DNA from: Candidatus Tectimicrobiota bacterium
Lineage (GTDB): Bacteria > JACPUC01
Direction of reading: 5' to 3'
Assembly: GCA_016192455.1 (NCBI GenBank)
Contig: JACPUC010000019.1
Location: 124,001 to 188,000 of the forward strand
DNA: 64,000 nt
Part shown: positions 1 to 64,000 of the stretch, one piece after another
How positions within the stretch are numbered: the first letter of the stretch is position 1
Layout of the letters: each line of letters opens with the position of its first letter
Notes under the pieces: generated by a model
The model's database searches: none
What the model saw: the letters and a program-made list of their open reading frames with translations, nothing else
What the model was told of the DNA's origin: nothing
Position numbers and translations under genes: made by a program

Positions 1-476
1 CTATCGCGGCGCAGGGGCGCAGGGGAGTGTTTGCGGCCCCCAACCCCCCTTGGCACGGCCGCCTGCCGCGCAGTGGATTCATCAGGGAACTCTCGGGACG
101 TACCACGAATTGAAGCTGCTCAGCATCTCGTAGGAGCGCTTGGCATCCTCGTAGGAGGCCTGCGCCACTCTACCCTGCTCTTTGTCTGTTTTCACCCTAC
201 GCTTGAGCAGGGCAGTGGACGCTGTGGTGGGCACCTTACCTCTTATCCTCTCTTCCGAGACCCTACGCGCCCGCCCTCCGGATTTCGGCCGGACCTTCCA
301 GGCTGCTCGTGGAGCAAGCGGCCAAGAAGGCGGCCCAGGAGGGGCGGCGCATGCAAGCCGCTCGTATCGCTCCCGCGGTCTGCCGCTCGCCGGTTTGGCG
401 GCATTGCCTTTTCCGCCCGCCGAGGAGGCGGTGGCGCACAAGGCTGCCTTTGCGGCGAGCCGTGGCGCACTTTGCT

Positions 477-505
477 TTGGCGGGGGGCGAAGAGCGTGAT
501 ATAGT
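477..505 (+). promoter_or_regulatory. Putative sigma-70 promoter upstream of the binding-protein/hydantoinase unit
   Basis: TTGGCG-N17-TATAGT with TG just upstream of the -10 (extended -10). Confidence 0.45.
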
Positions 506-887
506 AGTCTCCTTCACAGTAACCGCCAGCACTCTTGTCGGGGCTCTCTGAACTTGCGGACTGAGGCCGCCGTGGGCAGCAGCCGGGATGCCCGGCGCCG
601 CTCTTCCTGGGTGGTTGGAGCCGCGCCGGTGGCGCCGAGTGCGCTGTTCACGCGCCGGCACTTGAGGTAGGATGGAGGCACAGCGATTCGAGCTCTGAGA
701 AACACGACACCCTGGAGCAGCCAGCCTTGTCCCCGTCGGTAACCTGGCCTCAATGCAACGGCACGACCGGGAGAGCAGGAGCCGGCTTCCAGATTTGTAA
801 GGAGGTGCAAGCAACCGGAACGTTGTTCAAACACGGTTGGAGGTGAAGGGGGAAGCTACGTTCTAAGGCAGAGGAGGAGAACTCAAG

Positions 888-2084
888 ATGGCAAGAAATT
901 CTCAACGTCGCGCCTGGATAGTGTTCGTCATGGTAGCCATGGCCCTGAGCCTGCTGACGATCATGCCACGGCAAAGCGCCGCCATCGAAGGCCCCGAGAT
1001 CAAGATCGGCGTCTTGAAGCCCTACACGGGATGGGGGGCTGAGACGGCACAGTATGCCGAAATCGCCATGGACATGGCCCTGGACAAGATCAACAAGGCC
1101 GGCGGCATCAACGGCATCCCCATCCGGCTCATCAAGTACGACACGCGCAGCAAAGCGGAGGAGGCGATCCTGGCCGCCCGGCGGCTCCTGGAGCAGGACA
1201 AGGTGCTGGCCATCATGGGGCCTGAGCTGAGCGCCGAGGCGCAGGTCGTCTTCCCGGTCATCAATCGAGGCGGCGTGATGGCGGTCTCCTCGATGGCCTC
1301 GGCACCCGGCATTGCCGCCGCGAACCGCCCCTGGGCGTTCCGCAACATCATGACGAGCGAGAAGCTCCTTGAGCCGGCGTTGGCCAAGTTCTTGAGCAAG
1401 CATCCAGAGATCAAGAACGTGGTCATCGTGTATGACAATAAGGATTTCCTGTCGAAATCCGAAGGCACGAAACTCTTTCCGGAATTGTTGAAGCCGCACA
1501 ACATCAAGGTCGTGGACATGGTCGCCTTTCACACCGGCGATGTCGACTACGCGGCGCAGGTCACCAAGATCAAGAACACGAAGCACGATGGCATCATCCT
1601 TGCCGCCCTCTACTATGAAGGGGGGTACTTCGTGCGCGAGCTGCGGCGGCAAGGTGTGAAGAGTCCCGTGCTGGCCGGCATCGGCATCTCCAGCCCGGTG
1701 TTCATGCGCGCCGGAGGCGAAGCTACAGAAGGGGTTGTCAACGCGCAAGGGTTCTGGACGGGAAACCCGCGGCCCGAGGTGCAGGAGTTCGTGAAGGAGT
1801 TCCTGGAACGCGCCAAAGGGAAAGTCCAAGTGATTACGCCGCCGCAGTACACCGCCTCCAACTACGACTCGTTGATGATCACCGCCAAAATCATCAAGGA
1901 GTCGGGGGTGACGAACCGCTCCGAAGACCTCGCCAAGGACCGCGAGCGTATCCGCAACGGTTGGCAGAATCTGAAGGATTACCCGGGCATGCAGGGTAAG
2001 ACGAGCATCGGAGCGGACGGCGATGCCGTGAAGGACGTCTACATCATCGTGGTGAAGGGCGGCGATTTCGTGCCCTACGAGTAG
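888..2084 (+). CDS. Branched-chain amino acid-type (LivJ/LivK-like) ABC transporter substrate-binding protein
   Basis: Signal peptide; IKIGVL...INKAGGING.PIRLIKYD and 'TGDVDYAAQVTKIK' patterns of periplasmic binding protein type 1; GAGGAG RBS. Confidence 0.9.
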   Translation: MARNSQRRAWIVFVMVAMALSLLTIMPRQSAAIEGPEIKIGVLKPYTGWGAETAQYAEIAMDMALDKINKAGGINGIPIRLIKYDTRSKAEEAILAARRLLEQDKVLAIMGPELSAEAQVVFPVINRGGVMAVSSMASAPGIAAANRPWAFRNIMTSEKLLEPALAKFLSKHPEIKNVVIVYDNKDFLSKSEGTKLFPELLKPHNIKVVDMVAFHTGDVDYAAQVTKIKNTKHDGIILAALYYEGGYFVRELRRQGVKSPVLAGIGISSPVFMRAGGEATEGVVNAQGFWTGNPRPEVQEFVKEFLERAKGKVQVITPPQYTASNYDSLMITAKIIKESGVTNRSEDLAKDRERIRNGWQNLKDYPGMQGKTSIGADGDAVKDVYIIVVKGGDFVPYE

Positions 2085-2124
2085 CGCAGGGGTGCTAGGC
2101 CGCCTCAGCCTGCGGCGGAACTCA

Positions 2125-2153
2125 GTGGCAGCTCCCTGCCGGGGAGCTGCCAC
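2125..2153 (+). terminator. 12-bp stem-loop downstream of the binding-protein gene (mRNA-stabilising hairpin or terminator)
   Basis: GTGGCAGCTCCC-TGCCG-GGGAGCTGCCAC perfect inverted repeat; no U-tract. Confidence 0.5.
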
Positions 2154-2555
2154 ACGTCGCATTTCAGAAAGGGCGGCGCCGCAGCGGAACCTTGCCACGG
2201 GTGAGCGGCCGCATTCTGGTGCACCGTGGCGCGCGGCCGGAGTCTCGCCGCGGCCGGGGCGAGGCCGTCGCGGCTCCTGGGGGAGTCAGGAGCAGAAGCC
2301 CAACGTGGTGTAGCGCCAACGCCTTCCAGTCAAGCCGCACCTCTACGCCTTACCCCAAGCCGCGCCTCGGTCTCCTCTTTCGAGACGGGAGGCCCGTCGG
2401 CGGCGGGTCCGCCTTTCAACGGCCAATGGTGCGGACGGGCGCGGCGCAGGCTGGAAGCTGCCGGTTGGTAGCTCGAACTACGCGGTCGCCTCGCGGCGCC
2501 GATCAACACCATCGTTCCGAACGCTGAGCGCGTGCGTGAAGGAGGAAAGCACGGC

Positions 2556-4646
2556 GTGGCGCATATCATCGGCGTGGACAGCGGGGGGACATTCACGGAC
2601 TGCATCGCCATCAGCGATGACGATGAGGTGATCTGGGACAAGGCGCCGTCGACACCCAGCGATCTCACCCGCGGTGTGCTCGCCTCCGTCGAGAACGTGG
2701 CGCGCCTGCGCAACGTTGAGCTGGAAGAGCTGCTTGGGGCCACCACGAGTTTCGTCCACGGCACCACGGCGGCCATCAACGCCCTCATCACCCGGGCCGG
2801 CGCCAAGACCGGCCTGATCACCACCATGGGACACGAAGATTCAATCCTCATCGGCCGCGTCTACCAGAAGGTAGCCGGCTTGTGGGAGAAAGAGGTCACC
2901 CACGCGGTGAAGCTCGACAAGCCGCTGCCCCTGGTGCCGCGGCCGCTCATCCGTGGCGTCACGGAGCGCATTGACTATAAAGGTTCGGTGCTCGTGCCCC
3001 TGAACCAGCGCGACGTGGAGCAGGCCATCGAGAACTTCCTCGCCGCCGGGGTCGAGGCGGTCGCCGTCTCCCTCCTCTGGTCGTTCATGAACCCCAGCCA
3101 CGAGGAGGCGATCAAACGCCTGATCGAGGCGCGGGCGCCGCAGCTCTTCGTGACGCTGTCGAGCGACATCGCTCCGATCATGAAGGAGTACGAGCGCACC
3201 GCCACCACCGTGATCAACTCTTACCTCGGCCCGGTCACCCAGCGCTACATGATGTCGCTCCAGAAGCAGCTCGAGGCCCGCAAGCTGCGCAGCCCCCTGG
3301 CGGTCATGCAGTCAATGGGCGGCGTCATCTATGCCGAGGAGGCGCGACAGCACTCGGTGCACCTGCTCAACTCCGGGCCGGTCGGCGGCGTCATCGGCTC
3401 CTTGAAGCTCGCCTCCCTCCTTGGTCTGCGCAACGTCATCGCCACGGATGTGGGAGGCACCAGCTTCGACGTGGGGCTTGTGGTGGAGGGCGAAGCCTCC
3501 TATGCCCCGTCACCCATCTTCGGGCAGTACCACGTCCTGCTGCCGATGGTGGACATCGTCTCGATCGGCGCCGGCGGCGGCAGCATCGCCTCCCTCGAGC
3601 CGGAGACGAAGCTGCTGCGCGTCGGTCCGCAGAGCGCCGGCGCCTCCCCGGGACCGGTCTGCTACGATGCCGGCGGCGCCGAGCCGACGGTCACCGACGC
3701 CGATGTGATCCTCGGCCGCATCAACCCGGAGAACTTCTGGGGCGGGCGCCTGCGGCTCAACCGCGAGAAAGCGCTGCGCGCCATCGAGGAGCGCATCGCC
3801 CGGCCCCTGGGCATGGACACCATCGAAGCGGCGAAGGGCATCATCGACATCGCCGACGCCCACATGGCGGACCTCATCCGCAAGGTCACCATCGAGCGCG
3901 GCCACGACCCGCGCACCTTCGTCCTCTTCGCCTATGGCGGCGGCGGCCCCAGCCACGTCGGCGCCTACGCCAAGCAGGCGGGAATCAGCCAGGCGGTGGT
4001 CTCCCCGTATGCGCCGGTGTTCTCCGCCTTCGGCATCGCCTCCTCCAGCCACGTGCGCTTCTACGCCAAGTCCGAGCCGATGCTGGCCCCGTTCCATGCC
4101 GAGCGCTTCAACGCCATCTTCCGCCCTCTCGAAGAGGCGGCGCTGGCTGATCTCCAGCGCACCGGCCTGAGCTCGTACGCGCACACCCTGGCGCGCTTCG
4201 TTGACCTGAAGTTCCGGCGCCAGGTCAACGAGGTGCGCGTGCCGGCCCCCGTGGGGAGGGAGCTCGACGCGGCGGACATGCAGGCGCTCGTGCAGCGCTT
4301 CTGCGACATGTACGAGCAGCTCTACGGGGAGAACACCGCCTATGCCCAGGCGGGCATCGAGCTGACCACGTTCCGCGTCACCAGCACCGTGACCCTGCAG
4401 CCGCTGCAGCTCAAGCCGAAACCGCTCGGCCCCGCCGATCCGCGGCCGGCCCTGAAAGCACAGCGTCCGGTCTTTTTCAGCGGCGATTTCGAGCCGACGA
4501 ACGTCTACGACGCGCAACTTCTGCAACCCGGCAACGTGGTGCGCGGCCCCGCCGTCATCGAGAGCCCGGCCACCTCGCTGCCGATCCATCCCGGCCAGAC
4601 GGCGCGCTTCGATGAGTACCTGAACGCCCGGCTGGATCTCGGGTAA
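2556..4646 (+). CDS. Hydantoinase/oxoprolinase family, ATP-binding A subunit (HyuA-like)
   Basis: GVDSGGTFTD, HGTT, NSGPVGG, TDVGGTSFD, GAGGGS, VGPQSAGASPGP motifs; GTG start after GGAGG. Confidence 0.92.
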   Translation: MAHIIGVDSGGTFTDCIAISDDDEVIWDKAPSTPSDLTRGVLASVENVARLRNVELEELLGATTSFVHGTTAAINALITRAGAKTGLITTMGHEDSILIGRVYQKVAGLWEKEVTHAVKLDKPLPLVPRPLIRGVTERIDYKGSVLVPLNQRDVEQAIENFLAAGVEAVAVSLLWSFMNPSHEEAIKRLIEARAPQLFVTLSSDIAPIMKEYERTATTVINSYLGPVTQRYMMSLQKQLEARKLRSPLAVMQSMGGVIYAEEARQHSVHLLNSGPVGGVIGSLKLASLLGLRNVIATDVGGTSFDVGLVVEGEASYAPSPIFGQYHVLLPMVDIVSIGAGGGSIASLEPETKLLRVGPQSAGASPGPVCYDAGGAEPTVTDADVILGRINPENFWGGRLRLNREKALRAIEERIARPLGMDTIEAAKGIIDIADAHMADLIRKVTIERGHDPRTFVLFAYGGGGPSHVGAYAKQAGISQAVVSPYAPVFSAFGIASSSHVRFYAKSEPMLAPFHAERFNAIFRPLEEAALADLQRTGLSSYAHTLARFVDLKFRRQVNEVRVPAPVGRELDAADMQALVQRFCDMYEQLYGENTAYAQAGIELTTFRVTSTVTLQPLQLKPKPLGPADPRPALKAQRPVFFSGDFEPTNVYDAQLLQPGNVVRGPAVIESPATSLPIHPGQTARFDEYLNARLDLG

Positions 4647-4665
4647 GGTTAGAGAGGAAGCGACC

Positions 4666-6930
4666 ATGGCGCACAGCCCAGATATCTCCACCACCCCCAG
4701 CGATGAGCAGGGCGTCGCCCTCCTGCGGGGCAAGGTTGATCTCGTCACCTTCGAGGTCCTGCGGCATCGCCTCTGGGCCATCAACGACGAGGCGGCCGCC
4801 GTCCTGCGGCGCGTCTCGGGATCGCCCGTCGCCTTCGATGTCAATGACTTCAACACCACCCTCCTGGACGCCCAGGGCAACGCCTTCATTGTCGGCGTTT
4901 ACATGCTCTCCATCGCTATCGGCCAGGACATGGTGGCGAAGTACATCCTGGAGCACTACCAGGAGAACCCGGGGATCAATCCGGACGACATGTTCATCTG
5001 CAATGACCCGTACATCGGCTCGCCGCACCAGAACGAGGTGACCGTCGTGGCGCCGATCCACTGGCAGGGGGAGCTGGTCGCCTGGGCAACCGCCTCCATT
5101 CACCAGCAGGACGTGGGCGGGCCGACGAAGGGGAGCCAGGTGAGCGTCGGTGCGAAGTCGATCTTCGAAGAGGCGTTCCCCATGGCGCCCATGAAGATCA
5201 TCGAGGGCGGCGTAATGCGCAAGGACATCGAGGAGGAGTACCTGCGCCGCTCCCGCACCCGCGAGCTGAACGCCCTCGACCTGCGCGCCAAGATCGCCTC
5301 GAACCAGGTGCGCAAGCGGCGCATCCACCAGATCATCGAGCAGTACGGGGTCGATACCGTGAAGAGCGTCATCCAGGGCATGATCGACTACGCCGAGACC
5401 CGCTTCCGGGCGCGCCTGCGCGAGCTGCCCGATGGCACCTGGCGGCACACCACCTTCCTCGACCACTGCCTGGCCGACGGCTCCATCATCTACCCCATCA
5501 AGCTCGCCATGACGAAGCGAGGCGACCAGCTCCACTTCGACTTCACCGGCACCGCCAAGCAGGCCCCGGCGATCATCAACTGCGCGTACCAGGGCCTCAT
5601 CGCGGGGATCATCGGCGCCGTCTTCCCCTACCTCTGCTACGACCTGCCCTGGTCCCCCGCGGGGGTGCTGAAGGCGATCAACGTCACGGTCGAGCCGGCC
5701 ACCGTGGTCAATGCAAGCTGGCCGGCGGGCGTCTGCAAGGCGACGACGGCGGCGATCACCATGGTGAACACGGTGGCGAGCATCTGCGTGGCCAAGATGC
5801 TGGCCGCCAGCGACGCGTACCGCGACCACACCATGGCCTCCTGGATGTCCGTGGCGCCTGTGCAGGAGCTCTTCGGCACGAACCAGCGCGGCGAGACGTT
5901 CGGCGCCACCCTCCTCGATCAGCTCGCGGGCGGCGGCGGCGCGCGCAGCGACAAGGACGGCATCGACACCGGCAGCATCATCCGCTCGCTGCATCTGACG
6001 ATCTCCAACGTGGAGACCTACGAGTTCCTCTATCCTCTCCTCTACCTGGCGCGGCGGCAGCAGCCGGACAGCGGCGGCGCCGGCACCTTCCGCGGCGGGG
6101 TGGGCGTGAGCATCCTCTACACGCCGTATGACATCGACGAGATTCCGACCAACATCATGCACACCATCTGCTGCGAGCAGCCGGCCAGCGTGGGCATCTT
6201 CGGCGGCTACCCGGGCGCCACGAACCAATTCACCATCAAGCGCAACTCGAACATCTGGCGGCTCTTCGAGAAGAACCTCCTGCCCACCTCCCTCGACGAG
6301 GTCGAAGGGGAACTGGAGATCGAGCCGGGCATCAAGGAGTCGAACCTGCGGCTCGGCGATGTCTACCGCTGCGTCACCTCGGGCGGCGGCGGTTACGGCG
6401 ATCCCCTGCGGCGCGATCCGGCCCGCGTGCTGCGCGACGTGCAACAGTCCCTCGTCACCCCTGAGGCCGGCCGCAGCCTCTACGGTGTTGTCGTTGACGC
6501 AAGTGCAGGGCAGGTCGATGCGGCCCAGACGACGGCGCTGCGGGCCGCCATGCGGCGGCTTCAGGGCGGAGCCGCGGGCTCGCCTCCGCCGGCTCCAGCG
6601 GCAAAAAGAGCCGCCGCGGCTGCCAGCATTGGCGAGGCGACGTGGCGCCAAGTAGGGGCGAACCTCTTCCTCGAGGCGGCGGGGAGCGAGGCGGCCTGGC
6701 AGCGCTGCCGGTGTGGTCAAGCCCTTGGCGCGGTGGGCGAGAACTTCAAGGCGCACACCGTGGTCAATGAGCTGCCGCTACAGGCGGCGGGGCCGCACGT
6801 TGATCCTTACAACCTTGGCAAGGGCAAGTTCGTCTTCCGGCAGTTCCTCTGTCCGAGCTGCGCGGTGCTGCTGGAGACCGAGGTGGCGCTGAAGGGCACC
6901 CCGTTCGAGTGGGATATTGAGGTTCGCTGA
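4666..6930 (+). CDS. Hydantoinase B/oxoprolinase family subunit with C-terminal acetone carboxylase gamma-like Cys4 domain
   Basis: CNDPYIGSPHQNE, HQQDVGG, DSGGAGTFRGG, GGGGYGDPL motifs; tail with CRCG...FRQFLCPSCAVLLETE. Confidence 0.9.
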   Translation: MAHSPDISTTPSDEQGVALLRGKVDLVTFEVLRHRLWAINDEAAAVLRRVSGSPVAFDVNDFNTTLLDAQGNAFIVGVYMLSIAIGQDMVAKYILEHYQENPGINPDDMFICNDPYIGSPHQNEVTVVAPIHWQGELVAWATASIHQQDVGGPTKGSQVSVGAKSIFEEAFPMAPMKIIEGGVMRKDIEEEYLRRSRTRELNALDLRAKIASNQVRKRRIHQIIEQYGVDTVKSVIQGMIDYAETRFRARLRELPDGTWRHTTFLDHCLADGSIIYPIKLAMTKRGDQLHFDFTGTAKQAPAIINCAYQGLIAGIIGAVFPYLCYDLPWSPAGVLKAINVTVEPATVVNASWPAGVCKATTAAITMVNTVASICVAKMLAASDAYRDHTMASWMSVAPVQELFGTNQRGETFGATLLDQLAGGGGARSDKDGIDTGSIIRSLHLTISNVETYEFLYPLLYLARRQQPDSGGAGTFRGGVGVSILYTPYDIDEIPTNIMHTICCEQPASVGIFGGYPGATNQFTIKRNSNIWRLFEKNLLPTSLDEVEGELEIEPGIKESNLRLGDVYRCVTSGGGGYGDPLRRDPARVLRDVQQSLVTPEAGRSLYGVVVDASAGQVDAAQTTALRAAMRRLQGGAAGSPPPAPAAKRAAAAASIGEATWRQVGANLFLEAAGSEAAWQRCRCGQALGAVGENFKAHTVVNELPLQAAGPHVDPYNLGKGKFVFRQFLCPSCAVLLETEVALKGTPFEWDIEVR

Positions 6931-7061
6931 GGCGAGCAACGTCAGGCAAGAAGCCGGAGTTCAGGGATGCAGGTCCCCAGGCGGCGCGTCCACCGTGGCA
7001 GGTGGCGGCAAGCCGGCGGGGCGCCGCGGGCGTGCCGCCGTTCACAGAGGGAGGCGCAAGC

Positions 7062-7733
7062 GTGGAGACGAGAGGTGAGGAGCTGACCCTTCAACCTGAA
7101 GAAACGGCGCTCATCATTATCGACATGCAGAACGGCTACTGCTCTCCGAACGGTGGGCTGGCGCGCGGCGGCGCGGATGTGCGCAACCAAGCGAGGATTG
7201 TGCCCAACGTCGTGGCGCTGGCGCGCGCCTGCCGCGCCGCCGGCGTGACGATCATCTGGGTCACCCAGGAGCACTACCAGGAGGACGTCACCCGCAAGCG
7301 CCACCGCATCCCCTCGCACCTCGACAAGCGGGGCGTCTTCCCGGCCTTGCGCCGCACGCCTGATGCGGAGCTGGTCGCGGAGCTGCGGCCCGAAATGCTG
7401 ACGACCGATGAGCGCGTCATCAAGCACCGCATGTCGAGCTTCTACAGCACCACCCTCGATGCGAAGCTGCAGATGCTGGGGATCACCACCCTCATCATCT
7501 GCGGCGTCGCCACCAATGTCTGCGTCGAGTCCACGGTGCGGGACGCCTATTTCCGCGACTACGACATCATCGTCGTGCGCGACTGCGTGGCCTCCTCCTT
7601 CCCCGACCTGCACGCCGCCACCCTGAAGAATGTCGAAATCTACTTCGGGCGCGTCGTCTCGCTCAGCGAGCTGCAAGCGATGCTCTCCGCCTCCACCGCT
7701 GCGCAGGCCGCGCGCGTGGAGACCGCCTCGTAG
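7062..7733 (+). CDS. Isochorismatase-family cysteine hydrolase (RutB/N-carbamoylsarcosine amidase-like)
   Basis: Asp-Lys-Cys triad motifs IIIDMQNG, IKHRMSSF, GVATNVCVEST; GTG start after GGGAGG. Confidence 0.9.
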   Translation: METRGEELTLQPEETALIIIDMQNGYCSPNGGLARGGADVRNQARIVPNVVALARACRAAGVTIIWVTQEHYQEDVTRKRHRIPSHLDKRGVFPALRRTPDAELVAELRPEMLTTDERVIKHRMSSFYSTTLDAKLQMLGITTLIICGVATNVCVESTVRDAYFRDYDIIVVRDCVASSFPDLHAATLKNVEIYFGRVVSLSELQAMLSASTAAQAARVETAS

Positions 7734-7843
7734 TCCGCCCCGTCGGCGGGGCAACAGCAGGGCATTCTCAGGAAGGTCGCCACGAGGAACCGCCACCGCA
7801 CCCTCGGTCCGCGTCGCCGTTTCTGCTCCTCGATCCCCCTTCC

Positions 7844-9400
7844 CTACCACCCCATCCTCTTGAGCACGGCCGGAATCGCCGCCAGCACGTCGCGGGCGAT
7901 GAGCGCCGCCTGACCGGTGGTTTCGGCGGCGAGGTCGCCCGCCAGGCCGTGCAGGAAAACAGCGGCGCGCGCCGCCCGGTAGGGCGGCAATCCCTGCGCC
8001 AGCAATGACCCAAGCATGCCGGAGAGGACATCCCCCATGCCGGCGCTGGCCATGCCGGCGTTGCCTGTGGGATTGATGGCGAGCGGAGAGGCGGGGGCGA
8101 CGACGAGCGACCTCGCCCCCTTGAGGATGAGCGTCTGGTTGAACCGCCGCAGCGCCGCGCGCGCCGCCTCGAGGCGATCGGCCTGAACCTGCGCCGCGCC
8201 GCAGCCGAGCAGCCGCGCCAGCTCGCCCGGATGCGGCGTGAGGACCAGCGGCGCGGCAGCGGCGGCAAACGCCTCGGGGTGGCCGGCAAGGGCGTTCAAG
8301 CCATCGGCGTCCACGACGCAGGGGCAGGCCAGCTCGCGCAGGATCTCCCGGCAGAGGCTCGTCGAATCGGGGTGGGTCGTGATCCCCGGCCCCAACACCA
8401 TGGCATTGATGCCGCGCTCACGGCTGAAGGCCGAGAGCTGCTTCAGCGCGTAGGGATGCAGGCTCCCCTCCTCGTTCTCGGCCAGCGGCAGGGTCATGAT
8501 CTCCATGAGGCCGGTGGAAGCGCGGCTCTGCAGACCTTGCGGCCAGGCGAGGGTGACGAGCCCGGCGCCGCTGCGCAGGGCGGCCAGGCTGCTCATCATG
8601 GCAGCGCCGGCCAGGCGCGGCGATCCCGCCACCACCAGGACGTGCCCGTAGCTCCCCTTGTGACCGTCGGGCGAGCGCGCCGGCAGCGCCGCGCGCACCT
8701 CCGCCTCCTCGATGAGTTCGACCGCGATCCCTTCCGCCTCGACGGCCGCGGGTGGTATGCCGATGTCGGCCACCACCAGCTCCCCCACCGCCGCGGCGGC
8801 GGGGTAGAGCAGCACCCCGAGCTTGGGGAGCGCGAAGGTAACCGTGAGCTGGGCGCGCGCGTGCTCGCCAGGAATGGCGCCGCTGTCCGCCTGCAGGCCG
8901 GAGGGGAGGTCCACCGCCACGATCGGCCCGGGCGCCTCGTTCATCCGGCGAATGACCTGGGCAAGGAAATCGCGGGCGGCGCTGGTGAGGCCGGTTCCCA
9001 GGAGAGCATCGATGATGAGGCCGGCTTGCGCTAGCTCCCTGGCGAGCTCATCGAGCGGAGCGCCCTCGGCAACGACGAGGCGCGGCACTCCCATGCCGAC
9101 CACCGCCTCATAGTTGACTCTGGCGTCACCTTGAAGCGTCGCGGGGTCGGCAACGAGAATCAGGCGCACAGCCACGCCGCGGTTGAAGAGGTGGCGCGCC
9201 AGGGCGCAGCCGTCGCCGCCGTTGTTGCCGCGCCCAGCCACGACGGCAATGCGCAAGGCGCGATACCGCGGGTAGCGCAGCTCGATCGCCGCCAGCACCT
9301 GCAGGGCGGCATTCTCCATGAGCACGATGCCGGGGATGCCGTAGACCTCGATGGCGCGGCGGTCAATCGCCCGCATCTGCGCAGCGGTTGCAACCTTCAT
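7844..9400 (-). CDS. nnr: Bifunctional NAD(P)H-hydrate epimerase/dehydratase
   Basis: LMENAA, GRGNNGGDG, DALLGTG, AVDLPSG, HKGSYG, DADGLN, LTPHPGE, GMGDVLSG motifs. Confidence 0.95.
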   Translation of the reverse strand: MKVATAAQMRAIDRRAIEVYGIPGIVLMENAALQVLAAIELRYPRYRALRIAVVAGRGNNGGDGCALARHLFNRGVAVRLILVADPATLQGDARVNYEAVVGMGVPRLVVAEGAPLDELARELAQAGLIIDALLGTGLTSAARDFLAQVIRRMNEAPGPIVAVDLPSGLQADSGAIPGEHARAQLTVTFALPKLGVLLYPAAAAVGELVVADIGIPPAAVEAEGIAVELIEEAEVRAALPARSPDGHKGSYGHVLVVAGSPRLAGAAMMSSLAALRSGAGLVTLAWPQGLQSRASTGLMEIMTLPLAENEEGSLHPYALKQLSAFSRERGINAMVLGPGITTHPDSTSLCREILRELACPCVVDADGLNALAGHPEAFAAAAAPLVLTPHPGELARLLGCGAAQVQADRLEAARAALRRFNQTLILKGARSLVVAPASPLAINPTGNAGMASAGMGDVLSGMLGSLLAQGLPPYRAARAAVFLHGLAGDLAAETTGQAALIARDVLAAIPAVLKRMGW

Positions 9401-9494
9401 GGGAACCATCTGCCTGAGGCGTTGAGGCGATAAACTTCAGATGCAGTGCGTGGGGCATCTCGTATCCCCAACCAATAGCATCGGAATCAGCTCG

Positions 9495-9523
9495 ACCTTA
9501 GCCCAGAAATTTCGACATGGCAA
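9495..9523 (-). promoter_or_regulatory. Putative sigma-70 promoter for nnr
   Basis: TTGCCA-N17-TAAGGT on the minus strand. Confidence 0.45.
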
Positions 9524-9878
9524 GGAGATGCGCGCCTATCCCCTTGTCATGTAAAGAGTAAGGCTGGCAAGCTGGGTCGTGACCCGGGAATATTCGAGCG
9601 CTGAGAAAAGAACGGCACGCTTGCCAAGCAGGAGGTCAGCGATGGGGACGGAGCGGCAGTAGTCGGCGAAGTTCAAGACGGAGAACGGGCCAGAGTACAC
9701 TTTCTCTCCTGGGCTTGCCTTACTTCCAGACAATCCAGCTACAGTATTTTTGCGGCTTATTGTGCTCGCCGTACACAGCACTCTATAGTATGATTTGCAC
9801 TTCTTCCTTTGAGCGTGCTTGACTTCTGCGGACTTTCCGGTCCGTTCGCACCAGCGCTTACTTCGGGGGGATGAGTCG

Positions 9879-12800
9879 ATGCAGCACTACCTGGGCCGCC
9901 CCGCAGCCCTTGTTCGGTCGCTTCTGGTTGTTCTCGCTCTGGCGCCGCTCGGAGGCCTTTGGACCGCATTTCCGGCCTTAGGGCAGGGAACCCTCCAGTT
10001 GCGCGTCGAGCCGGAGGCGCCGCGCGCCGGCGAGACGGTGCGCTTCGAGGTGCAGGGAGCGCCCGCCAGCGGGGTGATCATCGCAGCTTCAACCGCCGGT
10101 AGCGGCCTGGGCGAGCTTTCCGGCCAAACGGTCCTGCTGGGGCCGGATGCGTTCATCCTCTTCAGTGGGAGCACCGAACCGAGCGGCATCTTCCGCGCCA
10201 CGATCGCCATCCCTCCCGGCATCGCCGGCGCCTTCTTCTTCCAGGCCGCCCTGGCGCTGTCGCCGGATTTTGCCAGGCTCCAGCTCTCCAACGGCGCCCA
10301 GGTCAGCATTACCGGGCTCCCCGCTGAACTCGACACGATCTTCCTTCCCCACAACGATGATGACGGCGACGGCATCCCCAACGCCGCAGAGGGGAACGGC
10401 GATGCCGACGGCGACGGCGTGCCGAACTTCCTTGATCCGGATAGTGACGGCGATGGAGTTCCCGACCGCCAATTCGCCCAGCCCGACGGAGTCCTCCTGG
10501 CCGACACGGATGGCGATGGCAGGCCTGATTTCCTCGATCTCGACGACGACGGCGACGGCATCCCGGACAGCAGCGACGAGGAACCTCTGACCCCCCTCGG
10601 CAGCAGCGACTTCCGAACCGCCGAGCGCCTCGTCATCCGTTCGGTCGAGACGCGCGTCTCGGGGCTCGCTCCGGTGCCGGCGGCCCGCGCTGGCGATCTC
10701 ATCGATATTATGGTTGAGACGAGCTTGGCCGGGGACAGCTTTTCGGTCCTGTTCCATGGCGAGGGAGGGGACGGGAGCAATCTGTCGGCGAGGCCGGACG
10801 CCGTGCGCTCGGAGCCGGCGCCTGCCGGCATGCCGCGGGAAGGAGCCCAGCCGTTCCTCCAGCGCCTCAGTGTGCGCGTCCCCGAGGGGGCCCGGACCGG
10901 GCGCGTCCAGGTGCGGCAGGGTTCCCTGCTCTCCGAGCGTGTGGCATTGCAGATCGTCCCCCCTAGCATCCCCCTTCTCATCGACCTCAAGCAATCGAAC
11001 CCTGAAGAACCGTTCGCGGGGTCGGTACCCCTCGACGCCACCTTCACCATCATTGGTGAGGGCTTCAACACCGCCAGGCCCGACACGGTGACGTTCGGAA
11101 GGGAGTCGGGGGGACAGTCCAGCACCGGCGCAAGCGTCAACGCGGACGGCACCGAGCTGACGGTGCGCCTGCTCAGCCGCGCCCTCGGCCCGGACCTGCG
11201 CCTGCTCTGGATCGAGCGCAACGGCCTGGAGAGCAATCGCCTGCTGCTCAATGTCACCCGCACCGTGAGCGGGCGCGTCGAGTTGCCCGCGGGGCTGACG
11301 GTCGAGCTCGGTGGGTTGCGGGTTGAGAGCGGCCTCCTGGCGGCAACCACCCTGGCTGCCGATGGCAGCTTCACGATCCCGGTGCGCGCCGGGGTGCGGC
11401 AGGGCCTCGAGGTGCTTGCCCCGGACGGGAATACCATCCTCTTGGCGTTGGCCGAGGCTGACGAGACGCAGGTGGCGATCACCCCGCTCAGCACCGTCAG
11501 CGCGCAGCTCGCCCGCGCGCTGCTGATCGAAACCTCCCTTGAGGCGGCAAGCGTGAGGGAGGGCCTCAGGATCATCACCGCGCTGCCGGAAGTTGCCGCG
11601 GCCGCGGCAGTGCTGGGACAACGCCTGGCGGCGAACCCCAGCGTCCTGAAGGACTTCGACGCGGACTACCGCAGTGCCTTCGCCGCTGCCTTGCAGGCCG
11701 CCGACAGCGCCCTGGTGGCGGCGCGGAACGCGGGCACCATCCGCATCAAAAGGCAGCGCGCGACGCATAAAGATGTGGCCACGGTGCTGCCGCAGCCGGA
11801 ACAGTTCGACATCATGATCTCAGAAACGCCGTCGAACCCCGGAAACCTGACCGCCGAGAACGATTCGCAGCTCTTCCTCAGTGTCAAGATGACCGCTCTG
11901 GAGAACGAGCAGGTCCTGCAACCTCACATCCTCACCCTCTTCGATCCCCGCATGGTGGAGCCCCAGGGGGCCGGCCTGCTGCTCATCGCCTCGACCGTGG
12001 CCTTCACGCAGCCGAAGAGCCGCAATGCTCTCGTAGAGGTGTTGACCGGCGGCCTCTTCGCCGGCCGGGAGTCGACGCCGCAGCAGCGCCGCGTCAACGC
12101 CACTCTCCGCCTGCGCTTCGCCCTCGAGCGTATGCTCACGCCGCTGGTCAACCTCATCCTCGATACCATCCTCATCAAGGATGTCGTCGTCCCCGGCTCC
12201 ACCCACACCGTTGCCGCCATCATCAACAACCACGGCAGCGACGTGATGAACGAGCTGCTCGACTTCGCCTTCGAGAACGACACCATCGTGGACCTCTTCC
12301 TCTTCGCCGCGGACCTGTTGCGCCGGGACGCTCTGCAACTCCCGCCCGGCCCGATCACCACGGCTCTCGTGACGTCGCTGCTGAAAGGGAAGAGCGGCGC
12401 CGCGCTCTCCGCCCTCGTCGGGAAGGTCTCCAGTCGCCTGGCATCGTACCTCTCCGGCCTTGAAGCGGTGCAGACCGGCTTCAGCATCGCCGATAGCGCC
12501 CTGGGGTTCGGGAAGGCGGTCACCGACGCGTTTACCACCCCGGCAATCATCGAGTTTGAGGTGAGTTTCGGTCAGCCTCGGGTGGAGTCAGTGGAGCCGG
12601 GCTGCGTGGTGGCCAACCAGACGGAGGTCCGCCTGCTAGCGCGGGGCAGCAACTTCCGCCTTGAAGGGACGGGAACGGACCCGCGGCTGGTCTTCATCTT
12701 CGACGTTGCCGCGCCTGGGGGAACGGCGCGGCGCGAGGTGACGACGAACGCCGGCGCCAACGGCCAGATCACCTTCATTGACCCGCAGGGGAATCTAGCC

Positions 12801-14234
12801 CTGGTGACGCTCCGCACCACCGCAGGCGAGCCGTTCGTCCGCGGCCCGATCCGGGCGCGTTTCGGTCCGACGGCGGAACCGGGGACGAGCTCCGCGGTGC
12901 TCGACGTCGTAGAGAATCCCACCCTCGGCGTCGTGGCGCCCGAGCGCGTGCGCCGGGGCGAGCTGGTGCGCCTCTCCGGCTGCGGGTTCTCCCCGGTGCT
13001 GGCGGAGAACGAGGCGACCTTCACCGATGCCGACGGCACCACGGCGAGCGTCAGGCCGACCCAGCTCAGCGAGGAAGGGACTTTCCTGACGGCGCGCGTC
13101 CCCGAGAACCTTGCCGCCGGGCCCGCCGAGGTGAGGGTGGCGCGCACGAGCGCCGGCGAGACGCGCACCTCGAACTCCTTGGGACTCCTCATCGATGCGA
13201 TCTCGTTCTTGCTGCAGCTCCCGGCCACGATCCAGCCCAGCCAAGGCTTTCGGATGACGGTGAGCGCCGTTGACAGCGCCCGCGAGCCGCTGACCGATTT
13301 CAACGAGTCGGTCACTCTCCAGCTCTCCAGCAGCCCTGACTACCCACCGCCAAGCGGCCGCTTGGCCGTCTCGGAGCTGGCGAGTGGCGGCTGGGTGAAT
13401 GGGGTGTTCACCATCGCCGCGCAGAGCTACGACGGGAATGAGGAATCGTATCCGTTGATCGTCACCGCGGTGCGCCGCCGCGACCCGCGGGACCGCGGCC
13501 AAGGGACGACGGCCATCAGCGGAGTGCAGCTCTTCATCGTCGGGCGTGGCAGTTTGGAGACGACCGACCGGGGCGCGAGCTACACCCTCATCGAGACCAG
13601 CAGCAGGACCTTGATCGAGCGCAATACTGACCTGGGCAGTCCCGCGCCGCTGCATCGCTCCTCCGCCGGTATCCTGCAGATCAGCGGCAGGCGCGACGTC
13701 CCGGCCCCCTTGCCAGCGGGAATTACGCGGCTCCTGTTCCGGGGGACTTTCCTGCGCTCCACCACCTGTGGCCTCGGCACGACCCAGGAGGGCCTGAGGG
13801 CGCGTATTGCCGCCATCACCGGGTCAGACACCACCCCTGAGGAGGCGGCCCCGCTCGTCTGCACCGCGCCGGTGCGGTTCATGGTCGATACGCACGGCTC
13901 ACGCCCCACCTCCACACCGCGGGGCAGCACCGCGGTGAGCGTCCCTGCGTTGCGCATCCGCGTGCCGGCGGATTTCCGAGAAGGCGCCGCCCAGTTCATC
14001 AGCGCCTCCCTGAGCGACCGCCAATTCAGGACCCTCCCCTTCATCGCACCGGTCGCGGTGCCGCCGTTGGACCAGAATGGTGAGCTGTTCGTCAGCATCT
14101 ATGCCGATCCGGCCACCTTCCCTGAGATCGACGCCCTCCCTTCCGCCCTTGGAACCCCTGCCCTCCCCTTCGTGGTCTTTCACGGTGTCAGCGCCAGCAT
14201 CGGGATTGACCTGGAAGTCATTGGCCTGAGATAA
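9879..14234 (+). CDS. Large secreted/surface protein with thrombospondin type-3-like DxDxDG calcium-binding repeats and IPT/TIG-like Ig domains
   Basis: N-terminal hydrophobic signal (..PALG-Q); five D-x-D-G-D-G repeats; beta-rich segments such as FTIIGEGFN and [15 protein letters not shown] typical of IPT/TIG. Confidence 0.7.
10356..10590 (+). repeat. Tandem Asp-rich DxDGDG(I/V/R)P(N/D) repeats inside the large secreted protein
   Basis: [45 protein letters not shown]; boundaries approximate. Confidence 0.8.
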
Positions 14235-14517
14235 CACCACAACGGAGAGCACCATCGAACCACCCGGCAGGTCCTCTCCCTGCTCGGCAGCGGGCCGGAA
14301 GACCCCACCTCCTCTTCGCGGGCGAGCGCTCGTGCTCATGCTGATCCCGACCGGCGCCGAGGCCCGATCATTCAAGGCGTGGCGAGGAGGAGCAGAGGAG
14401 CAGCGCAGGCAAGATTCACCTGAGCCGGGACTCGGAGGAGAGCCTGAGATAGGTATCTGGATGACTGCAACTTCGCTGGAGAACTACGACGCTGAAGTGA
14501 AGCTCTGCGGCCTGACA

Positions 14518-15264
14518 CTATGCGATGGCGGGTTCGGCGGGACAAGCGCGTTCGATGAGCTGGACCATCTCGGTGACGGCTCGTTCAAAGCCGACGAAGA
14601 TGGAGCGGGCGACGATGCTGTGGCCGATGTTGAGCTCCTCGATCCCCGGCAATGCGGCCACCGCGGAGACGTTCCGGTACGTTAAACCATGCCCGGCGTG
14701 CACGATGAGCCCCTCCCGATTGGCCATCTGCAGCGCTTCGGCGAGGAGGTCACGGCTGCGCCGCTGCTCCTCGGCGGTGGCGCTTTCGGCGTAGGCGGCG
14801 GTGTTGAGCTCGACCGCTTCGGCGCCCGTCTGCCGGGCGGCCTTGATCTGCTCGCTGCGCGGATCGATGAACAGGCTGACAAGGAGACCCGCCGCCTGGA
14901 GCCGCGCCACGGCGTTGCGGATGAGCGCTTCCTGGCCGGCGACATCGAGGCCGCCTTCCGTGGTCACCTCCTGGCGGCGCTCGGGCACCAACGTCCCCTG
15001 AGTTGGTCGCGTCGCCTCCGCCAGCTCCAACATCGCCGCGACAGGCGCCAGCTCCAGATTGAGCTTGATCTTGATGAGCTGGCGCAGGGTCAGGAGGTCG
15101 CGGTCCTGCACGTGGCGGCGATCCTCCCGCACGTGCAGGGTGATGCCGGCGACGCCCGGACAGAGCTCGGCGATCACGGCGGCATAGACGGGGTCGGGCT
15201 CAATGGCCCGGCGCGCCTGCCGCACGGTGGCGACGTGGTCGATGTTAACGCAGAGTTTTGCCAC
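14518..15264 (-). CDS. pdxJ: Pyridoxine 5'-phosphate synthase
   Basis: LCVNIDHVATVRQAR, HVREDRRH, LVPE..EVTTEGGLD, HAGHGL, ELNIGHSI; GTG start after GGAGGAG. Confidence 0.96.
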   Translation of the reverse strand: MAKLCVNIDHVATVRQARRAIEPDPVYAAVIAELCPGVAGITLHVREDRRHVQDRDLLTLRQLIKIKLNLELAPVAAMLELAEATRPTQGTLVPERRQEVTTEGGLDVAGQEALIRNAVARLQAAGLLVSLFIDPRSEQIKAARQTGAEAVELNTAAYAESATAEEQRRSRDLLAEALQMANREGLIVHAGHGLTYRNVSAVAALPGIEELNIGHSIVARSIFVGFERAVTEMVQLIERACPAEPAIA

Positions 15265-16531
15265 CCCGCTCCTCCCGCGGCTTCGCAGGCGCCGGGGAAA
15301 GGCCGGCGTCGCCGGGACCCTCGGCGCTGCCGCGGCGGATCGCATCAACCACCCGCGCCGCCTGCTTCACCTCGCGCACGTCATGCACCCGCACGATCCG
15401 CGCGCCCTGCTGGATGCTCATGGCGACCGCCGCCAGCGTGCCGATCAGCCGCTCCTCCGCCGGCACCCCCAGGAGCTGCCCCAGGAACGCCTTGCGCGAC
15501 ACCCCGATAAGGATCGGCTTGCGCAGCACCTTCAAGATGTGCAGATGCTTGATGAGCTGCAGGTTGTGGTCCGTCGTCTTGCCGAAACCGATGCCTGGAT
15601 CGACGATCATCTGGCTCGGGGGAATGCCCCGCTCCGCCGCATCCTCGCAGCGGCCTCGCAGCTCCGCCATGACCTCGCCAAGGAGGTCCTCGTAGCAGGG
15701 GTTCTCCTGCATGGTCGTGGGGACGCCCCGGATGTGGCTGATGATGACACCGACATCGTAGCGCGCCACATCGGCGGCCAGGTGCGAGTCAAAGGAGAGG
15801 CCGCTGATATCGTTGATCAGGTCGACCCCGGCGTCCAGCACCTGCTTGGCCACCTCCGCCTTGTAGGTATCGACGGAGATCGGCACGGACGCCTCCTTGA
15901 CGAGGCGCTCCACAACCGGCAGGACGCGGCTGAGCTCCTCCTCGGTGCCGACGGGATCGGCGCCGGGCCGCGTTGACTCGCCCCCCACGTCGATGATGTC
16001 CGCTCCCTCGTCCTCCATGCGCAGCCCGGCCTCAACGGCGGCGCCTGGATCCAGGTAGCAGTTCCCCTGGTAGAAGGAGTCGGTGGTGACGTTAATGACC
16101 CCCATGATGTGGGTATGGCTGGCGAGGGAGAGGATGTGTCGGCCGCAGCGAATCTCCGCCGGCTCCCAAGCGTAGGCTTCAAGCGCCTCGCCCATCTGGG
16201 CTGCCAGCTTGCTCAGTTCGAAGGCGGTGTTCTTGCGGAGGCGTCCAACGAGCGCGTGAAGCTGGCGCGTAGTCCCCATGACAAGGACGTCGGAGCGCTC
16301 CACGGAGCAGTTCACCACCCCATCGGCCACGGCCACGTCGCCGCCGAGCGACAGCATCTCTTGTTTCATGATGTTCGCCGCCGGGCTGCGCACCCCGTGC
16401 AGCTTCACGCCCTGGAAGATGGCCTTCACGGCCAGGATCGGCAGGCCGCGCTGCTCCACGTTGATCTGGCGGAGGAGATCGAGGATCTCGGCCTCATCGT
16501 GAAGCTGATGAACGAGAGGGTTGAATGACAT
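15245..16531 (-). CDS. folP: Dihydropteroate synthase with N-terminal extension
   Basis: IMGVINVTTDSF, DVGGESTRPG, SVDTYK, NDISG, VDPGIGFGK, GVSRK, RVHDV. Confidence 0.95.
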   Translation of the reverse strand: MSFNPLVHQLHDEAEILDLLRQINVEQRGLPILAVKAIFQGVKLHGVRSPAANIMKQEMLSLGGDVAVADGVVNCSVERSDVLVMGTTRQLHALVGRLRKNTAFELSKLAAQMGEALEAYAWEPAEIRCGRHILSLASHTHIMGVINVTTDSFYQGNCYLDPGAAVEAGLRMEDEGADIIDVGGESTRPGADPVGTEEELSRVLPVVERLVKEASVPISVDTYKAEVAKQVLDAGVDLINDISGLSFDSHLAADVARYDVGVIISHIRGVPTTMQENPCYEDLLGEVMAELRGRCEDAAERGIPPSQMIVDPGIGFGKTTDHNLQLIKHLHILKVLRKPILIGVSRKAFLGQLLGVPAEERLIGTLAAVAMSIQQGARIVRVHDVREVKQAARVVDAIRRGSAEGPGDAGLSPAPAKPREERGGKTLR

Positions 16532-16773
16532 GCATTCCCCCACGCCGAGGAGGGCGCGAGATCGACAGCCCTTGCCGGCATCAGTCAGGAAAGCTGGAGA
16601 GCGTCACCCGCCACAGGGCAGACTCTGCGGTTTCAGGAGAGCACACGCATCGACCCAGGTCGTTCGAAATTTTGCCCCACGGCCTCTTGCGCGCCGGCCG
16701 CTGCTCCGGGAGCCTCGATCATCCCCGAGGCGCTGGCGCGAGCCGCGGGCAAAGTAGCACCCCCAAGCGCCGC

Positions 16774-18600
16774 TCAGGCAGAAAGGAGCTCCGCTTCCTT
16801 CGTCAGGCGGGGACCACTCTGCTCCACGATCTCGTCGATCTCCGAACCGTTCAGGATTTCCCGATCGAGCAGGGTCTTGGCGACAGTGTGCAAGGTGTCG
16901 AGGTTTTCCCGCAATAGATGCTTGGCGCGATGGTAATTCTCCAGCACCAGCTCCTTGATCTCGTTGTCGATGGAGACGGCCGTCTCCTCGCTGTAGTCCT
17001 GATGCCGGGACAGCTCGCGCCCCAAAAAGATCATCTCCTCGCGCTTGCCGAAGGCGAGGGGTCCCAAGCGCTCGCTCATGCCCCACTCGCAGACCATCTT
17101 GCGCGCCAGCTCGGTGGCCTTCTCGATGTCGTTGCCGGCGCCCGTGGTGAGCTGATTGAAGATGATCTCCTCGGCGGCGCGGCCGCCCATGAGGACGGCG
17201 ATGCTGTTGAGGAGGTGTTCGCGGTGCAGGTTGTGGCGCTCATCGATGGGGAGCTGCTGCGTCACCCCCATCGCCATGCCGCGCGGAATGATCGTCACCT
17301 TGTGAATCGGGTCGGTGCCCGGGATGAGCTTGGCGACGAGGGCGTGTCCGGCTTCGTGGTAGGCCGTAGTGCGCTTCTCCTCCTCGGTGATGATCATGCT
17401 GCGCCGCTCGGTCCCCATCATGACCTTGTCCTTGGAGGCCTCGAAGTCGTCCATCTCGACGAACTTCTTGTTCTGCCGCGCCGCCAACAGGGCCGCTTCG
17501 TTCACCAGGTTGGCGAGGTCGGCGCCCGCGAAGCCGGGGGTGCCGCGGGCAATCGTATGCAGGTCGACCGATTTGTCGAGCGGCACGTCGCGCACGTGCA
17601 CGTTGAGGATGCCCAGCCGGCCGGTGACGTCGGGCAGGGGCACCACCACCTGCCGGTCGAAGCGCCCCGGCCGCAGAAGGGCGGGATCAAGCACGTCGGG
17701 ACGGTTCGTGGCGGCGATCAGGATCACGCCCTCGTTCACCTCGAAGCCATCCATTTCGACGAGAAGCTGGTTCAGCGTCTGCTCGCGCTCGTCGTGCCCG
17801 CCACCCAGGCCGGCGCCTCGATAGCGCCCCACCGCGTCAATCTCATCCATGAAGATGATGCAAGGGGCGTGCTTCTTCCCCTGTTCGAAAAGGTCACGCA
17901 CGCGAGAGGCGCCCACCCCCACGAACATCTCCACGAAATCCGAGCCGCTGATGCTGAAGAAGGGCACATCCGCCTCTCCCGCGATGGCTCGCGCCAGGAG
18001 CGTTTTGCCCGTCCCCGGCGCCCCCACCAGCAGGCAGCCCTTGGGGATTTTCCCGCCCAGGCGTTTGAACTTCTGGGGGTCGCGGAGGTACTCGATGATC
18101 TCCTGCAGCTCCTCCTTCGCTTCGTCGATGCCGGCTACGTCCTTGAACGTCACCTTCTTCTTGTTCTCCGACTGGAGACGCGCCCTGCTCTTCCCAAACG
18201 ACAGGGCCTTGCTGCCGCCTGTTTGCATCTGGCGCATGAAGAAAATCCAGATTCCCAACAGCAGGAGCATCGGGAACCAGGAGAGGAGGAGGTTCATCAA
18301 CCAGGAGTTCTGCTCCGGCGGCTCGGCCTTGATCCGCACTCCGAACTTGCGCAGCGTGGGAATCAGCTCGGGGTCGGTGGGAGCGTAGGTCTTGAAGCGC
18401 TCCCCACTCTGATAGCTGCCATGAATCGACTCCCCCCGGATGGTGACGCTGCGCACCTGCTTGCTTTCGACCGCGGCGATGAACTCGCTGAAGTCGATCT
18501 CCCGCGAGGTGGGCTGGGTTCGATTGAAGAGGTTGAACAGCCCGATCATCACGAGCCCAATGACGATCCAGAGGGCCAGGTTTTTGTAGAACTGATTCAA
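16774..18600 (-). CDS. ftsH: ATP-dependent zinc metalloprotease FtsH
   Basis: Two TM helices, GAPGTGKT Walker A, IIFMDE Walker B, RPGRFDR SRH, HEAGH; TTG start after AGGAG. Confidence 0.98.
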
Positions 18601-18705
18601 GGGAGACTCCTTGTCTCAGGGAGTTGGAGGGTCACCCCGGAGAAGCCTGGAAACAGACGAGGATGACGAATCCGTTAATGTTACTAAATGGTTACAGTTA
18701 TATCT

Positions 18706-18734
18706 AGTATAATCTTCTGGACCAGAGCTGACAA
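18706..18734 (-). promoter_or_regulatory. Putative sigma-70 promoter for ftsH
   Basis: TTGTCA-N17-TATACT in an AT-rich patch. Confidence 0.6.
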
Positions 18735-18834
18735 CGTGAACGCCGCCGGCCGCCCGTCGTTGGGGACGTGGCGGGCGCGCCGCTCGGCAGAGTACACTCC
18801 CCCTTGCATCGCCGCGCCCCTCGCGCACCTCCCT

Positions 18835-20313
18835 TCACGTTAGATACCTCCGCGCTGGTGACGTTCCCCTTTCCTCCTCGCCCTCGGCGTCGAGATAGGA
18901 CAGGTTGATGGCCTGCTGGGTGCCTGGCGTGATGCGATAGGCATGGTGCAGACGACCGCCGACCACCCAGATGATCGTCTCGTCATCAATGACGAGGGGG
19001 ATGCGGTCGCGCGCATGGCGCGGCACTTTGTCGTTGATGAACAGCTCCTTGAGACTCACCGTCCCCTGCATGCCGAGGGGCTGGATGCGATCGCCGGGCC
19101 GCCGCGTGCGCACCCGCAGACCGCCCCGCACCTGCGCCTGATCAATCCACGCCTCGTGTCGGCCAGGCGGGACCGAGGAAAACTGGGGTCGCGGCTCGCG
19201 GCGAAAATCCACCAGCCGCGACTGCAGGCGGCCGTGCGGAAGCTCCACGGCGCCGGGAACCGGCAAGGGGCAGGGTTGAGCCGGCGCTCCCGCTGACGGC
19301 GCCGGCCGCCACCAGATATCCCCCGCGGCGCGCCAGACGCGCATCCCCCCCGGCAGATCGCAGCCCCCGCTCCAGCTCGCAGGCTCGGCGTTGATGAGCC
19401 GTCGCACCGCCTGCACATGCGCCGCGCCGCAGGACGCCTCGGGGGCCGATAACGAGGCGAAGCACCAGAGGATGACGCGGTTGAGGACAGCCAGCGGCAG
19501 GTGCCGCAGCGCCGCGACCGGCAAGGAGAGCCCCTGGCGTGGATCGCCGCGGACGAGCTGCTGGACCGCCGTCAGCGTGTGCCAGGAGAGGAACTCCTCG
19601 TCGATCTGGCTGATCTGGGCCAGCTCGAGCAGCCGCTGCCGCACTTTCGGCTGGTACTCCCGCTCGAGGAGGGGCAGGAGGTGGTGGCGGATGCGGTTGC
19701 GCAGGTAGTGCGGCAGCGCGTTGCTGGGGTCTTCGAGGAAGGGGATGCCGCGGGCCTGCAGGTAGGCGAGAATCGCCGCCCGACGCTCACCCAGGAGCGG
19801 ACGGATCAGACCGTCCTTGCCGCGTGGCTGCATGGCGCGCAGCCCGCGCAGCCCGGTGCCGCGCAACAGGCGAAGCAGCACCGTCTCCGCCTGATCATCG
19901 GCGTTGTGTCCCACCGCAAGCTTCTGCGCCTGGTAGAGCTTTTGGACGCCGCGCAGCGCCTGGTAGCGGAGGGTGCGCGCGGCCACCTGCGGCGAGCACC
20001 TGTGAATCCTGCGGAAGGCTGGGGCGTCCACGGTTTCGACCACGCAGGGTGCGCCGCAGCGGGCAGCGTGCTCCGCCACGAAGGTTGCTTCCCGCTCCGC
20101 CGCAGCAGGACGGAAGCCGTGTGTGACGTGCGCCACCACCAGGCGCAGATCGTACTCCTGGCGTAGGCCGGCGAGGAATTCGAGCAGGGCCATCGAGTCC
20201 GGCCCGCCGGAGACCGCCACGATCACCGTCTCGCCTGGGACGAGAAGGCGTTCAGCGCGCACCAGGGCTGTCGCTGCGGGGAGCGCTGGCAGGGACGAAG
20301 GGCGAGGCGCCAT
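18835..20313 (-). CDS. tilS: tRNA(Ile)-lysidine synthase
   Basis: AVSGGPDS PP-loop, ARTLRY, GHNADDQAET, RPLL, DPSN, RNRIR, C-terminal RRPGD; start uncertain. Confidence 0.95.
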   Translation of the reverse strand: MAPRPSSLPALPAATALVRAERLLVPGETVIVAVSGGPDSMALLEFLAGLRQEYDLRLVVAHVTHGFRPAAAEREATFVAEHAARCGAPCVVETVDAPAFRRIHRCSPQVAARTLRYQALRGVQKLYQAQKLAVGHNADDQAETVLLRLLRGTGLRGLRAMQPRGKDGLIRPLLGERRAAILAYLQARGIPFLEDPSNALPHYLRNRIRHHLLPLLEREYQPKVRQRLLELAQISQIDEEFLSWHTLTAVQQLVRGDPRQGLSLPVAALRHLPLAVLNRVILWCFASLSAPEASCGAAHVQAVRRLINAEPASWSGGCDLPGGMRVWRAAGDIWWRPAPSAGAPAQPCPLPVPGAVELPHGRLQSRLVDFRREPRPQFSSVPPGRHEAWIDQAQVRGGLRVRTRRPGDRIQPLGMQGTVSLKELFINDKVPRHARDRIPLVIDDETIIWVVGGRLHHAYRITPGTQQAINLSYLDAEGEEERGTSPARRYLT

Positions 20314-20462
20314 TTTAGGGGAACGCTTCGCTGCGGGGAGAGGACCGTGCAGGGGAGACCGAGCCTCGGCTTCCGCCCGGTCGCGGCCGGCGTGAACCGC
20401 CACGACCTGGAAGCGCGCACAGCGCCACACGACGAGGAGGGGTTTGCTTGAGCCGATGAACT

Positions 20463-20539
20463 TGGTGGCGGTGCAGGGACTCGAACCCCGGACACTGCGG
20501 ATATGAGCCGCATGCTCTAACCGACTGAGCTACACCGCC
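20463..20539 (-). tRNA. tRNA-Met (CAT), probably elongator
   Basis: GGCGGTGTAGCTCAG...GCGG-CTCATAT-CCGC...GGTTCGAGTCC...CACCGCC-ACCA; 77 nt cloverleaf with encoded CCA. Confidence 0.93.
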
Positions 20540-20751
20540 ACGCCTGCCGTTGCGCTCCGCACCAGCCGCGACGGGTGCGGCGCCGGCGGACCCCTCCCCC
20601 CTTCCGCCGCGTCGCCAACGAGACACCGCGGTAGGGGCCGGCGCGCTGCCACCGCGCTTCTTCCCTTGCTGCCTCGCCGCAGCCATGGAGGAAGCCACCT
20701 GCTCCACCCGCCGCGCTTCAACCAACGCGGCGGAGAGGCGCGATCCTCTCA

Positions 20752-20910
20752 CTATGGCAGTTTCCAGGGTCGGAACATCGCGAGCAGGAACATTGCCGCC
20801 ATGAGGTAGAAGAAAGGCGCCAGTTGCTTGCTTGCCCAAGAGGCGCCAAGCCAGAGGGCGAGCGCACCGAGGAGAAGGTAGAGAACGATTTCAGCCACCC
20901 GGCGATGCAT
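20752..20910 (-). CDS. Small hypothetical membrane protein (52 aa, two hydrophobic helices)
   Basis: MHRRVAEIVLYLLLGALALWLGASWASKQLAPFFYLMAAMFLLAMFRPWKLP*, GGAG upstream; below the ORF-track length cutoff. Confidence 0.55.
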   Translation of the reverse strand: MHRRVAEIVLYLLLGALALWLGASWASKQLAPFFYLMAAMFLLAMFRPWKLP

Positions 20911-21093
20911 GACGCTCCATGATCATTTCGTGCAATCGGCGTGGGGTCACGACACAGCACCGGGCGTTTACAACGTCCCCTCCCGCCTCGCGAAGAGGAT
21001 CGCGGACGGTCTGGCCGGAGCGCCGGCGTCGTCTTTCGGGCAGGCGCAGTGGCGCGGCCAGGCGCGCCACTCGGCGCTCTTCCCTGCCGGAGG

Positions 21094-23199
21094 CTAGGAC
21101 TCGGTGGGCGCGGCGGCCGCCATCTCGCGCAACGCTTCCTTGCGGCTGAGCTTGACGCGCCCGTGCGCATCCACATCGATGACCTTCACGTAGGTCTCAT
21201 CCCCTTCGTGCAGCTCGTCGGTGATGTTGCGCACGCGGTAATCAGCGATTTGTGAGATGTGGCACAAGCCATCGGTGCCCGGGAAGATTTCGATGAACGC
21301 CCCGAAGTCCACAATGCGCTTCACCTTCCCCTTGTAGAGCCTGCCGACCTCGGCCTCCTGGGTCAGCTCGCGGATCATGGCGACCGCCTGCTGGGCTCGC
21401 TCGTTGCTCGGGGTGGCGATGAGGATGGTGCCGTCATCGCTGATGTCGATGCTCGACTGCGTCGCCTCGGTGATGCTGCGAATCATCTTGCCGCCGGGGC
21501 CGATCACGTCCCGTATCTTGTCGGGGTTGATCTTGATCGTGAAGATGCGCGGCGCGTAGACGGAGATCTCCGCGCGCGGCGCCGCCAGGGTGGCGTTCAT
21601 CGTCGCCAGGATATGCAAGCGGCCCTGCCGCGCCTGCTCGAGGGCCGGCTCCAAGATGTCGCGGGTGACGCCGTGAATCTTGATGTCCATCTGAATGGCG
21701 GTGATGCCGCGCGCCGTGCCCGCCACTTTGAAATCCATGTCTCCCAGGTGGTCTTCCACGCCGAGGATATCGGAGAGGATGGAGACCTTCTGATCCTTGA
21801 TGAGGCCCATGGCGATGCCCGCCACCGGCGCCCGCAACGGCACGCCGGCGTCCATGAGGGCAAGGGAGCCAGCGCACACCGAGGCCATGGAGGATGAACC
21901 GTTCGACTCGAGCACCTCGGCGACGATGCGCATGGTGTAGGGGAACTCCGTGGCGGTCGGCAGCAGCGACTGCAGGGCGCGCTCCGCCAGGGCGCCATGG
22001 CCGATCTCGCGCCGGCCGACGCCGCGGATGGGATTTGCCTCACCCACGCTGAATCCCGGAAAGTTGTAGTGCAGGGTGAAGCGCTTCGAGGATTTCCCCA
22101 GCAGGCCGTCGGTGCGCTGCTCGTCCTCGGAGGTTCCCAGGGTGACGATGGCCAGCGCCTGGGTCTCGCCGCGCGTGAACAGGGCCGAGCCGTGCGGCCG
22201 CGGGAACAAGCCGGCGCGGCAGGAGACGGGGCGGATGTCCGTCAGCCCGCGTCCATCAGCCCGCAGCCCCTTCTCCGTGATCAGGGCGCGCAGCTCCTCC
22301 TTCTCGAAGGCGCGGTAAATGTCCCGCACGTCAAGCGCCCCCTCCGCGTCATCCTCCTGGATTTTCAGCAGGGTCTCCTCGAGGACCGCATCGAGCCGAT
22401 TCTGCCGCTCGTGCTTCTGCGCGATGACGAGCGCCTCCTTGATCTTCTCGTGGACCAGCCCACGCACCCGATTGACCAGGTCTGGGTCGAAGCTCTTCGG
22501 CTGCAGGGCCCGCTTTTCCACGCCGCCGCGCCGGACCAGCTCCTCTTGCATGGCGACGATTTTCTGGATCTCCTCGTGGGCCAGCATGAGGGCATCGATG
22601 ATGACGCTCTCGGGTTCCTCGCGCGCCTCTCCTTCCACCATCGAGATGGCGTCAGCGGTTCCCGCCACCACCAAGTTCAGCGTGCTGAGCGCCTGCTCGT
22701 CAATGGTAGGGTTGATGAGCAGCTCGCCGTCAACCCGCCCGACCCGCACACTGCCGACCGGACCAAGGTGGGGGATATCGGAGACGGCCAGCGCCGCCGA
22801 GGAGCCGATGATGCCGAGGGCCTCCGGGTCATTCTGCTGATCCGCCGAGAAGACCAGGGTGTGCACCAGCGTCTCGCACTTGAAGCCATCGGGGAAGAGA
22901 GGACGGACGGAGCGGTCGATGATCCGGCAGACGAGGGTTTCGCGATCACTCAGGCGCCCCTCGCGTTTGATGAAGCCGCCCGGGTAGCGGCCGGCGGCAT
23001 AGGGTTTCTCACGGTACTCAATGGTGAGGGGGAAGAACGAAAGACCTTCACGGCGGATTACCTTGTCGGCGACGGCAGCCGAGAGGAGCGTGGTTTCTCC
23101 GTACGTTACCAGTACTGCTCCGCTTGCTTGCCGGGCGAGCTCTCCCGTCTCCAACGTCAAGGTACGCCCGCCGATCATCGCACTAACCCTGTGTTTCAT
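21094..23199 (-). CDS. pnp: Polyribonucleotide nucleotidyltransferase
   Basis: IDRSVRPLF, FTRGETQ, RREIGHG, ESNGSSS, DILGVEDHLGDMDFK, KH (IGPGG) and S1 domains. Confidence 0.98.
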   Translation of the reverse strand: MKHRVSAMIGGRTLTLETGELARQASGAVLVTYGETTLLSAAVADKVIRREGLSFFPLTIEYREKPYAAGRYPGGFIKREGRLSDRETLVCRIIDRSVRPLFPDGFKCETLVHTLVFSADQQNDPEALGIIGSSAALAVSDIPHLGPVGSVRVGRVDGELLINPTIDEQALSTLNLVVAGTADAISMVEGEAREEPESVIIDALMLAHEEIQKIVAMQEELVRRGGVEKRALQPKSFDPDLVNRVRGLVHEKIKEALVIAQKHERQNRLDAVLEETLLKIQEDDAEGALDVRDIYRAFEKEELRALITEKGLRADGRGLTDIRPVSCRAGLFPRPHGSALFTRGETQALAIVTLGTSEDEQRTDGLLGKSSKRFTLHYNFPGFSVGEANPIRGVGRREIGHGALAERALQSLLPTATEFPYTMRIVAEVLESNGSSSMASVCAGSLALMDAGVPLRAPVAGIAMGLIKDQKVSILSDILGVEDHLGDMDFKVAGTARGITAIQMDIKIHGVTRDILEPALEQARQGRLHILATMNATLAAPRAEISVYAPRIFTIKINPDKIRDVIGPGGKMIRSITEATQSSIDISDDGTILIATPSNERAQQAVAMIRELTQEAEVGRLYKGKVKRIVDFGAFIEIFPGTDGLCHISQIADYRVRNITDELHEGDETYVKVIDVDAHGRVKLSRKEALREMAAAAPTES

Positions 23200-23301
23200 G
23201 AACTGGTCGTCTCCTATTCCCGATGCGAACTGGTGCAGCTACAGACCTAGATCTGATGCGGTTCAAAAAAATACCCCACAATAACCCCAAGGAGGGGAGG
23301 C

Positions 23302-23571
23302 TTACCGCCGCAGCCCGAGCCGTTGGATGAGGGTGGTGTAGGCCGCGGCATCTTCACGCCGCAGGTAATCAAGCAGGCGGCGCCGCTCATTGACCATGCG
23401 CAGCAAGCCGCGGCGCGAATGGTGATCCTTCGTATGCGTCTTGAAGTGTTCGGTAAGGTAGTTGATCTTCTCGGTCAACACGGCAACCTGCACTTCCGGA
23501 GAGCCCGTATCCGTGTCATGCCGCCGGAATGTGCTCTGCAACTCTTGTTTGCGCTCCTTCGTTAGTGCCAC
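23302..23571 (-). CDS. rpsO: 30S ribosomal protein S15
   Basis: [26 protein letters not shown]; 89 aa from GTG after AAGGAG. Confidence 0.97.
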
Positions 23572-23664
23572 GCTGAGGAACTCCTTCAAATTCCGTCATG
23601 TCATCGTATCCAAGGGGAGTCTTCCCACTCCCCCGCGGGGCTTCCACCGCGCTCTGTCAGCGAA

Positions 23665-23693
23665 AATATGACATGATCTCCTGCCGTTGTAAA
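23665..23693 (-). promoter_or_regulatory. Putative promoter of rpsO followed by a ~90-nt leader with hairpin
   Basis: TTTACA-N17-CATATT with TG; leader contains GGGGAGT-GGGAAG-ACTCCCC stem. Confidence 0.5.
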
Positions 23694-23772
23694 GCCCTGG
23701 GACTAAAGCCCCGGGACCGCGCCGGGCGAGGTCTGGAGGAAGGCGGCAGGCCGACCTGCAGCGAGGGACCTT

Positions 23773-24780
23773 CTACGCCTCGTCGCTTGCTCCCACCGGA
23801 ACGTCGTCCACCAGCACCCGTTTCGGCCGCACCGCCGCCGCGCCTAGCAAGGCGCCCTTGAGCTGGGCCGAGCTGAGCAACCCCTCGCCGATCGCCAGCA
23901 GGCGCCCTTCGCCGTCGCGCAGGCGCAGCATCGCTCCCTTCTCAAACCCAGCCGCGGGAAGGGAGACGAGCTGGTCGCCCGCCACCGACTGCCCGTGCCG
24001 AAGCTGGGCTTCCCCGCGCTCGGAGACCCGGCAGGGCGGCAGGAAGGAGAGGGCCGTATCGATGCTCACCATGGCGCGCTCCACCTCCCCCAGGCGCGCA
24101 AGCTCCTGCACCTCCTCCAGGCTGATGGCATCAGTCTCACGAAACGGCCCCAGGACGACGCGGCGGAGCTCCTTGAGGTGGGCGCCGCAGGCGAGCTCCT
24201 CGCCGAGGTCGTGGCAGAGGGTGCGCACGTAGGTCCCCGTCGAGCAGGTGACGGCGAAGCTCAGGTGCGTCCCATCGACGCGACGGAGCTCGAAGGCGTG
24301 GATCGTCACCTTGCGCAAGGGGCGATCCACGATGATCCCCTGGCGAGCCAGCCGGTAGAGCCGCCTGCCCTGGTGCTTCAGGGCTGAGTACATGGGTGGC
24401 TGCTGCAGAATCTCGCCGCGGTAGCGCGCCACAACCGCCTCGATCTCCTCGTCCGTAAAGAAAGGCACCGGACGCTCCGCCAGCACGCGTCCCTGCGCGT
24501 CCTGCGTGTCGGTGCTGCGCCCGAGCTCCATGACGCCGTGGTAGGTCTTCGGCGCCAACTGCAGGTACTGGACGATGCGGGTAGCCTTGCCGAAACAGAT
24601 GGGCAGGAGTCCTGCCGCATGCGTATCCAGGATGCCGACATGGCCCGCCTTGCGCCGACCGGTCAACCGGCGAACCTTGAGGAGCGCGGCGTTCGAGGTC
24701 ATCCCCGCCGGCTTCCAGAGGTTGAGCACGCCATCCTGCTGGCGTGGTTTGCACGCTACCGCTGCCTGCTCGTTCATCAT
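23773..24780 (-). CDS. truB: tRNA pseudouridine(55) synthase
   Basis: KPAGMTS, GHVGILD, TDTQDAQG, QQPPMYSALK, CSTGTYVRTL; C-terminal PUA; position after rbfA. Confidence 0.95.
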   Translation of the reverse strand: MMNEQAAVACKPRQQDGVLNLWKPAGMTSNAALLKVRRLTGRRKAGHVGILDTHAAGLLPICFGKATRIVQYLQLAPKTYHGVMELGRSTDTQDAQGRVLAERPVPFFTDEEIEAVVARYRGEILQQPPMYSALKHQGRRLYRLARQGIIVDRPLRKVTIHAFELRRVDGTHLSFAVTCSTGTYVRTLCHDLGEELACGAHLKELRRVVLGPFRETDAISLEEVQELARLGEVERAMVSIDTALSFLPPCRVSERGEAQLRHGQSVAGDQLVSLPAAGFEKGAMLRLRDGEGRLLAIGEGLLSSAQLKGALLGAAAVRPKRVLVDDVPVGASDEA

Positions 24781-24971
24781 CGTCTCGTCAATCCGCTGCC
24801 TGGCCCGCGTCGCCTCCCGGCGCGCCGCGCCGCCGCGCTCATTCAGGGAGCGGCTCCCGGCCTGCTCCTGGCGGCTGGCCACCACGGGTTTTCCGACCGG
24901 TCGGCTGGGGCGGAACCCGGGAGAGAACCCGCGACAGGCGGCTGGGGCACGCGGCGGAAGTGGCCGGTGCT

Positions 24972-25388
24972 TCAGTCGGTGGCTTCCGCATCCTCGTCAA
25001 CAGTCTCGTCGTCCGGCGGGGTATCCGGCGAGTCGGACTGGCTCGCGGCCTCGCCATGCAGCTCATGGAGCACGTGCGTCAGGTGGGCCGCCCGCTCAAT
25101 TGAATCGTCAAGCACGAACTGCAGCACCGGGATGTTCCGCAGCCGCAGCTCCTTGGCAAGGACGCCGCGAATGAAGCCGGCGGCGCTGTTGAGACCCCGC
25201 AGGGTCTGTTCCTTCTGTTCCTCCGAGCCGAGCACGCTCACCTGCACGCGGGCGTGGCGGAGGTCCTTGCTCGTCTCCACGTGGGTGAGCGAGGCGAAGC
25301 CGATGCGCGGGTCCTTCACCTCGCGCAGCAGGATGCGGGCAATCTCGCTCACCAGGAGCTCGTTGACGCGCTCCATGCGGCTGTGCAT
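24972..25388 (-). CDS. rbfA: Ribosome-binding factor A
   Basis: RMERVNE, EVKDPR, SKDLRHARV, LRNIPVLQFVLDDSIE. Confidence 0.96.
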   Translation of the reverse strand: MHSRMERVNELLVSEIARILLREVKDPRIGFASLTHVETSKDLRHARVQVSVLGSEEQKEQTLRGLNSAAGFIRGVLAKELRLRNIPVLQFVLDDSIERAAHLTHVLHELHGEAASQSDSPDTPPDDETVDEDAEATD

Positions 25389-25410
25389 CGTCCGCGGCAC
25401 CCCCGCGCCC

Positions 25411-25728
25411 TCATAGGCTCCTGATCGAGTAGTCGACGATCTCAGCCAGATAGAGCTTGTCGATGAAATCCACCACGGTGCTCAGCGAGCTGTCGCAGAA
25501 GCGCCGGTCATTACTGACGACGGCGATCCCCACCACGGCCATCTGCCAGCTATCGTTCTCGCCGATCTCGGCGATCGAGACGTTGAACTTCTGCTTCACG
25601 CGCTCGATGATCTTCCGCAGCACCTGGCGCTTTCCCTTCAGCGAGCGGTTGCCCGGCAGGCGCAGGCGTAGGATGCAGTAGCTTAAGGCCAGAGAATAAT
25701 CCACCGGGCTCTCGGCTTGGAACCGCAT
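25411..25728 (-). CDS. DUF503 (YlxP-like) protein
   Basis: SLKGKRQV...KFNVSIAEI...WQ motif; canonical position between infB and rbfA. Confidence 0.88.
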   Translation of the reverse strand: MRFQAESPVDYSLALSYCILRLRLPGNRSLKGKRQVLRKIIERVKQKFNVSIAEIGENDSWQMAVVGIAVVSNDRRFCDSSLSTVVDFIDKLYLAEIVDYSIRSL

Positions 25729-25786
25729 GCGCCAGCCGCCTTTCTCCTGCCGTGGTCGCCCCCCCGGATGGAGCCGGCGCCAGCCG

Positions 25787-28540
25787 CTACAGGGTGCGCG
25801 CCTCCTCCTCAACGCGGTAGAACTCCAGGATATCGTTCTGCTTGATGTCGTTGAACTTTTCGATGCTGACGCCGCACTCGAAGCCGCTGCCCACCTCGCG
25901 CACGTCCTCCTTGAAGCGGCGCAGCGACCCGACCTTGCCGGTGTAGACGAGAACGTTATCGCGGTAGATGCGCGCCAGGGCATCGCGGCGCACCAGTCCC
26001 TCGTGCAGGTAACAGCCGGCGACCGCGCCGACTTTTTGGATCGTGAAGACCTCGCGCACCTCGGCGCGCCCGAGCGGAACCTCCTTCTGGCGCGGCGCCA
26101 ACATTCCTTCCAGCGCCGACTTCACGTGGTTCAGCGCGTCGTAGATGACGGAGTAGAGGTTGATCTCCACCTTCTCGCGCGCCGCGAGCTCCTCCGCGCT
26201 CGGCATCGGACGGACGTTGAAGCCGATGATCACGGCGTTGGACGCCGAGGCGAGGAGCACGTCGGAGTCGTTAATCCCGCCCACCGAGGAGTGGATGATG
26301 CGCACGCGCACCTCCTCGTTGCCGAGCTTCTCGAAGGAGGCGCCGAGCACCTCGGCGGAGCCCTGCACATCGGCCTTGAGCACCAGGTTGAGCTCCTTCA
26401 CCTCCCCCTGCTTGATCTTTTCGTAGAGGTCCTCCAGATTGACGCGGGCGCTCTTCGCCAGGCCTGCCTCACGCCGCCGGCTGGCCCGCGCGCTGGCGAT
26501 CTGGCGGGCGCGCTTCTCGTCCTGCATGACGACGAAGAGGTCGCCGGCATTGGGCACCCCGCCGAGGCCGAGCACTTCCACCGGCATGGACGGCGGCGCC
26601 AACTCAACGCGCTTGCCGCGATCATCGAGCAGCGCCCGCACCCGACCGGTGTGCACGCCGCACACGAAGGCATCGCCCACGCGCAGGCTGCCATGCTGGA
26701 TGAGCACCGTCGCCACCGGCCCTTTCGAGCGATCGAGCTTCGCCTCGATGACGACGCCTTTCGCCGTGCGCTGCGGGTTCGCCTTCAGCTCCAAAATCTC
26801 GGCTTGCAGCAAGAGCATCTCTAAGAGGCGATCGGTGCCGAGCTGCTCTTTGGCCGAGACTTCACAAAAGATTGTATCGCCGCCCCACTCTTCGGGCAGC
26901 AGGCCCAGTTCGGTGAGTTCGTGGCGCACGCGTTCCGGGTTGGCGTTCTCCTTGTCGATCTTGTTGATCGCCACCACGATCGGCACCTGCGCGGCGCGCG
27001 CGTGGGCCACCGCCTCGCGCGTCTGCGGCATGACGCCGTCGTCAGCCGCCACCACCAGGATGACGACATCCGTGACCTGGGCGCCGCGCGCCCGCATGGC
27101 GGTGAACGCCTCATGCCCCGGGGTGTCGAGGAAGGTGACGGCGCCGCGCGGCGTCTTCACCAGGTAAGCGCCGATGTGCTGGGTAATGCCGCCGTGCTCG
27201 CTCTCCATCACGTTGGAATTGCGGATGGCATCGAGCAGCTTCGTCTTGCCGTGGTCAACGTGGCCCATCACCGTCACCACCGGCGGCCGCGGCTGCCATT
27301 CCGCGGTCTCCTCCTCGATCTCGGCGAGGACCTCATCCTCCTCCACCGAGACCACTTCCGCCTCGATCTCGAACTTCTTGGCGACCTGCACGGCCGCATC
27401 CGTCTCCACGATCTGGTTGATCGTGGAGATGATCCCCATTTCAAGCAGGTGCCGAATCACCTCGGCGCTCTTCACCTTGAGGAGCTCGGCCAGCTCTTTC
27501 ACGGTGACGGCCTCGCCGATGCGCACTTTCTTCGGAGCGGCTTCAGTGACCTCCGCCGGCGCTGGAGGAGCCTCGCCGGCAGGCGCCGCGGCCGCCGCCG
27601 GGATCGGCGACACCGGCTTGCTCCTCGGCGGTTTGGGTGGCGCGGGCATCCTCTCCCTCGGCGCTCGGCGTGTCGGGGGCGCGGCGTGCCTGGGGGGCAC
27701 TGGTCTCGGCTTCGGCGGCGCGGGCCACACCGGCGCCCGCGGCACCTCCACCTCGGGGAGAGGCGCCGCAATTGTCTCGGCAGCCCCCCCAAGGGGTTCC
27801 TCGACGACGATCTGCCTCGGCTGCTCGGGTATCGGGGCCACGGGCGGGGCTTCGATTGGCATAGTCAGGTCCCTAACGGCAGCCGCTTCTTCTCGTTCCT
27901 CGGCTTCCTCTTTCACCTCGGCCGGAGCGACCACGGCTCCAACGTGAGGTGGGAGTTCCTCTTCTTCGCGCCTGTGCGCGGCGGCTTCTTCCGCAACCTC
28001 AGGCTGCGGGATCACTGCGGCTCCCGCGCGCGCCCTTTCCACCACGTCAGCATAGCCGGGCGCTCGGGACTCCACCCCCTCCTCCTCAGCCGCAGGGGGC
28101 CAGGCCACACCCGGCTTGGCCGGCACCGGCACCTTGGCCTTCGGCGCTTTCGGCAGCACCGCCGCGGCGCCGATGCCGCGTCCCTCTTTCCGGGGCGGCA
28201 ATCCCTTGCTGGGCTCAGCGCGCAGCGGCTGTTTCTTGGGGATGACGAAGGCGCGCGGCGTTGCCTGTGGCGCCGCTTTCTTCATGGGGGTCGCCGGGGG
28301 CGCGGCGGGGGGAGCCGCCACCGCGGTGGCGCCGGCGGCGCGCTCGCCGGCAGGGCTCTGGCGCGCGCCCGAGGACACACCGCCGCGGTTGTAGTAGGCG
28401 CGCAGCTCGCCTGCTACGGACGCGTCGATGGCGTTCATGTGCGTCGTCACGTCGACCCCGCGCTTCTTCAGCTCTGCCATCAACTGCTTGCTATCAATTT
28501 CAAGCTCTTTAGCAAGCTGGTACACCCGAATATTTGCCAT
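25787..28540 (-). CDS. infB: Translation initiation factor IF-2
   Basis: IRVYQLAKEL N-domain, GHVDHGKT, DTPGHEAF, NKID, KADVQGS, SLRRFKEDV. Confidence 0.98.
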   Translation of the reverse strand: MANIRVYQLAKELEIDSKQLMAELKKRGVDVTTHMNAIDASVAGELRAYYNRGGVSSGARQSPAGERAAGATAVAAPPAAPPATPMKKAAPQATPRAFVIPKKQPLRAEPSKGLPPRKEGRGIGAAAVLPKAPKAKVPVPAKPGVAWPPAAEEEGVESRAPGYADVVERARAGAAVIPQPEVAEEAAAHRREEEELPPHVGAVVAPAEVKEEAEEREEAAAVRDLTMPIEAPPVAPIPEQPRQIVVEEPLGGAAETIAAPLPEVEVPRAPVWPAPPKPRPVPPRHAAPPTRRAPRERMPAPPKPPRSKPVSPIPAAAAAPAGEAPPAPAEVTEAAPKKVRIGEAVTVKELAELLKVKSAEVIRHLLEMGIISTINQIVETDAAVQVAKKFEIEAEVVSVEEDEVLAEIEEETAEWQPRPPVVTVMGHVDHGKTKLLDAIRNSNVMESEHGGITQHIGAYLVKTPRGAVTFLDTPGHEAFTAMRARGAQVTDVVILVVAADDGVMPQTREAVAHARAAQVPIVVAINKIDKENANPERVRHELTELGLLPEEWGGDTIFCEVSAKEQLGTDRLLEMLLLQAEILELKANPQRTAKGVVIEAKLDRSKGPVATVLIQHGSLRVGDAFVCGVHTGRVRALLDDRGKRVELAPPSMPVEVLGLGGVPNAGDLFVVMQDEKRARQIASARASRRREAGLAKSARVNLEDLYEKIKQGEVKELNLVLKADVQGSAEVLGASFEKLGNEEVRVRIIHSSVGGINDSDVLLASASNAVIIGFNVRPMPSAEELAAREKVEINLYSVIYDALNHVKSALEGMLAPRQKEVPLGRAEVREVFTIQKVGAVAGCYLHEGLVRRDALARIYRDNVLVYTGKVGSLRRFKEDVREVGSGFECGVSIEKFNDIKQNDILEFYRVEEEARTL

Positions 28541-28627
28541 TGCCTCTCCCCAGTTCCCCGCGTCGCCCGAGCCTCGTTAGCTCGGCACGGACTAAGAATC
28601 CCTCCGCCTCGGCCCGGCGGGCGCAGC

Positions 28628-30322
28628 TTACGGCGCTCGCGGCTCGGGGGAAGCGTCGGCGGCTCCCCCTTCCGGCACAAGGCTCGCGTCAGGTTCCTGA
28701 GCGTCCTCCCCGCCAGGCAGGCCCGCGGCTGGGCTGCGGGGCTCCTGGCTCTCCTCGGATGCCGCAGCCTCGGCGGGCGGTGGCGCGGCCGCCGGCGGCT
28801 CACTTTCGTCCTGGGGCGCCTCAGCGTCGCCCGCGTCGCGCAGTTCCGCCGCCGGCTCCGTGTCGGGTTGGGGCTCGCCGGCGAGGTCCGCCACGGCCGC
28901 AGGCGTCTCCGGGATCTGCTCCTCCTGCGGCTGGGGCGCGGCAGCCGCCGGTTCCGCAACCGCCGCTGCCGATGGCGCCGCCCCCGGGAACTGCAGACGT
29001 TTCTCCAGGCCGCCTCCCAGGGCCGCCGCCAGCAACTGCGCCTGGTGGGCCTTGCGCGCCGCCAGGCAGGCCGCAACCTGCTCCCGCAGGAAGGGAAGGT
29101 ATTCCTCGGTCATGCCGGGAACCTTCAGCAGCTCCTCATCAGTCGCATCACGAATGGCCTGCACCTTCTCGAACCCAGCTTCGCGGAGCTGGGGGAGGAA
29201 CTCCGGGTTGACGCCGGTCAGCGCCTCAAGGGGCACCGGCGCGTCACCGGAGAGCGCCTCGCGGGCAATGCCCAAAGCCGCCGCGGCCACCTCGCTTTCG
29301 CCCCTGACGCTAATCTTCCAGCCGGTGATCCGGGCGGCCAGCCTGACGTTTTGCCCCTTCTTGCCGATGGCCAGGGAGAGCTGATCGTCCGGGATGACGA
29401 CCTCCATCGTTCCCTCCGCATCCTTCTGAATGATCTTCACCGGCTTGGCGGGAGCCAGGGCATTGCGCACGAAGCTCTTCGCGTCTCGATCCCAGGCAAC
29501 GATGTCGATCTTCTCGCCGTGCAGCTCCTGGACGATGGCCTGGACGCGCGAGCCGCGGGTGCCGACGCAGGCGCCGACAGGGTCCACATCCCGATCGTGG
29601 GAGTAGACGGCGATCTTCGAACGCCCGGTCGGCTCGCGCACCGTTCCCTTGATCTCGACGATCCCCTCGGCGATCTCCGGCACTTCCAGCTCGAAGAGCT
29701 TCTCGAGGAGCTTCGGATTCGTGCGCGAGACGATGATCTGCGGTCCGCGCGACTCCTTGCGCACCTCGAGGACGTACACCCGCAGCCGCTCGCCACGCCG
29801 GAAGGTCTCGCGGAAATTCTGCTCGCGCCGCGGCAGCACGGCTTCCGCCTTGCCAAGGTCGATGATGAGGTCGCCGCGTTCGTGGCGCTGGGCCATGCCG
29901 CTCACCAGGTCGCCCTGCCGCTTGTGGTACTCCTCGTAGACCATCTCGCGCTCGGCTTCGCGCACGCGCTGCACGATCACCTGCTTGGCCGTCTGGGCCG
30001 CGATGCGTCCAAACTCCTCGACATCGAGGGAGGTGGTGATGAGGTCGCCGATCTGGGCTTCGGGGTTGATGCGCTTCGCCTGCTCGAGGGTGATCTCGCG
30101 GCCGGGGGAGATGACGCGCTCCACCACCTGCTGGTTGTGAACGAGCTCGATCTGTCCAATCGCCATATCCAGGTGGGCGGTGATATCGGCGTTATGCCCG
30201 TAACGCTTCCGGGCGGCGGTGAGGAGAGCGGCCTTCATCGCCTCGACCATCACCTCTTTCTCAAGCCCCTTTTCGCGGCTGAGCTGGTCGATCATGAAGA
30301 CGAGTTCCTGGTTTACCGACAT
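28628..30322 (-). CDS. nusA: Transcription termination/antitermination factor NusA with acidic low-complexity C-terminal tail
   Basis: FGRIAAQTAKQ, S1, KH domains (GACVGTRGSR, AIGKKGQN), HhH-like acidic repeat; ATG after GGAG. Confidence 0.97.
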   Translation of the reverse strand: MSVNQELVFMIDQLSREKGLEKEVMVEAMKAALLTAARKRYGHNADITAHLDMAIGQIELVHNQQVVERVISPGREITLEQAKRINPEAQIGDLITTSLDVEEFGRIAAQTAKQVIVQRVREAEREMVYEEYHKRQGDLVSGMAQRHERGDLIIDLGKAEAVLPRREQNFRETFRRGERLRVYVLEVRKESRGPQIIVSRTNPKLLEKLFELEVPEIAEGIVEIKGTVREPTGRSKIAVYSHDRDVDPVGACVGTRGSRVQAIVQELHGEKIDIVAWDRDAKSFVRNALAPAKPVKIIQKDAEGTMEVVIPDDQLSLAIGKKGQNVRLAARITGWKISVRGESEVAAAALGIAREALSGDAPVPLEALTGVNPEFLPQLREAGFEKVQAIRDATDEELLKVPGMTEEYLPFLREQVAACLAARKAHQAQLLAAALGGGLEKRLQFPGAAPSAAAVAEPAAAAPQPQEEQIPETPAAVADLAGEPQPDTEPAAELRDAGDAEAPQDESEPPAAAPPPAEAAASEESQEPRSPAAGLPGGEDAQEPDASLVPEGGAADASPEPRAP

Positions 30323-30477
30323 CGGATCTCCTTCGCGGCGGCTGTCGGGCGCTCCCACTTTCTACTTAGAAGGAGAAGACGCTCCGGCGCACGGGCAATC
30401 CCCGGCGCTGCGGCTGCGAGCAGGCGCTCCGCGGGGCAACCCAGCCCTGCGCCCGGTATCGCTCAGCCCCGGCTCAA

Positions 30478-30504
30478 CAAAAAATGGGCCATAGGGCCCA
30501 CTCC
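30478..30504 (-). promoter_or_regulatory. rimP-leader-like hairpin with U-tract (attenuator-like) in the nusA operon leader
   Basis: GGAGTGGGCC-CTAT-GGCCCA-TTTTTTG on the minus strand. Confidence 0.65.
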
Positions 30505-30528
30505 AACACTTGGAGATTGCTTAGCTAA

Positions 30529-30557
30529 AATATAGCTCACGGGAGCGCAAAGTTCAA
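30529..30557 (-). promoter_or_regulatory. Putative sigma-70 promoter of the nusA-infB operon
   Basis: TTGAAC-N17-TATATT just upstream of the leader hairpin. Confidence 0.6.
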
Positions 30558-30766
30558 CATAAAAACGCTGCTTCAACATCTCTATCAACCAGCCAGGAAT
30601 AGGGTAGTTCGCAGCCGCACCAGGGTTGCCCGGCATTGCCGTCCAGCCAGCGAACCTCGGCTCGCCACTCTGCCGCGCATGGCGGCGGGGCGATCGCGCC
30701 CCTGCCGGCGTTCCTCGCCACGCCAGGCCCGAGGTCATCCCAGCTCTCTTCCCGGTTCCAGCGCGG

Positions 30767-31879
30767 TTACTGGATCATGCGCGATATATCATTAAAGACG
30801 GCAAAGAGCATGAGGAGGATGAGGAATGCCAAGCCGACCTGCTGGGCGATCTCGCGCTTACGCACGCTGACGGGGCGTCCGGTGAGCGCCTCGATGGAGA
30901 AGAAGAAGATGTGGCCGCCATCAAGCAGAGGGATCGGCAGCAGGTTCAAGATGCCAAGGTTGATGGAGATGAGGGCCACGAACTGCGCGTACGGCAACAG
31001 CCCCATTTCGGCCACCTTGCCGGCGGTGGTGAAGATGAGGATGGGGCCGCCGATCGACTTCGCCGGAATCACTCCTTGCACGATCTTGACAATGGCCGTG
31101 ATGGTAAGGCTGATGATCTTCCAGGTCTCGGCAAACCCCTTCCCGATCGCGGCAATAGGGTTGTAGCGCTGGGTGAAGTAGTCGCCGCCGGCCACGATGC
31201 CGACGATGCCCACCTCTTCTTTCTCGCCGAAGAGGTTCGTGTCGGTGCGCGAGGTGGGCGTGATGGTCAGGTCAAAGATGCGGTTCTCGCGCTGGATGGT
31301 GAACTTCACCGGCACGTTCGCTTTCTGGCGCACCACCGCGGTGAGTTCATCCCAGCTCTTCACCTCCCGGCCTTCCAGCGCCACGATCAGGTCGCCGGGC
31401 TGCACGCCGGCGGCGGCCGCCGGCATGTCCTGCCGCACCTCGCCGACGCTCGGTTTCAACACCGGCACGCCGATCAGGTAGACGACCACGAACACGAACA
31501 CCGCCAGGAAAAAGTTGAAGAACGGCCCCGCCGCGACGACGCTCAGCCGCTTGCCCACCGACTGCGTGGAGAAGGCCCGGGCCGGGTCGATCGGCGGCGC
31601 TCCCTGGGGTTGCTGCCCGGCAGCGTCCGCCTCTTTGGCGGCCGCTTCGAGCGAGCCCGGCTCTTCCCCATACATCTTCACGTACCCGCCCAGGGGAACC
31701 GCGGAGAGCACGTATTCGGTCTCGCCGAAGCGCCGGCGGAGGAGCTTGGGCCCAAAGCCGAGCGAGAAGGTTTCGACGAGGATTCCCACGCGCTTCGCGA
31801 CCAGGAAGTGACCCAGCTCATGGACGAAGATGAGCACGCCGAGCGCCACGACTGCGGAAAGGATGTACGAGATGGACAC
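30767..31879 (-). CDS. rseP: RIP metalloprotease RseP (M50 family, one PDZ)
   Basis: HELGH, FSLGFGP, PLGGYV, AGP, NLLPIPLLDGG. Confidence 0.96.
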   Translation of the reverse strand: MSISYILSAVVALGVLIFVHELGHFLVAKRVGILVETFSLGFGPKLLRRRFGETEYVLSAVPLGGYVKMYGEEPGSLEAAAKEADAAGQQPQGAPPIDPARAFSTQSVGKRLSVVAAGPFFNFFLAVFVFVVVYLIGVPVLKPSVGEVRQDMPAAAAGVQPGDLIVALEGREVKSWDELTAVVRQKANVPVKFTIQRENRIFDLTITPTSRTDTNLFGEKEEVGIVGIVAGGDYFTQRYNPIAAIGKGFAETWKIISLTITAIVKIVQGVIPAKSIGGPILIFTTAGKVAEMGLLPYAQFVALISINLGILNLLPIPLLDGGHIFFFSIEALTGRPVSVRKREIAQQVGLAFLILLMLFAVFNDISRMIQ

Positions 31880-32025
31880 GCTTCAGCATCTCCACGCATG
31901 AACTTTGGAACACGGGGTACTGCCAGGCTTCCTACTCGGCAGGAGCCCCGGAGAACCGCAGTAGGGAAGAAGAACCATCCACCCTGCTCGAACCACGCAA
32001 GCCACACCATCCCTCTCCGCAGAGA

Positions 32026-32787
32026 CTAGCGCCCCGGCCGAGGAGCAGCGGGGGAGGTGATGATCTCCACCCCCGCTAGAGGTTGAAAGGTAAACGTCCC
32101 CGCCTCGACGTCTCCGTTCACCTCGAGGTTGGAGAGGAAGAGCGTGGTGGTGTTGCCGAGGATGTCAAAGGTCGTAACCCGCTTCACCAGGAGGCCCTGC
32201 CGATCCACGAAGAGCAACATCCTCGTAACGGTAGTATGGGGAACTTTCGGTCGCAGTTGCAAGCCATATTCATCGGCCTGCGTTTGGCTGGAATCCTCCA
32301 CCTTCTCGAGGTCAAAATCCTGCCGCAGTCTCCCCTCGCCGGACAAGAAAGCCCGCACAAAATCATCCTGACCGGCCGCCGCCTCGATCATCACCTGGTT
32401 GCTGGCCGGAAAGTAGAGCCAGAGTGTGGTGCCGTCGGAGATAATGAGCCGCTTATCCGGCTGCGCGTACTCCCAGCGCATCTTGCCGGGTTTCACGATG
32501 ACGACACGACCCACGGCCGTGCGGGTTCGCCCCAGAGCTTTGTTGTAGGCCTCCTGCCGAAAATCGGCGCGCAAGGACTCTGTACCTTGGTAGCGCGCCT
32601 GCACGAGGTCGGCTATCTCCTGCAGAGAGGGGGTCCCTTCCCCGGCCTGTTGCGCCAGGGGGACTTGGGCCAGACTGACTGGTGCCAGGAGAACTGGAGC
32701 CAGGGCGAGGAGCCCGAGGAGCATGGCGAGGAGTTGAGGTAAAAGCAGACCTGGGACCCTCCGGGGATATGCTGGTGTACGACGCAT
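32026..32787 (-). CDS. lolA: Outer-membrane lipoprotein carrier protein LolA
   Basis: Signal peptide; ADFRQ, KPGKMRWEY, ISDGTTLW, D..GN.T, F.F.P..GVEI. Confidence 0.85.
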   Translation of the reverse strand: MRRTPAYPRRVPGLLLPQLLAMLLGLLALAPVLLAPVSLAQVPLAQQAGEGTPSLQEIADLVQARYQGTESLRADFRQEAYNKALGRTRTAVGRVVIVKPGKMRWEYAQPDKRLIISDGTTLWLYFPASNQVMIEAAAGQDDFVRAFLSGEGRLRQDFDLEKVEDSSQTQADEYGLQLRPKVPHTTVTRMLLFVDRQGLLVKRVTTFDILGNTTTLFLSNLEVNGDVEAGTFTFQPLAGVEIITSPAAPRPGR

Positions 32788-32968
32788 CAATGGTCTTGGC
32801 CACGCCGCGGCAGATGACCCTGCACGGACTGCAGCAGCGCAGGAGTTGCAACGCGGCGGGCGCGAAGACGCCCCCCGTCGCTGGGATCAAGCGCTCACTC
32901 CGGCGCCTGGCCTCGCCGGCGCGCCGCCGGGCGGCGCTGCACCGCGCTCGCGCGAGGCGCCGCGGCGC

Positions 32969-33613
32969 TCAGCCCTCCTTGACAGCCATGGAGGGCGAAA
33001 CAGGCCCGGGCTGGCCGCCGAGCACGCGCCGCCCCTGACGTCGCAGTCGGTTTTCGGCGACAAGCTGGATGGCCCGTGGGTAGATCTCGTGCTCGCGTTC
33101 GAGGATGCGGGCCGCCAGGGTCTCGGCGTCGTCCTCATCGTAGACCGGCACGGCCGCCTGCAGGATGATGGGGCCGGTGTCCACGCCTTCGTCCACGAAG
33201 TGCACCGTACAGCCGCTCACCTTGGCGCCGTGCTCGAGCGCCGCCCGCTGCGCCTCGAGGCCCGGAAACGCCGGCAGAAGCGAGGGATGGATGTTCAGGA
33301 TGCGTTGCGGATACGCCGCCAGCAGGCGCTTGCCGAGGATGCGCATGTAGCCCGCCAGGCAGACGAGATCCACCTCGTGCGCCTGCAGAACTTCCAGCAG
33401 CCGGGCGTCATACTCCTCGCGGCGCTCCCCTTTTCGCGCTGGCACGCAGACGGCGGGAACGCCGGCGCGTCGCGCCCGCTCCAGCCCGTAGGCGTCCGCC
33501 ACATTGCTCAGCACCACCGCCACCTGCGCCGCGCACGTTCCCGCGGCGCAGGCGTCGAGGATGGCCTGCAGGTTGGTCCCACGCCCTGAAATGAGGACAC
33601 CGAGGTTCAGCAT
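32969..33613 (-). CDS. purN: Phosphoribosylglycinamide formyltransferase
   Basis: LISGRGTNLQA, LAGYMRIL, NIHPSLLP, GCTVHFV, DTGPII. Confidence 0.97.
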   Translation of the reverse strand: MLNLGVLISGRGTNLQAILDACAAGTCAAQVAVVLSNVADAYGLERARRAGVPAVCVPARKGERREEYDARLLEVLQAHEVDLVCLAGYMRILGKRLLAAYPQRILNIHPSLLPAFPGLEAQRAALEHGAKVSGCTVHFVDEGVDTGPIILQAAVPVYDEDDAETLAARILEREHEIYPRAIQLVAENRLRRQGRRVLGGQPGPVSPSMAVKEG

Positions 33614-33739
33614 GTCGTTCAGCACGCCGGCGGACTCTCGCCCCCAAGGGCGGAACCGACGCACGCCGCACCGCTTCCGAGGTCGCCGGCCACCGGCGGC
33701 GCCGCTTCGGCGGAGGTGGTGTGACGCTCGCCCGGCTTT

Positions 33740-35902
33740 TCAGGCCGCTTTGATCTTGTGGAGGAGCGCGGCGTTTTCGGTGTGTCCGGTCATCCGCGCC
33801 ACGATCTTGCCGCGCACCGGCCGCCCGAGGAGGTAGAAGTCGCCGATGATGTCGAGAATCTTGTGGCGGACGAGCTCGTTCGGATAGCGCAATTCGGTGT
33901 TGATCACCCTGCCGTCATCAATGAGGATCACATTATCAAGCCGGCCGCCACCGGCCAACCCTTGGCTGCCGAGGACCTCGAAATCCTTCACGAAGCCAAA
34001 GGTGCGTGCCGGGGCAATCTCCTGGCGGAAGGACTGCGGCCCTTCGTAGACGAACTCGTGCGTCTGCCTGCCGAGGGGCGGCGGATACTCCAGGGTATAC
34101 TCTACCCGGAACGTATCGGATGGTTCAATGGTGATGCGCTTCCCGGCCGCCCCATTGCCGTCAACGGAAAAGGTGTCGGTGATGACGATCTCCTCGAACG
34201 GCGCGTCCTGCTCCTCGATGCCGCCATCCTCGATAAGCTGACAGAAATCAATGGCCGAGCCATCCATGATCGGCACCTCGTCGTTCATCTTCACGAGCAG
34301 GTTGGTGATCTGATACATGTGGAGGACGGCCATGAGGTGCTCCACCGTGCGCGCCACCGCGGTGCCGTTCTGCAGGCAAGTGGCGTAGAGGGAGGAGCTG
34401 ACGTAGGAGAGGTGGGCCGGGATGAGCTCGCCGGAGGAGATGGAGCCGAAGTTGATGCCGCTGTTCGGTGGCAGCGGCAGGAGGATGAGCCCGGTTTTCA
34501 AGCCGGAGTGCAGGCCCTGCCCGCAGAGCACCACGCTCCGCTTCAGGGTCCGCTGACGTCGCCCATAGGGGCTGGCGCTGAGGCTGCCGCGCAAGCCGTA
34601 CGAGCGGACCTTGCGCTCCAGGCGATGCGCATCCATCCGCAGGCGCTCTGCCACGCTCTTCAGCTCCCAGTTGTTCTTCTTCAGGTGATAGCTGATGAAC
34701 TCACGCTCCCAGGCGCGTCGGGCTTCGTCGAGGGATTGGAAGCCCTCGAAGCCGATGGTGGGGCGGATCGCTTCGCAGCGCAGCGGGTACGGGAGATCGG
34801 CGAGGTGAATGCACCTCGTCGGCGTCGCCAGGACGACGCGCTCGATGGTCGTCTTCAGCTCCTTGACGTTGCCCGGCCAGGAGTAGTTCACCAGCGCCGC
34901 CAGCGCTTCGTCATCGATCTCTCGCGCCGGGCGACCCGTGAGGTTGGCGAAATACGTGATGAAGTATTGCAGGAAGAGCGGCAGATCGCTGCGGCAGTCA
35001 CGCAAGGCGGGGATGCGGCACGGCTCGTCGGCGAAGAACTCGGACCGCAGCAGGCCGCCCTCCTCCGAGAGCTGCACGGGGTTCGTTGCTGAAACGAGGA
35101 GGCGGAACCCCGCCGCCTCCTCCTGCCAAGCTGAGCGGAGCAGCTCGAGCAGGTGGGTCTGCCCCTCGAGCAAGAGCTGATCCACATTGTCGAGGAACAG
35201 GCTGCCGCCGTTGAAGGCGGCAAGCGGAGCTTTCCCGTTCGTTGCCGCAGGTTCGGGGTGGCACGCCGCCAGCAGGTCCTCGCTGCGCAGGCGGTGCGGC
35301 AGCGTGCTGCACAACACCTTATAGAAGGGCCCCTCGCGGAAACGACTCTCGGCGTGCACGAACCGCGCCGCAAACTCCTTCCCCGCGCCCACCTCGCCGA
35401 CGATGAGCAGGGGTGTGTCGCCCTGGGCCTCTTGGAGGAGGCGTCGGCGCACGGCCCGCAGCTTGGCGCTGCGCCCGAGCCACGGCTGCCGGTCCGCCTC
35501 GACCTCCAGGTGGCGCACCCTGATCCTGGCCAGCTTGTGGTGCTCGAGGGCCTTGTTGACGGTAACCAGGACCTCGTTGATGGAGAACGGTTTCTCGATG
35601 TAATCGAAGGCGCCAAGCTTGGTCGCCTTGACCGCGGTGTCGATGTTGCCGTGGCCGGACATCATGATGACCTGCACCTCGGCGCAGACCTGCCGGATTG
35701 CCTGCAAGGTCTCGAGACCGTCCATGCCGGGGAGCCAGATGTCGAGCAGGACGAGGTCGGGAGGGTCGTTATGCACCACCGCGAGCGCCGTCTGGCCGTC
35801 GCCGACCTGACGGACCTCGAACCCCTCGTCGCTGAGGATGCCGGCAAGGCTCGTTTGAATGCTCGGTTCATCGTCCACAATGAGAATCTGGGCGCGTTGC
35901 AC
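33740..35902 (-). CDS. lpxC: Fusion protein: NtrX-like response regulator (REC + degenerate AAA+ + Fis-type HTH) joined to UDP-3-O-acyl-N-acetylglucosamine deacetylase
   Basis: REC: IVDDE, LLDIWLP, MSGHG, EKPF; AAA: GEVGAGKE, WPGNVKEL; LpxC: QRTL...GQGLHSG, TVEHL, EVPIMDGSA, IAPARTFGF, RHKILDIIGD, TGH; single uninterrupted frame. Confidence 0.93.
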   Translation of the reverse strand: MQRAQILIVDDEPSIQTSLAGILSDEGFEVRQVGDGQTALAVVHNDPPDLVLLDIWLPGMDGLETLQAIRQVCAEVQVIMMSGHGNIDTAVKATKLGAFDYIEKPFSINEVLVTVNKALEHHKLARIRVRHLEVEADRQPWLGRSAKLRAVRRRLLQEAQGDTPLLIVGEVGAGKEFAARFVHAESRFREGPFYKVLCSTLPHRLRSEDLLAACHPEPAATNGKAPLAAFNGGSLFLDNVDQLLLEGQTHLLELLRSAWQEEAAGFRLLVSATNPVQLSEEGGLLRSEFFADEPCRIPALRDCRSDLPLFLQYFITYFANLTGRPAREIDDEALAALVNYSWPGNVKELKTTIERVVLATPTRCIHLADLPYPLRCEAIRPTIGFEGFQSLDEARRAWEREFISYHLKKNNWELKSVAERLRMDAHRLERKVRSYGLRGSLSASPYGRRQRTLKRSVVLCGQGLHSGLKTGLILLPLPPNSGINFGSISSGELIPAHLSYVSSSLYATCLQNGTAVARTVEHLMAVLHMYQITNLLVKMNDEVPIMDGSAIDFCQLIEDGGIEEQDAPFEEIVITDTFSVDGNGAAGKRITIEPSDTFRVEYTLEYPPPLGRQTHEFVYEGPQSFRQEIAPARTFGFVKDFEVLGSQGLAGGGRLDNVILIDDGRVINTELRYPNELVRHKILDIIGDFYLLGRPVRGKIVARMTGHTENAALLHKIKAA

Positions 35903-36041
35903 GCAGGATTTCCTCCGCAGCGAGGCAGTCTCGATATCAGGGAGAACGCGGCGAAACCGGCACGATCACGGCGGACGGCCGGCGGCTGAGGCGGGCGACC
36001 TGGCGCCGGCGGCGGCGCTGCACGGGCCGCCCCGCCCGCGG

Positions 36042-38336
36042 CTACGCCACCGAGCCCAAGTGCGGCAGCGCTCGCCGATTGGGCGCCGAACGCGGCAGCT
36101 CGATGACGAACGTCGCGCCCTCGTGCTCGTTCGGTTTGGCGCAGATCGACCCACCGTGGTCCGCGATGATGCGGTTCACGATCGCCAGCCCAAGGCCGGT
36201 GCCGCGTTTCTTGGTTGAGAAGTAGGGCAGGAAGAGGCGCTCCAGGTCGTCGGCGCCGATGCCCCTGCCGTTGTCCCGCACCTCGATGCGCACGTGGTCC
36301 TCGGCGTCGAGGAGCTCGGTGCGGATGTCGACGCGTCCGCCGCTGCCGTTCATCGCTTCGATGGCGTTCTCGATCAGGTTGATGAAGACGCGCCGCATCT
36401 GCTCTCCATCGAGGCTCATGGTCGAAATCCGCGGGTCGTGGTGCGCCTCGATGCTGACGTAGCGGTGCGAGCTTTGGTAGAGGAGGACGACATCGTCGAT
36501 GATCTGGCGCAGCTCGTTGGGACGCGGCTTGGCCTCCGGCATGCGGGCAAACTTCGAGAACTCGTTCACCAGGGCTTTCAACCCTTCCACCTGTTCGATG
36601 ATGGTGCCCGTGCACTGCGCCAGGAGCTCGCCGAAATCGCCGCCGTTGCTGCGATACTGCCGCCGCAGCCGCTGCGCCGAGAGCTGGATCGGCGTCAGCG
36701 GGTTCTTGATCTCGTGGGCCAGGCCCCGTGCCACCTCGCGCCACGCCGCCACCTTCTGCGCCTTGATGAGCTCGGTGAGGTCATCGAACACCACCACCAT
36801 GCCACGGTAGGCGCCGGAGGCTTCGCAGAGCACGGCGACGCTCGTGAGCAAGGTGACGAGGCCGCGCTCGGTCTGCACGGTGATCTGATCCTCGATGCTC
36901 GGCCGCCGCTGCTCGTGCATGCGTCGGATGAGGTTGCGGATGAGGTTCAGCTCGCTGGCGTGAAAGACCTCCCGGTAGTGGCGCCCGCGCAGCGCTTCCG
37001 GGCGGCGCCCCAGGATGCGGGCGGCGGACTTGTTGATCGTTGAGATGCGCCCCGTGCTGTCGATCGAGATAACGCCGGTGGCGATGCTCTCCAGGACGGT
37101 CTCCATGTAAGTGCGGCGCTCGTCCAACTCGAGGTTGGACTGCTTCAGCTCGAGGTTGGCGCGATGCAGCTCCTGGCGGCTCTTGCGCAGGTCGTCCGTC
37201 ATCTGATTGAAGGCGCGCACCAGGGTCCCGACCTCATCATCGACCTGCACGTCGATGTGCACGTCGAGGTTGCCGGCGGCCACCCGCCGCGTCCCTTCGG
37301 CCAGCTCCTCGATGGGGATGGTGATGCGCTTGGCCAGGTAGAAGGCCAGCCAGGTCCCGGAGAAGACCAGAGCCAGGGTGATCATGAGGAAGGTCATGAT
37401 CTGCACCGAGGTGACCGGCTTGCGCAGAAGTTTCAGTTGTCGGTACTCCTCGAAGGTGCGGTTGATCGCCCCCATCCGGGCGACGAGGCTGCGAGGTACG
37501 TAGTACGATACGACAACCAGTCCGAGCGAGGGTTCCGCCGCGCTCTTGCGAATCGGCTGGATGCCGCGAATCACGTCACCCACCCCGACCGAGGCCACCT
37601 CGGTTGTCGCCTTGCCTTTCAAAGCCTGTTGCAAGACACCCTTGTCGACGCTCAGGAGGATATCGGGTTCGACGCTGGCCCGCTGCACGCCGTGCACCTG
37701 CTGGAGCTTCAAATCGAACACCTGCAGCGCGTCAAGGGGGTGATCACGGACCTCCGTGTCGAGCACCTTGGCGAGCTGCGAGTCATTCTCCTGCTCGAGG
37801 AGGTTGCCCTCCAGCACCTGCCGCATGACGCGCTCGGCGTAGAAGAGGGCCTGGCGTTCGGAGTTGCGGTAGTATTGCTGGGCCACGCTCAAGGAGTCGG
37901 AGAGCGCTTTCTCGACCTGGACGGTGAACCACCCTTCAATACTGCTGCGCACCAGACCGCTGGCAACGAGGAAGAGGAGGATCGAGGGAATCAGCGATAA
38001 GCCCACAAACGCCATGATGAGCTTGGAGCGAAAGCTCCCCCAGGCCTGGCGCCGGCGCTCCTCGAGGACAAATTTCACGAGGTTGCGCAGGATGAGGAGG
38101 ATCAGGAGACTGAGCAGGATGATGTAGAGGTGCTCGAGGGCGAAGACGACAATGTTATTCGCGAGGGACGTGGAGACCCGCAAGCCCTGCAGGTAGATGC
38201 GCACGGCGGTGAGCGCCAGCGCCAGAAGCGTCAAGGAGATGAGGAGGGTGCGGTAGCGCCGTCGCCGCAATTCAGGCAGCTCGCGCCCGGCGGGCGCGGC
38301 GGCGGGCGCGACGACCTTGGCATCAGCCTCTCTCAT
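36042..38336 (-). CDS. ntrY: NtrY-like sensor histidine kinase (TM, periplasmic, HAMP, PAS, HisKA, HATPase)
   Basis: AAWREVARGLAHEIKNPLTPIQLSAQRL H-box typical of NtrY; NLIENA, DNGRG, PYFSTK..GTGLGL. Confidence 0.9.
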   Translation of the reverse strand: MREADAKVVAPAAAPAGRELPELRRRRYRTLLISLTLLALALTAVRIYLQGLRVSTSLANNIVVFALEHLYIILLSLLILLILRNLVKFVLEERRRQAWGSFRSKLIMAFVGLSLIPSILLFLVASGLVRSSIEGWFTVQVEKALSDSLSVAQQYYRNSERQALFYAERVMRQVLEGNLLEQENDSQLAKVLDTEVRDHPLDALQVFDLKLQQVHGVQRASVEPDILLSVDKGVLQQALKGKATTEVASVGVGDVIRGIQPIRKSAAEPSLGLVVVSYYVPRSLVARMGAINRTFEEYRQLKLLRKPVTSVQIMTFLMITLALVFSGTWLAFYLAKRITIPIEELAEGTRRVAAGNLDVHIDVQVDDEVGTLVRAFNQMTDDLRKSRQELHRANLELKQSNLELDERRTYMETVLESIATGVISIDSTGRISTINKSAARILGRRPEALRGRHYREVFHASELNLIRNLIRRMHEQRRPSIEDQITVQTERGLVTLLTSVAVLCEASGAYRGMVVVFDDLTELIKAQKVAAWREVARGLAHEIKNPLTPIQLSAQRLRRQYRSNGGDFGELLAQCTGTIIEQVEGLKALVNEFSKFARMPEAKPRPNELRQIIDDVVLLYQSSHRYVSIEAHHDPRISTMSLDGEQMRRVFINLIENAIEAMNGSGGRVDIRTELLDAEDHVRIEVRDNGRGIGADDLERLFLPYFSTKKRGTGLGLAIVNRIIADHGGSICAKPNEHEGATFVIELPRSAPNRRALPHLGSVA

Positions 38337-38977
38337 AGCTCAGCTTCCCCTTTGGGGATCGTTGCCAGGGTGAACCGCGGCGAACTCTGCCAGTTCGTAT
38401 CAACATCCCAAAGCGAAACAAAGAAGAGCAGGTATTTGAGCGGGAAGATCAACTTGATGGACTTGATCTCGACCTTCGTGCGCACGTAGTACGTTCCCTC
38501 CTGCTTCAGGCGCGCCGGCGGCATGAGGGCCACGCGGTCAAGCCCCTGCAGGAGCTGCTTCACCTTGCTGAAATCTTTCTCGATGGTCTGCGTCGTCACG
38601 CCGCTCGCATCGGTGGTGAAGAGGTACTCCTTCTTGAGCGCATCGTACTTCACCGTCTGACGCACCGCCGTCTGAAAGTCGGTGGCATCGATGCGGAAAC
38701 GCCGGTGCCGGCGGAGCTGGATCAGGTAGGTGAAGGTCGTCGGAATACCGCTGTGAATGGCCTCCTTGATCTCCTCTGTAATTCCTCCCTCCATATTGGC
38801 ATAGACGTGCAGATGGGCTGGCGAGTTCGACACCCGCACCGACGTCAGCGAGGCGCCCTCGGCCCCCCCCAGGACGACCGCGCTGAGGAACAGACCGCCA
38901 AGGAGGATGAGGACACGCCGCCACGACGCCCCCTCGCGGCACCGCCATCCTCTCCCATCCCAGAGGTTTCGCCGCAT
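38333..38977 (-). CDS. DUF4390-like exported protein
   Basis: Signal/TM segment, AIHSGIP.TF.Y...VKYDAL..EY pattern; ATGA overlap with ntrY, the usual position for DUF4390. Confidence 0.75.
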   Translation of the reverse strand: MRRNLWDGRGWRCREGASWRRVLILLGGLFLSAVVLGGAEGASLTSVRVSNSPAHLHVYANMEGGITEEIKEAIHSGIPTTFTYLIQLRRHRRFRIDATDFQTAVRQTVKYDALKKEYLFTTDASGVTTQTIEKDFSKVKQLLQGLDRVALMPPARLKQEGTYYVRTKVEIKSIKLIFPLKYLLFFVSLWDVDTNWQSSPRFTLATIPKGEAEL

Positions 38978-39083
38978 CTCGGCGGAGGCTGCCCCGCAAC
39001 CACCTGGGGAGAATTGAGCAGAAGACGCCAGCACAATCTACCTCCTCGCGCCGGGGACGGCGCGAGCTACTGCGGGGGCTAGA

Positions 39084-39112
39084 ACCTTAAGTACTTTCTT
39101 AAGACTTGTAAA
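39084..39112 (-). promoter_or_regulatory. Putative promoter of the DUF4390-ntrY-ntrX/lpxC operon
   Basis: TTTACA-N17-TAAGGT in AT-rich patch with upstream T-tract; two CTTAAG palindromes overlap it. Confidence 0.55.
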
Positions 39113-39501
39113 TCAAAGTCCCAAAAAAAACAAGCAGTAATTCTATCCCTCTGGCTCGCTCTCCGAACCGCCGAACGCCGCCCGCGGTTGGCGCCACCTG
39201 GCATGCGGCCTTCATTTGGACGCCTCAGGAGCGAGCGGCAAGCCAAGGGGGCATCGGCCAGCCGTGAGGACCAAGGAGAGGCGTCGAGCCCCGCCCGCAG
39301 GCCAACGCAAGCGGCGGCCGGCAAAACCGCTCCTCCCGTTGACCACGGCTGCTCGGTTGCACCGCGCGTTTCTCACCCCTACCTGCTGATCCAAACGGCA
39401 CGCACCAGGCACCCATTCCCCGCCACGAGGCTCCCTCACCCATCGGAACGGTGCATCCTCTTGAAGGATAACCGGCTGCGGGGACGAGATCGACCGGCGC
39501 C

Positions 39502-40431
39502 TCAGCGTTTTGCTTGACTCTGAAAGTAGGCCAGCGTGGCCCGGATGCCCTCGGGCAAGGAGACGCGCGGCTCCCAGCCGGTGAGGTGCCGCAGGCGCGC
39601 GGGGGAGACGGAGCTGTGGCGCTGCTCCCCCTCCTTCGCCGGGCCATGCTGGGGCACCCAGGCGCGCCCGGCGGCCTCGCCGATCATCCGGTGGATGTCG
39701 AGGATCGACGTCTCGCGGCCAGTGCCGACGTTGTAGATGCCGTCAAGGGGATGCGCCAGGAGCGCCAGGGCAGCCCGGCAGACATCCTCGACGTAGACGA
39801 AGTCGCGGCTCTGCTTGCCGTCCCCATTGATGACGGCGCGCCGCTGCTCCAGGACGGCCTTCGCAAAGATCGCCACCACGCCGGCTTCGCCGTACGGGTC
39901 CTGGCGCGGCCCGTAGACGTTCCCCAGCCGCAGGGCCTGCCAGCGCATGCCGTGGGTCTCTCCGTAGGCGCTCAGGTAGCGCTCCACAATCAGCTTGTGG
40001 ATGCCGTAAGGACAGGCGGGTTCAGTCACCGCCTCCTCCGTCGTCGGCAAGACCTCCTGCTCGCCATAGACGGCGCCGCCGGATGAGGCGAAGAGACAGC
40101 GCGGCACCCCCGCCTCGACGGCTGCCTGGAGCATCGTGATGGAGCCATCGACGTTGATCGCGGCATCTTCGATGGGATGCTCCACCGAGATGCGCACGCT
40201 GACTTGGGCGGCGAAATGCAGGATCGCATCAATCGTGGAACGGTTGAAGACCGAGCGCCAGACCTGGGCCTCGCGGATATCCCCGGCCGCGAAGTGAGCC
40301 TTGGGGTGAAGGAATTCCGCCTTGCCGGTGCTCAGGTTATCGAGCACCGTCACCTGGTGCCCCGCGGTCAGCAGGTGATCGACAAGATGGGAGCCGACGA
40401 AACCGGCACCGCCGCTAACGAGGAGATGCAT
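39502..40431 (-). CDS. NAD-dependent epimerase/dehydratase (UDP-glucose 4-epimerase-like, extended SDR)
   Basis: GGAGFVG, HFAAQ, ASSGGAVYG, YGIHK (YxxxK), NVYGPRQ, RDFVYV. Confidence 0.92.
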   Translation of the reverse strand: MHLLVSGGAGFVGSHLVDHLLTAGHQVTVLDNLSTGKAEFLHPKAHFAAGDIREAQVWRSVFNRSTIDAILHFAAQVSVRISVEHPIEDAAINVDGSITMLQAAVEAGVPRCLFASSGGAVYGEQEVLPTTEEAVTEPACPYGIHKLIVERYLSAYGETHGMRWQALRLGNVYGPRQDPYGEAGVVAIFAKAVLEQRRAVINGDGKQSRDFVYVEDVCRAALALLAHPLDGIYNVGTGRETSILDIHRMIGEAAGRAWVPQHGPAKEGEQRHSSVSPARLRHLTGWEPRVSLPEGIRATLAYFQSQAKR

Positions 40432-40498
40432 GCTGGTCACTCATCCTGCCGCCCGCGCCTCGGCGCCCGACACACCGCCGCCGCGACGAACGGCGGCC

Positions 40499-43156
40499 TC
40501 AGCTCGGAGGCTCAAGCAGGCGCCGCAGCTCTTCGAGCAGGTTGAGCGCCTGCAGGGGAGTCAGGTGCTCGATGCTCAAGTCGCGCAGCCGCTGCAGCGC
40601 CGGGTGCTCCGGCTGGCCCGCGAAGAGACGCATCTGGTTCCCGATGCCCGCCGCGCCGCGCTGCGCAGCCCCGCGCGAGGCAAGGCGCTCGGCCTCGCCC
40701 CAGGCCTGGCGCTCGAGCTCCCCCAGACGCTCCTTGGCGCGCTCCACCACCCCTCGCGGCAACCCGGCCAGGCGGCCCACCTGGATACCATAGCTGCGAT
40801 CGGCGCCGCCGTCGAGGATTTTGTACAGGAAGATGATCTCGTCCCTCCACTCGCGCACCGCCACGTGGGCGTTCTGGATGCGCTCGTAGAGCGCCGCCAG
40901 CTCGGTGAGCTCGAAGTAGTGGGTGGCGAAGAGGGTCTTGCAGCGCAGGTGCGGCGCCTCGTGGAGGTGCTCGGCAACGCTCCAGGCGATGCTCACCCCG
41001 TCAAAGGTGCTCGTTCCCCGGCCGATCTCGTCGAGGATCACGAAACTGCGCGGCGTGGCGTTGTTCAGGATATTCGCCGTCTCCTGCATCTCGAGCATGA
41101 AGGTGCTTTGGCCGCGCACCAGGTTATCCTGCGCCCCGACGCGCGTGAAGATGCGGTCCACGAGGCAGATTTCCGCCTCCTCGGCGGGCACGAAGCTGCC
41201 CATGTGGGCCATCAGGACGATGAGGGCCACCTGCCGGATGTAGGTGGATTTGCCGGCCATGTTGGGACCGGTGAGGATGATGAGCTGGCGCTCCTCCTGG
41301 TCCAGGTGGCAGTCGTTCGGCACAAAGCGATCGAACCCCTGGAGCTGCTCGAGAACCGGATGCCGACCGCCCACGATGCGCAGCGCGCTCCCCTCGGTGA
41401 TGGTGGGTGCCACGTAGCGGTTGCGGTGTGCCACCTCGGCGAGGCTGCAGAGGACGTCGAGAGTGGCGATCGTCGCGGCGGCCTGCTGGATGCGCGCTCC
41501 CTGCCGGGCGACGCGCTGCAGCAGCGCCGCGAAGAGGTGGTGCTCGAGCTCGTTGGCGTGCTCCTGCGCGGTCAGAACCTTCTCCTCGTACTCCTTCAGC
41601 TCCGGCGTGACGTAACGTTCCGCGTTCACCAACGTCTGCTTGCGCTGGTAGTCCGCCGGCACGCGGTGCTGCTGCGCCTTCGTCACCTCCAGGTAGTAGC
41701 CGAACACCTTCGTGAAGCCGACACGCAGGGTGGGGATGCCGGTGCGCTGGCGCTCGCGCTGCTCGAGTTCCGCGATCCAGGTGCGATTGCTGCTGCCGAT
41801 GGTTCGCAGCTCATCGAGCTCGGCGTGGTACCCCGGCTTGATGAGGCCCCCCTCGCGCACCACGGCGGGGGGATCGTCGACGAGGGCGCGTTCGATCTCC
41901 TCGGCCTCCTCCGCGACGTTGTCCCAGCGCGCCGCCATCTCCGTGGCGAGCGCCGCCCGCAGGCCGCGCACGCAGGTCTCCAGGCTGGGCAGGGCGCGCA
42001 GGCCGCGTTGCACCGCCAGGAGGTCGCGCGGCGCCGCGGTCCCCAGGATGATGCGCGAGATGCTGCGTTCCAGGTCGGCGATCGGCTTCAGGTGCGTCCG
42101 CAGGTGCTCCCGGGCGCTGAGGTCCTCGACAAGCTCGCCAACCGCCGCGAGGCGTTGCCGGATGGCGGCGGCGTCGGCCAGCGGCTGCAGAATCCAGTGG
42201 CGCAGGAGGCGGGCGCCCATGGGCGTGAGGGTGGCGTCGAGGACGCCGAGGAGGCTGCCGCGCCGGCTCCCCTCGGACCACGACTGCACCAGCTCGAGGT
42301 TGCGCTGCGTGGCGGCGTCGAGGTAGAGGCAGTCCTCGGGCCGCTGGCGTCTGAGATGGCGCAGGTTGGCCAGGCTGCTCTTTTGCGTGTCCTGGAGGAA
42401 GAGGAGAAGGGCGCCGGCGGCGCCGATGCCGGCATCCGCGTCGGCGCAGCCGAAGCCTTCCAGGGAGGCGATCCTGAAGTGCTCGCACAGCAGGCGCTCG
42501 GCGCGCGCCCGCTGGAAGTGCCAGCTCGGCCGCTCGGTGCGCACGAGGTCGAGCTCGCGGCAGAGAACCGCCGCGACGGCGTTTCCCGCCGCCTCCCCCA
42601 GCCGTTCCCCGCCGGCATCCTTCGGGCAGAGGAGCTCGCGCGCCCCGAGGCGCACCAGCTCGTCGCGCAGGCGTCCGGCGCGGTCGGCGCCATGCAGCTC
42701 CGTGAGGAAGAAGGCGCCGGTCGAGAGATCGGCCGCGGCCAGGCCGAAGCAGTCCGTTCTCGGCGCCAGGCTTGCGAGGTAGTTGTTCGCGTCCTGCCGC
42801 AGCACCTCCGGGCTCGTCGCCGTGCCGGGGGTGACGACGCGCACCACGTCGCGGCGCACCAGACCCTTCGCCGTGCGCGGGTCCTCCACCTGCTCGCAGA
42901 TCGCCACGCTGCGCCCCGCCGTCACCAGCTTCGCGAGGTACCCCTCGACGGCATGGTAGGGCACGCCGCACATCGGGATGCGCTCGTTTTCCCCCTTCTG
43001 TCGCGAAGTCAGGGCGATGTCGAGGAGCGGCGCTGCTACCTCGGCGTCCTCGTAGAACATCTCATAGAAATCACCCATCCTGAAGAAGAGGATGCACTGG
43101 GGATGGCGCTCCTTCATCTCTTGGAACTGCCGCATCATCGGCGTGGGCTCGGACAT
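40499..43156 (-). CDS. mutS: DNA mismatch repair protein MutS
   Basis: [51 protein letters not shown]. Confidence 0.98.
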
Positions 43157-43223
43157 GCCCGTTCCTCCGGCGCGCTCTGCGCGGCCGCATCCTCCTCTCT
43201 TCCTGGCGGGCGCTGCGGCGACG

Positions 43224-44366
43224 TTACGGGTGCGGCGCGGGGCCTGGGAGGGACGCGCGGCTGTTCAGCAGAGGCTGGGGAATGCGCACCACCGACTCGC
43301 GCCGGAAGGCGAAGCTTACCTCCGCGCCGATGGCGAGGTCCAGCTCCCGCACCGCCTGCGCCGGCAGCTCGACCGCGAAGCGCACCCCGTCCCCCAGCTC
43401 GCGCAGCTCCAGGGTGGCGAAGGGTCCCTTCTGGATGATCGTGCCCACGCTGCCGCGATAGGCGTTCTCCCGCAGCGAGGCATGGATCGGCTGCCGCGGT
43501 CGCAGCACCTTGATCTCTTCAGGGCGAATGCTCACCTGCAGCTTCTGGCCGACGCCGCACGGCTCGTCCACCCAGGTCACGACGCGCAGCTCTGTCCCTT
43601 CGAGGACAAGGTCGGCGGTGCCCCGCTCCTGCCGCCGCACCTCCGCCAGGAAGATGTTCTTCGCCCCGAACGCCCGGGCCACCACGCGCGAGCGCGGCCG
43701 GTAGAAGACCTCCTCGCGATTGCCGATCTGCTCCACCTGCCCCTCGTGGAGGACGAGGATCTTCTCCCCCAGCATCAAGGCATCCTCGATATCGTGGGTG
43801 ACGAGCACGATGGTCATGCCGTAGCGCTGGTGGATCACCTGGAGATCGGCGCGCAGCCGCTCGCGACGCGGGTAATCGAGGGCGGCAAACGGCTCGTCCA
43901 GGAGGAGGACGAGGGGCTCGACCATCATCGCCCTGGCGATCGCCACGCGCTGCCGCTGACCGCCGGAGATTTGGTGCGGGTAGTGCTCGCTCAGGCCGCG
44001 CAGGCGCAAGGTCTGCAGGATCGCCTCGACGCGCGGCTTCGCCGCGGAGCGCTGCCGCCGCGGGATGCCGTAGGCGGCGTTTTCGAAGACCGTCATATGG
44101 GGGAAGAGGGCGTAGTCCTGGATGACGTAGCCGACGCGCCGCCGGTTGATGGGCAGGTTGATCTTCGCCTGGCTGTCGAAATAGACCACCTCGTCAACGC
44201 GGATGCGCCCGGCATCGGGGCGTAAAAGCCCGGCGATGCACTGCAAGGTGAGGGACTTGCCGGCCCCGGAGGAGCCAAAAAGGACCAGGAGCTCGCGCTG
44301 CGTCGTCACTTCCACATCGAGGCGGAAGTTCCCCAGCCGGGTATGGAGCGCCAGCTCAAGGGCCAT
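43224..44366 (-). CDS. ABC transporter ATP-binding protein, ModC/WtpC-like (oxyanion) with TOBE domain
   Basis: [36 protein letters not shown]; ModC-like N-terminus and OB-type tail. Confidence 0.85.
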
Positions 44367-44502
44367 GCAGGTCTCCCACCTTGGGGGCGGCGCGTCAATT
44401 CACGCCTACCGCCGTTGACGCCGCCGTATGAGCCTCGCCATCGAGGTGGGCGAGGAAAGGCAGAAATGCCGGCGGCGGCGGCGTGACGGCGGGGAGAGGG
44501 TC

Positions 44503-46596
44503 TTACTTGCCGCGGTGCAGCGTGCGTATGAAGGCCACCACGTCCCAGATCTGCGCGTCGTTGAGCGACCCTCCCCAGCCCGGCATCAGGGGCGACTTGC
44601 CCACCGACGCTCCGCCCCCCTTCACCACCTTGAAGAGGTCCTCGTCGCTGCGCTGCGACATGGTGGCATTATCCGCGTGGTTGGCCGGCTTCGGGTTCAG
44701 CGCCGCGGCCGCCGCGCCGTCACCCTTGCCGCCCGCGCCGTGGCAGCTCGCGCAGTACGTCTGGTAAGAGACGCGGCCCTTCTCGGCGTCGCCGCCACTC
44801 GCCGGCGCGGCGGGCGCGGCTGCTGCCGGGGAGACCGCCGCCCGGATTGCCCCAGCCTGGGCAGCCGCGACCTCGGGAGCTGGAGGAGCCGCAGCCTGAA
44901 GAGCTGGAGGAGCCGCCGTCACTGCGACAGCCTTCTGCGCCTCGGCCGCCGCGGCGGCTGGCGCGGGGCTCGGCGGGGCGGCGCCCGTGGGAGCCGCGGC
45001 TTTGGCCGCCTGGCCGCCGTGCAGCGTGCGCATGAAAGCCACCACGTCCCAGATCTGCGCGTCGTTCAGCGACCCTCCCCAGCCCGGCATCAGGGGTGAC
45101 TTGCCCACCGACGCTCCGCCCCCCTTCACCACCTTGAAAAGGTCCTCGTCGCTGCGCTGCGACATGGTGGCATTATCCGCGTGGTTGGCCGGCTTCGGGT
45201 TCAGCGCCGCGGCCGCCGCGCCGTCCCCCTTGCCGCCCGCGCCGTGGCAGCTCGCACAGTACGTCTGGTAAGAGACACGGCCCTTCTCGGCGTCGCCGCG
45301 ACTCGCCGGCGTTGCGGGTGCTGCCGCGGCCTGGGGAGCTGGCGGAGCCGCGGGAGCCGCGGCGGATTGGGCCGCCGCCGGCGCGGCGGCGCCCGTGGGA
45401 GCCGCGGCTTTGGCCGCCTGCCCGCCGTGCAGCGTGCGCATGAAGGCGACGACGTCGCGAATCTGCTGATCGTTCAGGCTCGCCCCCCAGCCCGGCATCA
45501 GGGGCGATTTACCCACCGCCGGACCACCCCCCTTCACCACCTTGAAGAGGTCCTCGTCGCTGCGCTGCGACATGGTGGCATTATCCGCGTGGTTGGCCGG
45601 CTTTGGGTTCAGCGCCGCGGCCGCCGCGCCGTCACCCTTGCCGCTGACGCCGTGGCAGCTCGCGCAGTACGTCTGGTAGTGCTGCCCCCCCTTGATGGGG
45701 TCGGCTCCCGCGGCTCCCGCGGCTGTGGGGGCCGCCGCCGCGGCGATCTGCTGCGGCTTCTCACGCGGGATCGTGAATTTCGGCAGCTTGAACTCCTCGT
45801 CGCGCAGACTCAGGAGATAGGTGACGAGCTGGCGCGCTTGCTCGTTCGTGAAACCGAAGGCGGGCATCACCGAGTTCGGATCGTTCGCTTTCGGCTGCAA
45901 GAGGGACTCCAGCAGGTAGCCGAAGCGCACATGTTTGAACTGCTCGGTCACGCCCCCGGCGTTGTAAAACTTTGTTCCCGCCTCGGTGAGCTCCGGACCG
46001 ATCTTGCCACCCCGATCCCCGACGGTATGGCAGCCCAGGCAGCCCTTCTCCTGGAAGAGCTTGGCGCCCGCCATGATCGTGGGAGCTTCTTTCAGGGTCT
46101 CCGCCTCATGGCACCGTCCACAGGAGGACTCGACGTACTCGATGGGCAGCATCGGCCATTCCCAACCCAGCCGCTTGATCTCACGCTCCGTGACGGCGTC
46201 GTTCAGCTTCTCCATGAAATGGGCGTCGAGCCTTGTCGTCGCCCGACCCTGCCCTTGATGACAGACGGTGCAGCCGAACTGGCTGAAACGGTGGCGGTCG
46301 GCGTTCTTGTGGGTGGTGAATGGCTGGGGGGCGTCTTTAAAGCTTGTGTTCTCCACTCCCAGATGACATGTCATACAGCGATCAGCCACATTCCACTCCG
46401 GAATCCAGACCTGCTGCACGAGGAGCGGTTGATTCATGATGGAAGCGCGCGTTGCGTCATCCTGGTTCACGTTCAGCAGGCGCTGGTTGTACTCACGCTG
46501 GTACTTCTTCCACTCCGGGTCGAAGTCGCGCATCACGGTGAGGCCGAGGAGGATGAGCATGACCAGGTTCAGGATGGCAAACAGCCGCATCATCAT
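44503..46596 (-). CDS. Membrane-anchored multiheme cytochrome c (7 CxxCH) of the Rieske/cytb cluster
   Basis: N-terminal TM; CMTCH, CTVCH, CGRCH, CLGCH and three CASCH; Ala/Pro linkers. Confidence 0.92.
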   Translation of the reverse strand: MMMRLFAILNLVMLILLGLTVMRDFDPEWKKYQREYNQRLLNVNQDDATRASIMNQPLLVQQVWIPEWNVADRCMTCHLGVENTSFKDAPQPFTTHKNADRHRFSQFGCTVCHQGQGRATTRLDAHFMEKLNDAVTEREIKRLGWEWPMLPIEYVESSCGRCHEAETLKEAPTIMAGAKLFQEKGCLGCHTVGDRGGKIGPELTEAGTKFYNAGGVTEQFKHVRFGYLLESLLQPKANDPNSVMPAFGFTNEQARQLVTYLLSLRDEEFKLPKFTIPREKPQQIAAAAAPTAAGAAGADPIKGGQHYQTYCASCHGVSGKGDGAAAAALNPKPANHADNATMSQRSDEDLFKVVKGGGPAVGKSPLMPGWGASLNDQQIRDVVAFMRTLHGGQAAKAAAPTGAAAPAAAQSAAAPAAPPAPQAAAAPATPASRGDAEKGRVSYQTYCASCHGAGGKGDGAAAAALNPKPANHADNATMSQRSDEDLFKVVKGGGASVGKSPLMPGWGGSLNDAQIWDVVAFMRTLHGGQAAKAAAPTGAAPPSPAPAAAAAEAQKAVAVTAAPPALQAAAPPAPEVAAAQAGAIRAAVSPAAAAPAAPASGGDAEKGRVSYQTYCASCHGAGGKGDGAAAAALNPKPANHADNATMSQRSDEDLFKVVKGGGASVGKSPLMPGWGGSLNDAQIWDVVAFIRTLHRGK
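44515..45679 (-). repeat. Three near-identical class I cytochrome c domain repeats (~44515-44796, ~45019-45299, ~45427-45679)
   Basis: YQTYCASCHG..GKGDGAAAAALNPKPANHADNATMSQRSDEDLFKVVKGGG...SPLMPGWG repeated with DNA-level identity apart from scattered substitutions. Confidence 0.95.
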
Positions 46597-46949
46597 GGCG
46601 CTACGACCTTTCGAAAAGCTGGCGGTCCTCAGGCAAGCGTCGATCGAGACAATCGTCAGCGTGGCATCTCTCGCGCCCCCGGCTCGCTCCCGTGGGGTGG
46701 GCGCCCCCTCCCACGCCGGCATCCAGGGGGGATCGGCGCGTGACGGCGGTCTTCGCAGCGCCGGAGCGCCCTCGGGCCCCTCCGCCAGCCCATGGGGAAA
46801 CTTCGGCAGGCGCCGCGGGCAGGCCAGTCGGCGGCCATCCCCCCAGCCGCGCCTGCCGACGCCCCTCGCAGGGCCGCCCCATCCTCATCCTCTTCCTGCC
46901 TGAGAGGCGCGCCCCGGGTGCTCGGCTCAGCCGTCAGCGGGCGGACCCG

Positions 46950-48089
46950 TCAGATGTTGAACCAGGGCGTCCGCAGCACGTACTTGATGTCGAAGAAGAG
47001 CCGCGCCACGACCTTCCCCCCAACGCCGAGCATCAAGAGCAGGAGGATCACGTCGATGGTGTAGCGGATGGGCCCCCGGCGTGTGTAGAACTTCGGCCAG
47101 GCCAGGGCCGGCACGATGAGACCCAGGACGAAGTAGCCAATCACCAGCGGCCAGCCGTAACGCGGATCGAGGTCGAAGACATCGGGGGGCGGCGGCTTGT
47201 GAACGTCGAAACTCTCCCAGGGCATGTAGAAGGCCCAACTCGGCCCGCGCATGTAGTTGCCGATAATGATGAGCACAAACCACATGACGATGCCGATGGT
47301 GAACACGGTCCAGGCAAAGGGGCGGTCCTTGACCGTGTAGTAGCCGGTGTTCTGCGGGTTACGGTCGAGGTAGGGGATGAGCATCAGGCCGACGATGATG
47401 ATCGTGGGCAACATGACCCCGGCAATCCAGGGATCGAAGTAGACCAGGAGCTCTTGCAGGCCCAGGAAGTACCAGGGCGCCTTGGAGGGGTTGGGGGTGC
47501 GGTTGGGGTTGGCGATTTCCTCCAGCGGCGATTGCCAGTAGAGGGAGACGATCCACAAGATGACGCCCAGGGCGAAGCAGCAGAGCACCTCGCGGAAGAC
47601 GAGGTTGGGCCACACCGTCTGCCACTCTTCCTCCTCTTTCGGTTTCTGGCGGGCGCGGATGGTGGCGGCATGCACGGGTCGGGCGCCGGCGCGGGCCGCG
47701 GTCTCGGCGGTGGCCTTGCCGCGCTCGTACTTCGGAGGCGCCTTCGCCGCCGCGGCCTTGGCGGCCGCGGCTCCATCGCCGGCCTGTTTCTTGGCGGCCG
47801 CGGCCTTCTTGGCGGCCGCGGCGTTCGCCGCCGCCGCCACCTTCGCGGCACGATCCTCCGCAGGAGCCGCCGCGGCGGCGGGAACCTCAGCGGCTGGCGG
47901 GGGCGCGGCAGCGGCGCCTTCGGCGGCCGAAGGCCGCGCCGCAGCGGCTGCCGGAGCCGCAGCAGGCGGTGCGCCGCCAGCCTGCCTGGCGCGCTGCTCT
48001 TTCAGGGCCTTCGCCGCCGCAATCTTCTCTTCTTTGGTGAGCGGCCGGGCCCCCGGAATCTTCCTTGCATCGGACTTCTCATCTGCCAT
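46950..48089 (-). CDS. Cytochrome b6f subunit IV-like (cytochrome b C-terminal part) with long Ala/Lys-rich N-terminal extension
   Basis: VWPNL, PLEEIANP..TPNPSKAPWYFLGLQELL, IPYLDRNP, RP motifs; several TM helices. Confidence 0.85.
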   Translation of the reverse strand: MADEKSDARKIPGARPLTKEEKIAAAKALKEQRARQAGGAPPAAAPAAAAARPSAAEGAAAAPPPAAEVPAAAAAPAEDRAAKVAAAANAAAAKKAAAAKKQAGDGAAAAKAAAAKAPPKYERGKATAETAARAGARPVHAATIRARQKPKEEEEWQTVWPNLVFREVLCCFALGVILWIVSLYWQSPLEEIANPNRTPNPSKAPWYFLGLQELLVYFDPWIAGVMLPTIIIVGLMLIPYLDRNPQNTGYYTVKDRPFAWTVFTIGIVMWFVLIIIGNYMRGPSWAFYMPWESFDVHKPPPPDVFDLDPRYGWPLVIGYFVLGLIVPALAWPKFYTRRGPIRYTIDVILLLLMLGVGGKVVARLFFDIKYVLRTPWFNI

Positions 48090-48182
48090 GCGCATCTCCG
48101 CGTGCGTTACCGCCTAGGAACGTCTCACGACCCTTCCCCCCACGGCTGCGGAACAGGATGCCGAACCCGGCCTCGTCCGCAC

Positions 48183-48950
48183 CTAGAGGTTGCCCGAAAA
48201 CCCATCCTTCCGAATACGCCAGAAGTGGATGGACAGGAAGACCACGAGGATCAGCGGAAACCCTACACAGTGCCAGACGTAGAAGCGCAGCAGGGCGCTT
48301 TGGCTGACGATGGTTCCCCCCAGGAGGACGAAGCGGGCGTCGTTGTTGATGGCCATTCCCAGCACATTCGCGAACGGCCCTTCGTGCCCCAGAAAGGGGG
48401 TGGCGCGGGCCATGTTCGTGCCCACCGTCACCGCCCACATCGAGAGCTGATCCCAGGGCAGCAGGTAGCCGCTGAAGCTGAGCAACAGGGTGAACACCAA
48501 GAGGATGACGCCGACCACCCAGTTGAACTCCCGCGGCGGCTTGTAGGAGCCGGTGTAGAAGACCCGCGCCATGTGGGCGATGACGGAGAGCACCATGGCA
48601 TGGGCCCCCCAGCGGTGCAGGTTGCGCAGGACGCTGCCGAACGGCACCACGAAGGTGAGGTCCTTCATATCATCGTAGGCGCGGCGGGAATCCGGCACGT
48701 AGTAGAACATCAGCAGCAGCCCCGTCACCGTCAGCACCAGGAAGAGGAAGAAGCTGATCCCTCCCATGCACCAGGTGAAGCGCACCTGGTAGGCGCGCTC
48801 CTTGATCTTCGTGGGGTGGAGGTGCAGGAAGACATTGGTGGAGACCGCCAGCATCTTGTTGCGGCGGGTATCCGGGTAGCCGTGCCGGAAGACCGAGCGC
48901 CAAATGAAGGATTCCGAGATGACGCGCTTCCAATCCTTCACCCGATTCAT
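48183..48950 (-). CDS. Cytochrome b6-like (cytochrome b N-terminal part)
   Basis: [23 protein letters not shown]...[27 protein letters not shown]14-H. Confidence 0.93.
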
Positions 48951-49205
48951 GACTCTGTTCCTTATCACGGCGGCGGCAAGCGCCGGGCGCCGCCCCAGCC
49001 GCGCCTCACGTGGACCTTTTTCACTCCCACCCTCGGCGCACTCGCGAGCGCCGGCGGCACTTCACCGCGGCCGGGAAGCCGCGCGGCCCTCCTCCCACCC
49101 TCTGCCCCGGCCAGGGCCCCCGCCTCCTCCCGCGCCCGACCCGCGGACCGACCTAGCGCTCACTCCCACGCGCCCAGCCGCGGCAACCGAGATGTCGGCC
49201 ACCCC

Positions 49206-49712
49206 CTACACCTTGAGGACGAAAGGCGCCTCATCACGCTGCGGCGGCCGATTCGCGGTGATCGCCTTATCGACCTGAATCTTCCCGTCCGCGGCAAGGG
49301 TGATCTTGGCGCGGAAGAGCGGCTGCGGCGCCGGCCCGGCAATCACGTCCCCCTCGAGGGTGAAGTTGCTGCCGTGGCACGGGCACTGGAAGCGGTTGTT
49401 TTCGAGGAACCAGTTCGGCGTGCAACCCAGGTGGGTGCAGATGGCGATGAGGGAATAGATGCCCTTCTCGGTGTGGATCATCCACACCCGCTGCGCCTTC
49501 TTCAGGGACTCGTTCACTATTCCCTTGGGATAATCATCCGGGACACCGGCGCGGAATTTCTGCGACGGTTCGTAGAGGATCTTGGGGTAGAAAAAACGCG
49601 TCAGCACCGCCCCCAGGGCCAGCATGTAGGCGGTAAACGCTCCCCAGGCAATAGCCGAGAAGAACCCTCGGCGGCTGAGACGCTTTGTCCCGGTCAACAG
49701 GTCTTCGCTCAT
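49206..49712 (-). CDS. Rieske 2Fe-2S subunit with Tat-like signal
   Basis: SRRGFF, CTHLGC, CPCHGS, GPAPQPL. Confidence 0.94.
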
Positions 49713-49945
49713 AGTGTTAGCTCTCCCGTGATGCGCGCGGTACGGGATTACGACGAGATGAGGAGTGCTGGGTGGAAGAGCAGGACAGCGTGTGCCAGGA
49801 TGCGAGGTGGTTCGGGCAGCACCCCGAGGGCACGCCCCTGGGGATGTCCCGGGAGCTAACACTCATCGTGGCAGGCCGCAATCGTGTACCTGAACCTCTC
49901 AATCAACCCACACCCAGGAACCTGCCCCTAAACCACAAGAGTGTG

Positions 49946-49975
49946 ATTTTGCTCTAGGAAGGCGCCGCTTGTCAA
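49946..49975 (-). promoter_or_regulatory. Putative promoter of the Rieske/cytb operon
   Basis: TTGACA-N18-CAAAAT. Confidence 0.4.
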
Positions 49976-50164
49976 CCAGGATGGGCGAGACCGCCGCAGC
50001 TCGCGGACATTTCTCGCTCTCCGGCGCGCCCACACCTCCGGCGCTGCACCAGCCGTGATCCTGCCGGAAGGGGGCGGAACGCGCCATCCTGCCAGCCAAT
50101 GCCTCGCGGCACGGCACCCTTGCGGTGGCCACGCCGCCCGGTTACCAGCCGCGCCTCGCTTGCG

Positions 50165-50872
50165 TCACCGGGAGGTCGCGGGAGCGCCTCCTTCCCGTGG
50201 CCTCTGCTCCCCTCCCTCCGGCGCCCCGTGGTTCCGCAGGTGGCAGGTATCGTTCAGACGCACCACCGAGATGAAGTCCCCCTGGAAGCGCAGGATGTTC
50301 ACCGCGGACGGCTCCTGCGCCAAGCGGCGATAGCTCGCGATGGGGATGCCCAGGGCCTTGCAGAGCACGGCCAGGTTCAGCATCTGGTGCCCCACCACCA
50401 CCACCTTGCCTTCGGAGTACTGCCGGATCACCCCCAGCAACGCCTCCCAGGCCCGCTCCTGCACCTCTTCCAGCGACTCCCCCCGGGGCAGCCGCATCCC
50501 CGCCGGGTTCTGGAACCAGCGCTCCAGGAAGTCGCCGTGGCTGGCGCGAATCTCATCCGGGCGCAGCCCCTCGAAGGCCCCGTGGTTCAGCTCCCTGAGC
50601 GCCTCGAGACGGACCACCTCGAGGTCGTGCGGCGCGGCGATGATCTCCGCCGTGCGCCAGGATCGCTGCAGGGTGCTCGCATACACCGCCCGCAACCTCT
50701 CGCGCGCCAGCGAGCGGGCCAGCGCGCGCGCCTGGGAACAGCCGACCTCGTCGAGTTCGATGTCGCTGAATCCCTGACACCTGCGAAGCTGGTTCCAAGC
50801 CGTTTGGCCGTGCCGAGCCAAGAGCAGATCAACCGCGGCGCCCTGGGACTGTGGAAACGATGCCCGAGTCAT
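50165..50872 (-). CDS. Histidine phosphatase family protein (phosphoglycerate mutase/CobC-like)
   Basis: ARHGQT, STLQRS, LRELNHGAFEG, GES, VVGH motifs. Confidence 0.9.
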   Translation of the reverse strand: MTRASFPQSQGAAVDLLLARHGQTAWNQLRRCQGFSDIELDEVGCSQARALARSLARERLRAVYASTLQRSWRTAEIIAAPHDLEVVRLEALRELNHGAFEGLRPDEIRASHGDFLERWFQNPAGMRLPRGESLEEVQERAWEALLGVIRQYSEGKVVVVGHQMLNLAVLCKALGIPIASYRRLAQEPSAVNILRFQGDFISVVRLNDTCHLRNHGAPEGGEQRPREGGAPATSR

Positions 50873-51127
50873 GCGTTGAATAGATAGTTCGGCCAACCGA
50901 GAATGTCAATTTCCGTCCGCCGCGGGAAAAGGCATGTTCCAGAAGCACGGGTCTCCTTGCCCCCGCATCCGGCTGCGGCAGCCCGCGCTCCTCCGGCCTG
51001 GTCTGGAAGCGATGCGGCGCACACTCCTTCGGCACTGCGGGAAGCCCTCGCCGAGCACCCAGCGGAGAGCCGCGCTCAATCTCGGAAGGGAGACGGAAAC
51101 GAGAGGGAACGAAGACGCCGGCGGAAA

Positions 51128-51203
51128 TGGTAGCCCCAAGGGGACTCGAACCCCTGTCTCCGCCGTGAGAGGGCGGCATCCTAGGCCGCTAGACGATGGG
51201 GCC
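51128..51203 (-). tRNA. tRNA-Glu (CTC)
   Basis: GGCCCCATCGTCTAGCGG...CCGCC-CTCTCAC-GGCGG...GGTTCGAGTCC...ACCA; 76 nt. Confidence 0.96.
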
Positions 51204-51307
51204 ACACACCCGCGCTGCACCGCAAAGCCCACGGCAGCTTTGTAGAAAACTTACTCTAGCGCGGGGCGCCGCGGATTGCAAGGAGACTTTCCGGGTCGAC
51301 CGTTCAG

Positions 51308-52624
51308 TTAGGGGGCGGCGACACTGCCCGGCAGCCTCTCCGGCCCCTTCGTGAAGCGAAGCGGCTGCTCAGGCCGCCAGCGGAAGGCCGGGGTCACGCT
51401 CAATGCCAGGAGGATTCCCGCCACGCCGACGAAGCAGGCGGTGTACGCGCCCCAGGCGAACGAGCCGGTGAGATCGCGGATGCGCCCCGTCACCGGCGGC
51501 GCCACCAGCGAGGCCATGAAGTTGATGGTGTTGATGAAGCCGAAGGCGGTGCCGATGGCGCGCTTCGGGAAGAGCTCGGCGACCAGCGCGTAGTAAGGAG
51601 CGAAGATCGACCACATGAGAATACCGGCGACGATGATGAGGGCGACCAGCGGCCCCACGCTCCAGCGTTGCTCCAGGGCCACGCCGAGGAGATACATGAC
51701 GATGACCATGGCGCCGATCTCCGCCGCCATCGTCCCCTTGCGCCCCAGGCCGCGCGCCGCCAGCTTGTCGCTGAGCATGCCGCTCAGCAGCAAGCCGGGC
51801 ACCCCGGCAAGGCCAATGAGGCTGGCATAGACCGAGCTCTGCGTCAGGCCGGTGACGCCGATCTCGGCGAACATGGCCGGCGCCCAGGTGCTGAGCACCC
51901 AGAAGAGGTACATCGAGCAGAACCCGGCCAACGCCAGGCGCCACACCACCCCGCTCGTCAGCACCTTGAGGTAGGAGAAGGCCGCCTCGTCCGCCGCCTG
52001 CCCGCCGCCTCCCCCCGGCGCCCTGGCGGACCCTCCAGCGCCGCTCTCCGCATCGTAGCGGGGCGGCTCGCGCAGGAAGAACCAGATGAAGAACCCCGCC
52101 GCCAGCACTGGCAGCGCGTAGAGCGCGTAGACCAGCCGCCAGCCGAGCGCCGCCGCCAGGGTGCCCGTCAAGGCGATGCCCAGGCCCATGCCCAGCGCCA
52201 TGCCGCAGGTGGTGATCCCCTGCCCCATGCCCATCTTCTCAACCGGCGTGAAATGGCTCGTGATGGGACGATCATTCCCAAAGTAGGTGCCGGTGAAGAG
52301 GCCGCAGAAAAACCGCGCCAAAAAGAGCGTCGCAAACGTGTGCGCCACGCCGGTGAGCACCGAGGTGACGGCAATTCCCGCGGTACCCAGGAGCAGCAGT
52401 CGCTTGCGACCGAAGCGGTCGCCAAGATACCCCGACGGGAGCTGGGCGAAGGTGTAGGCAAAGAAATACGCCGAGGCCAGCCAGCCGGCCATCCAGTAAT
52501 CGAGGTGCAGCTCCTGCTTGATGGACATGAGGAGCGGCGAAATCCCCATGCGCACGATGTAGGCCCACACCCAGGTGAAGACGACAACGCTCCAGACGGT
52601 GTGGTAGTGCCGCCAGCGTGACAT
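51308..52624 (-). CDS. Major facilitator superfamily transporter
   Basis: GYLGDRFGRK motif A, ~12 TM helices, second-half SGMLSDKL. Confidence 0.93.
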   Translation of the reverse strand: MSRWRHYHTVWSVVVFTWVWAYIVRMGISPLLMSIKQELHLDYWMAGWLASAYFFAYTFAQLPSGYLGDRFGRKRLLLLGTAGIAVTSVLTGVAHTFATLFLARFFCGLFTGTYFGNDRPITSHFTPVEKMGMGQGITTCGMALGMGLGIALTGTLAAALGWRLVYALYALPVLAAGFFIWFFLREPPRYDAESGAGGSARAPGGGGGQAADEAAFSYLKVLTSGVVWRLALAGFCSMYLFWVLSTWAPAMFAEIGVTGLTQSSVYASLIGLAGVPGLLLSGMLSDKLAARGLGRKGTMAAEIGAMVIVMYLLGVALEQRWSVGPLVALIIVAGILMWSIFAPYYALVAELFPKRAIGTAFGFINTINFMASLVAPPVTGRIRDLTGSFAWGAYTACFVGVAGILLALSVTPAFRWRPEQPLRFTKGPERLPGSVAAP

Positions 52625-53177
52625 ACGACCTGCTTCCTCCCCGACAGAGGGTCACGTCACGGAGCCGCGGAAGCTGCACGGCTGGCTCGAGCCTCGTCGA
52701 CACCCGGCGTGGTCTTGGGAGATGCCTGAGTGAGGAGCGCGAGATGAGCGGGCGGCGCTCCTCCTCCCTGCCACTCTACCATACCATGCGGCAAGGACAA
52801 ATTCCCAACACCGCACGCAGTCTGGAGTAACCTGCGCAAGTCATGCAGCGCCAACCTCACGGCGCCCTGCCTTGCATATCTGGGAACGAGGCGAAGCTAT
52901 GGGGGTCTCCGTGCCGCGGGAGTTCATGGATCGCCTCAAACAGGGGCAACTCGCCCGCGGCGCGCCCACTTGCAAGGTCCGCGGTCAACGTCCATGGACG
53001 GCGTGTGGGCTGAGCCAGGAGGCACGCGCTGGCGGGGCGTAGGTTAAAGCTGTGGTTTAGAGCTAAAGAAAAACATCAAGATTCTATTTTCAAGTAATTG
53101 ATTTTCATCCAAGAAATGATACGATTGGAAAGTTCTCAGGAACCTTAGGAGAGGTCGGGGAGGAGGTGAAGAGCGCG

Positions 53178-53251
53178 TGGCTGAGGAGGGAGGATTCGAA
53201 CCTCCGTAGCCAGATCCAGAGTCTGGTGTCCTGCCGCTAGACGACTCCTCA
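53178..53251 (-). tRNA. tRNA-Gln (CTG)
   Basis: TGAGGAGTCGTCTAGCGG...CCAGA-CTCTGGA-TCTGG...GGTTCGAATCC...GCCA; 74 nt. Confidence 0.95.
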
Positions 53252-53472
53252 GCAGCGCAGGTATGACGTATACCGCTCCCGCAGCGGGCTGTCAAGGCAG
53301 GCCCGGGGCGGGGCCGAGGTGCCGGCTGCGGCGCCGCATGCTATGCTGCACGTGGGCCGCCGCGCGGTGTCGCCGGGCATCCGCGGCGGCGCGTTTCCGT
53401 CAGCGCGGCGCCGGCCGCCCGGCCGCGGCCTGCCGTCGGACCAGGCGGCGGGGGAGAGAGGAGAGGCGCCCC

Positions 53473-54150
53473 ATGAAGGGCACCATGGTGAACATGCTCG
53501 CGGTCGTCGTGGGCAGCCTGCTCGGCCTGGCCGTCGGCAGCAAGCTCCCCGAGCGCCTGCGCCGGCTCCTCCTGCAGGTGCTTGGGCTCGGCACCCTTTT
53601 CCTCGGCTTCGATATGGGGACGAAGACCCAGCATTTCATGATCGTGCTCGGCTCGCTGCTCTGCGGCGGCATCGTCGGCGAGATCCTGAACTTCGAGCGC
53701 CGCCTCGAAGCTCTCGGGCAGTGGCTGCAGGCGCGCACCGGCTCCAGCTCCGGCACCTTTGTGGCCGGCTTCGTCACCGCCAGCCTGGTGTACTGCATCG
53801 GCGCCCTCACCATCGTCGGCTCCATCCAGGAAGGCATCAGCGGCGACCCTACCCTGCTCTACACGAAATCGCTCCTCGACGGCGCCGCCTCCGTGGCCTT
53901 CGCGGCCAGCCTTGGGCTTGGGGTCGCCTTCGCCGCCCTGACGGTTCTGGTGGTGCAGGGGCTGCTGACGCTGCTGGGAGCGCAGCTCCAATTCCTCCTC
54001 AACCCCGCCGTCCTAAACGAGCTGACCGCCACCGGCGGTCTCATGGTCGTGGGGGTCGGCCTTCTCCTTCTCGACGTCGTGCGCATCCCCGTTGCTAATC
54101 TCCTGCCGGCGCTGGTCTTCGCCGTCGTTTTCACCCTGCTCTTCACCTGA
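53473..54150 (+). CDS. DUF554 family membrane protein
   Basis: GT.VN, GFVTASLVYCIGALTIVGSIQEG, KSLLDG, NLLPAL motifs. Confidence 0.88.
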   Translation: MKGTMVNMLAVVVGSLLGLAVGSKLPERLRRLLLQVLGLGTLFLGFDMGTKTQHFMIVLGSLLCGGIVGEILNFERRLEALGQWLQARTGSSSGTFVAGFVTASLVYCIGALTIVGSIQEGISGDPTLLYTKSLLDGAASVAFAASLGLGVAFAALTVLVVQGLLTLLGAQLQFLLNPAVLNELTATGGLMVVGVGLLLLDVVRIPVANLLPALVFAVVFTLLFT

Positions 54151-54315
54151 CCATCGCCTGCCGACGACGAGGGACGTTCCTGCTGGGCCTTGTTTCCTCG
54201 CCTGCGCGACAGCGTAATTCGGCGCCGCGGCCGCCTTCTTGCGGCCTCTACCCTGTCCCCTTGCCTGCCGGGCGCCTCAACGAAGCAGCGACCGCCCCTC
54301 CAGCGGTGAAGAAAC

Positions 54316-54343
54316 TTGACTGAGCTGGGGGGGCTCCTATACT
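54316..54343 (+). promoter_or_regulatory. Putative promoter of the GNAT/MshA-like cluster
   Basis: TTGACT-N16-TATACT. Confidence 0.5.
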
Positions 54344-54448
54344 TGTGACGGAGCTTCAGCGATCACGCAGCAGCCATGCTCCTGCGCGACTGTTGCACGG
54401 CAAACGAGAGAGGACTCTATTTAGAGACTTCACATCCGGTCGCCCTTC

Positions 54449-55012
54449 ATGAACGTTCCCATGCGGCGATTTCTGTTTTCGCGTGTGCGCTTGGTGCTCT
54501 ATGATGTTGACCTGGCCACGCCACCAAAGCTCCAGGAGGCGCGCCTCGAGGCGCGTTACGATATCCTCAGTGCCGCCACGCCGGAAAAGCATGCCGACCT
54601 CCTCGGCTACCTTGCCGCGCGAACAGTTGAGCAGCGCTTCGAGCGCGGCGAAGACTGTTACGTCGCCCATGTCCACGACAAGGTGGCAGCCTATGGATGG
54701 GTGAGCTACCGCGAAGCCGAGATCGGCGAGCTCAACAAGACGATGGTGGTAAAGCCGCGGGAGGCGTACCTCTACGATTTCGTCACGCGCCCGGAGTTTC
54801 GCGGCCAGAATTTCTATCCAGCGCTCTTGGGACGCATCCTGAAAGACCTGGAGAGACGCCGGTATCGCCGCGTGTACATCTTCGTCCTGCGCGAGAATGC
54901 AGCCTCGCGGCGTGGCGTGAGCAAGGCTGGTTTCCGCCAATTCCAGGTCGTCACCTGCCTGAAGATTCTGGGGTTCCGGTTCTACCTTGGCATGCCTGCG
55001 TTCTTTCGCTAG
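54449..55012 (+). CDS. GNAT family N-acetyltransferase
   Basis: YLYDFVTRPEFRGQ acyl-CoA motif; ENAASRRGVSKAGF. Confidence 0.85.
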   Translation: MNVPMRRFLFSRVRLVLYDVDLATPPKLQEARLEARYDILSAATPEKHADLLGYLAARTVEQRFERGEDCYVAHVHDKVAAYGWVSYREAEIGELNKTMVVKPREAYLYDFVTRPEFRGQNFYPALLGRILKDLERRRYRRVYIFVLRENAASRRGVSKAGFRQFQVVTCLKILGFRFYLGMPAFFR

Positions 55013-55197
55013 CCACTGCTTGCATGGAGTTTTCCCCTGCTCGTCACAGCGCCTCAGGAAGGCGGGTAGAGAGCCGTCGCCCGGAGGTGCTGCTAGCGGC
55101 CGTCTCGACCCTTGCCGAGGGTGCAGGGGGGGACGGCCTGCGGGCTGCGTGCGGCGCAGCGGCGGGCGGCGCCTTCTCGTGGATCGCGGATGCTCCG

Positions 55198-56223
55198 ATG
55201 AACCTCCAGCTCCTGCGCAGCGAAGAAGAGTTCGTCGCCCTTCGCGAGGAGTGGAACGCACTCGCCCAGCAGGCCGCCACGCGCTCGGTTTTCCTCTCCT
55301 GGGAATGGCAGCACCTCTGGTGGCGGCATTTCGGCTCCGGCGCGCAACTTTGCCTGGTGGGAGCGCGGGACGCGGGCGGGCGTCTGCGCGGCCTGGCGCC
55401 GCTGCAGCAACGGCAGGGGGCCGACGGGCGCGCCGCGCTGCGCTTGCTGGGCGATAACGACATCTCCGATTACCTCGACCTCCTGGTGCGACCCGAGGAT
55501 GCGGCAGCCTTCGCCGAGGCCCTGCTTCCCTACCTGCTGCGAGAGCTCGGCGGCTGGCAGACGCTTGAGCTCGGCTGCCTGCCCGAGGGGGCCAGCGCCC
55601 GGCGGCTGCTGGGGCAGGCCGGGCGCAGCGAGGGGCTGAAGGGCGATGAGGCCGTCGAGACAACGAGCCCGATGCTCTCCCTGCCGGAGAGCTGGGAGGA
55701 GTACCTCGCCGCCCTGCCCTCCAAGACGCGCCACGAGCTGCGCCGCAAGCTGCGCAAGGCCGAGCGCGAGGGGCGCGCGAGCCTGCGCCTCATCCGCGAG
55801 CCCGCGGAGATGCCCCAGGCGCTCGACACCTTCTTCCTCCTCATGCAGAGGAGCCGCCCGGATAAAGCAGCCTTTCTCAATGAGCGCATGCAGCGGTTCT
55901 TCCGCGAAGCGGCGCTCACCCTGTGCGAGCGCGGCTGGCTTGAGCTGGTGGAGCTGCACTCCGGGTCGCTGCCGGTGGCGTCGCTCTATGTCTTCGATTT
56001 CGCCGGCACGCTGCACCTCTATAACTCGGGGTTCGAGCCGGCGCTGACGTCCCTCAGCCCTGGATTGGTCGTCATTGCCTACCACCTGCGCTCGGGCATT
56101 GAACGGGGACGCACCGGCTACGACTTCATGCGCGGCGATGAAGAGTACAAGTACCGCTTCGGCGCCACCGATACCCCGCTTTACCGCGTCTGCCTGGAAC
56201 GGTTGGGCAATCCCTCTCCGTAA
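55198..56223 (+). CDS. CelD/BcsL-like (Acetyltransf_6, Fem-like double GNAT) protein
   Basis: EEWNAL, FLSWEW, GLAPL, SDYLD, SWEEYL, R.ELRRK, YNSGF, SPG, DFMRGDEEYK. Confidence 0.85.
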   Translation: MNLQLLRSEEEFVALREEWNALAQQAATRSVFLSWEWQHLWWRHFGSGAQLCLVGARDAGGRLRGLAPLQQRQGADGRAALRLLGDNDISDYLDLLVRPEDAAAFAEALLPYLLRELGGWQTLELGCLPEGASARRLLGQAGRSEGLKGDEAVETTSPMLSLPESWEEYLAALPSKTRHELRRKLRKAEREGRASLRLIREPAEMPQALDTFFLLMQRSRPDKAAFLNERMQRFFREAALTLCERGWLELVELHSGSLPVASLYVFDFAGTLHLYNSGFEPALTSLSPGLVVIAYHLRSGIERGRTGYDFMRGDEEYKYRFGATDTPLYRVCLERLGNPSP

Positions 56224-56333
56224 CCCGTCACCGACCGGGGGCCGGCGGCGGCGGCGCGATGGCGCGGCGCGGTGGCCGCGGCCTCCCCTTCACCGGGGCT
56301 GGCCCTCACTGTGGAACCTGGAGAGCGTCGGCC

Positions 56334-57629
56334 ATGAAGCGTGTGGCAATGCTCAGCCTGCACACCTCCCCGCTCGCCCCCCTGGGCGGGCGTGAGACAG
56401 GGGGGATGAACGTCTACGTGCGGGAGATCAGCCGCGAGCTCGGCCGACGCGGCTACGCCGTGGACATCTTCACCCGCCTGCAGGACTCCGCCACGCCGCG
56501 CATCCAGGCAGTATCAGAACTTGTGCGGGTGGTGAACCTGGAAGCCGGGCCGCGGCGCCGCTGCGCCAAGGAGCATCTGCGCCGCTACGTCGAGCCATTC
56601 ACCGAGGAGGTGCTGCGCTTTAGCGAGCGACATGCCCTCAGCTATCACCTGGTGCACGGGCATTACTGGCTTTCCGGCCTTGTCGGCCAGGTGCTCAGCG
56701 ACACCTGGCATGTCCCCTTCGTGCAGATGTTCCACACCCTGGCCGCCTTGAAGAATCACGTCGCCCGGGCGACCGGAGAGCGAGAGCCGCAGGAGCGCGA
56801 CCTCGGCGAGCGCCAGGTGATGGCCAGGGCCGATCGCATCGTCGCCGCCACCTATGCCGAAAAGGCCCAGCTCTCGTGGTTCTACGGCGTGCCCGCCGAG
56901 CGCGTCCGCGTCATCCCCTGCGGCGTCGACACGACGCGGTTCAGCCGCGCCGGCATCGCGGCGCAACCGCCGGTGCGCCTGCCGGGAAAGCAGAACCTCC
57001 TGTTTGTCGGGCGGATCGAGCGGATCAAGGGGCTGGAGGTGCTGCTGCGCGCGCTCGCCGAGCTGACCACCCGGCGCGCCGCGGAGCAGGGTGGGGAGGT
57101 GGCGTCTCCCGTGCACCTCGTGCTCATCGGCGGGGAGAGCCAGGCAGGGCCGGGGACAGACTCAGGAGGGCGGATTGCCGAGAAGAGCCGCCTCCTCAGG
57201 TTGGCCTCCTGCCTGGGCATCGCTCATCAGGTGAGCTTCCTTGGACCACAACCGCAGCACCGCTTGCCGGCATACTATGCGGCCGCCGATGTGGTGGTCA
57301 TGCCGTCGTACTACGAATCGTTCGGCCTGGTCGCCCTGGAAGCGCTGGCGTGTGGGACGCCGGTGGTCGCCTCAAAAGTGGGAGGCCTGCCGCATGCCAT
57401 CGAGGATGGCGCCACCGGCTACCTCGTGCCGCCGGGAAATGTGGCGCAGTTGCGCGCCCGGCTCGAGAAACTCCTCGATGATCAGCGGCTGCGGCGGTGC
57501 TTCGGCCTGCGCGGCGCCATGGCGGTCCGCAAGTTCGCCTGGCCGCGCATCGCCCAGCAGGTGCAGGCAACCTACGCCGAACTCGTGGAAGGCCGCAGCG
57601 CGGTCAGCCGCGAATGGACGGTTCCGTAA
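56334..57629 (+). CDS. GT4 glycosyltransferase, MshA (D-inositol-3-phosphate GlcNAc transferase)-like
   Basis: LSLHTSPL...TGGMNVYV, HGHYWLSG, FHTLAALK, VGRIERIKG, PSYYESFGLVALEA. Confidence 0.88.
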   Translation: MKRVAMLSLHTSPLAPLGGRETGGMNVYVREISRELGRRGYAVDIFTRLQDSATPRIQAVSELVRVVNLEAGPRRRCAKEHLRRYVEPFTEEVLRFSERHALSYHLVHGHYWLSGLVGQVLSDTWHVPFVQMFHTLAALKNHVARATGEREPQERDLGERQVMARADRIVAATYAEKAQLSWFYGVPAERVRVIPCGVDTTRFSRAGIAAQPPVRLPGKQNLLFVGRIERIKGLEVLLRALAELTTRRAAEQGGEVASPVHLVLIGGESQAGPGTDSGGRIAEKSRLLRLASCLGIAHQVSFLGPQPQHRLPAYYAAADVVVMPSYYESFGLVALEALACGTPVVASKVGGLPHAIEDGATGYLVPPGNVAQLRARLEKLLDDQRLRRCFGLRGAMAVRKFAWPRIAQQVQATYAELVEGRSAVSREWTVP

Positions 57630-57766
57630 GCCCTCCCGCAATGCCACCCCCATCTTCAGGCGCCTGGCGGTTCCAGCGTCGAAGCCGTAGAGGCAACGGC
57701 CGCACGGCAGGTCGCTGACCGCGGCGCCATGCCCAGGGATCACGACAAGTGAGTACGAGGGATTTT

Positions 57767-58459
57767 ATGAGTCAGTTTCCTGACATCGCACGCGCCATGC
57801 TGGTATTCGCCCATCCCGACGATGCTGATCTCTCGGCGGGCGGCACGGTGGCCAAGTGGACGAGAGCCGGCGTCGAGGTCGCCTACGTGATCTGCACCAG
57901 CGGCCAGCGCGGCAGCAAGGACCCCACCATGACCCCCTCGCGCCTGGCTGAGATTCGTGAGGCCGAACAGCTCGATGTGGCCCGGTACCTGGGGGTGAAG
58001 AAAACGATCTTCTTGCGCCATATGGATGGCGAGCTCGAGGCGACGAAGGCGTTCCGGGGCGAGATCGCCATGCTCATCCGCCGCTACACGCCGGATGTGA
58101 TCGTCACCCACGATCCCTGGATGCTCTACCAGCTCCACCCCGACCATCGCGCCGTCGGCATCACCACCGTGGATGCCGTGGTGGCGGCGCGGGATCACCT
58201 CTACCTGCTCGATCAGGCGGAGATCGGTCTGCCGCCCCATCAACCCAAGGAGCTGCTGTTGGCCCGCGCCGAAAAGCCTGATTACGTGGTGGATATCAGC
58301 GATACGATGGAGCTGAAGATCGAGGCGGTGTCGCGCCACCACAGCCAGCTCGACCATGTGCCAGGCTGGCGGGAGCGCGTGCGGGAGCTGGCGGCCAGCC
58401 GCGGCAGCGCCGAAGGGTTTACCTACGCCGAGACGTACAAGCGCATTCAGTTTCGCTGA
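57767..58459 (+). CDS. PIG-L family N-deacetylase (MshB/BshB/LmbE-like)
   Basis: AHPDD and HPDH metal-binding motifs, CTSG, R..E, VDIS..K..A...H.SQ, YAE. Confidence 0.9.
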   Translation: MSQFPDIARAMLVFAHPDDADLSAGGTVAKWTRAGVEVAYVICTSGQRGSKDPTMTPSRLAEIREAEQLDVARYLGVKKTIFLRHMDGELEATKAFRGEIAMLIRRYTPDVIVTHDPWMLYQLHPDHRAVGITTVDAVVAARDHLYLLDQAEIGLPPHQPKELLLARAEKPDYVVDISDTMELKIEAVSRHHSQLDHVPGWRERVRELAASRGSAEGFTYAETYKRIQFR

Positions 58460-58818
58460 GGAGTGCTCTTCCCCCTCCCGCCGCCGGGGGAGCACAGGAC
58501 GGCGCGGCGGCTCCGACGCGGCGGGGCGCCAGGGAGCCTCGCGGCAGATGGGGTGAAGCGGTTCGCAGCCTGCGGCTGGTTGAGGGATGCGGCGCGCCGC
58601 GGCCGCGGTTCGGGGTGGAGAAAATGCGGCGCCTTCCTTCAACACGCAAGGGGAGCTGAGGACCTCAGCACCCCTCGACGCTACCCCGCTGACGTGACGG
58701 CGGGCGCCGGCGCGGCGCCAAGGCAGCGCGGCGCCTCGCGGTGGGCTGAGGTCCCGCGACCTCTGCGCTCACCCGCGGCCCGGCAGGCAAGCCGGCCGGC
58801 AGAATCAGTCCCACCTGC

Positions 58819-59157
58819 TCAGACTGGCGGTTCGTCCGGCGGCAGGTGAAGCTCTTCGGCCAGGAGCTTTTCAGCCACCTTGCGGCTGTCGACCGCGTAG
58901 GTGCCTGCCTTGATCCTGGCCTTCAGCTCCGCCACCTTCTCGTCGCGCACGTCCGGTGCTGCCAGCGCCAGTTCCCGAACCTGCTGGATCTGCCGTGCCT
59001 GCCCGGAGATCGCCACCGAGTCCCCTTGCGGCGGCACGCCCTCGGTCGGGGGCTTGGACTGTGCCGCTTTCCCCACGTCAACGGTTCGCGAAGCGGCGCT
59101 GGCCAGCCGTGCTGCATCCTTCCTGAAGTCGTTGCCTTCAAGTCCAGAGACACGCAT
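58819..59157 (-). CDS. flgM: Flagellar anti-sigma-28 factor FlgM
   Basis: DSVAIS...PDVRDEKVAELKARIKAGTYAVDSRKVAEKLL; sigma-28 promoter upstream. Confidence 0.9.
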   Translation of the reverse strand: MRVSGLEGNDFRKDAARLASAASRTVDVGKAAQSKPPTEGVPPQGDSVAISGQARQIQQVRELALAAPDVRDEKVAELKARIKAGTYAVDSRKVAEKLLAEELHLPPDEPPV

Positions 59158-59223
59158 CGAGCGTCATCTCCCCTGTCGCATCACCTGCGACGACAGCGAT
59201 CCATACTCTTCCCGTCACCAATC

Positions 59224-59250
59224 ATATCGGACGGCCGCGCCGATACTTTA
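59224..59250 (-). promoter_or_regulatory. Sigma-28 (FliA) promoter for flgM
   Basis: TAAA-N15-TCCGATAT versus consensus TAAA-N15-GCCGATAA. Confidence 0.75.
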
Positions 59251-59607
59251 GCATAAAGTGCGGCTTTCTTGACAGTACCGGGAGACACAGCAAGAGTCGC
59301 GCACGATGTCGCACTGCCTGCCCCTGGTCGATCCCGGCAGGGCGAGCACGTGGTGCGATGCGGCGCCGCGCTCGAGACCTCCGGCGTGGCAGACGAGCGC
59401 ATGCCGGGCCGCCGAACCCGAAAGCCGGCTGGCGGCTCCCTTCACTTACTGAGGCAGCAATTGTCGTACCAACCTCGCCACTCGGCCAGCGACAACCGAC
59501 TATTCGCCCCCTTGCCCCATCACGCTGAGGCGAGCCCCGGAGCCGCACCTGCAGCGGATGCCCCCGCGGACGCCTGGCCAGAAGGCCGCGCCGGCCGCGT
59601 TGCCGCG

Positions 59608-59636
59608 TTGACATCTCCCCGCGACTGCCCTAAGGT
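59608..59636 (+). promoter_or_regulatory. Putative sigma-70 promoter for the zinc-ribbon protein gene
   Basis: TTGACA-N17-TAAGGT. Confidence 0.55.
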
Positions 59637-59781
59637 TCTCTATGCAGAGGGGAAAAAGGTGCGGGCACGAACTTTGCTCGCCGAAGGTGGAGTGGCGGAG
59701 GCGTGTCCGACCGCGGCGACGGGCAGGAGGTTTTTGCCCGCGCTGTTATGAAACCACCGTACTCCTGGGCATGCGCGCACC

Positions 59782-61074
59782 ATGAAGTGTCCGAAATGCG
59801 GCTATGTGAGCTTCAACTATCTCGATGCGTGCAAGAAGTGTGGCACGGATTTAGTCAGCTTCAAGCATGAGAAGCACCTCGACCTGCCGGCTCCTAGACA
59901 CCTGAACATCGTGCTCGGTCCCGGCGGCCTGAACGGCGCGCGGCTGCACATGGACCAGGAGGATGCCGAGAGCCTCCTGACAGCCGACGAGGTGCTCGAG
60001 GATGAGGCGGAGGCCGCGCCGGCAGCAGACGCGGAGGGGGAGGAACACGAAATCGGCGCTGCCCCGCCCAGCGCGCCCTCTGGAAGAGGCCCTGCCGTTG
60101 AGGACGAGATCGATCTGCCTCTGCGGCCCGCTCCCGAGCCGCCGGAGGCGGCCGAGCAGGCGGAGCTTGAGGAGGCCCTGCGAATACCCCCATTTGCGGC
60201 AGAGGAGGAACCGCTGCTCGAACCGGTCGAGCTTCCACCGTCGCTCGACCGGCGAGGCAGGCCGGTAACGGACGAGCCGGAGCCTACTGGTGAACCCCTG
60301 GGACGCGCCGAGGGCGCCCTGGCCGAAGAGGAGGCCTTGGAAGAGATTGAGTTCGAACCCGCCCATTCGGCCGTGGATGAGACCTCCATCACGCAAACCC
60401 CGGAACCTCCGCCGATGCAGTCCGACCCGCGCCTGGTGGAGGAGCTCGACTTTGATCTGACGGGGATGACCAACCTTGCGGAGTCCGACCGGCGCGGGGC
60501 TGCCGAGGCCCCCCCCTCACCGCTGACCGAGAGCGGCGAACTGGAAGAGATCACCTTCGAGTCGAGCGCGGGATTAGGACGCGGTGCGGAAAAAGTTGCC
60601 TCACCACCCCCCGCGCCACCCGAGCCTCGGGTTCCCGGCTCCCGGAGCGAAGACGCTGCGAGGGAGCGTCCTGCGCAGAGCGGACGCCGCGCCCCGGCGG
60701 GTGTCGGCAAAGCCAGCAAAGGTGAGAAGGGCGCCGCCCCGTTCGCCGCCCCTGCTCTCCCGCCGCCACCGGCGCGGGATCGGTTGCGCCAGGCAGAGCG
60801 TGCGCACCCCCCCGCCGCGGATGAAGAGGTCGTCCTCGACACCGACATCGAGCCGCCGCACGGCGGCGACGCACCACGCCCTGCAACGTCCGAAGAAGAT
60901 GAGGCCCCGCTTGATGCCGACCTGGAGCTGCAATTCCTCCCCGACGAGATGGGTGCCTCCGAGTCCGGCGCGGAGGCAGGGCGGCGAGCGGCCGGGGGCG
61001 AGAGCAAAGTGGACGAGCCTGAGAAGCTGCTGGAGGAGTTTGACCTATCATTTGAGGACGAGGAGGAACGCTAG
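59782..61074 (+). CDS. Hypothetical protein: N-terminal zinc ribbon followed by long acidic Pro/Ala/Glu-rich disordered region
   Basis: MKCPKCG...CKKCG; remainder low complexity and very acidic. Confidence 0.75.
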   Translation: MKCPKCGYVSFNYLDACKKCGTDLVSFKHEKHLDLPAPRHLNIVLGPGGLNGARLHMDQEDAESLLTADEVLEDEAEAAPAADAEGEEHEIGAAPPSAPSGRGPAVEDEIDLPLRPAPEPPEAAEQAELEEALRIPPFAAEEEPLLEPVELPPSLDRRGRPVTDEPEPTGEPLGRAEGALAEEEALEEIEFEPAHSAVDETSITQTPEPPPMQSDPRLVEELDFDLTGMTNLAESDRRGAAEAPPSPLTESGELEEITFESSAGLGRGAEKVASPPPAPPEPRVPGSRSEDAARERPAQSGRRAPAGVGKASKGEKGAAPFAAPALPPPPARDRLRQAERAHPPAADEEVVLDTDIEPPHGGDAPRPATSEEDEAPLDADLELQFLPDEMGASESGAEAGRRAAGGESKVDEPEKLLEEFDLSFEDEEER

Positions 61075-61354
61075 GTTGCGCCGGGCACACCTCTCGGCGG
61101 GCGCCGGGTTGCCTGCGCCCCCCCTGCGCGGGGGTGCTGCCCGGGTAATGGGAGGCGAGGGTTCCGCTCGCAAGAGAGAGTGGGTTCCGGAAGGTGGGGA
61201 CTACCCTGAGGCGGCCGCGCTCTCACAACGCAACGTGCCAAAAGGAGTCAGTAGGGAGTGCGGAGTTTTCCTTTGCCGCGCTCAGCAAGCTATGGTAGAG
61301 TTCGGGAGGAAGCCAACCTCTTCGGCTCCAGAGTTTTCGAAAGGAACGTACGGC

Positions 61355-61723
61355 GTGAATAATAAGCTTTCTCCCAAGGATTTCGAGAAGCTGTCGGAGG
61401 TGGTCACGAAAGCGATTGCCGAATCCCCCCAGGTTCGACGGGTGCTCCGCCGGCTGAAGAAGGACGCCGACTTTGATTTCGACCGTTGCCTCGCCATCGT
61501 GCTGAAAGTCCAGCCGAAGGAGTCAGCCAAGAAGAGCACGAGCAAGAACCCCAGGTCGACTCGGAAGCGCGGCTCCCAGGCACAGCAGCGGCATGCCCCG
61601 TTGCAGTACATCGACGGCTGCCGCTTGACTGAGAACGAGGTCAACTTCGAGGAGTACTGCCGCGAGCGATTCGATTCAAAGCACTGGCTGCGCACTCACG
61701 GGATGCGCCTCGAGCCAGAGTAG
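61355..61723 (+). CDS. Hypothetical protein (~122 aa)
   Basis: GTG start after AAAGGA; protein-like composition in the 3' part of track ORF 60584..61723; TTGCCG-N17-TAGAGT upstream. Confidence 0.6.
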   Translation: MNNKLSPKDFEKLSEVVTKAIAESPQVRRVLRRLKKDADFDFDRCLAIVLKVQPKESAKKSTSKNPRSTRKRGSQAQQRHAPLQYIDGCRLTENEVNFEEYCRERFDSKHWLRTHGMRLEPE

Positions 61724-61845
61724 GCGCCGCTGCTCCGGGGGCGTGCGCCCCGTGTCCCGTGTTGGGTCTCGCGGTGGGAGGTCGGCGCAGAACCCTGAGG
61801 AAGGAGTCCCTGCGAACCCGCCATCGCGCCTTGGCGGAGAGGTTC

Positions 61846-62142
61846 GTGGTGAAGCTGAGCAAGTCAAACGCGCCGGCGATCCTGACGGAGCTTGAGGAGT
61901 TGGCGGCAAAGCTGTGCATCACCGTCCGCTATGTCACCTTTCAGAAGGGCGACGTTCCAGTGCGCAGCGGCTCCTGCCGCGTGCGCAGCGAACCCTTCAT
62001 CATCATTGACCGCAAGCTCAGCCCTGTGGAGCGCGCCGAAGTGCTGGTGGTCGAGCTGGCGAAGTATCCCCTGGAGAGCCACTACCTCCCACCCCGCTGT
62101 CGCACGCTCCTGGAGAGCACCCGACCTCTCCAGCCAGCCTAA
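61846..62142 (+). CDS. Hypothetical protein (~98 aa), ImmA/IrrE-N-like pattern without HExxH
   Basis: LEELAAKL.I.VRY...SGSCRV...FIIIDRKL...E.L..EL; GGAGAGG RBS. Confidence 0.6.
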   Translation: MVKLSKSNAPAILTELEELAAKLCITVRYVTFQKGDVPVRSGSCRVRSEPFIIIDRKLSPVERAEVLVVELAKYPLESHYLPPRCRTLLESTRPLQPA

Positions 62143-62210
62143 GTAATCGCCGTGGACGTGGGTGCCGCTTGCCGCAGCCTCCCGCGACGGGTTGCTGAAG
62201 GTGGTGGGTA

Positions 62211-62798
62211 GTGCTGCCGATTTCCATCTCCGATATGCGCGAGAGTGATCTCGATGAGGTCCTCCGCATCGAATGGTCCGTCTTCCCTGAACCCTGGTCG
62301 CGCGCCTCGTTCCTGCACGAACTTCGCGAGCACGGGGCGGCGCATCTCTATGTGGCGCGCAGTCTGGCCGCAGGCGGGGCCGAGTCGGCGGGTTCGGCGC
62401 GTATCGTCGGCTATGCCGGCATGTGGCTGGTGGTGGACGAGGCGCACATCACCACCCTCGCCACTCATCCCGATTACCGGCGTTGTGGGGTCGCGACGCG
62501 TCTGCTCTGGCACCTCTTCACGGTGGCGCGGCAGTGCCGCTGCGTGCGCGCCACGCTCGAGGTGCGTCCCTCCAATGTTGCGGCTCGCCGGCTCTACGAG
62601 ATCTTCGGCTTCCTGGCTGTCGGGCGACGAAAACGCTACTATGCGAGCAGTGGCGAGGATGCGCTCATCTTGTCGCGGGAGGGCCTGGCGGAATCGAACC
62701 CGCAGGTCGCGGCAGGCGGCTTCCTTGAGAAGTCACGGGGCGGCTGCCGAGCCTCCTTCGCCCCTAACCCCGAACCGATCTTGAGAGAGCTAGACTGA
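62211..62798 (+). CDS. rimI: Ribosomal-protein-alanine N-acetyltransferase RimI-like
   Basis: IE..VF..PWS, EAHITTLATHPDYRRCG, TLEVRPSNVAA..LY..FGF...RKRYY..GEDA. Confidence 0.88.
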   Translation: MLPISISDMRESDLDEVLRIEWSVFPEPWSRASFLHELREHGAAHLYVARSLAAGGAESAGSARIVGYAGMWLVVDEAHITTLATHPDYRRCGVATRLLWHLFTVARQCRCVRATLEVRPSNVAARRLYEIFGFLAVGRRKRYYASSGEDALILSREGLAESNPQVAAGGFLEKSRGGCRASFAPNPEPILRELD

Positions 62799-62802
62799 TC
62801 TT

Positions 62803-63936
62803 ATGCGGCGGTCGACCAGCGCGCACGCGCGCCAGCTTGCACGCGATCTCGAACGGATGACGCTGCTCCTGGAGCTGCACGTCGAGGTGTCGCAGCTCCT
62901 CATGGCCTCCGAGGGTCTTGAGAGTATCTTCGCGAAGGTGCTTGAAAAGGTCACGCTGGCTCTGGGTGGCGAGCGGGCGCGCTTCCTTCGCTATGATCCG
63001 TCGCACGCCAGCATGGTGACCATCGGAGCCACCGAGGGAACCATGCCGGTGCATGAGCGGGTTGCCCCCCTGCGCTGGCTCGAAAACTCAGCCCACGAGC
63101 CCCCTCCCATCGAGCTCTTCCAGGTTCTCCCCGCCGACGGCGGCAGCGGCGGGACGGTGCGGCTCACCCTGAAGCCGGGCCTGAGCTGCGAGATCAACCT
63201 GGGGGGAGCCGACGGCGAGGAGCGCGCCGTCTTTCTCCTTGCCGCCCATCAGCACCTCTACGGCATGATCGTTGTGCATGGCATCGATACCTCGATCACC
63301 TCCCCGCTGGACGTCAAGTACTTCGATGTCCTGGCGAACCTGCTCGCCCTGGGGCTGCGCAACGCCATGACCCTCGAGGAGACGGAGCGCCTAGCCACCC
63401 GCGACGGCTTGACCGGGGTGTTCAACCATCTTTACTTCCAGGAGTTCCTCGACTGGGCGTTGCATCGCTCCAGCCGTGAACGGCATCCGCTCGTCCTGGT
63501 GATGCTCGATATCGACGACTTCAAGAAAGTCAACGACCGCTTTGGCCACCCGACCGGCGATGAGGTGCTCTGCCGGCTGGCGGAGAGCTTGCAGAACGGG
63601 CTGCGGAAAAGCGACATGGTGGCGCGGTACGGCGGCGAGGAGTTCGTCGTGGTGCTGCCCGCAACGACGGCAAAGCGTGCCCAGCAGCTCATGGATCGCA
63701 TCGCCAAAACGGTCCGACATGGGGTGGAGTTCGAGGAGGCGCCGGACTACGTCATCACTGTCTCCTGCGGCATCGCCGAGTGGGAGGCCCAGGAGCCGAT
63801 CTCGAAGCGCGAGCTCATCGCCCGCGCCGATCAGGCCATGTACTACGGCAAGCGCCACGGCAAGAACTGCACCATCATCTGGACCCCAGTGCTCATGGCC
63901 GGAATGGAGACCGAGCAGCGCACGAGTGAGGCGTGA
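62803..63936 (+). CDS. GAF-like sensor diguanylate cyclase
   Basis: DGLTGVFN, DIDDFKKVNDRFGHPTGD, RKSD I-site, RYGGEEF, ADQAMY. Confidence 0.92.
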   Translation: MRRSTSAHARQLARDLERMTLLLELHVEVSQLLMASEGLESIFAKVLEKVTLALGGERARFLRYDPSHASMVTIGATEGTMPVHERVAPLRWLENSAHEPPPIELFQVLPADGGSGGTVRLTLKPGLSCEINLGGADGEERAVFLLAAHQHLYGMIVVHGIDTSITSPLDVKYFDVLANLLALGLRNAMTLEETERLATRDGLTGVFNHLYFQEFLDWALHRSSRERHPLVLVMLDIDDFKKVNDRFGHPTGDEVLCRLAESLQNGLRKSDMVARYGGEEFVVVLPATTAKRAQQLMDRIAKTVRHGVEFEEAPDYVITVSCGIAEWEAQEPISKRELIARADQAMYYGKRHGKNCTIIWTPVLMAGMETEQRTSEA

Positions 63937-64000
63937 GAAGGCCTCGCGGCCAATGGGGAAGGAGTAAGGAGGGCAAGGAAGAGCTGGGGAGAAAACCTCC

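Follow-up and report, generated by a model that had tools for sequence, protein, structure and literature searches.

LpxC joined to a receiver domain: a candidate phospho-control of lipid A synthesis found across bacterial phyla

The comparative analysis of one bacterial gene establishes that LpxC, the committed enzyme of lipid A synthesis and an antibiotic target, is fused to a response regulator, that the fusion is conserved and the sole copy of the enzyme, and that the module to which it belongs is tied genomically to lpxC. The gene lies in the window, as the whole stretch of 64,000 nucleotides that was analysed is called here (Candidatus Tectimicrobiota bacterium, contig JACPUC010000019.1). 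That the sole committed enzyme of lipid A synthesis is joined to a receiver across phyla suggests that a membrane sensor sets lipid production at the enzyme itself. Specifically, we favour, at a probability of about 0.6, a scenario in which a two-component system devoted to lpxC exchanged control of the gene's transcription for direct phospho-control of its protein, a mechanism read from sequence comparison. How LpxC is controlled is a question central to envelope biology and still open; the known controls include FtsH/LapB proteolysis in enterobacteria (E. coli) and protein partners, and an LpxC-FabZ fusion exists.

A single and widespread fusion

A profile search of the window's genome (31 contigs, 88% complete) returns one LpxC match and no second copy, which answers, at that completeness, the question raised by the earlier note of another lpxC elsewhere in the genome. 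LpxB and LpxD are present as well, and that no LpxC but the fusion accompanies them indirectly supports its prediction as a UDP-3-O-acyl-GlcNAc deacetylase. A scan of genome contigs with the single protein gives three distant regulator matches among the matches listed.

The architecture search that the earlier note proposed finds the same fusion in more than 100 non-identical full-length proteins from many sources, including single-contig genomes, the relatives all being taken from assemblies, many of them metagenomic. All 120 of the matches listed are 701-773 aa long, contain PF03331, PF00158 and PF00072, and align over 98-100% of the query. In the phylum of genome G003, whose named members are Nitrospinota, LpxC is matched in 108 of 120 genomes, once in each, and 92 of these 108 matches sit in open frames of at least 670 aa; in the phylum of genome G040, both genomes carry the fusion (2/2). 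Judged from these genomes, the arrangement is common to whole bacterial phyla, namely Nitrospinota and several other lineages.

The junction between the helix-turn-helix (HTH) and LpxC, which the earlier note had flagged as a possible artefact, is spanned without a gap by a Logan contig from an independent study. This contig, about 95% identical, reaches from 33740 to 35748 and differs there by 103 substitutions and no gap; among the changed codons shown (39), 29 keep the amino acid, 10 alter it and none is a stop. Of the four runs whose contigs were compared, two possible-source runs have 0 differences, and run X5 contributes only short pieces over the stretch. Taken together, the comparisons strongly support a fusion that is real, ancient and the only LpxC in the genomes checked.

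Domain layout and neighbourhood

The frame that the earlier note had described, 720 aa with a receiver (REC), an AAA+-like core, an HTH and LpxC, is borne out by the Pfam domain search (Table 1), its HTH and LpxC positions being correct to within a few bases and its linker indeed free of Met. The start codon is GTG. The Sigma54_activat match lies at residues 143-257 (1e-16) and covers only profile positions 3-119 of 168 (Pfam). The HTH match is weak (HTH_8, E=0.029, 14.5 bits against a cutoff of 22), and the domain is backed by the end-to-end alignment with PDB 5m7n through residue 436; the predicted model has three helices within 391-434 (391-409, 414-420 and 425-434), and precomputed PF02954 (HTH) matches are present in some relatives. 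The linker has a mean majority frequency of 0.27 among 107 relatives and a pLDDT below 50 at residues 440-446.

Table 1. Features of the fused gene and its neighbours, in window positions
Feature	Position	Strand	Basis or remark
DUF4390 gene, first of cluster	38333..39034	-	Pfam DUF4390 3.6e-29
NtrY-like sensor histidine kinase, 764 aa	36042..38336	-	NtrY_N, HAMP, PAS, HisKA, HATPase_c (Pfam)
Shine-Dalgarno GGAGGA	35911..35916	-	8 nt 5' of the fusion's GTG (sequence reading)
Fused gene, REC + degenerate AAA+ + HTH + LpxC	33740..35902	-	single ORF, 720 aa + stop
REC domain, residues 6-114	35561..35887	-	Pfam Response_reg 3.1e-32
Predicted phospho-acceptor Asp54 codon (LLDIW)	35741..35743	-	aligns with LDIW of PDB 5m7n
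Degenerate sigma54-type AAA+ core, residues 142-298	35009..35479	-	partial Sigma54_activat match
AAA+ lid, residues 301-375	34778..35002	-	Pfam AAA_lid_14 6.2e-19
Fis-type HTH, residues 390-436, weak match	34595..34735	-	HTH_8 below cutoff
Linker, residues 437-448	34559..34594	-	without Met; poorly conserved
Complete LpxC domain, residues 449-718	33749..34558	-	Pfam LpxC 1.3e-79
purN, downstream neighbour of fusion	32969-33664	-	Pfam
lolA, downstream neighbour of fusion	32026-32790	-	Pfam

The enzyme half belongs to the same family as stand-alone LpxC and has its full catalytic equipment. PF03331 matches residues 450-718 with 267.9 bits over profile positions 1-267 of 268, TIGR00325 (LpxC) scores 243.8 bits, above its curated cutoff of 187.25, and the domain can be aligned over its full length with solved LpxC chains (E=1e-49). 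The protein stops 13 residues beyond the final catalytic His; solved Pseudomonas-type chains, by contrast, extend about 25 residues beyond the end of the aligned region. It is no LpxC-FabZ either: NF009667 reaches 199.7 bits against a cutoff of 465, and Pfam finds no FabZ/FabA domain. As regards LapB, the sole PF18073 match in the genome is RadA, and NF008757 (titled 'PRK11788.1-5' in the database, and taken by us to be LapB) gives nothing over its cutoff and many TPR matches in 5 genomes.

In the window, the NtrY-like kinase gene lies directly upstream of the fused gene, its start overlapped by 4 nt by the stop of the DUF4390 gene, and its NtrY_N score of 23.2 bits is exactly at the cutoff (E=5e-5). 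The purN-lolA order 3' of the fusion recurs in L015, L017 and L042, and 7 of the 10 Nitrospinota loci have it too. A promoter and terminator scan of 32800-39600 finds no promoter-like site and two terminator-like ones, a smaller number than in shuffled sequence. The adjacency of an NtrY kinase, on which the earlier note had built, holds in the window but fails as a general rule: of the 14 fused loci examined, 3 have a kinase next to the fusion (those of the window, L015 and L019), but none of the 10 Nitrospinota loci does, nor does L041. Kinase orthologs (577-614 bits) are present in all five Nitrospinota genomes searched (5/5), unlinked to the fusion.

Constraint on the two ends, decay in the middle

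The receiver and LpxC motifs claimed in the earlier note are present, and the REC quintet and nine LpxC catalytic and zinc residues are invariant in 107/107 relatives, allowing Ser or Thr at position 82. Specifically, the receiver keeps D10, D11, D54 and K104 in 107/107, has S in 71 and T in 36 at position 82 and F or Y at position 101 in 107/107, so that the acidic pair, phospho-Asp, Ser/Thr, aromatic switch and Lys expected of PF00072 are all there. In LpxC, E521, H522, T634, H680, K681, D684, D688 and H707 are kept in 107/107. Seven of these residues (E521, H522, T634, H680, D684, D688 and H707) align with the motifs of solved chains and correspond to the zinc ligands and catalytic residues E78, H79, T191, H238, D242, D246 and H265 of E. 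coli LpxC.

The middle of the protein is kept far less. Over the 107 relatives, REC (0.68) and LpxC (0.73) are better conserved than the HTH (0.50) and the AAA+ core (0.44), and columns conserved to at least 90% number 41 of 117 in REC, 9 of 157 in the AAA+ core and 2 of 47 in the HTH; constraint is strongest on REC and LpxC. Walker A (GEVGAGKE) is kept in the fusion, and its Lys in 86 of 89 relatives. Walker B reads LFLDNV, with DN where 65 of the 68 unfused relatives that match the regular expression have DE, and a Glu stands at its second position in 7 of 88 relatives. A GAFTGA-like motif is absent from the window's protein and from 86/86 long fused relatives. The fusion therefore lacks both the GAFTGA loop with which sigma54 enhancer-binding proteins contact sigma54 and the Walker A plus Walker B (Asp-Glu) combination with which they hydrolyse ATP. 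Among unfused relatives, in turn, GAFTGA is found in 36 of 71 and in all 7 of the 7 linked to lpxC.

AlphaFold2 predicts the individual domains of the full-length fusion confidently, and its pTM of 0.44 leaves their arrangement undefined. A complex prediction of REC and LpxC (residues 1-125 versus 445-720) scores 0.20 against a mark of 0.32, which speaks neither for nor against a contact. For the 447-aa REC-LpxC form, AlphaFold2 gives a pLDDT of 67 and a pTM of 0.56, with a disordered linker at 123-173.

Natural short forms and a probable lpxC-dedicated ancestor

Forms without the middle of the protein exist in nature. L015 encodes a REC-HTH-LpxC protein of 514 aa and L019 a REC-LpxC protein of 447 aa, each with a kinase gene immediately upstream, and the minimal REC-LpxC forms (430-480 aa) have all receiver phospho-site residues intact. 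The short architecture requires five changes on the LpxC tree, at least four of them forced by starred branches; the AAA+/HTH module has thus disappeared four times or more, with REC-LpxC as what remained. A receiver with LpxC as its only remaining partner argues for direct control.

The trees, which are 'quick' searches with long branches, place the fused LpxC domains in a clade of their own (SH-aLRT 100% against 11 or 17 stand-alone LpxCs), and the apparent sister of this clade is a join of two long branches. Identity to the window's LpxC domain is 57-66% for fused and 34-48% for stand-alone LpxCs. Stand-alone LpxCs linked to the cluster lie at path lengths of 2.67-2.90 from the fused clade, no nearer than the other LpxCs (2.67-3.42), so for the enzyme half an origin by fusion within the cluster is unsupported.

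An NtrY-like kinase is adjacent in 59 of 78 unfused relatives. One clade of these is joined to the fused clade (SH-aLRT 100); of its 9 loci with enough DNA, 5 have a separate lpxC immediately upstream in the same orientation, compared with 1 of 25 loci outside this clade. The tie of kinase and regulator to lpxC takes two forms, fused in the window and adjoining the operon in these sister-clade loci. Two loci (L043 and L070) have the gene order lpxC-DUF4390-kinase-sigma54 regulator (Pfam). A -24/-12 sigma54 element stands 23-77 nt before lpxC in 6/6 lpxC-linked unfused loci, and of the five elements scoring at least 9 in 152 kb, four precede lpxC at such loci. The nearest unfused relatives are true sigma54 activators that have kept GAFTGA and adjoin lpxC.

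This arrangement resembles a circuit of Desulfovibrio made up of a histidine kinase and an NtrC-family response regulator (DVU2931/DVU2934; Dde_3000/Dde_3003), a link drawn from architecture, neighbourhood and the papers' text. In these papers, lpxC is the single target of the D. vulgaris regulator DVU2934 (PMC3333781), and the D. alaskensis kinase Dde_3000 signals to the sigma54 regulator Dde_3003, with lpxC, which has a sigma54 site, as the apparently sole target (PMC4045070); in S. fumaroxidans, lpxC is given as directly upstream of the orthologous operon (Rajeev et al.). The likeness is to the unfused relatives, in which lpxC with its -24/-12 element stands beside the kinase and the sigma54 regulator. 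In Desulfovibrio, however, control is transcriptional and the proteins are separate, whereas the fusion has lost GAFTGA and the Walker B Glu, and no sigma54 element was found upstream.

The second known system that the fusion recalls is NtrY/NtrX of Alphaproteobacteria. Among solved structures, residues 4-436 match PDB 5m7n best (E=3e-64; titled 'Nitrogen assimilation regulatory protein', presumably full-length Brucella NtrX), and NtrX is the best NCBIfam family for the N-terminal 440 aa. The missing GAFTGA, in the fusion and its 86 long relatives, and the adjacent kinase with NtrY_N at cutoff are NtrX-like as well. We know of no NtrX that carries an enzyme. The earlier note's 'NtrX-type' nevertheless shrinks to a resemblance, and an NtrX ortholog is rejected: the fusion scores 283 bits on NF051870 against an equivalog cutoff of 600, and canonical activators outscore it, other NtrC-family regulators of the same genome reaching 320-401 bits and none passing 600. 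Moreover, NtrX lacks GAFTGA (bioRxiv 10.1101/2023.06.06.543975), whereas the fusion's nearest unfused relatives carry it.

Direct control or linked expression

The model that we favour starts from a regulator half descended from sigma54-type response regulators, and from an ancestral module in which an NtrY-like membrane kinase, a DUF4390 protein and the regulator would have been dedicated to lpxC. In the fused lineage this machinery for activating sigma54 has decayed and is often missing, the receiver phospho-site and the LpxC active site always being kept. The kinase, probably together with the DUF4390 protein, would sense an envelope-related signal and phosphorylate Asp54; the resulting change in the receiver, by dimerisation or by release of an inhibitory contact as in CheB, would alter the output of the attached LpxC, and lipid A flux would thereby be set after translation. 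CheB, PleD, RpfG and RssB are response regulators with a receiver and an output, and where that output is a catalytic domain it depends on phosphorylation. They serve as a working analogy for REC-LpxC, particularly in its minimal forms, although their output domains are not homologous to LpxC. Of the phosphorelay switch on lipid A synthesis that the earlier note proposed, the intact LpxC joined to a receiver stands and gains strong comparative support, whereas phosphotransfer, the direction of its effect and which of activity, oligomer state or stability changes are what we infer.

Walker A, lid and HTH survive in most relatives, and DNA binding may therefore still be the main regulatory role of the long forms. 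Carried further, this would make the fusion an NtrX-like, sigma70-type DNA-binding autoregulator, with LpxC a constitutively active passenger whose amount is locked to the regulator's expression. NtrX, with no GAFTGA, is after all the closest structural and family match of the N-terminal part, lpxC is controlled at the level of transcription both in the unfused relatives and in the Desulfovibrio circuit, and PMC7240162 reports that NtrYX affects the envelope in R. sphaeroides and that its loss raises lpxC mRNA 8.8-fold, indirectly. We nevertheless regard such co-expression without coupling as unlikely. Forms that have lost both HTH and AAA+ at least four times over keep an intact receiver with every phospho-site residue, the HTH is among the least conserved parts and below the Pfam cutoff in the window's protein, and a -24/-12 scan finds no sigma54 element scoring at least 8 upstream of the window's cluster.

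The flow of information could also run the other way, from LpxC to DNA binding, with the LpxC domain reporting substrate or product occupancy to the regulator half in the manner of a trigger enzyme. Both halves are intact and LpxC follows the HTH directly, on a 12-residue linker, but the idea cannot apply to forms without an HTH, and a sole LpxC with invariant catalytic residues must first of all be a working enzyme, which makes the reversed flow quite improbable. Finally, that two genes were wrongly joined by an assembly or frameshift artefact, or that the frame is a pseudogene, has next to no probability and is refuted as far as sequence can show: the window's genome is an incomplete 31-contig assembly, but the architecture recurs in single-contig genomes and the independent contig reads through the junction without a gap, and with no stop among the changed codons shown.

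Implications for the control of lipid A synthesis

A broader version of direct phospho-control, to which we assign even odds, holds that a family spanning Nitrospinota and several phyla swapped sigma54 transcriptional control of lpxC for direct phospho-control, with AAA+ and HTH as a decaying remnant that was deleted several times; the HTH of the long forms may still bind DNA. The earlier note's remark that this mode of LpxC control is uncharacterised agrees with the literature: no paper in print was found that describes LpxC as the output of a response regulator, the supplement of PMC3333781 (e.g. the orthologs of its Table S9) lying outside the scope of that search, and a 2025 review of lipid A regulation has no instance of 'fused' or 'fusion'.

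The hypothesis of direct control is testable by standard enzyme assays, and the natural deletion variants REC-HTH-LpxC and REC-LpxC are ready-made constructs for dissecting it. Additionally, the family offers a rarely visible evolutionary path, in which a regulator and its single target gene would have become one protein whose transcription machinery then decayed. If the model is true, direct phosphorelay would be a new mode of LpxC control beside proteolysis, protein partners and the Desulfovibrio sigma54 circuit, and this would be the first histidine kinase to set the activity of an essential envelope-biosynthesis enzyme via a covalently attached receiver, in a fusion that is the sole LpxC throughout a phylum of marine nitrite oxidisers of global importance and in several further lineages.

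Architecture of the fused gene

The earlier note, working from sequence, had described one frame holding receiver (REC), AAA+-like core, HTH and LpxC, and the ORF call, Pfam, NCBIfam and an alignment with PDB 5m7n confirm both that order and its coordinates. Specifically, the domain search returned Response_reg, a partial Sigma54_activat, AAA_lid_14 and a complete LpxC, and the fusion exceeds the NCBIfam cutoff for the LpxC equivalog (243.8 bits vs 187.25). The Fis-type HTH lies under its profile cutoff (E=0.029) but is nevertheless supported, because fusion residues 4-436 align end-to-end with 5m7n, HTH included (E=3e-64), and a structure model predicts three helices at residues 391-434. The NtrY_N score of the neighboring kinase equals the Pfam cutoff exactly.

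Features of the fused gene and its neighbors in the window
Feature	Position	Strand or placement	Details
Fused ORF	33740..35902	minus	720 aa, GTG start
GGAGGA in Shine-Dalgarno position	8 nt 5' of fusion GTG start		sequence
Response_reg	fusion residues 6-114		Pfam 3e-32
Sigma54_activat, partial	fusion residues 143-257		Pfam 1e-16, profile positions 3-119 of 168 only
AAA_lid_14	fusion residues 301-375		Pfam
LpxC, complete	fusion residues 450-718		Pfam 1e-79, profile 1-267 of 268
NtrY-like kinase	36042..38336	same strand, upstream of fusion	NtrY_N, HAMP, PAS, HisKA, HATPase_c (Pfam)
DUF4390 gene	38333..39034	same strand, upstream of kinase	4-nt overlap with kinase start
purN, lolA		downstream of fusion	Pfam

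A DUF4390 gene also stands between lpxC and the NtrY-like kinase in four loci of unfused relatives (L043, L070, L072, L089); its product looks like a conserved accessory of the kinase, and by eye its N-terminus resembles a membrane or signal segment. Within the lolA ORF, ARAGORN calls a 94-nt tRNA-Cys (window 32564-32657) that the Rfam tRNA model does not match at gathering score, although it recovers the other three tRNAs, and the call is probably mistaken. A 1,204-aa open frame (window 26921-30535, plus strand) runs opposite a 576-aa ORF read as NusA; this and many more long antisense frames look spurious, as is usual at ~65% G+C.

Origin of the regulator half

The label NtrX-type, given in the earlier note, holds for the nearest match: NtrX is the best curated hit of the regulator half (283 bits, profile positions 2-452 of 452), and an NtrX, 5m7n, is its best solved structure. 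As a class assignment it falls short, since the equivalog cutoff is 600 bits and canonical sigma54 activators encoded in these genomes score higher against the NtrX model than the fusion does.

Scanning metagenomes with the family alignment yielded 80 loci, two of them fused and 78 with unfused regulators resembling the N-terminal half of the fusion. An NtrY-like kinase lies directly upstream on the same strand in 59 of the 78 (11 are too short; 8 have room but no match). Where at least 2 kb is available 5' of the kinase, 6/34 unfused loci carry lpxC as a gene of its own shortly before the kinase and in the same orientation; L047, where the contig breaks off within lpxC and keeps its 3' end, is a seventh. 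A GAFTGA-like motif occurs in 36/71 unfused regulators long enough to judge, in 7/7 of those linked to lpxC, and in none of the 86 long fused forms. On a regulator-half tree (101 rows, quick search, arbitrary far-tip rooting), the 24 fused halves group together (SH-aLRT 100). Joined to them, with support of 100 at the node, is a clade of 18 rows that contains six of the seven lpxC-linked loci. Sixteen rows of this sister clade have GAFTGA and two lack it; lpxC linkage is found in 5/9 of its loci with enough DNA, against 1/25 elsewhere.

Pfam resolves two linked loci (L043, L070) into lpxC, DUF4390, kinase (NtrY_N 6e-13, 3e-12) and a full sigma54 regulator (237-240 bits, HTH_8). A predicted -24/-12 element of the form TGGCAC or TGGTAT, N5, TTGC (CTGC in locus L102) precedes lpxC by 23-77 nt in all six complete linked loci, two of the lpxC starts being estimated, and these elements supply four of the five matches scoring at least 9 in 152 kb, both strands. 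In the window, neither the DNA before DUF4390 nor that before the fusion has such an element scoring 8 or more.

The window's kinase (36042-38336) has as its second-best NCBIfam match the Leptospira LIC_11548-family kinase (263 bits). According to a 2025 review (PMC12655853), LIC_11549 acts as an NtrC-like activator for sigma54, and Leptospira lpxC is preceded by a predicted sigma54-type promoter. Spirochaetes may have this lpxC module too.

Conservation and natural deletion variants

Across the family alignment (n=107: 86 long full fusions, 12 middle REC-HTH-LpxC forms and 9 short REC-LpxC forms), conservation was measured as the mean majority-residue frequency per domain.

Conservation by domain in the family alignment
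Domain	Conservation	Columns at >=90%
REC	0.68	41/117
AAA+ core	0.44	9/157
AAA+ lid	0.57	8/78
HTH	0.50	2/47
LpxC	0.73	96/270

All 107 members have the receiver residues D10, D11, D54 and K104, S or T at position 82, and F or Y at position 101. Equally invariant (107/107) are LpxC residues E521, H522, T634, F635, H680, K681, D684, D688 and H707, known in LpxC enzymes as zinc-binding or catalytic positions. Walker A retains its Lys in 86/89; Walker B has Asp at its first position in 51/88 and Glu at its second in 7/88, and reads LFLDNV in the window's protein.

Two examined loci carry shortened forms, each with a kinase gene immediately upstream: REC, a Lys/Asn-rich linker, HTH and LpxC in 514 aa (L015), and REC, a ~55-residue linker and LpxC in 447 aa (L019). 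A second database search returned many short fused proteins of 429-516 aa whose linkers vary by group; in our reading by eye, the linker of one relative, P0126, appears to retain part of the first AAA+ helix. On the LpxC-domain tree (118 rows, quick IQ-TREE search), one branch (SH-aLRT 100) splits the 107 fused domains from 11 stand-alone LpxCs. The short architecture requires five changes, at least four forced by starred branches, and the middle architecture two, at least one forced; the tree itself does not separate gain from loss. We read these changes as losses of the AAA+/HTH module because its repeated insertion, as a homologous module at one site, is implausible. The fused clade sits on a long stem, its base lying ~2.7 changes per column away from the closest stand-alone LpxC, yet fused domains from different phyla share 57-66% identity with that of the window, reflecting either fast enzyme change after fusion or transfer of the fused gene between phyla.

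The fused protein is best viewed as what a kinase-regulator module dedicated to lpxC finally became. On this view, unfused modules control lpxC through transcription that depends on sigma54; in fused ones, the determinants for sigma54 have disappeared and the AAA+/HTH module decays and is repeatedly lost, with selection maintaining receiver and enzyme. On these grounds we place at about 0.6 the probability that phosphorylation directly controls LpxC output, be it activity, oligomer state or stability, a mechanism suggested by sequence comparison. The strongest argument is that, in forms where LpxC is the receiver's sole partner left, the receiver keeps every phospho-site residue. That the fusion merely co-expresses LpxC with an NtrX-like DNA-binding regulator is an unlikely account, and a reversed logic, in which the LpxC domain acts as sensor and informs the regulator half, is more doubtful still.

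Reality and distribution of the fusion

An assembly artefact wrongly joining two genes is extremely improbable given the many full-length relatives and a gap-free contig from an independent study. Searching a 5.8-billion-protein collection gave at least 120 matches; among the 120 listed, all are 701-773 aa and contain LpxC, Sigma54_activat and Response_reg, at 98-100% query coverage and, self match excepted, 43-51% identity. Logan contigs were aligned to window 33700-36000: those from two runs, possibly the source of the window's DNA, show 0 differences, and a 2,304-nt contig from the independent-study run covers 33740-35748, including the HTH-LpxC junction, with 103 substitutions and no gaps. 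Among the 40 substitutions listed (89 more lie beyond these), 39 codons are altered, 29 synonymously and 10 non-synonymously, with 0 stops. In the window's genome, 31 contigs totalling 4.46 Mb at 88% completeness, the fusion is the single LpxC match; LpxB and LpxD are also present.

Among 40 relatives compared, LpxC lies in 757-aa frames in two genomes (G003 and G040), the others having frames of 277-547 aa or no match. In the phylum of G003, whose proteins have close relatives named as Nitrospinota, 120 genomes (9 families, 30 genera) were searched; 108 have exactly one LpxC match, in an open frame of at least 670 aa in 92, and the 12 with none are 59-99% complete. Seven of the 16 shorter frames are genuine short architectures (four of 514-516 aa in one family, three of 460-466 aa in another), as checked in one member per family, and several of the remaining nine abut contig ends. 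Both genomes of G040's phylum have the fusion (2/2), and names of other family members include Thermodesulfobacteriota, Candidatus Schekmanbacteria and Candidatus Tectomicrobia. A protein atlas holds a long-form cluster (381 members, commonest in Nitrospinota) and a REC+LpxC cluster of ~430 aa (83 members, commonest in Acidobacteriota). The window's organism appears to represent a poorly sampled deep lineage: its nearest relative among the 40 shares only the taxonomic domain, no other genome compared belongs to its phylum, and runs containing its DNA are labelled groundwater metagenomes.

An NtrY-like kinase, the presumed partner of the fusion, adjoins it in 3 of 14 loci examined (the window, L015, L019), and in neither the 10 Nitrospinota loci nor L041. 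Five Nitrospinota genomes (G113, G064, G117, G077, G060) each have one clear, near full-length ortholog (577-614 bits; next match at most 167) unlinked to the fusion, roughly 90-220 kb away in four and ~1.26 Mb in G117. In G113, no response-regulator-sized ORF, judged by ORF size, lies beside the kinase; kinase and fused regulator both appear to be orphans, and translations read by eye suggest that the fusion is preceded there by genes for a tRNA methyltransferase and GreA. Downstream of the fusion, purN-lolA follows in 7/10 Nitrospinota loci, with rseP next in 6/10. The order fusion-purN-lolA-rseP (window 30767-33664) is common to the window's genome and Nitrospinota (loci L025-L031, L015, L017, L042); LolA and RseP are envelope proteins.

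Implications

Two-component control of lpxC is known. In D. vulgaris, DVU2934 has lpxC as its single target and shares an operon with kinase DVU2931, and in S. fumaroxidans the operon orthologous to it has lpxC immediately 5' of it (Rajeev et al. 2011, PMC3333781). In D. alaskensis, kinase Dde_3000 signals to the sigma54 activator Dde_3003, whose apparently only target is lpxC, with a sigma54 site (Kuehl et al. 2014, PMC4045070). In R. sphaeroides lacking NtrYX, lpxC mRNA rises 8.8-fold and LPS increases as well, by an indirect route (Lemmer et al. 2020, PMC7240162). A 2023 preprint describes NtrX as lacking GAFTGA and as apparently confined to Alphaproteobacteria. The present system resembles these, but here the regulator is fused to LpxC; as in response regulators with enzymatic outputs, a receiver is joined to an enzyme. 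The architecture is already in public databases, annotated as LpxC or as NtrX. The earlier note knew of no characterization, and we likewise found no published description of a REC-LpxC fusion, nor any experiment on one, in the largely open-access literature searched; the words 'fused' and 'fusion' are absent from a 2025 JBC review of lipid A regulation.

Taken together, these findings place a phylum-wide fusion at an essential, drug-targeted step. The natural short forms are ready-made variants for dissection, with which the idea that LpxC may be controlled directly can be tested.
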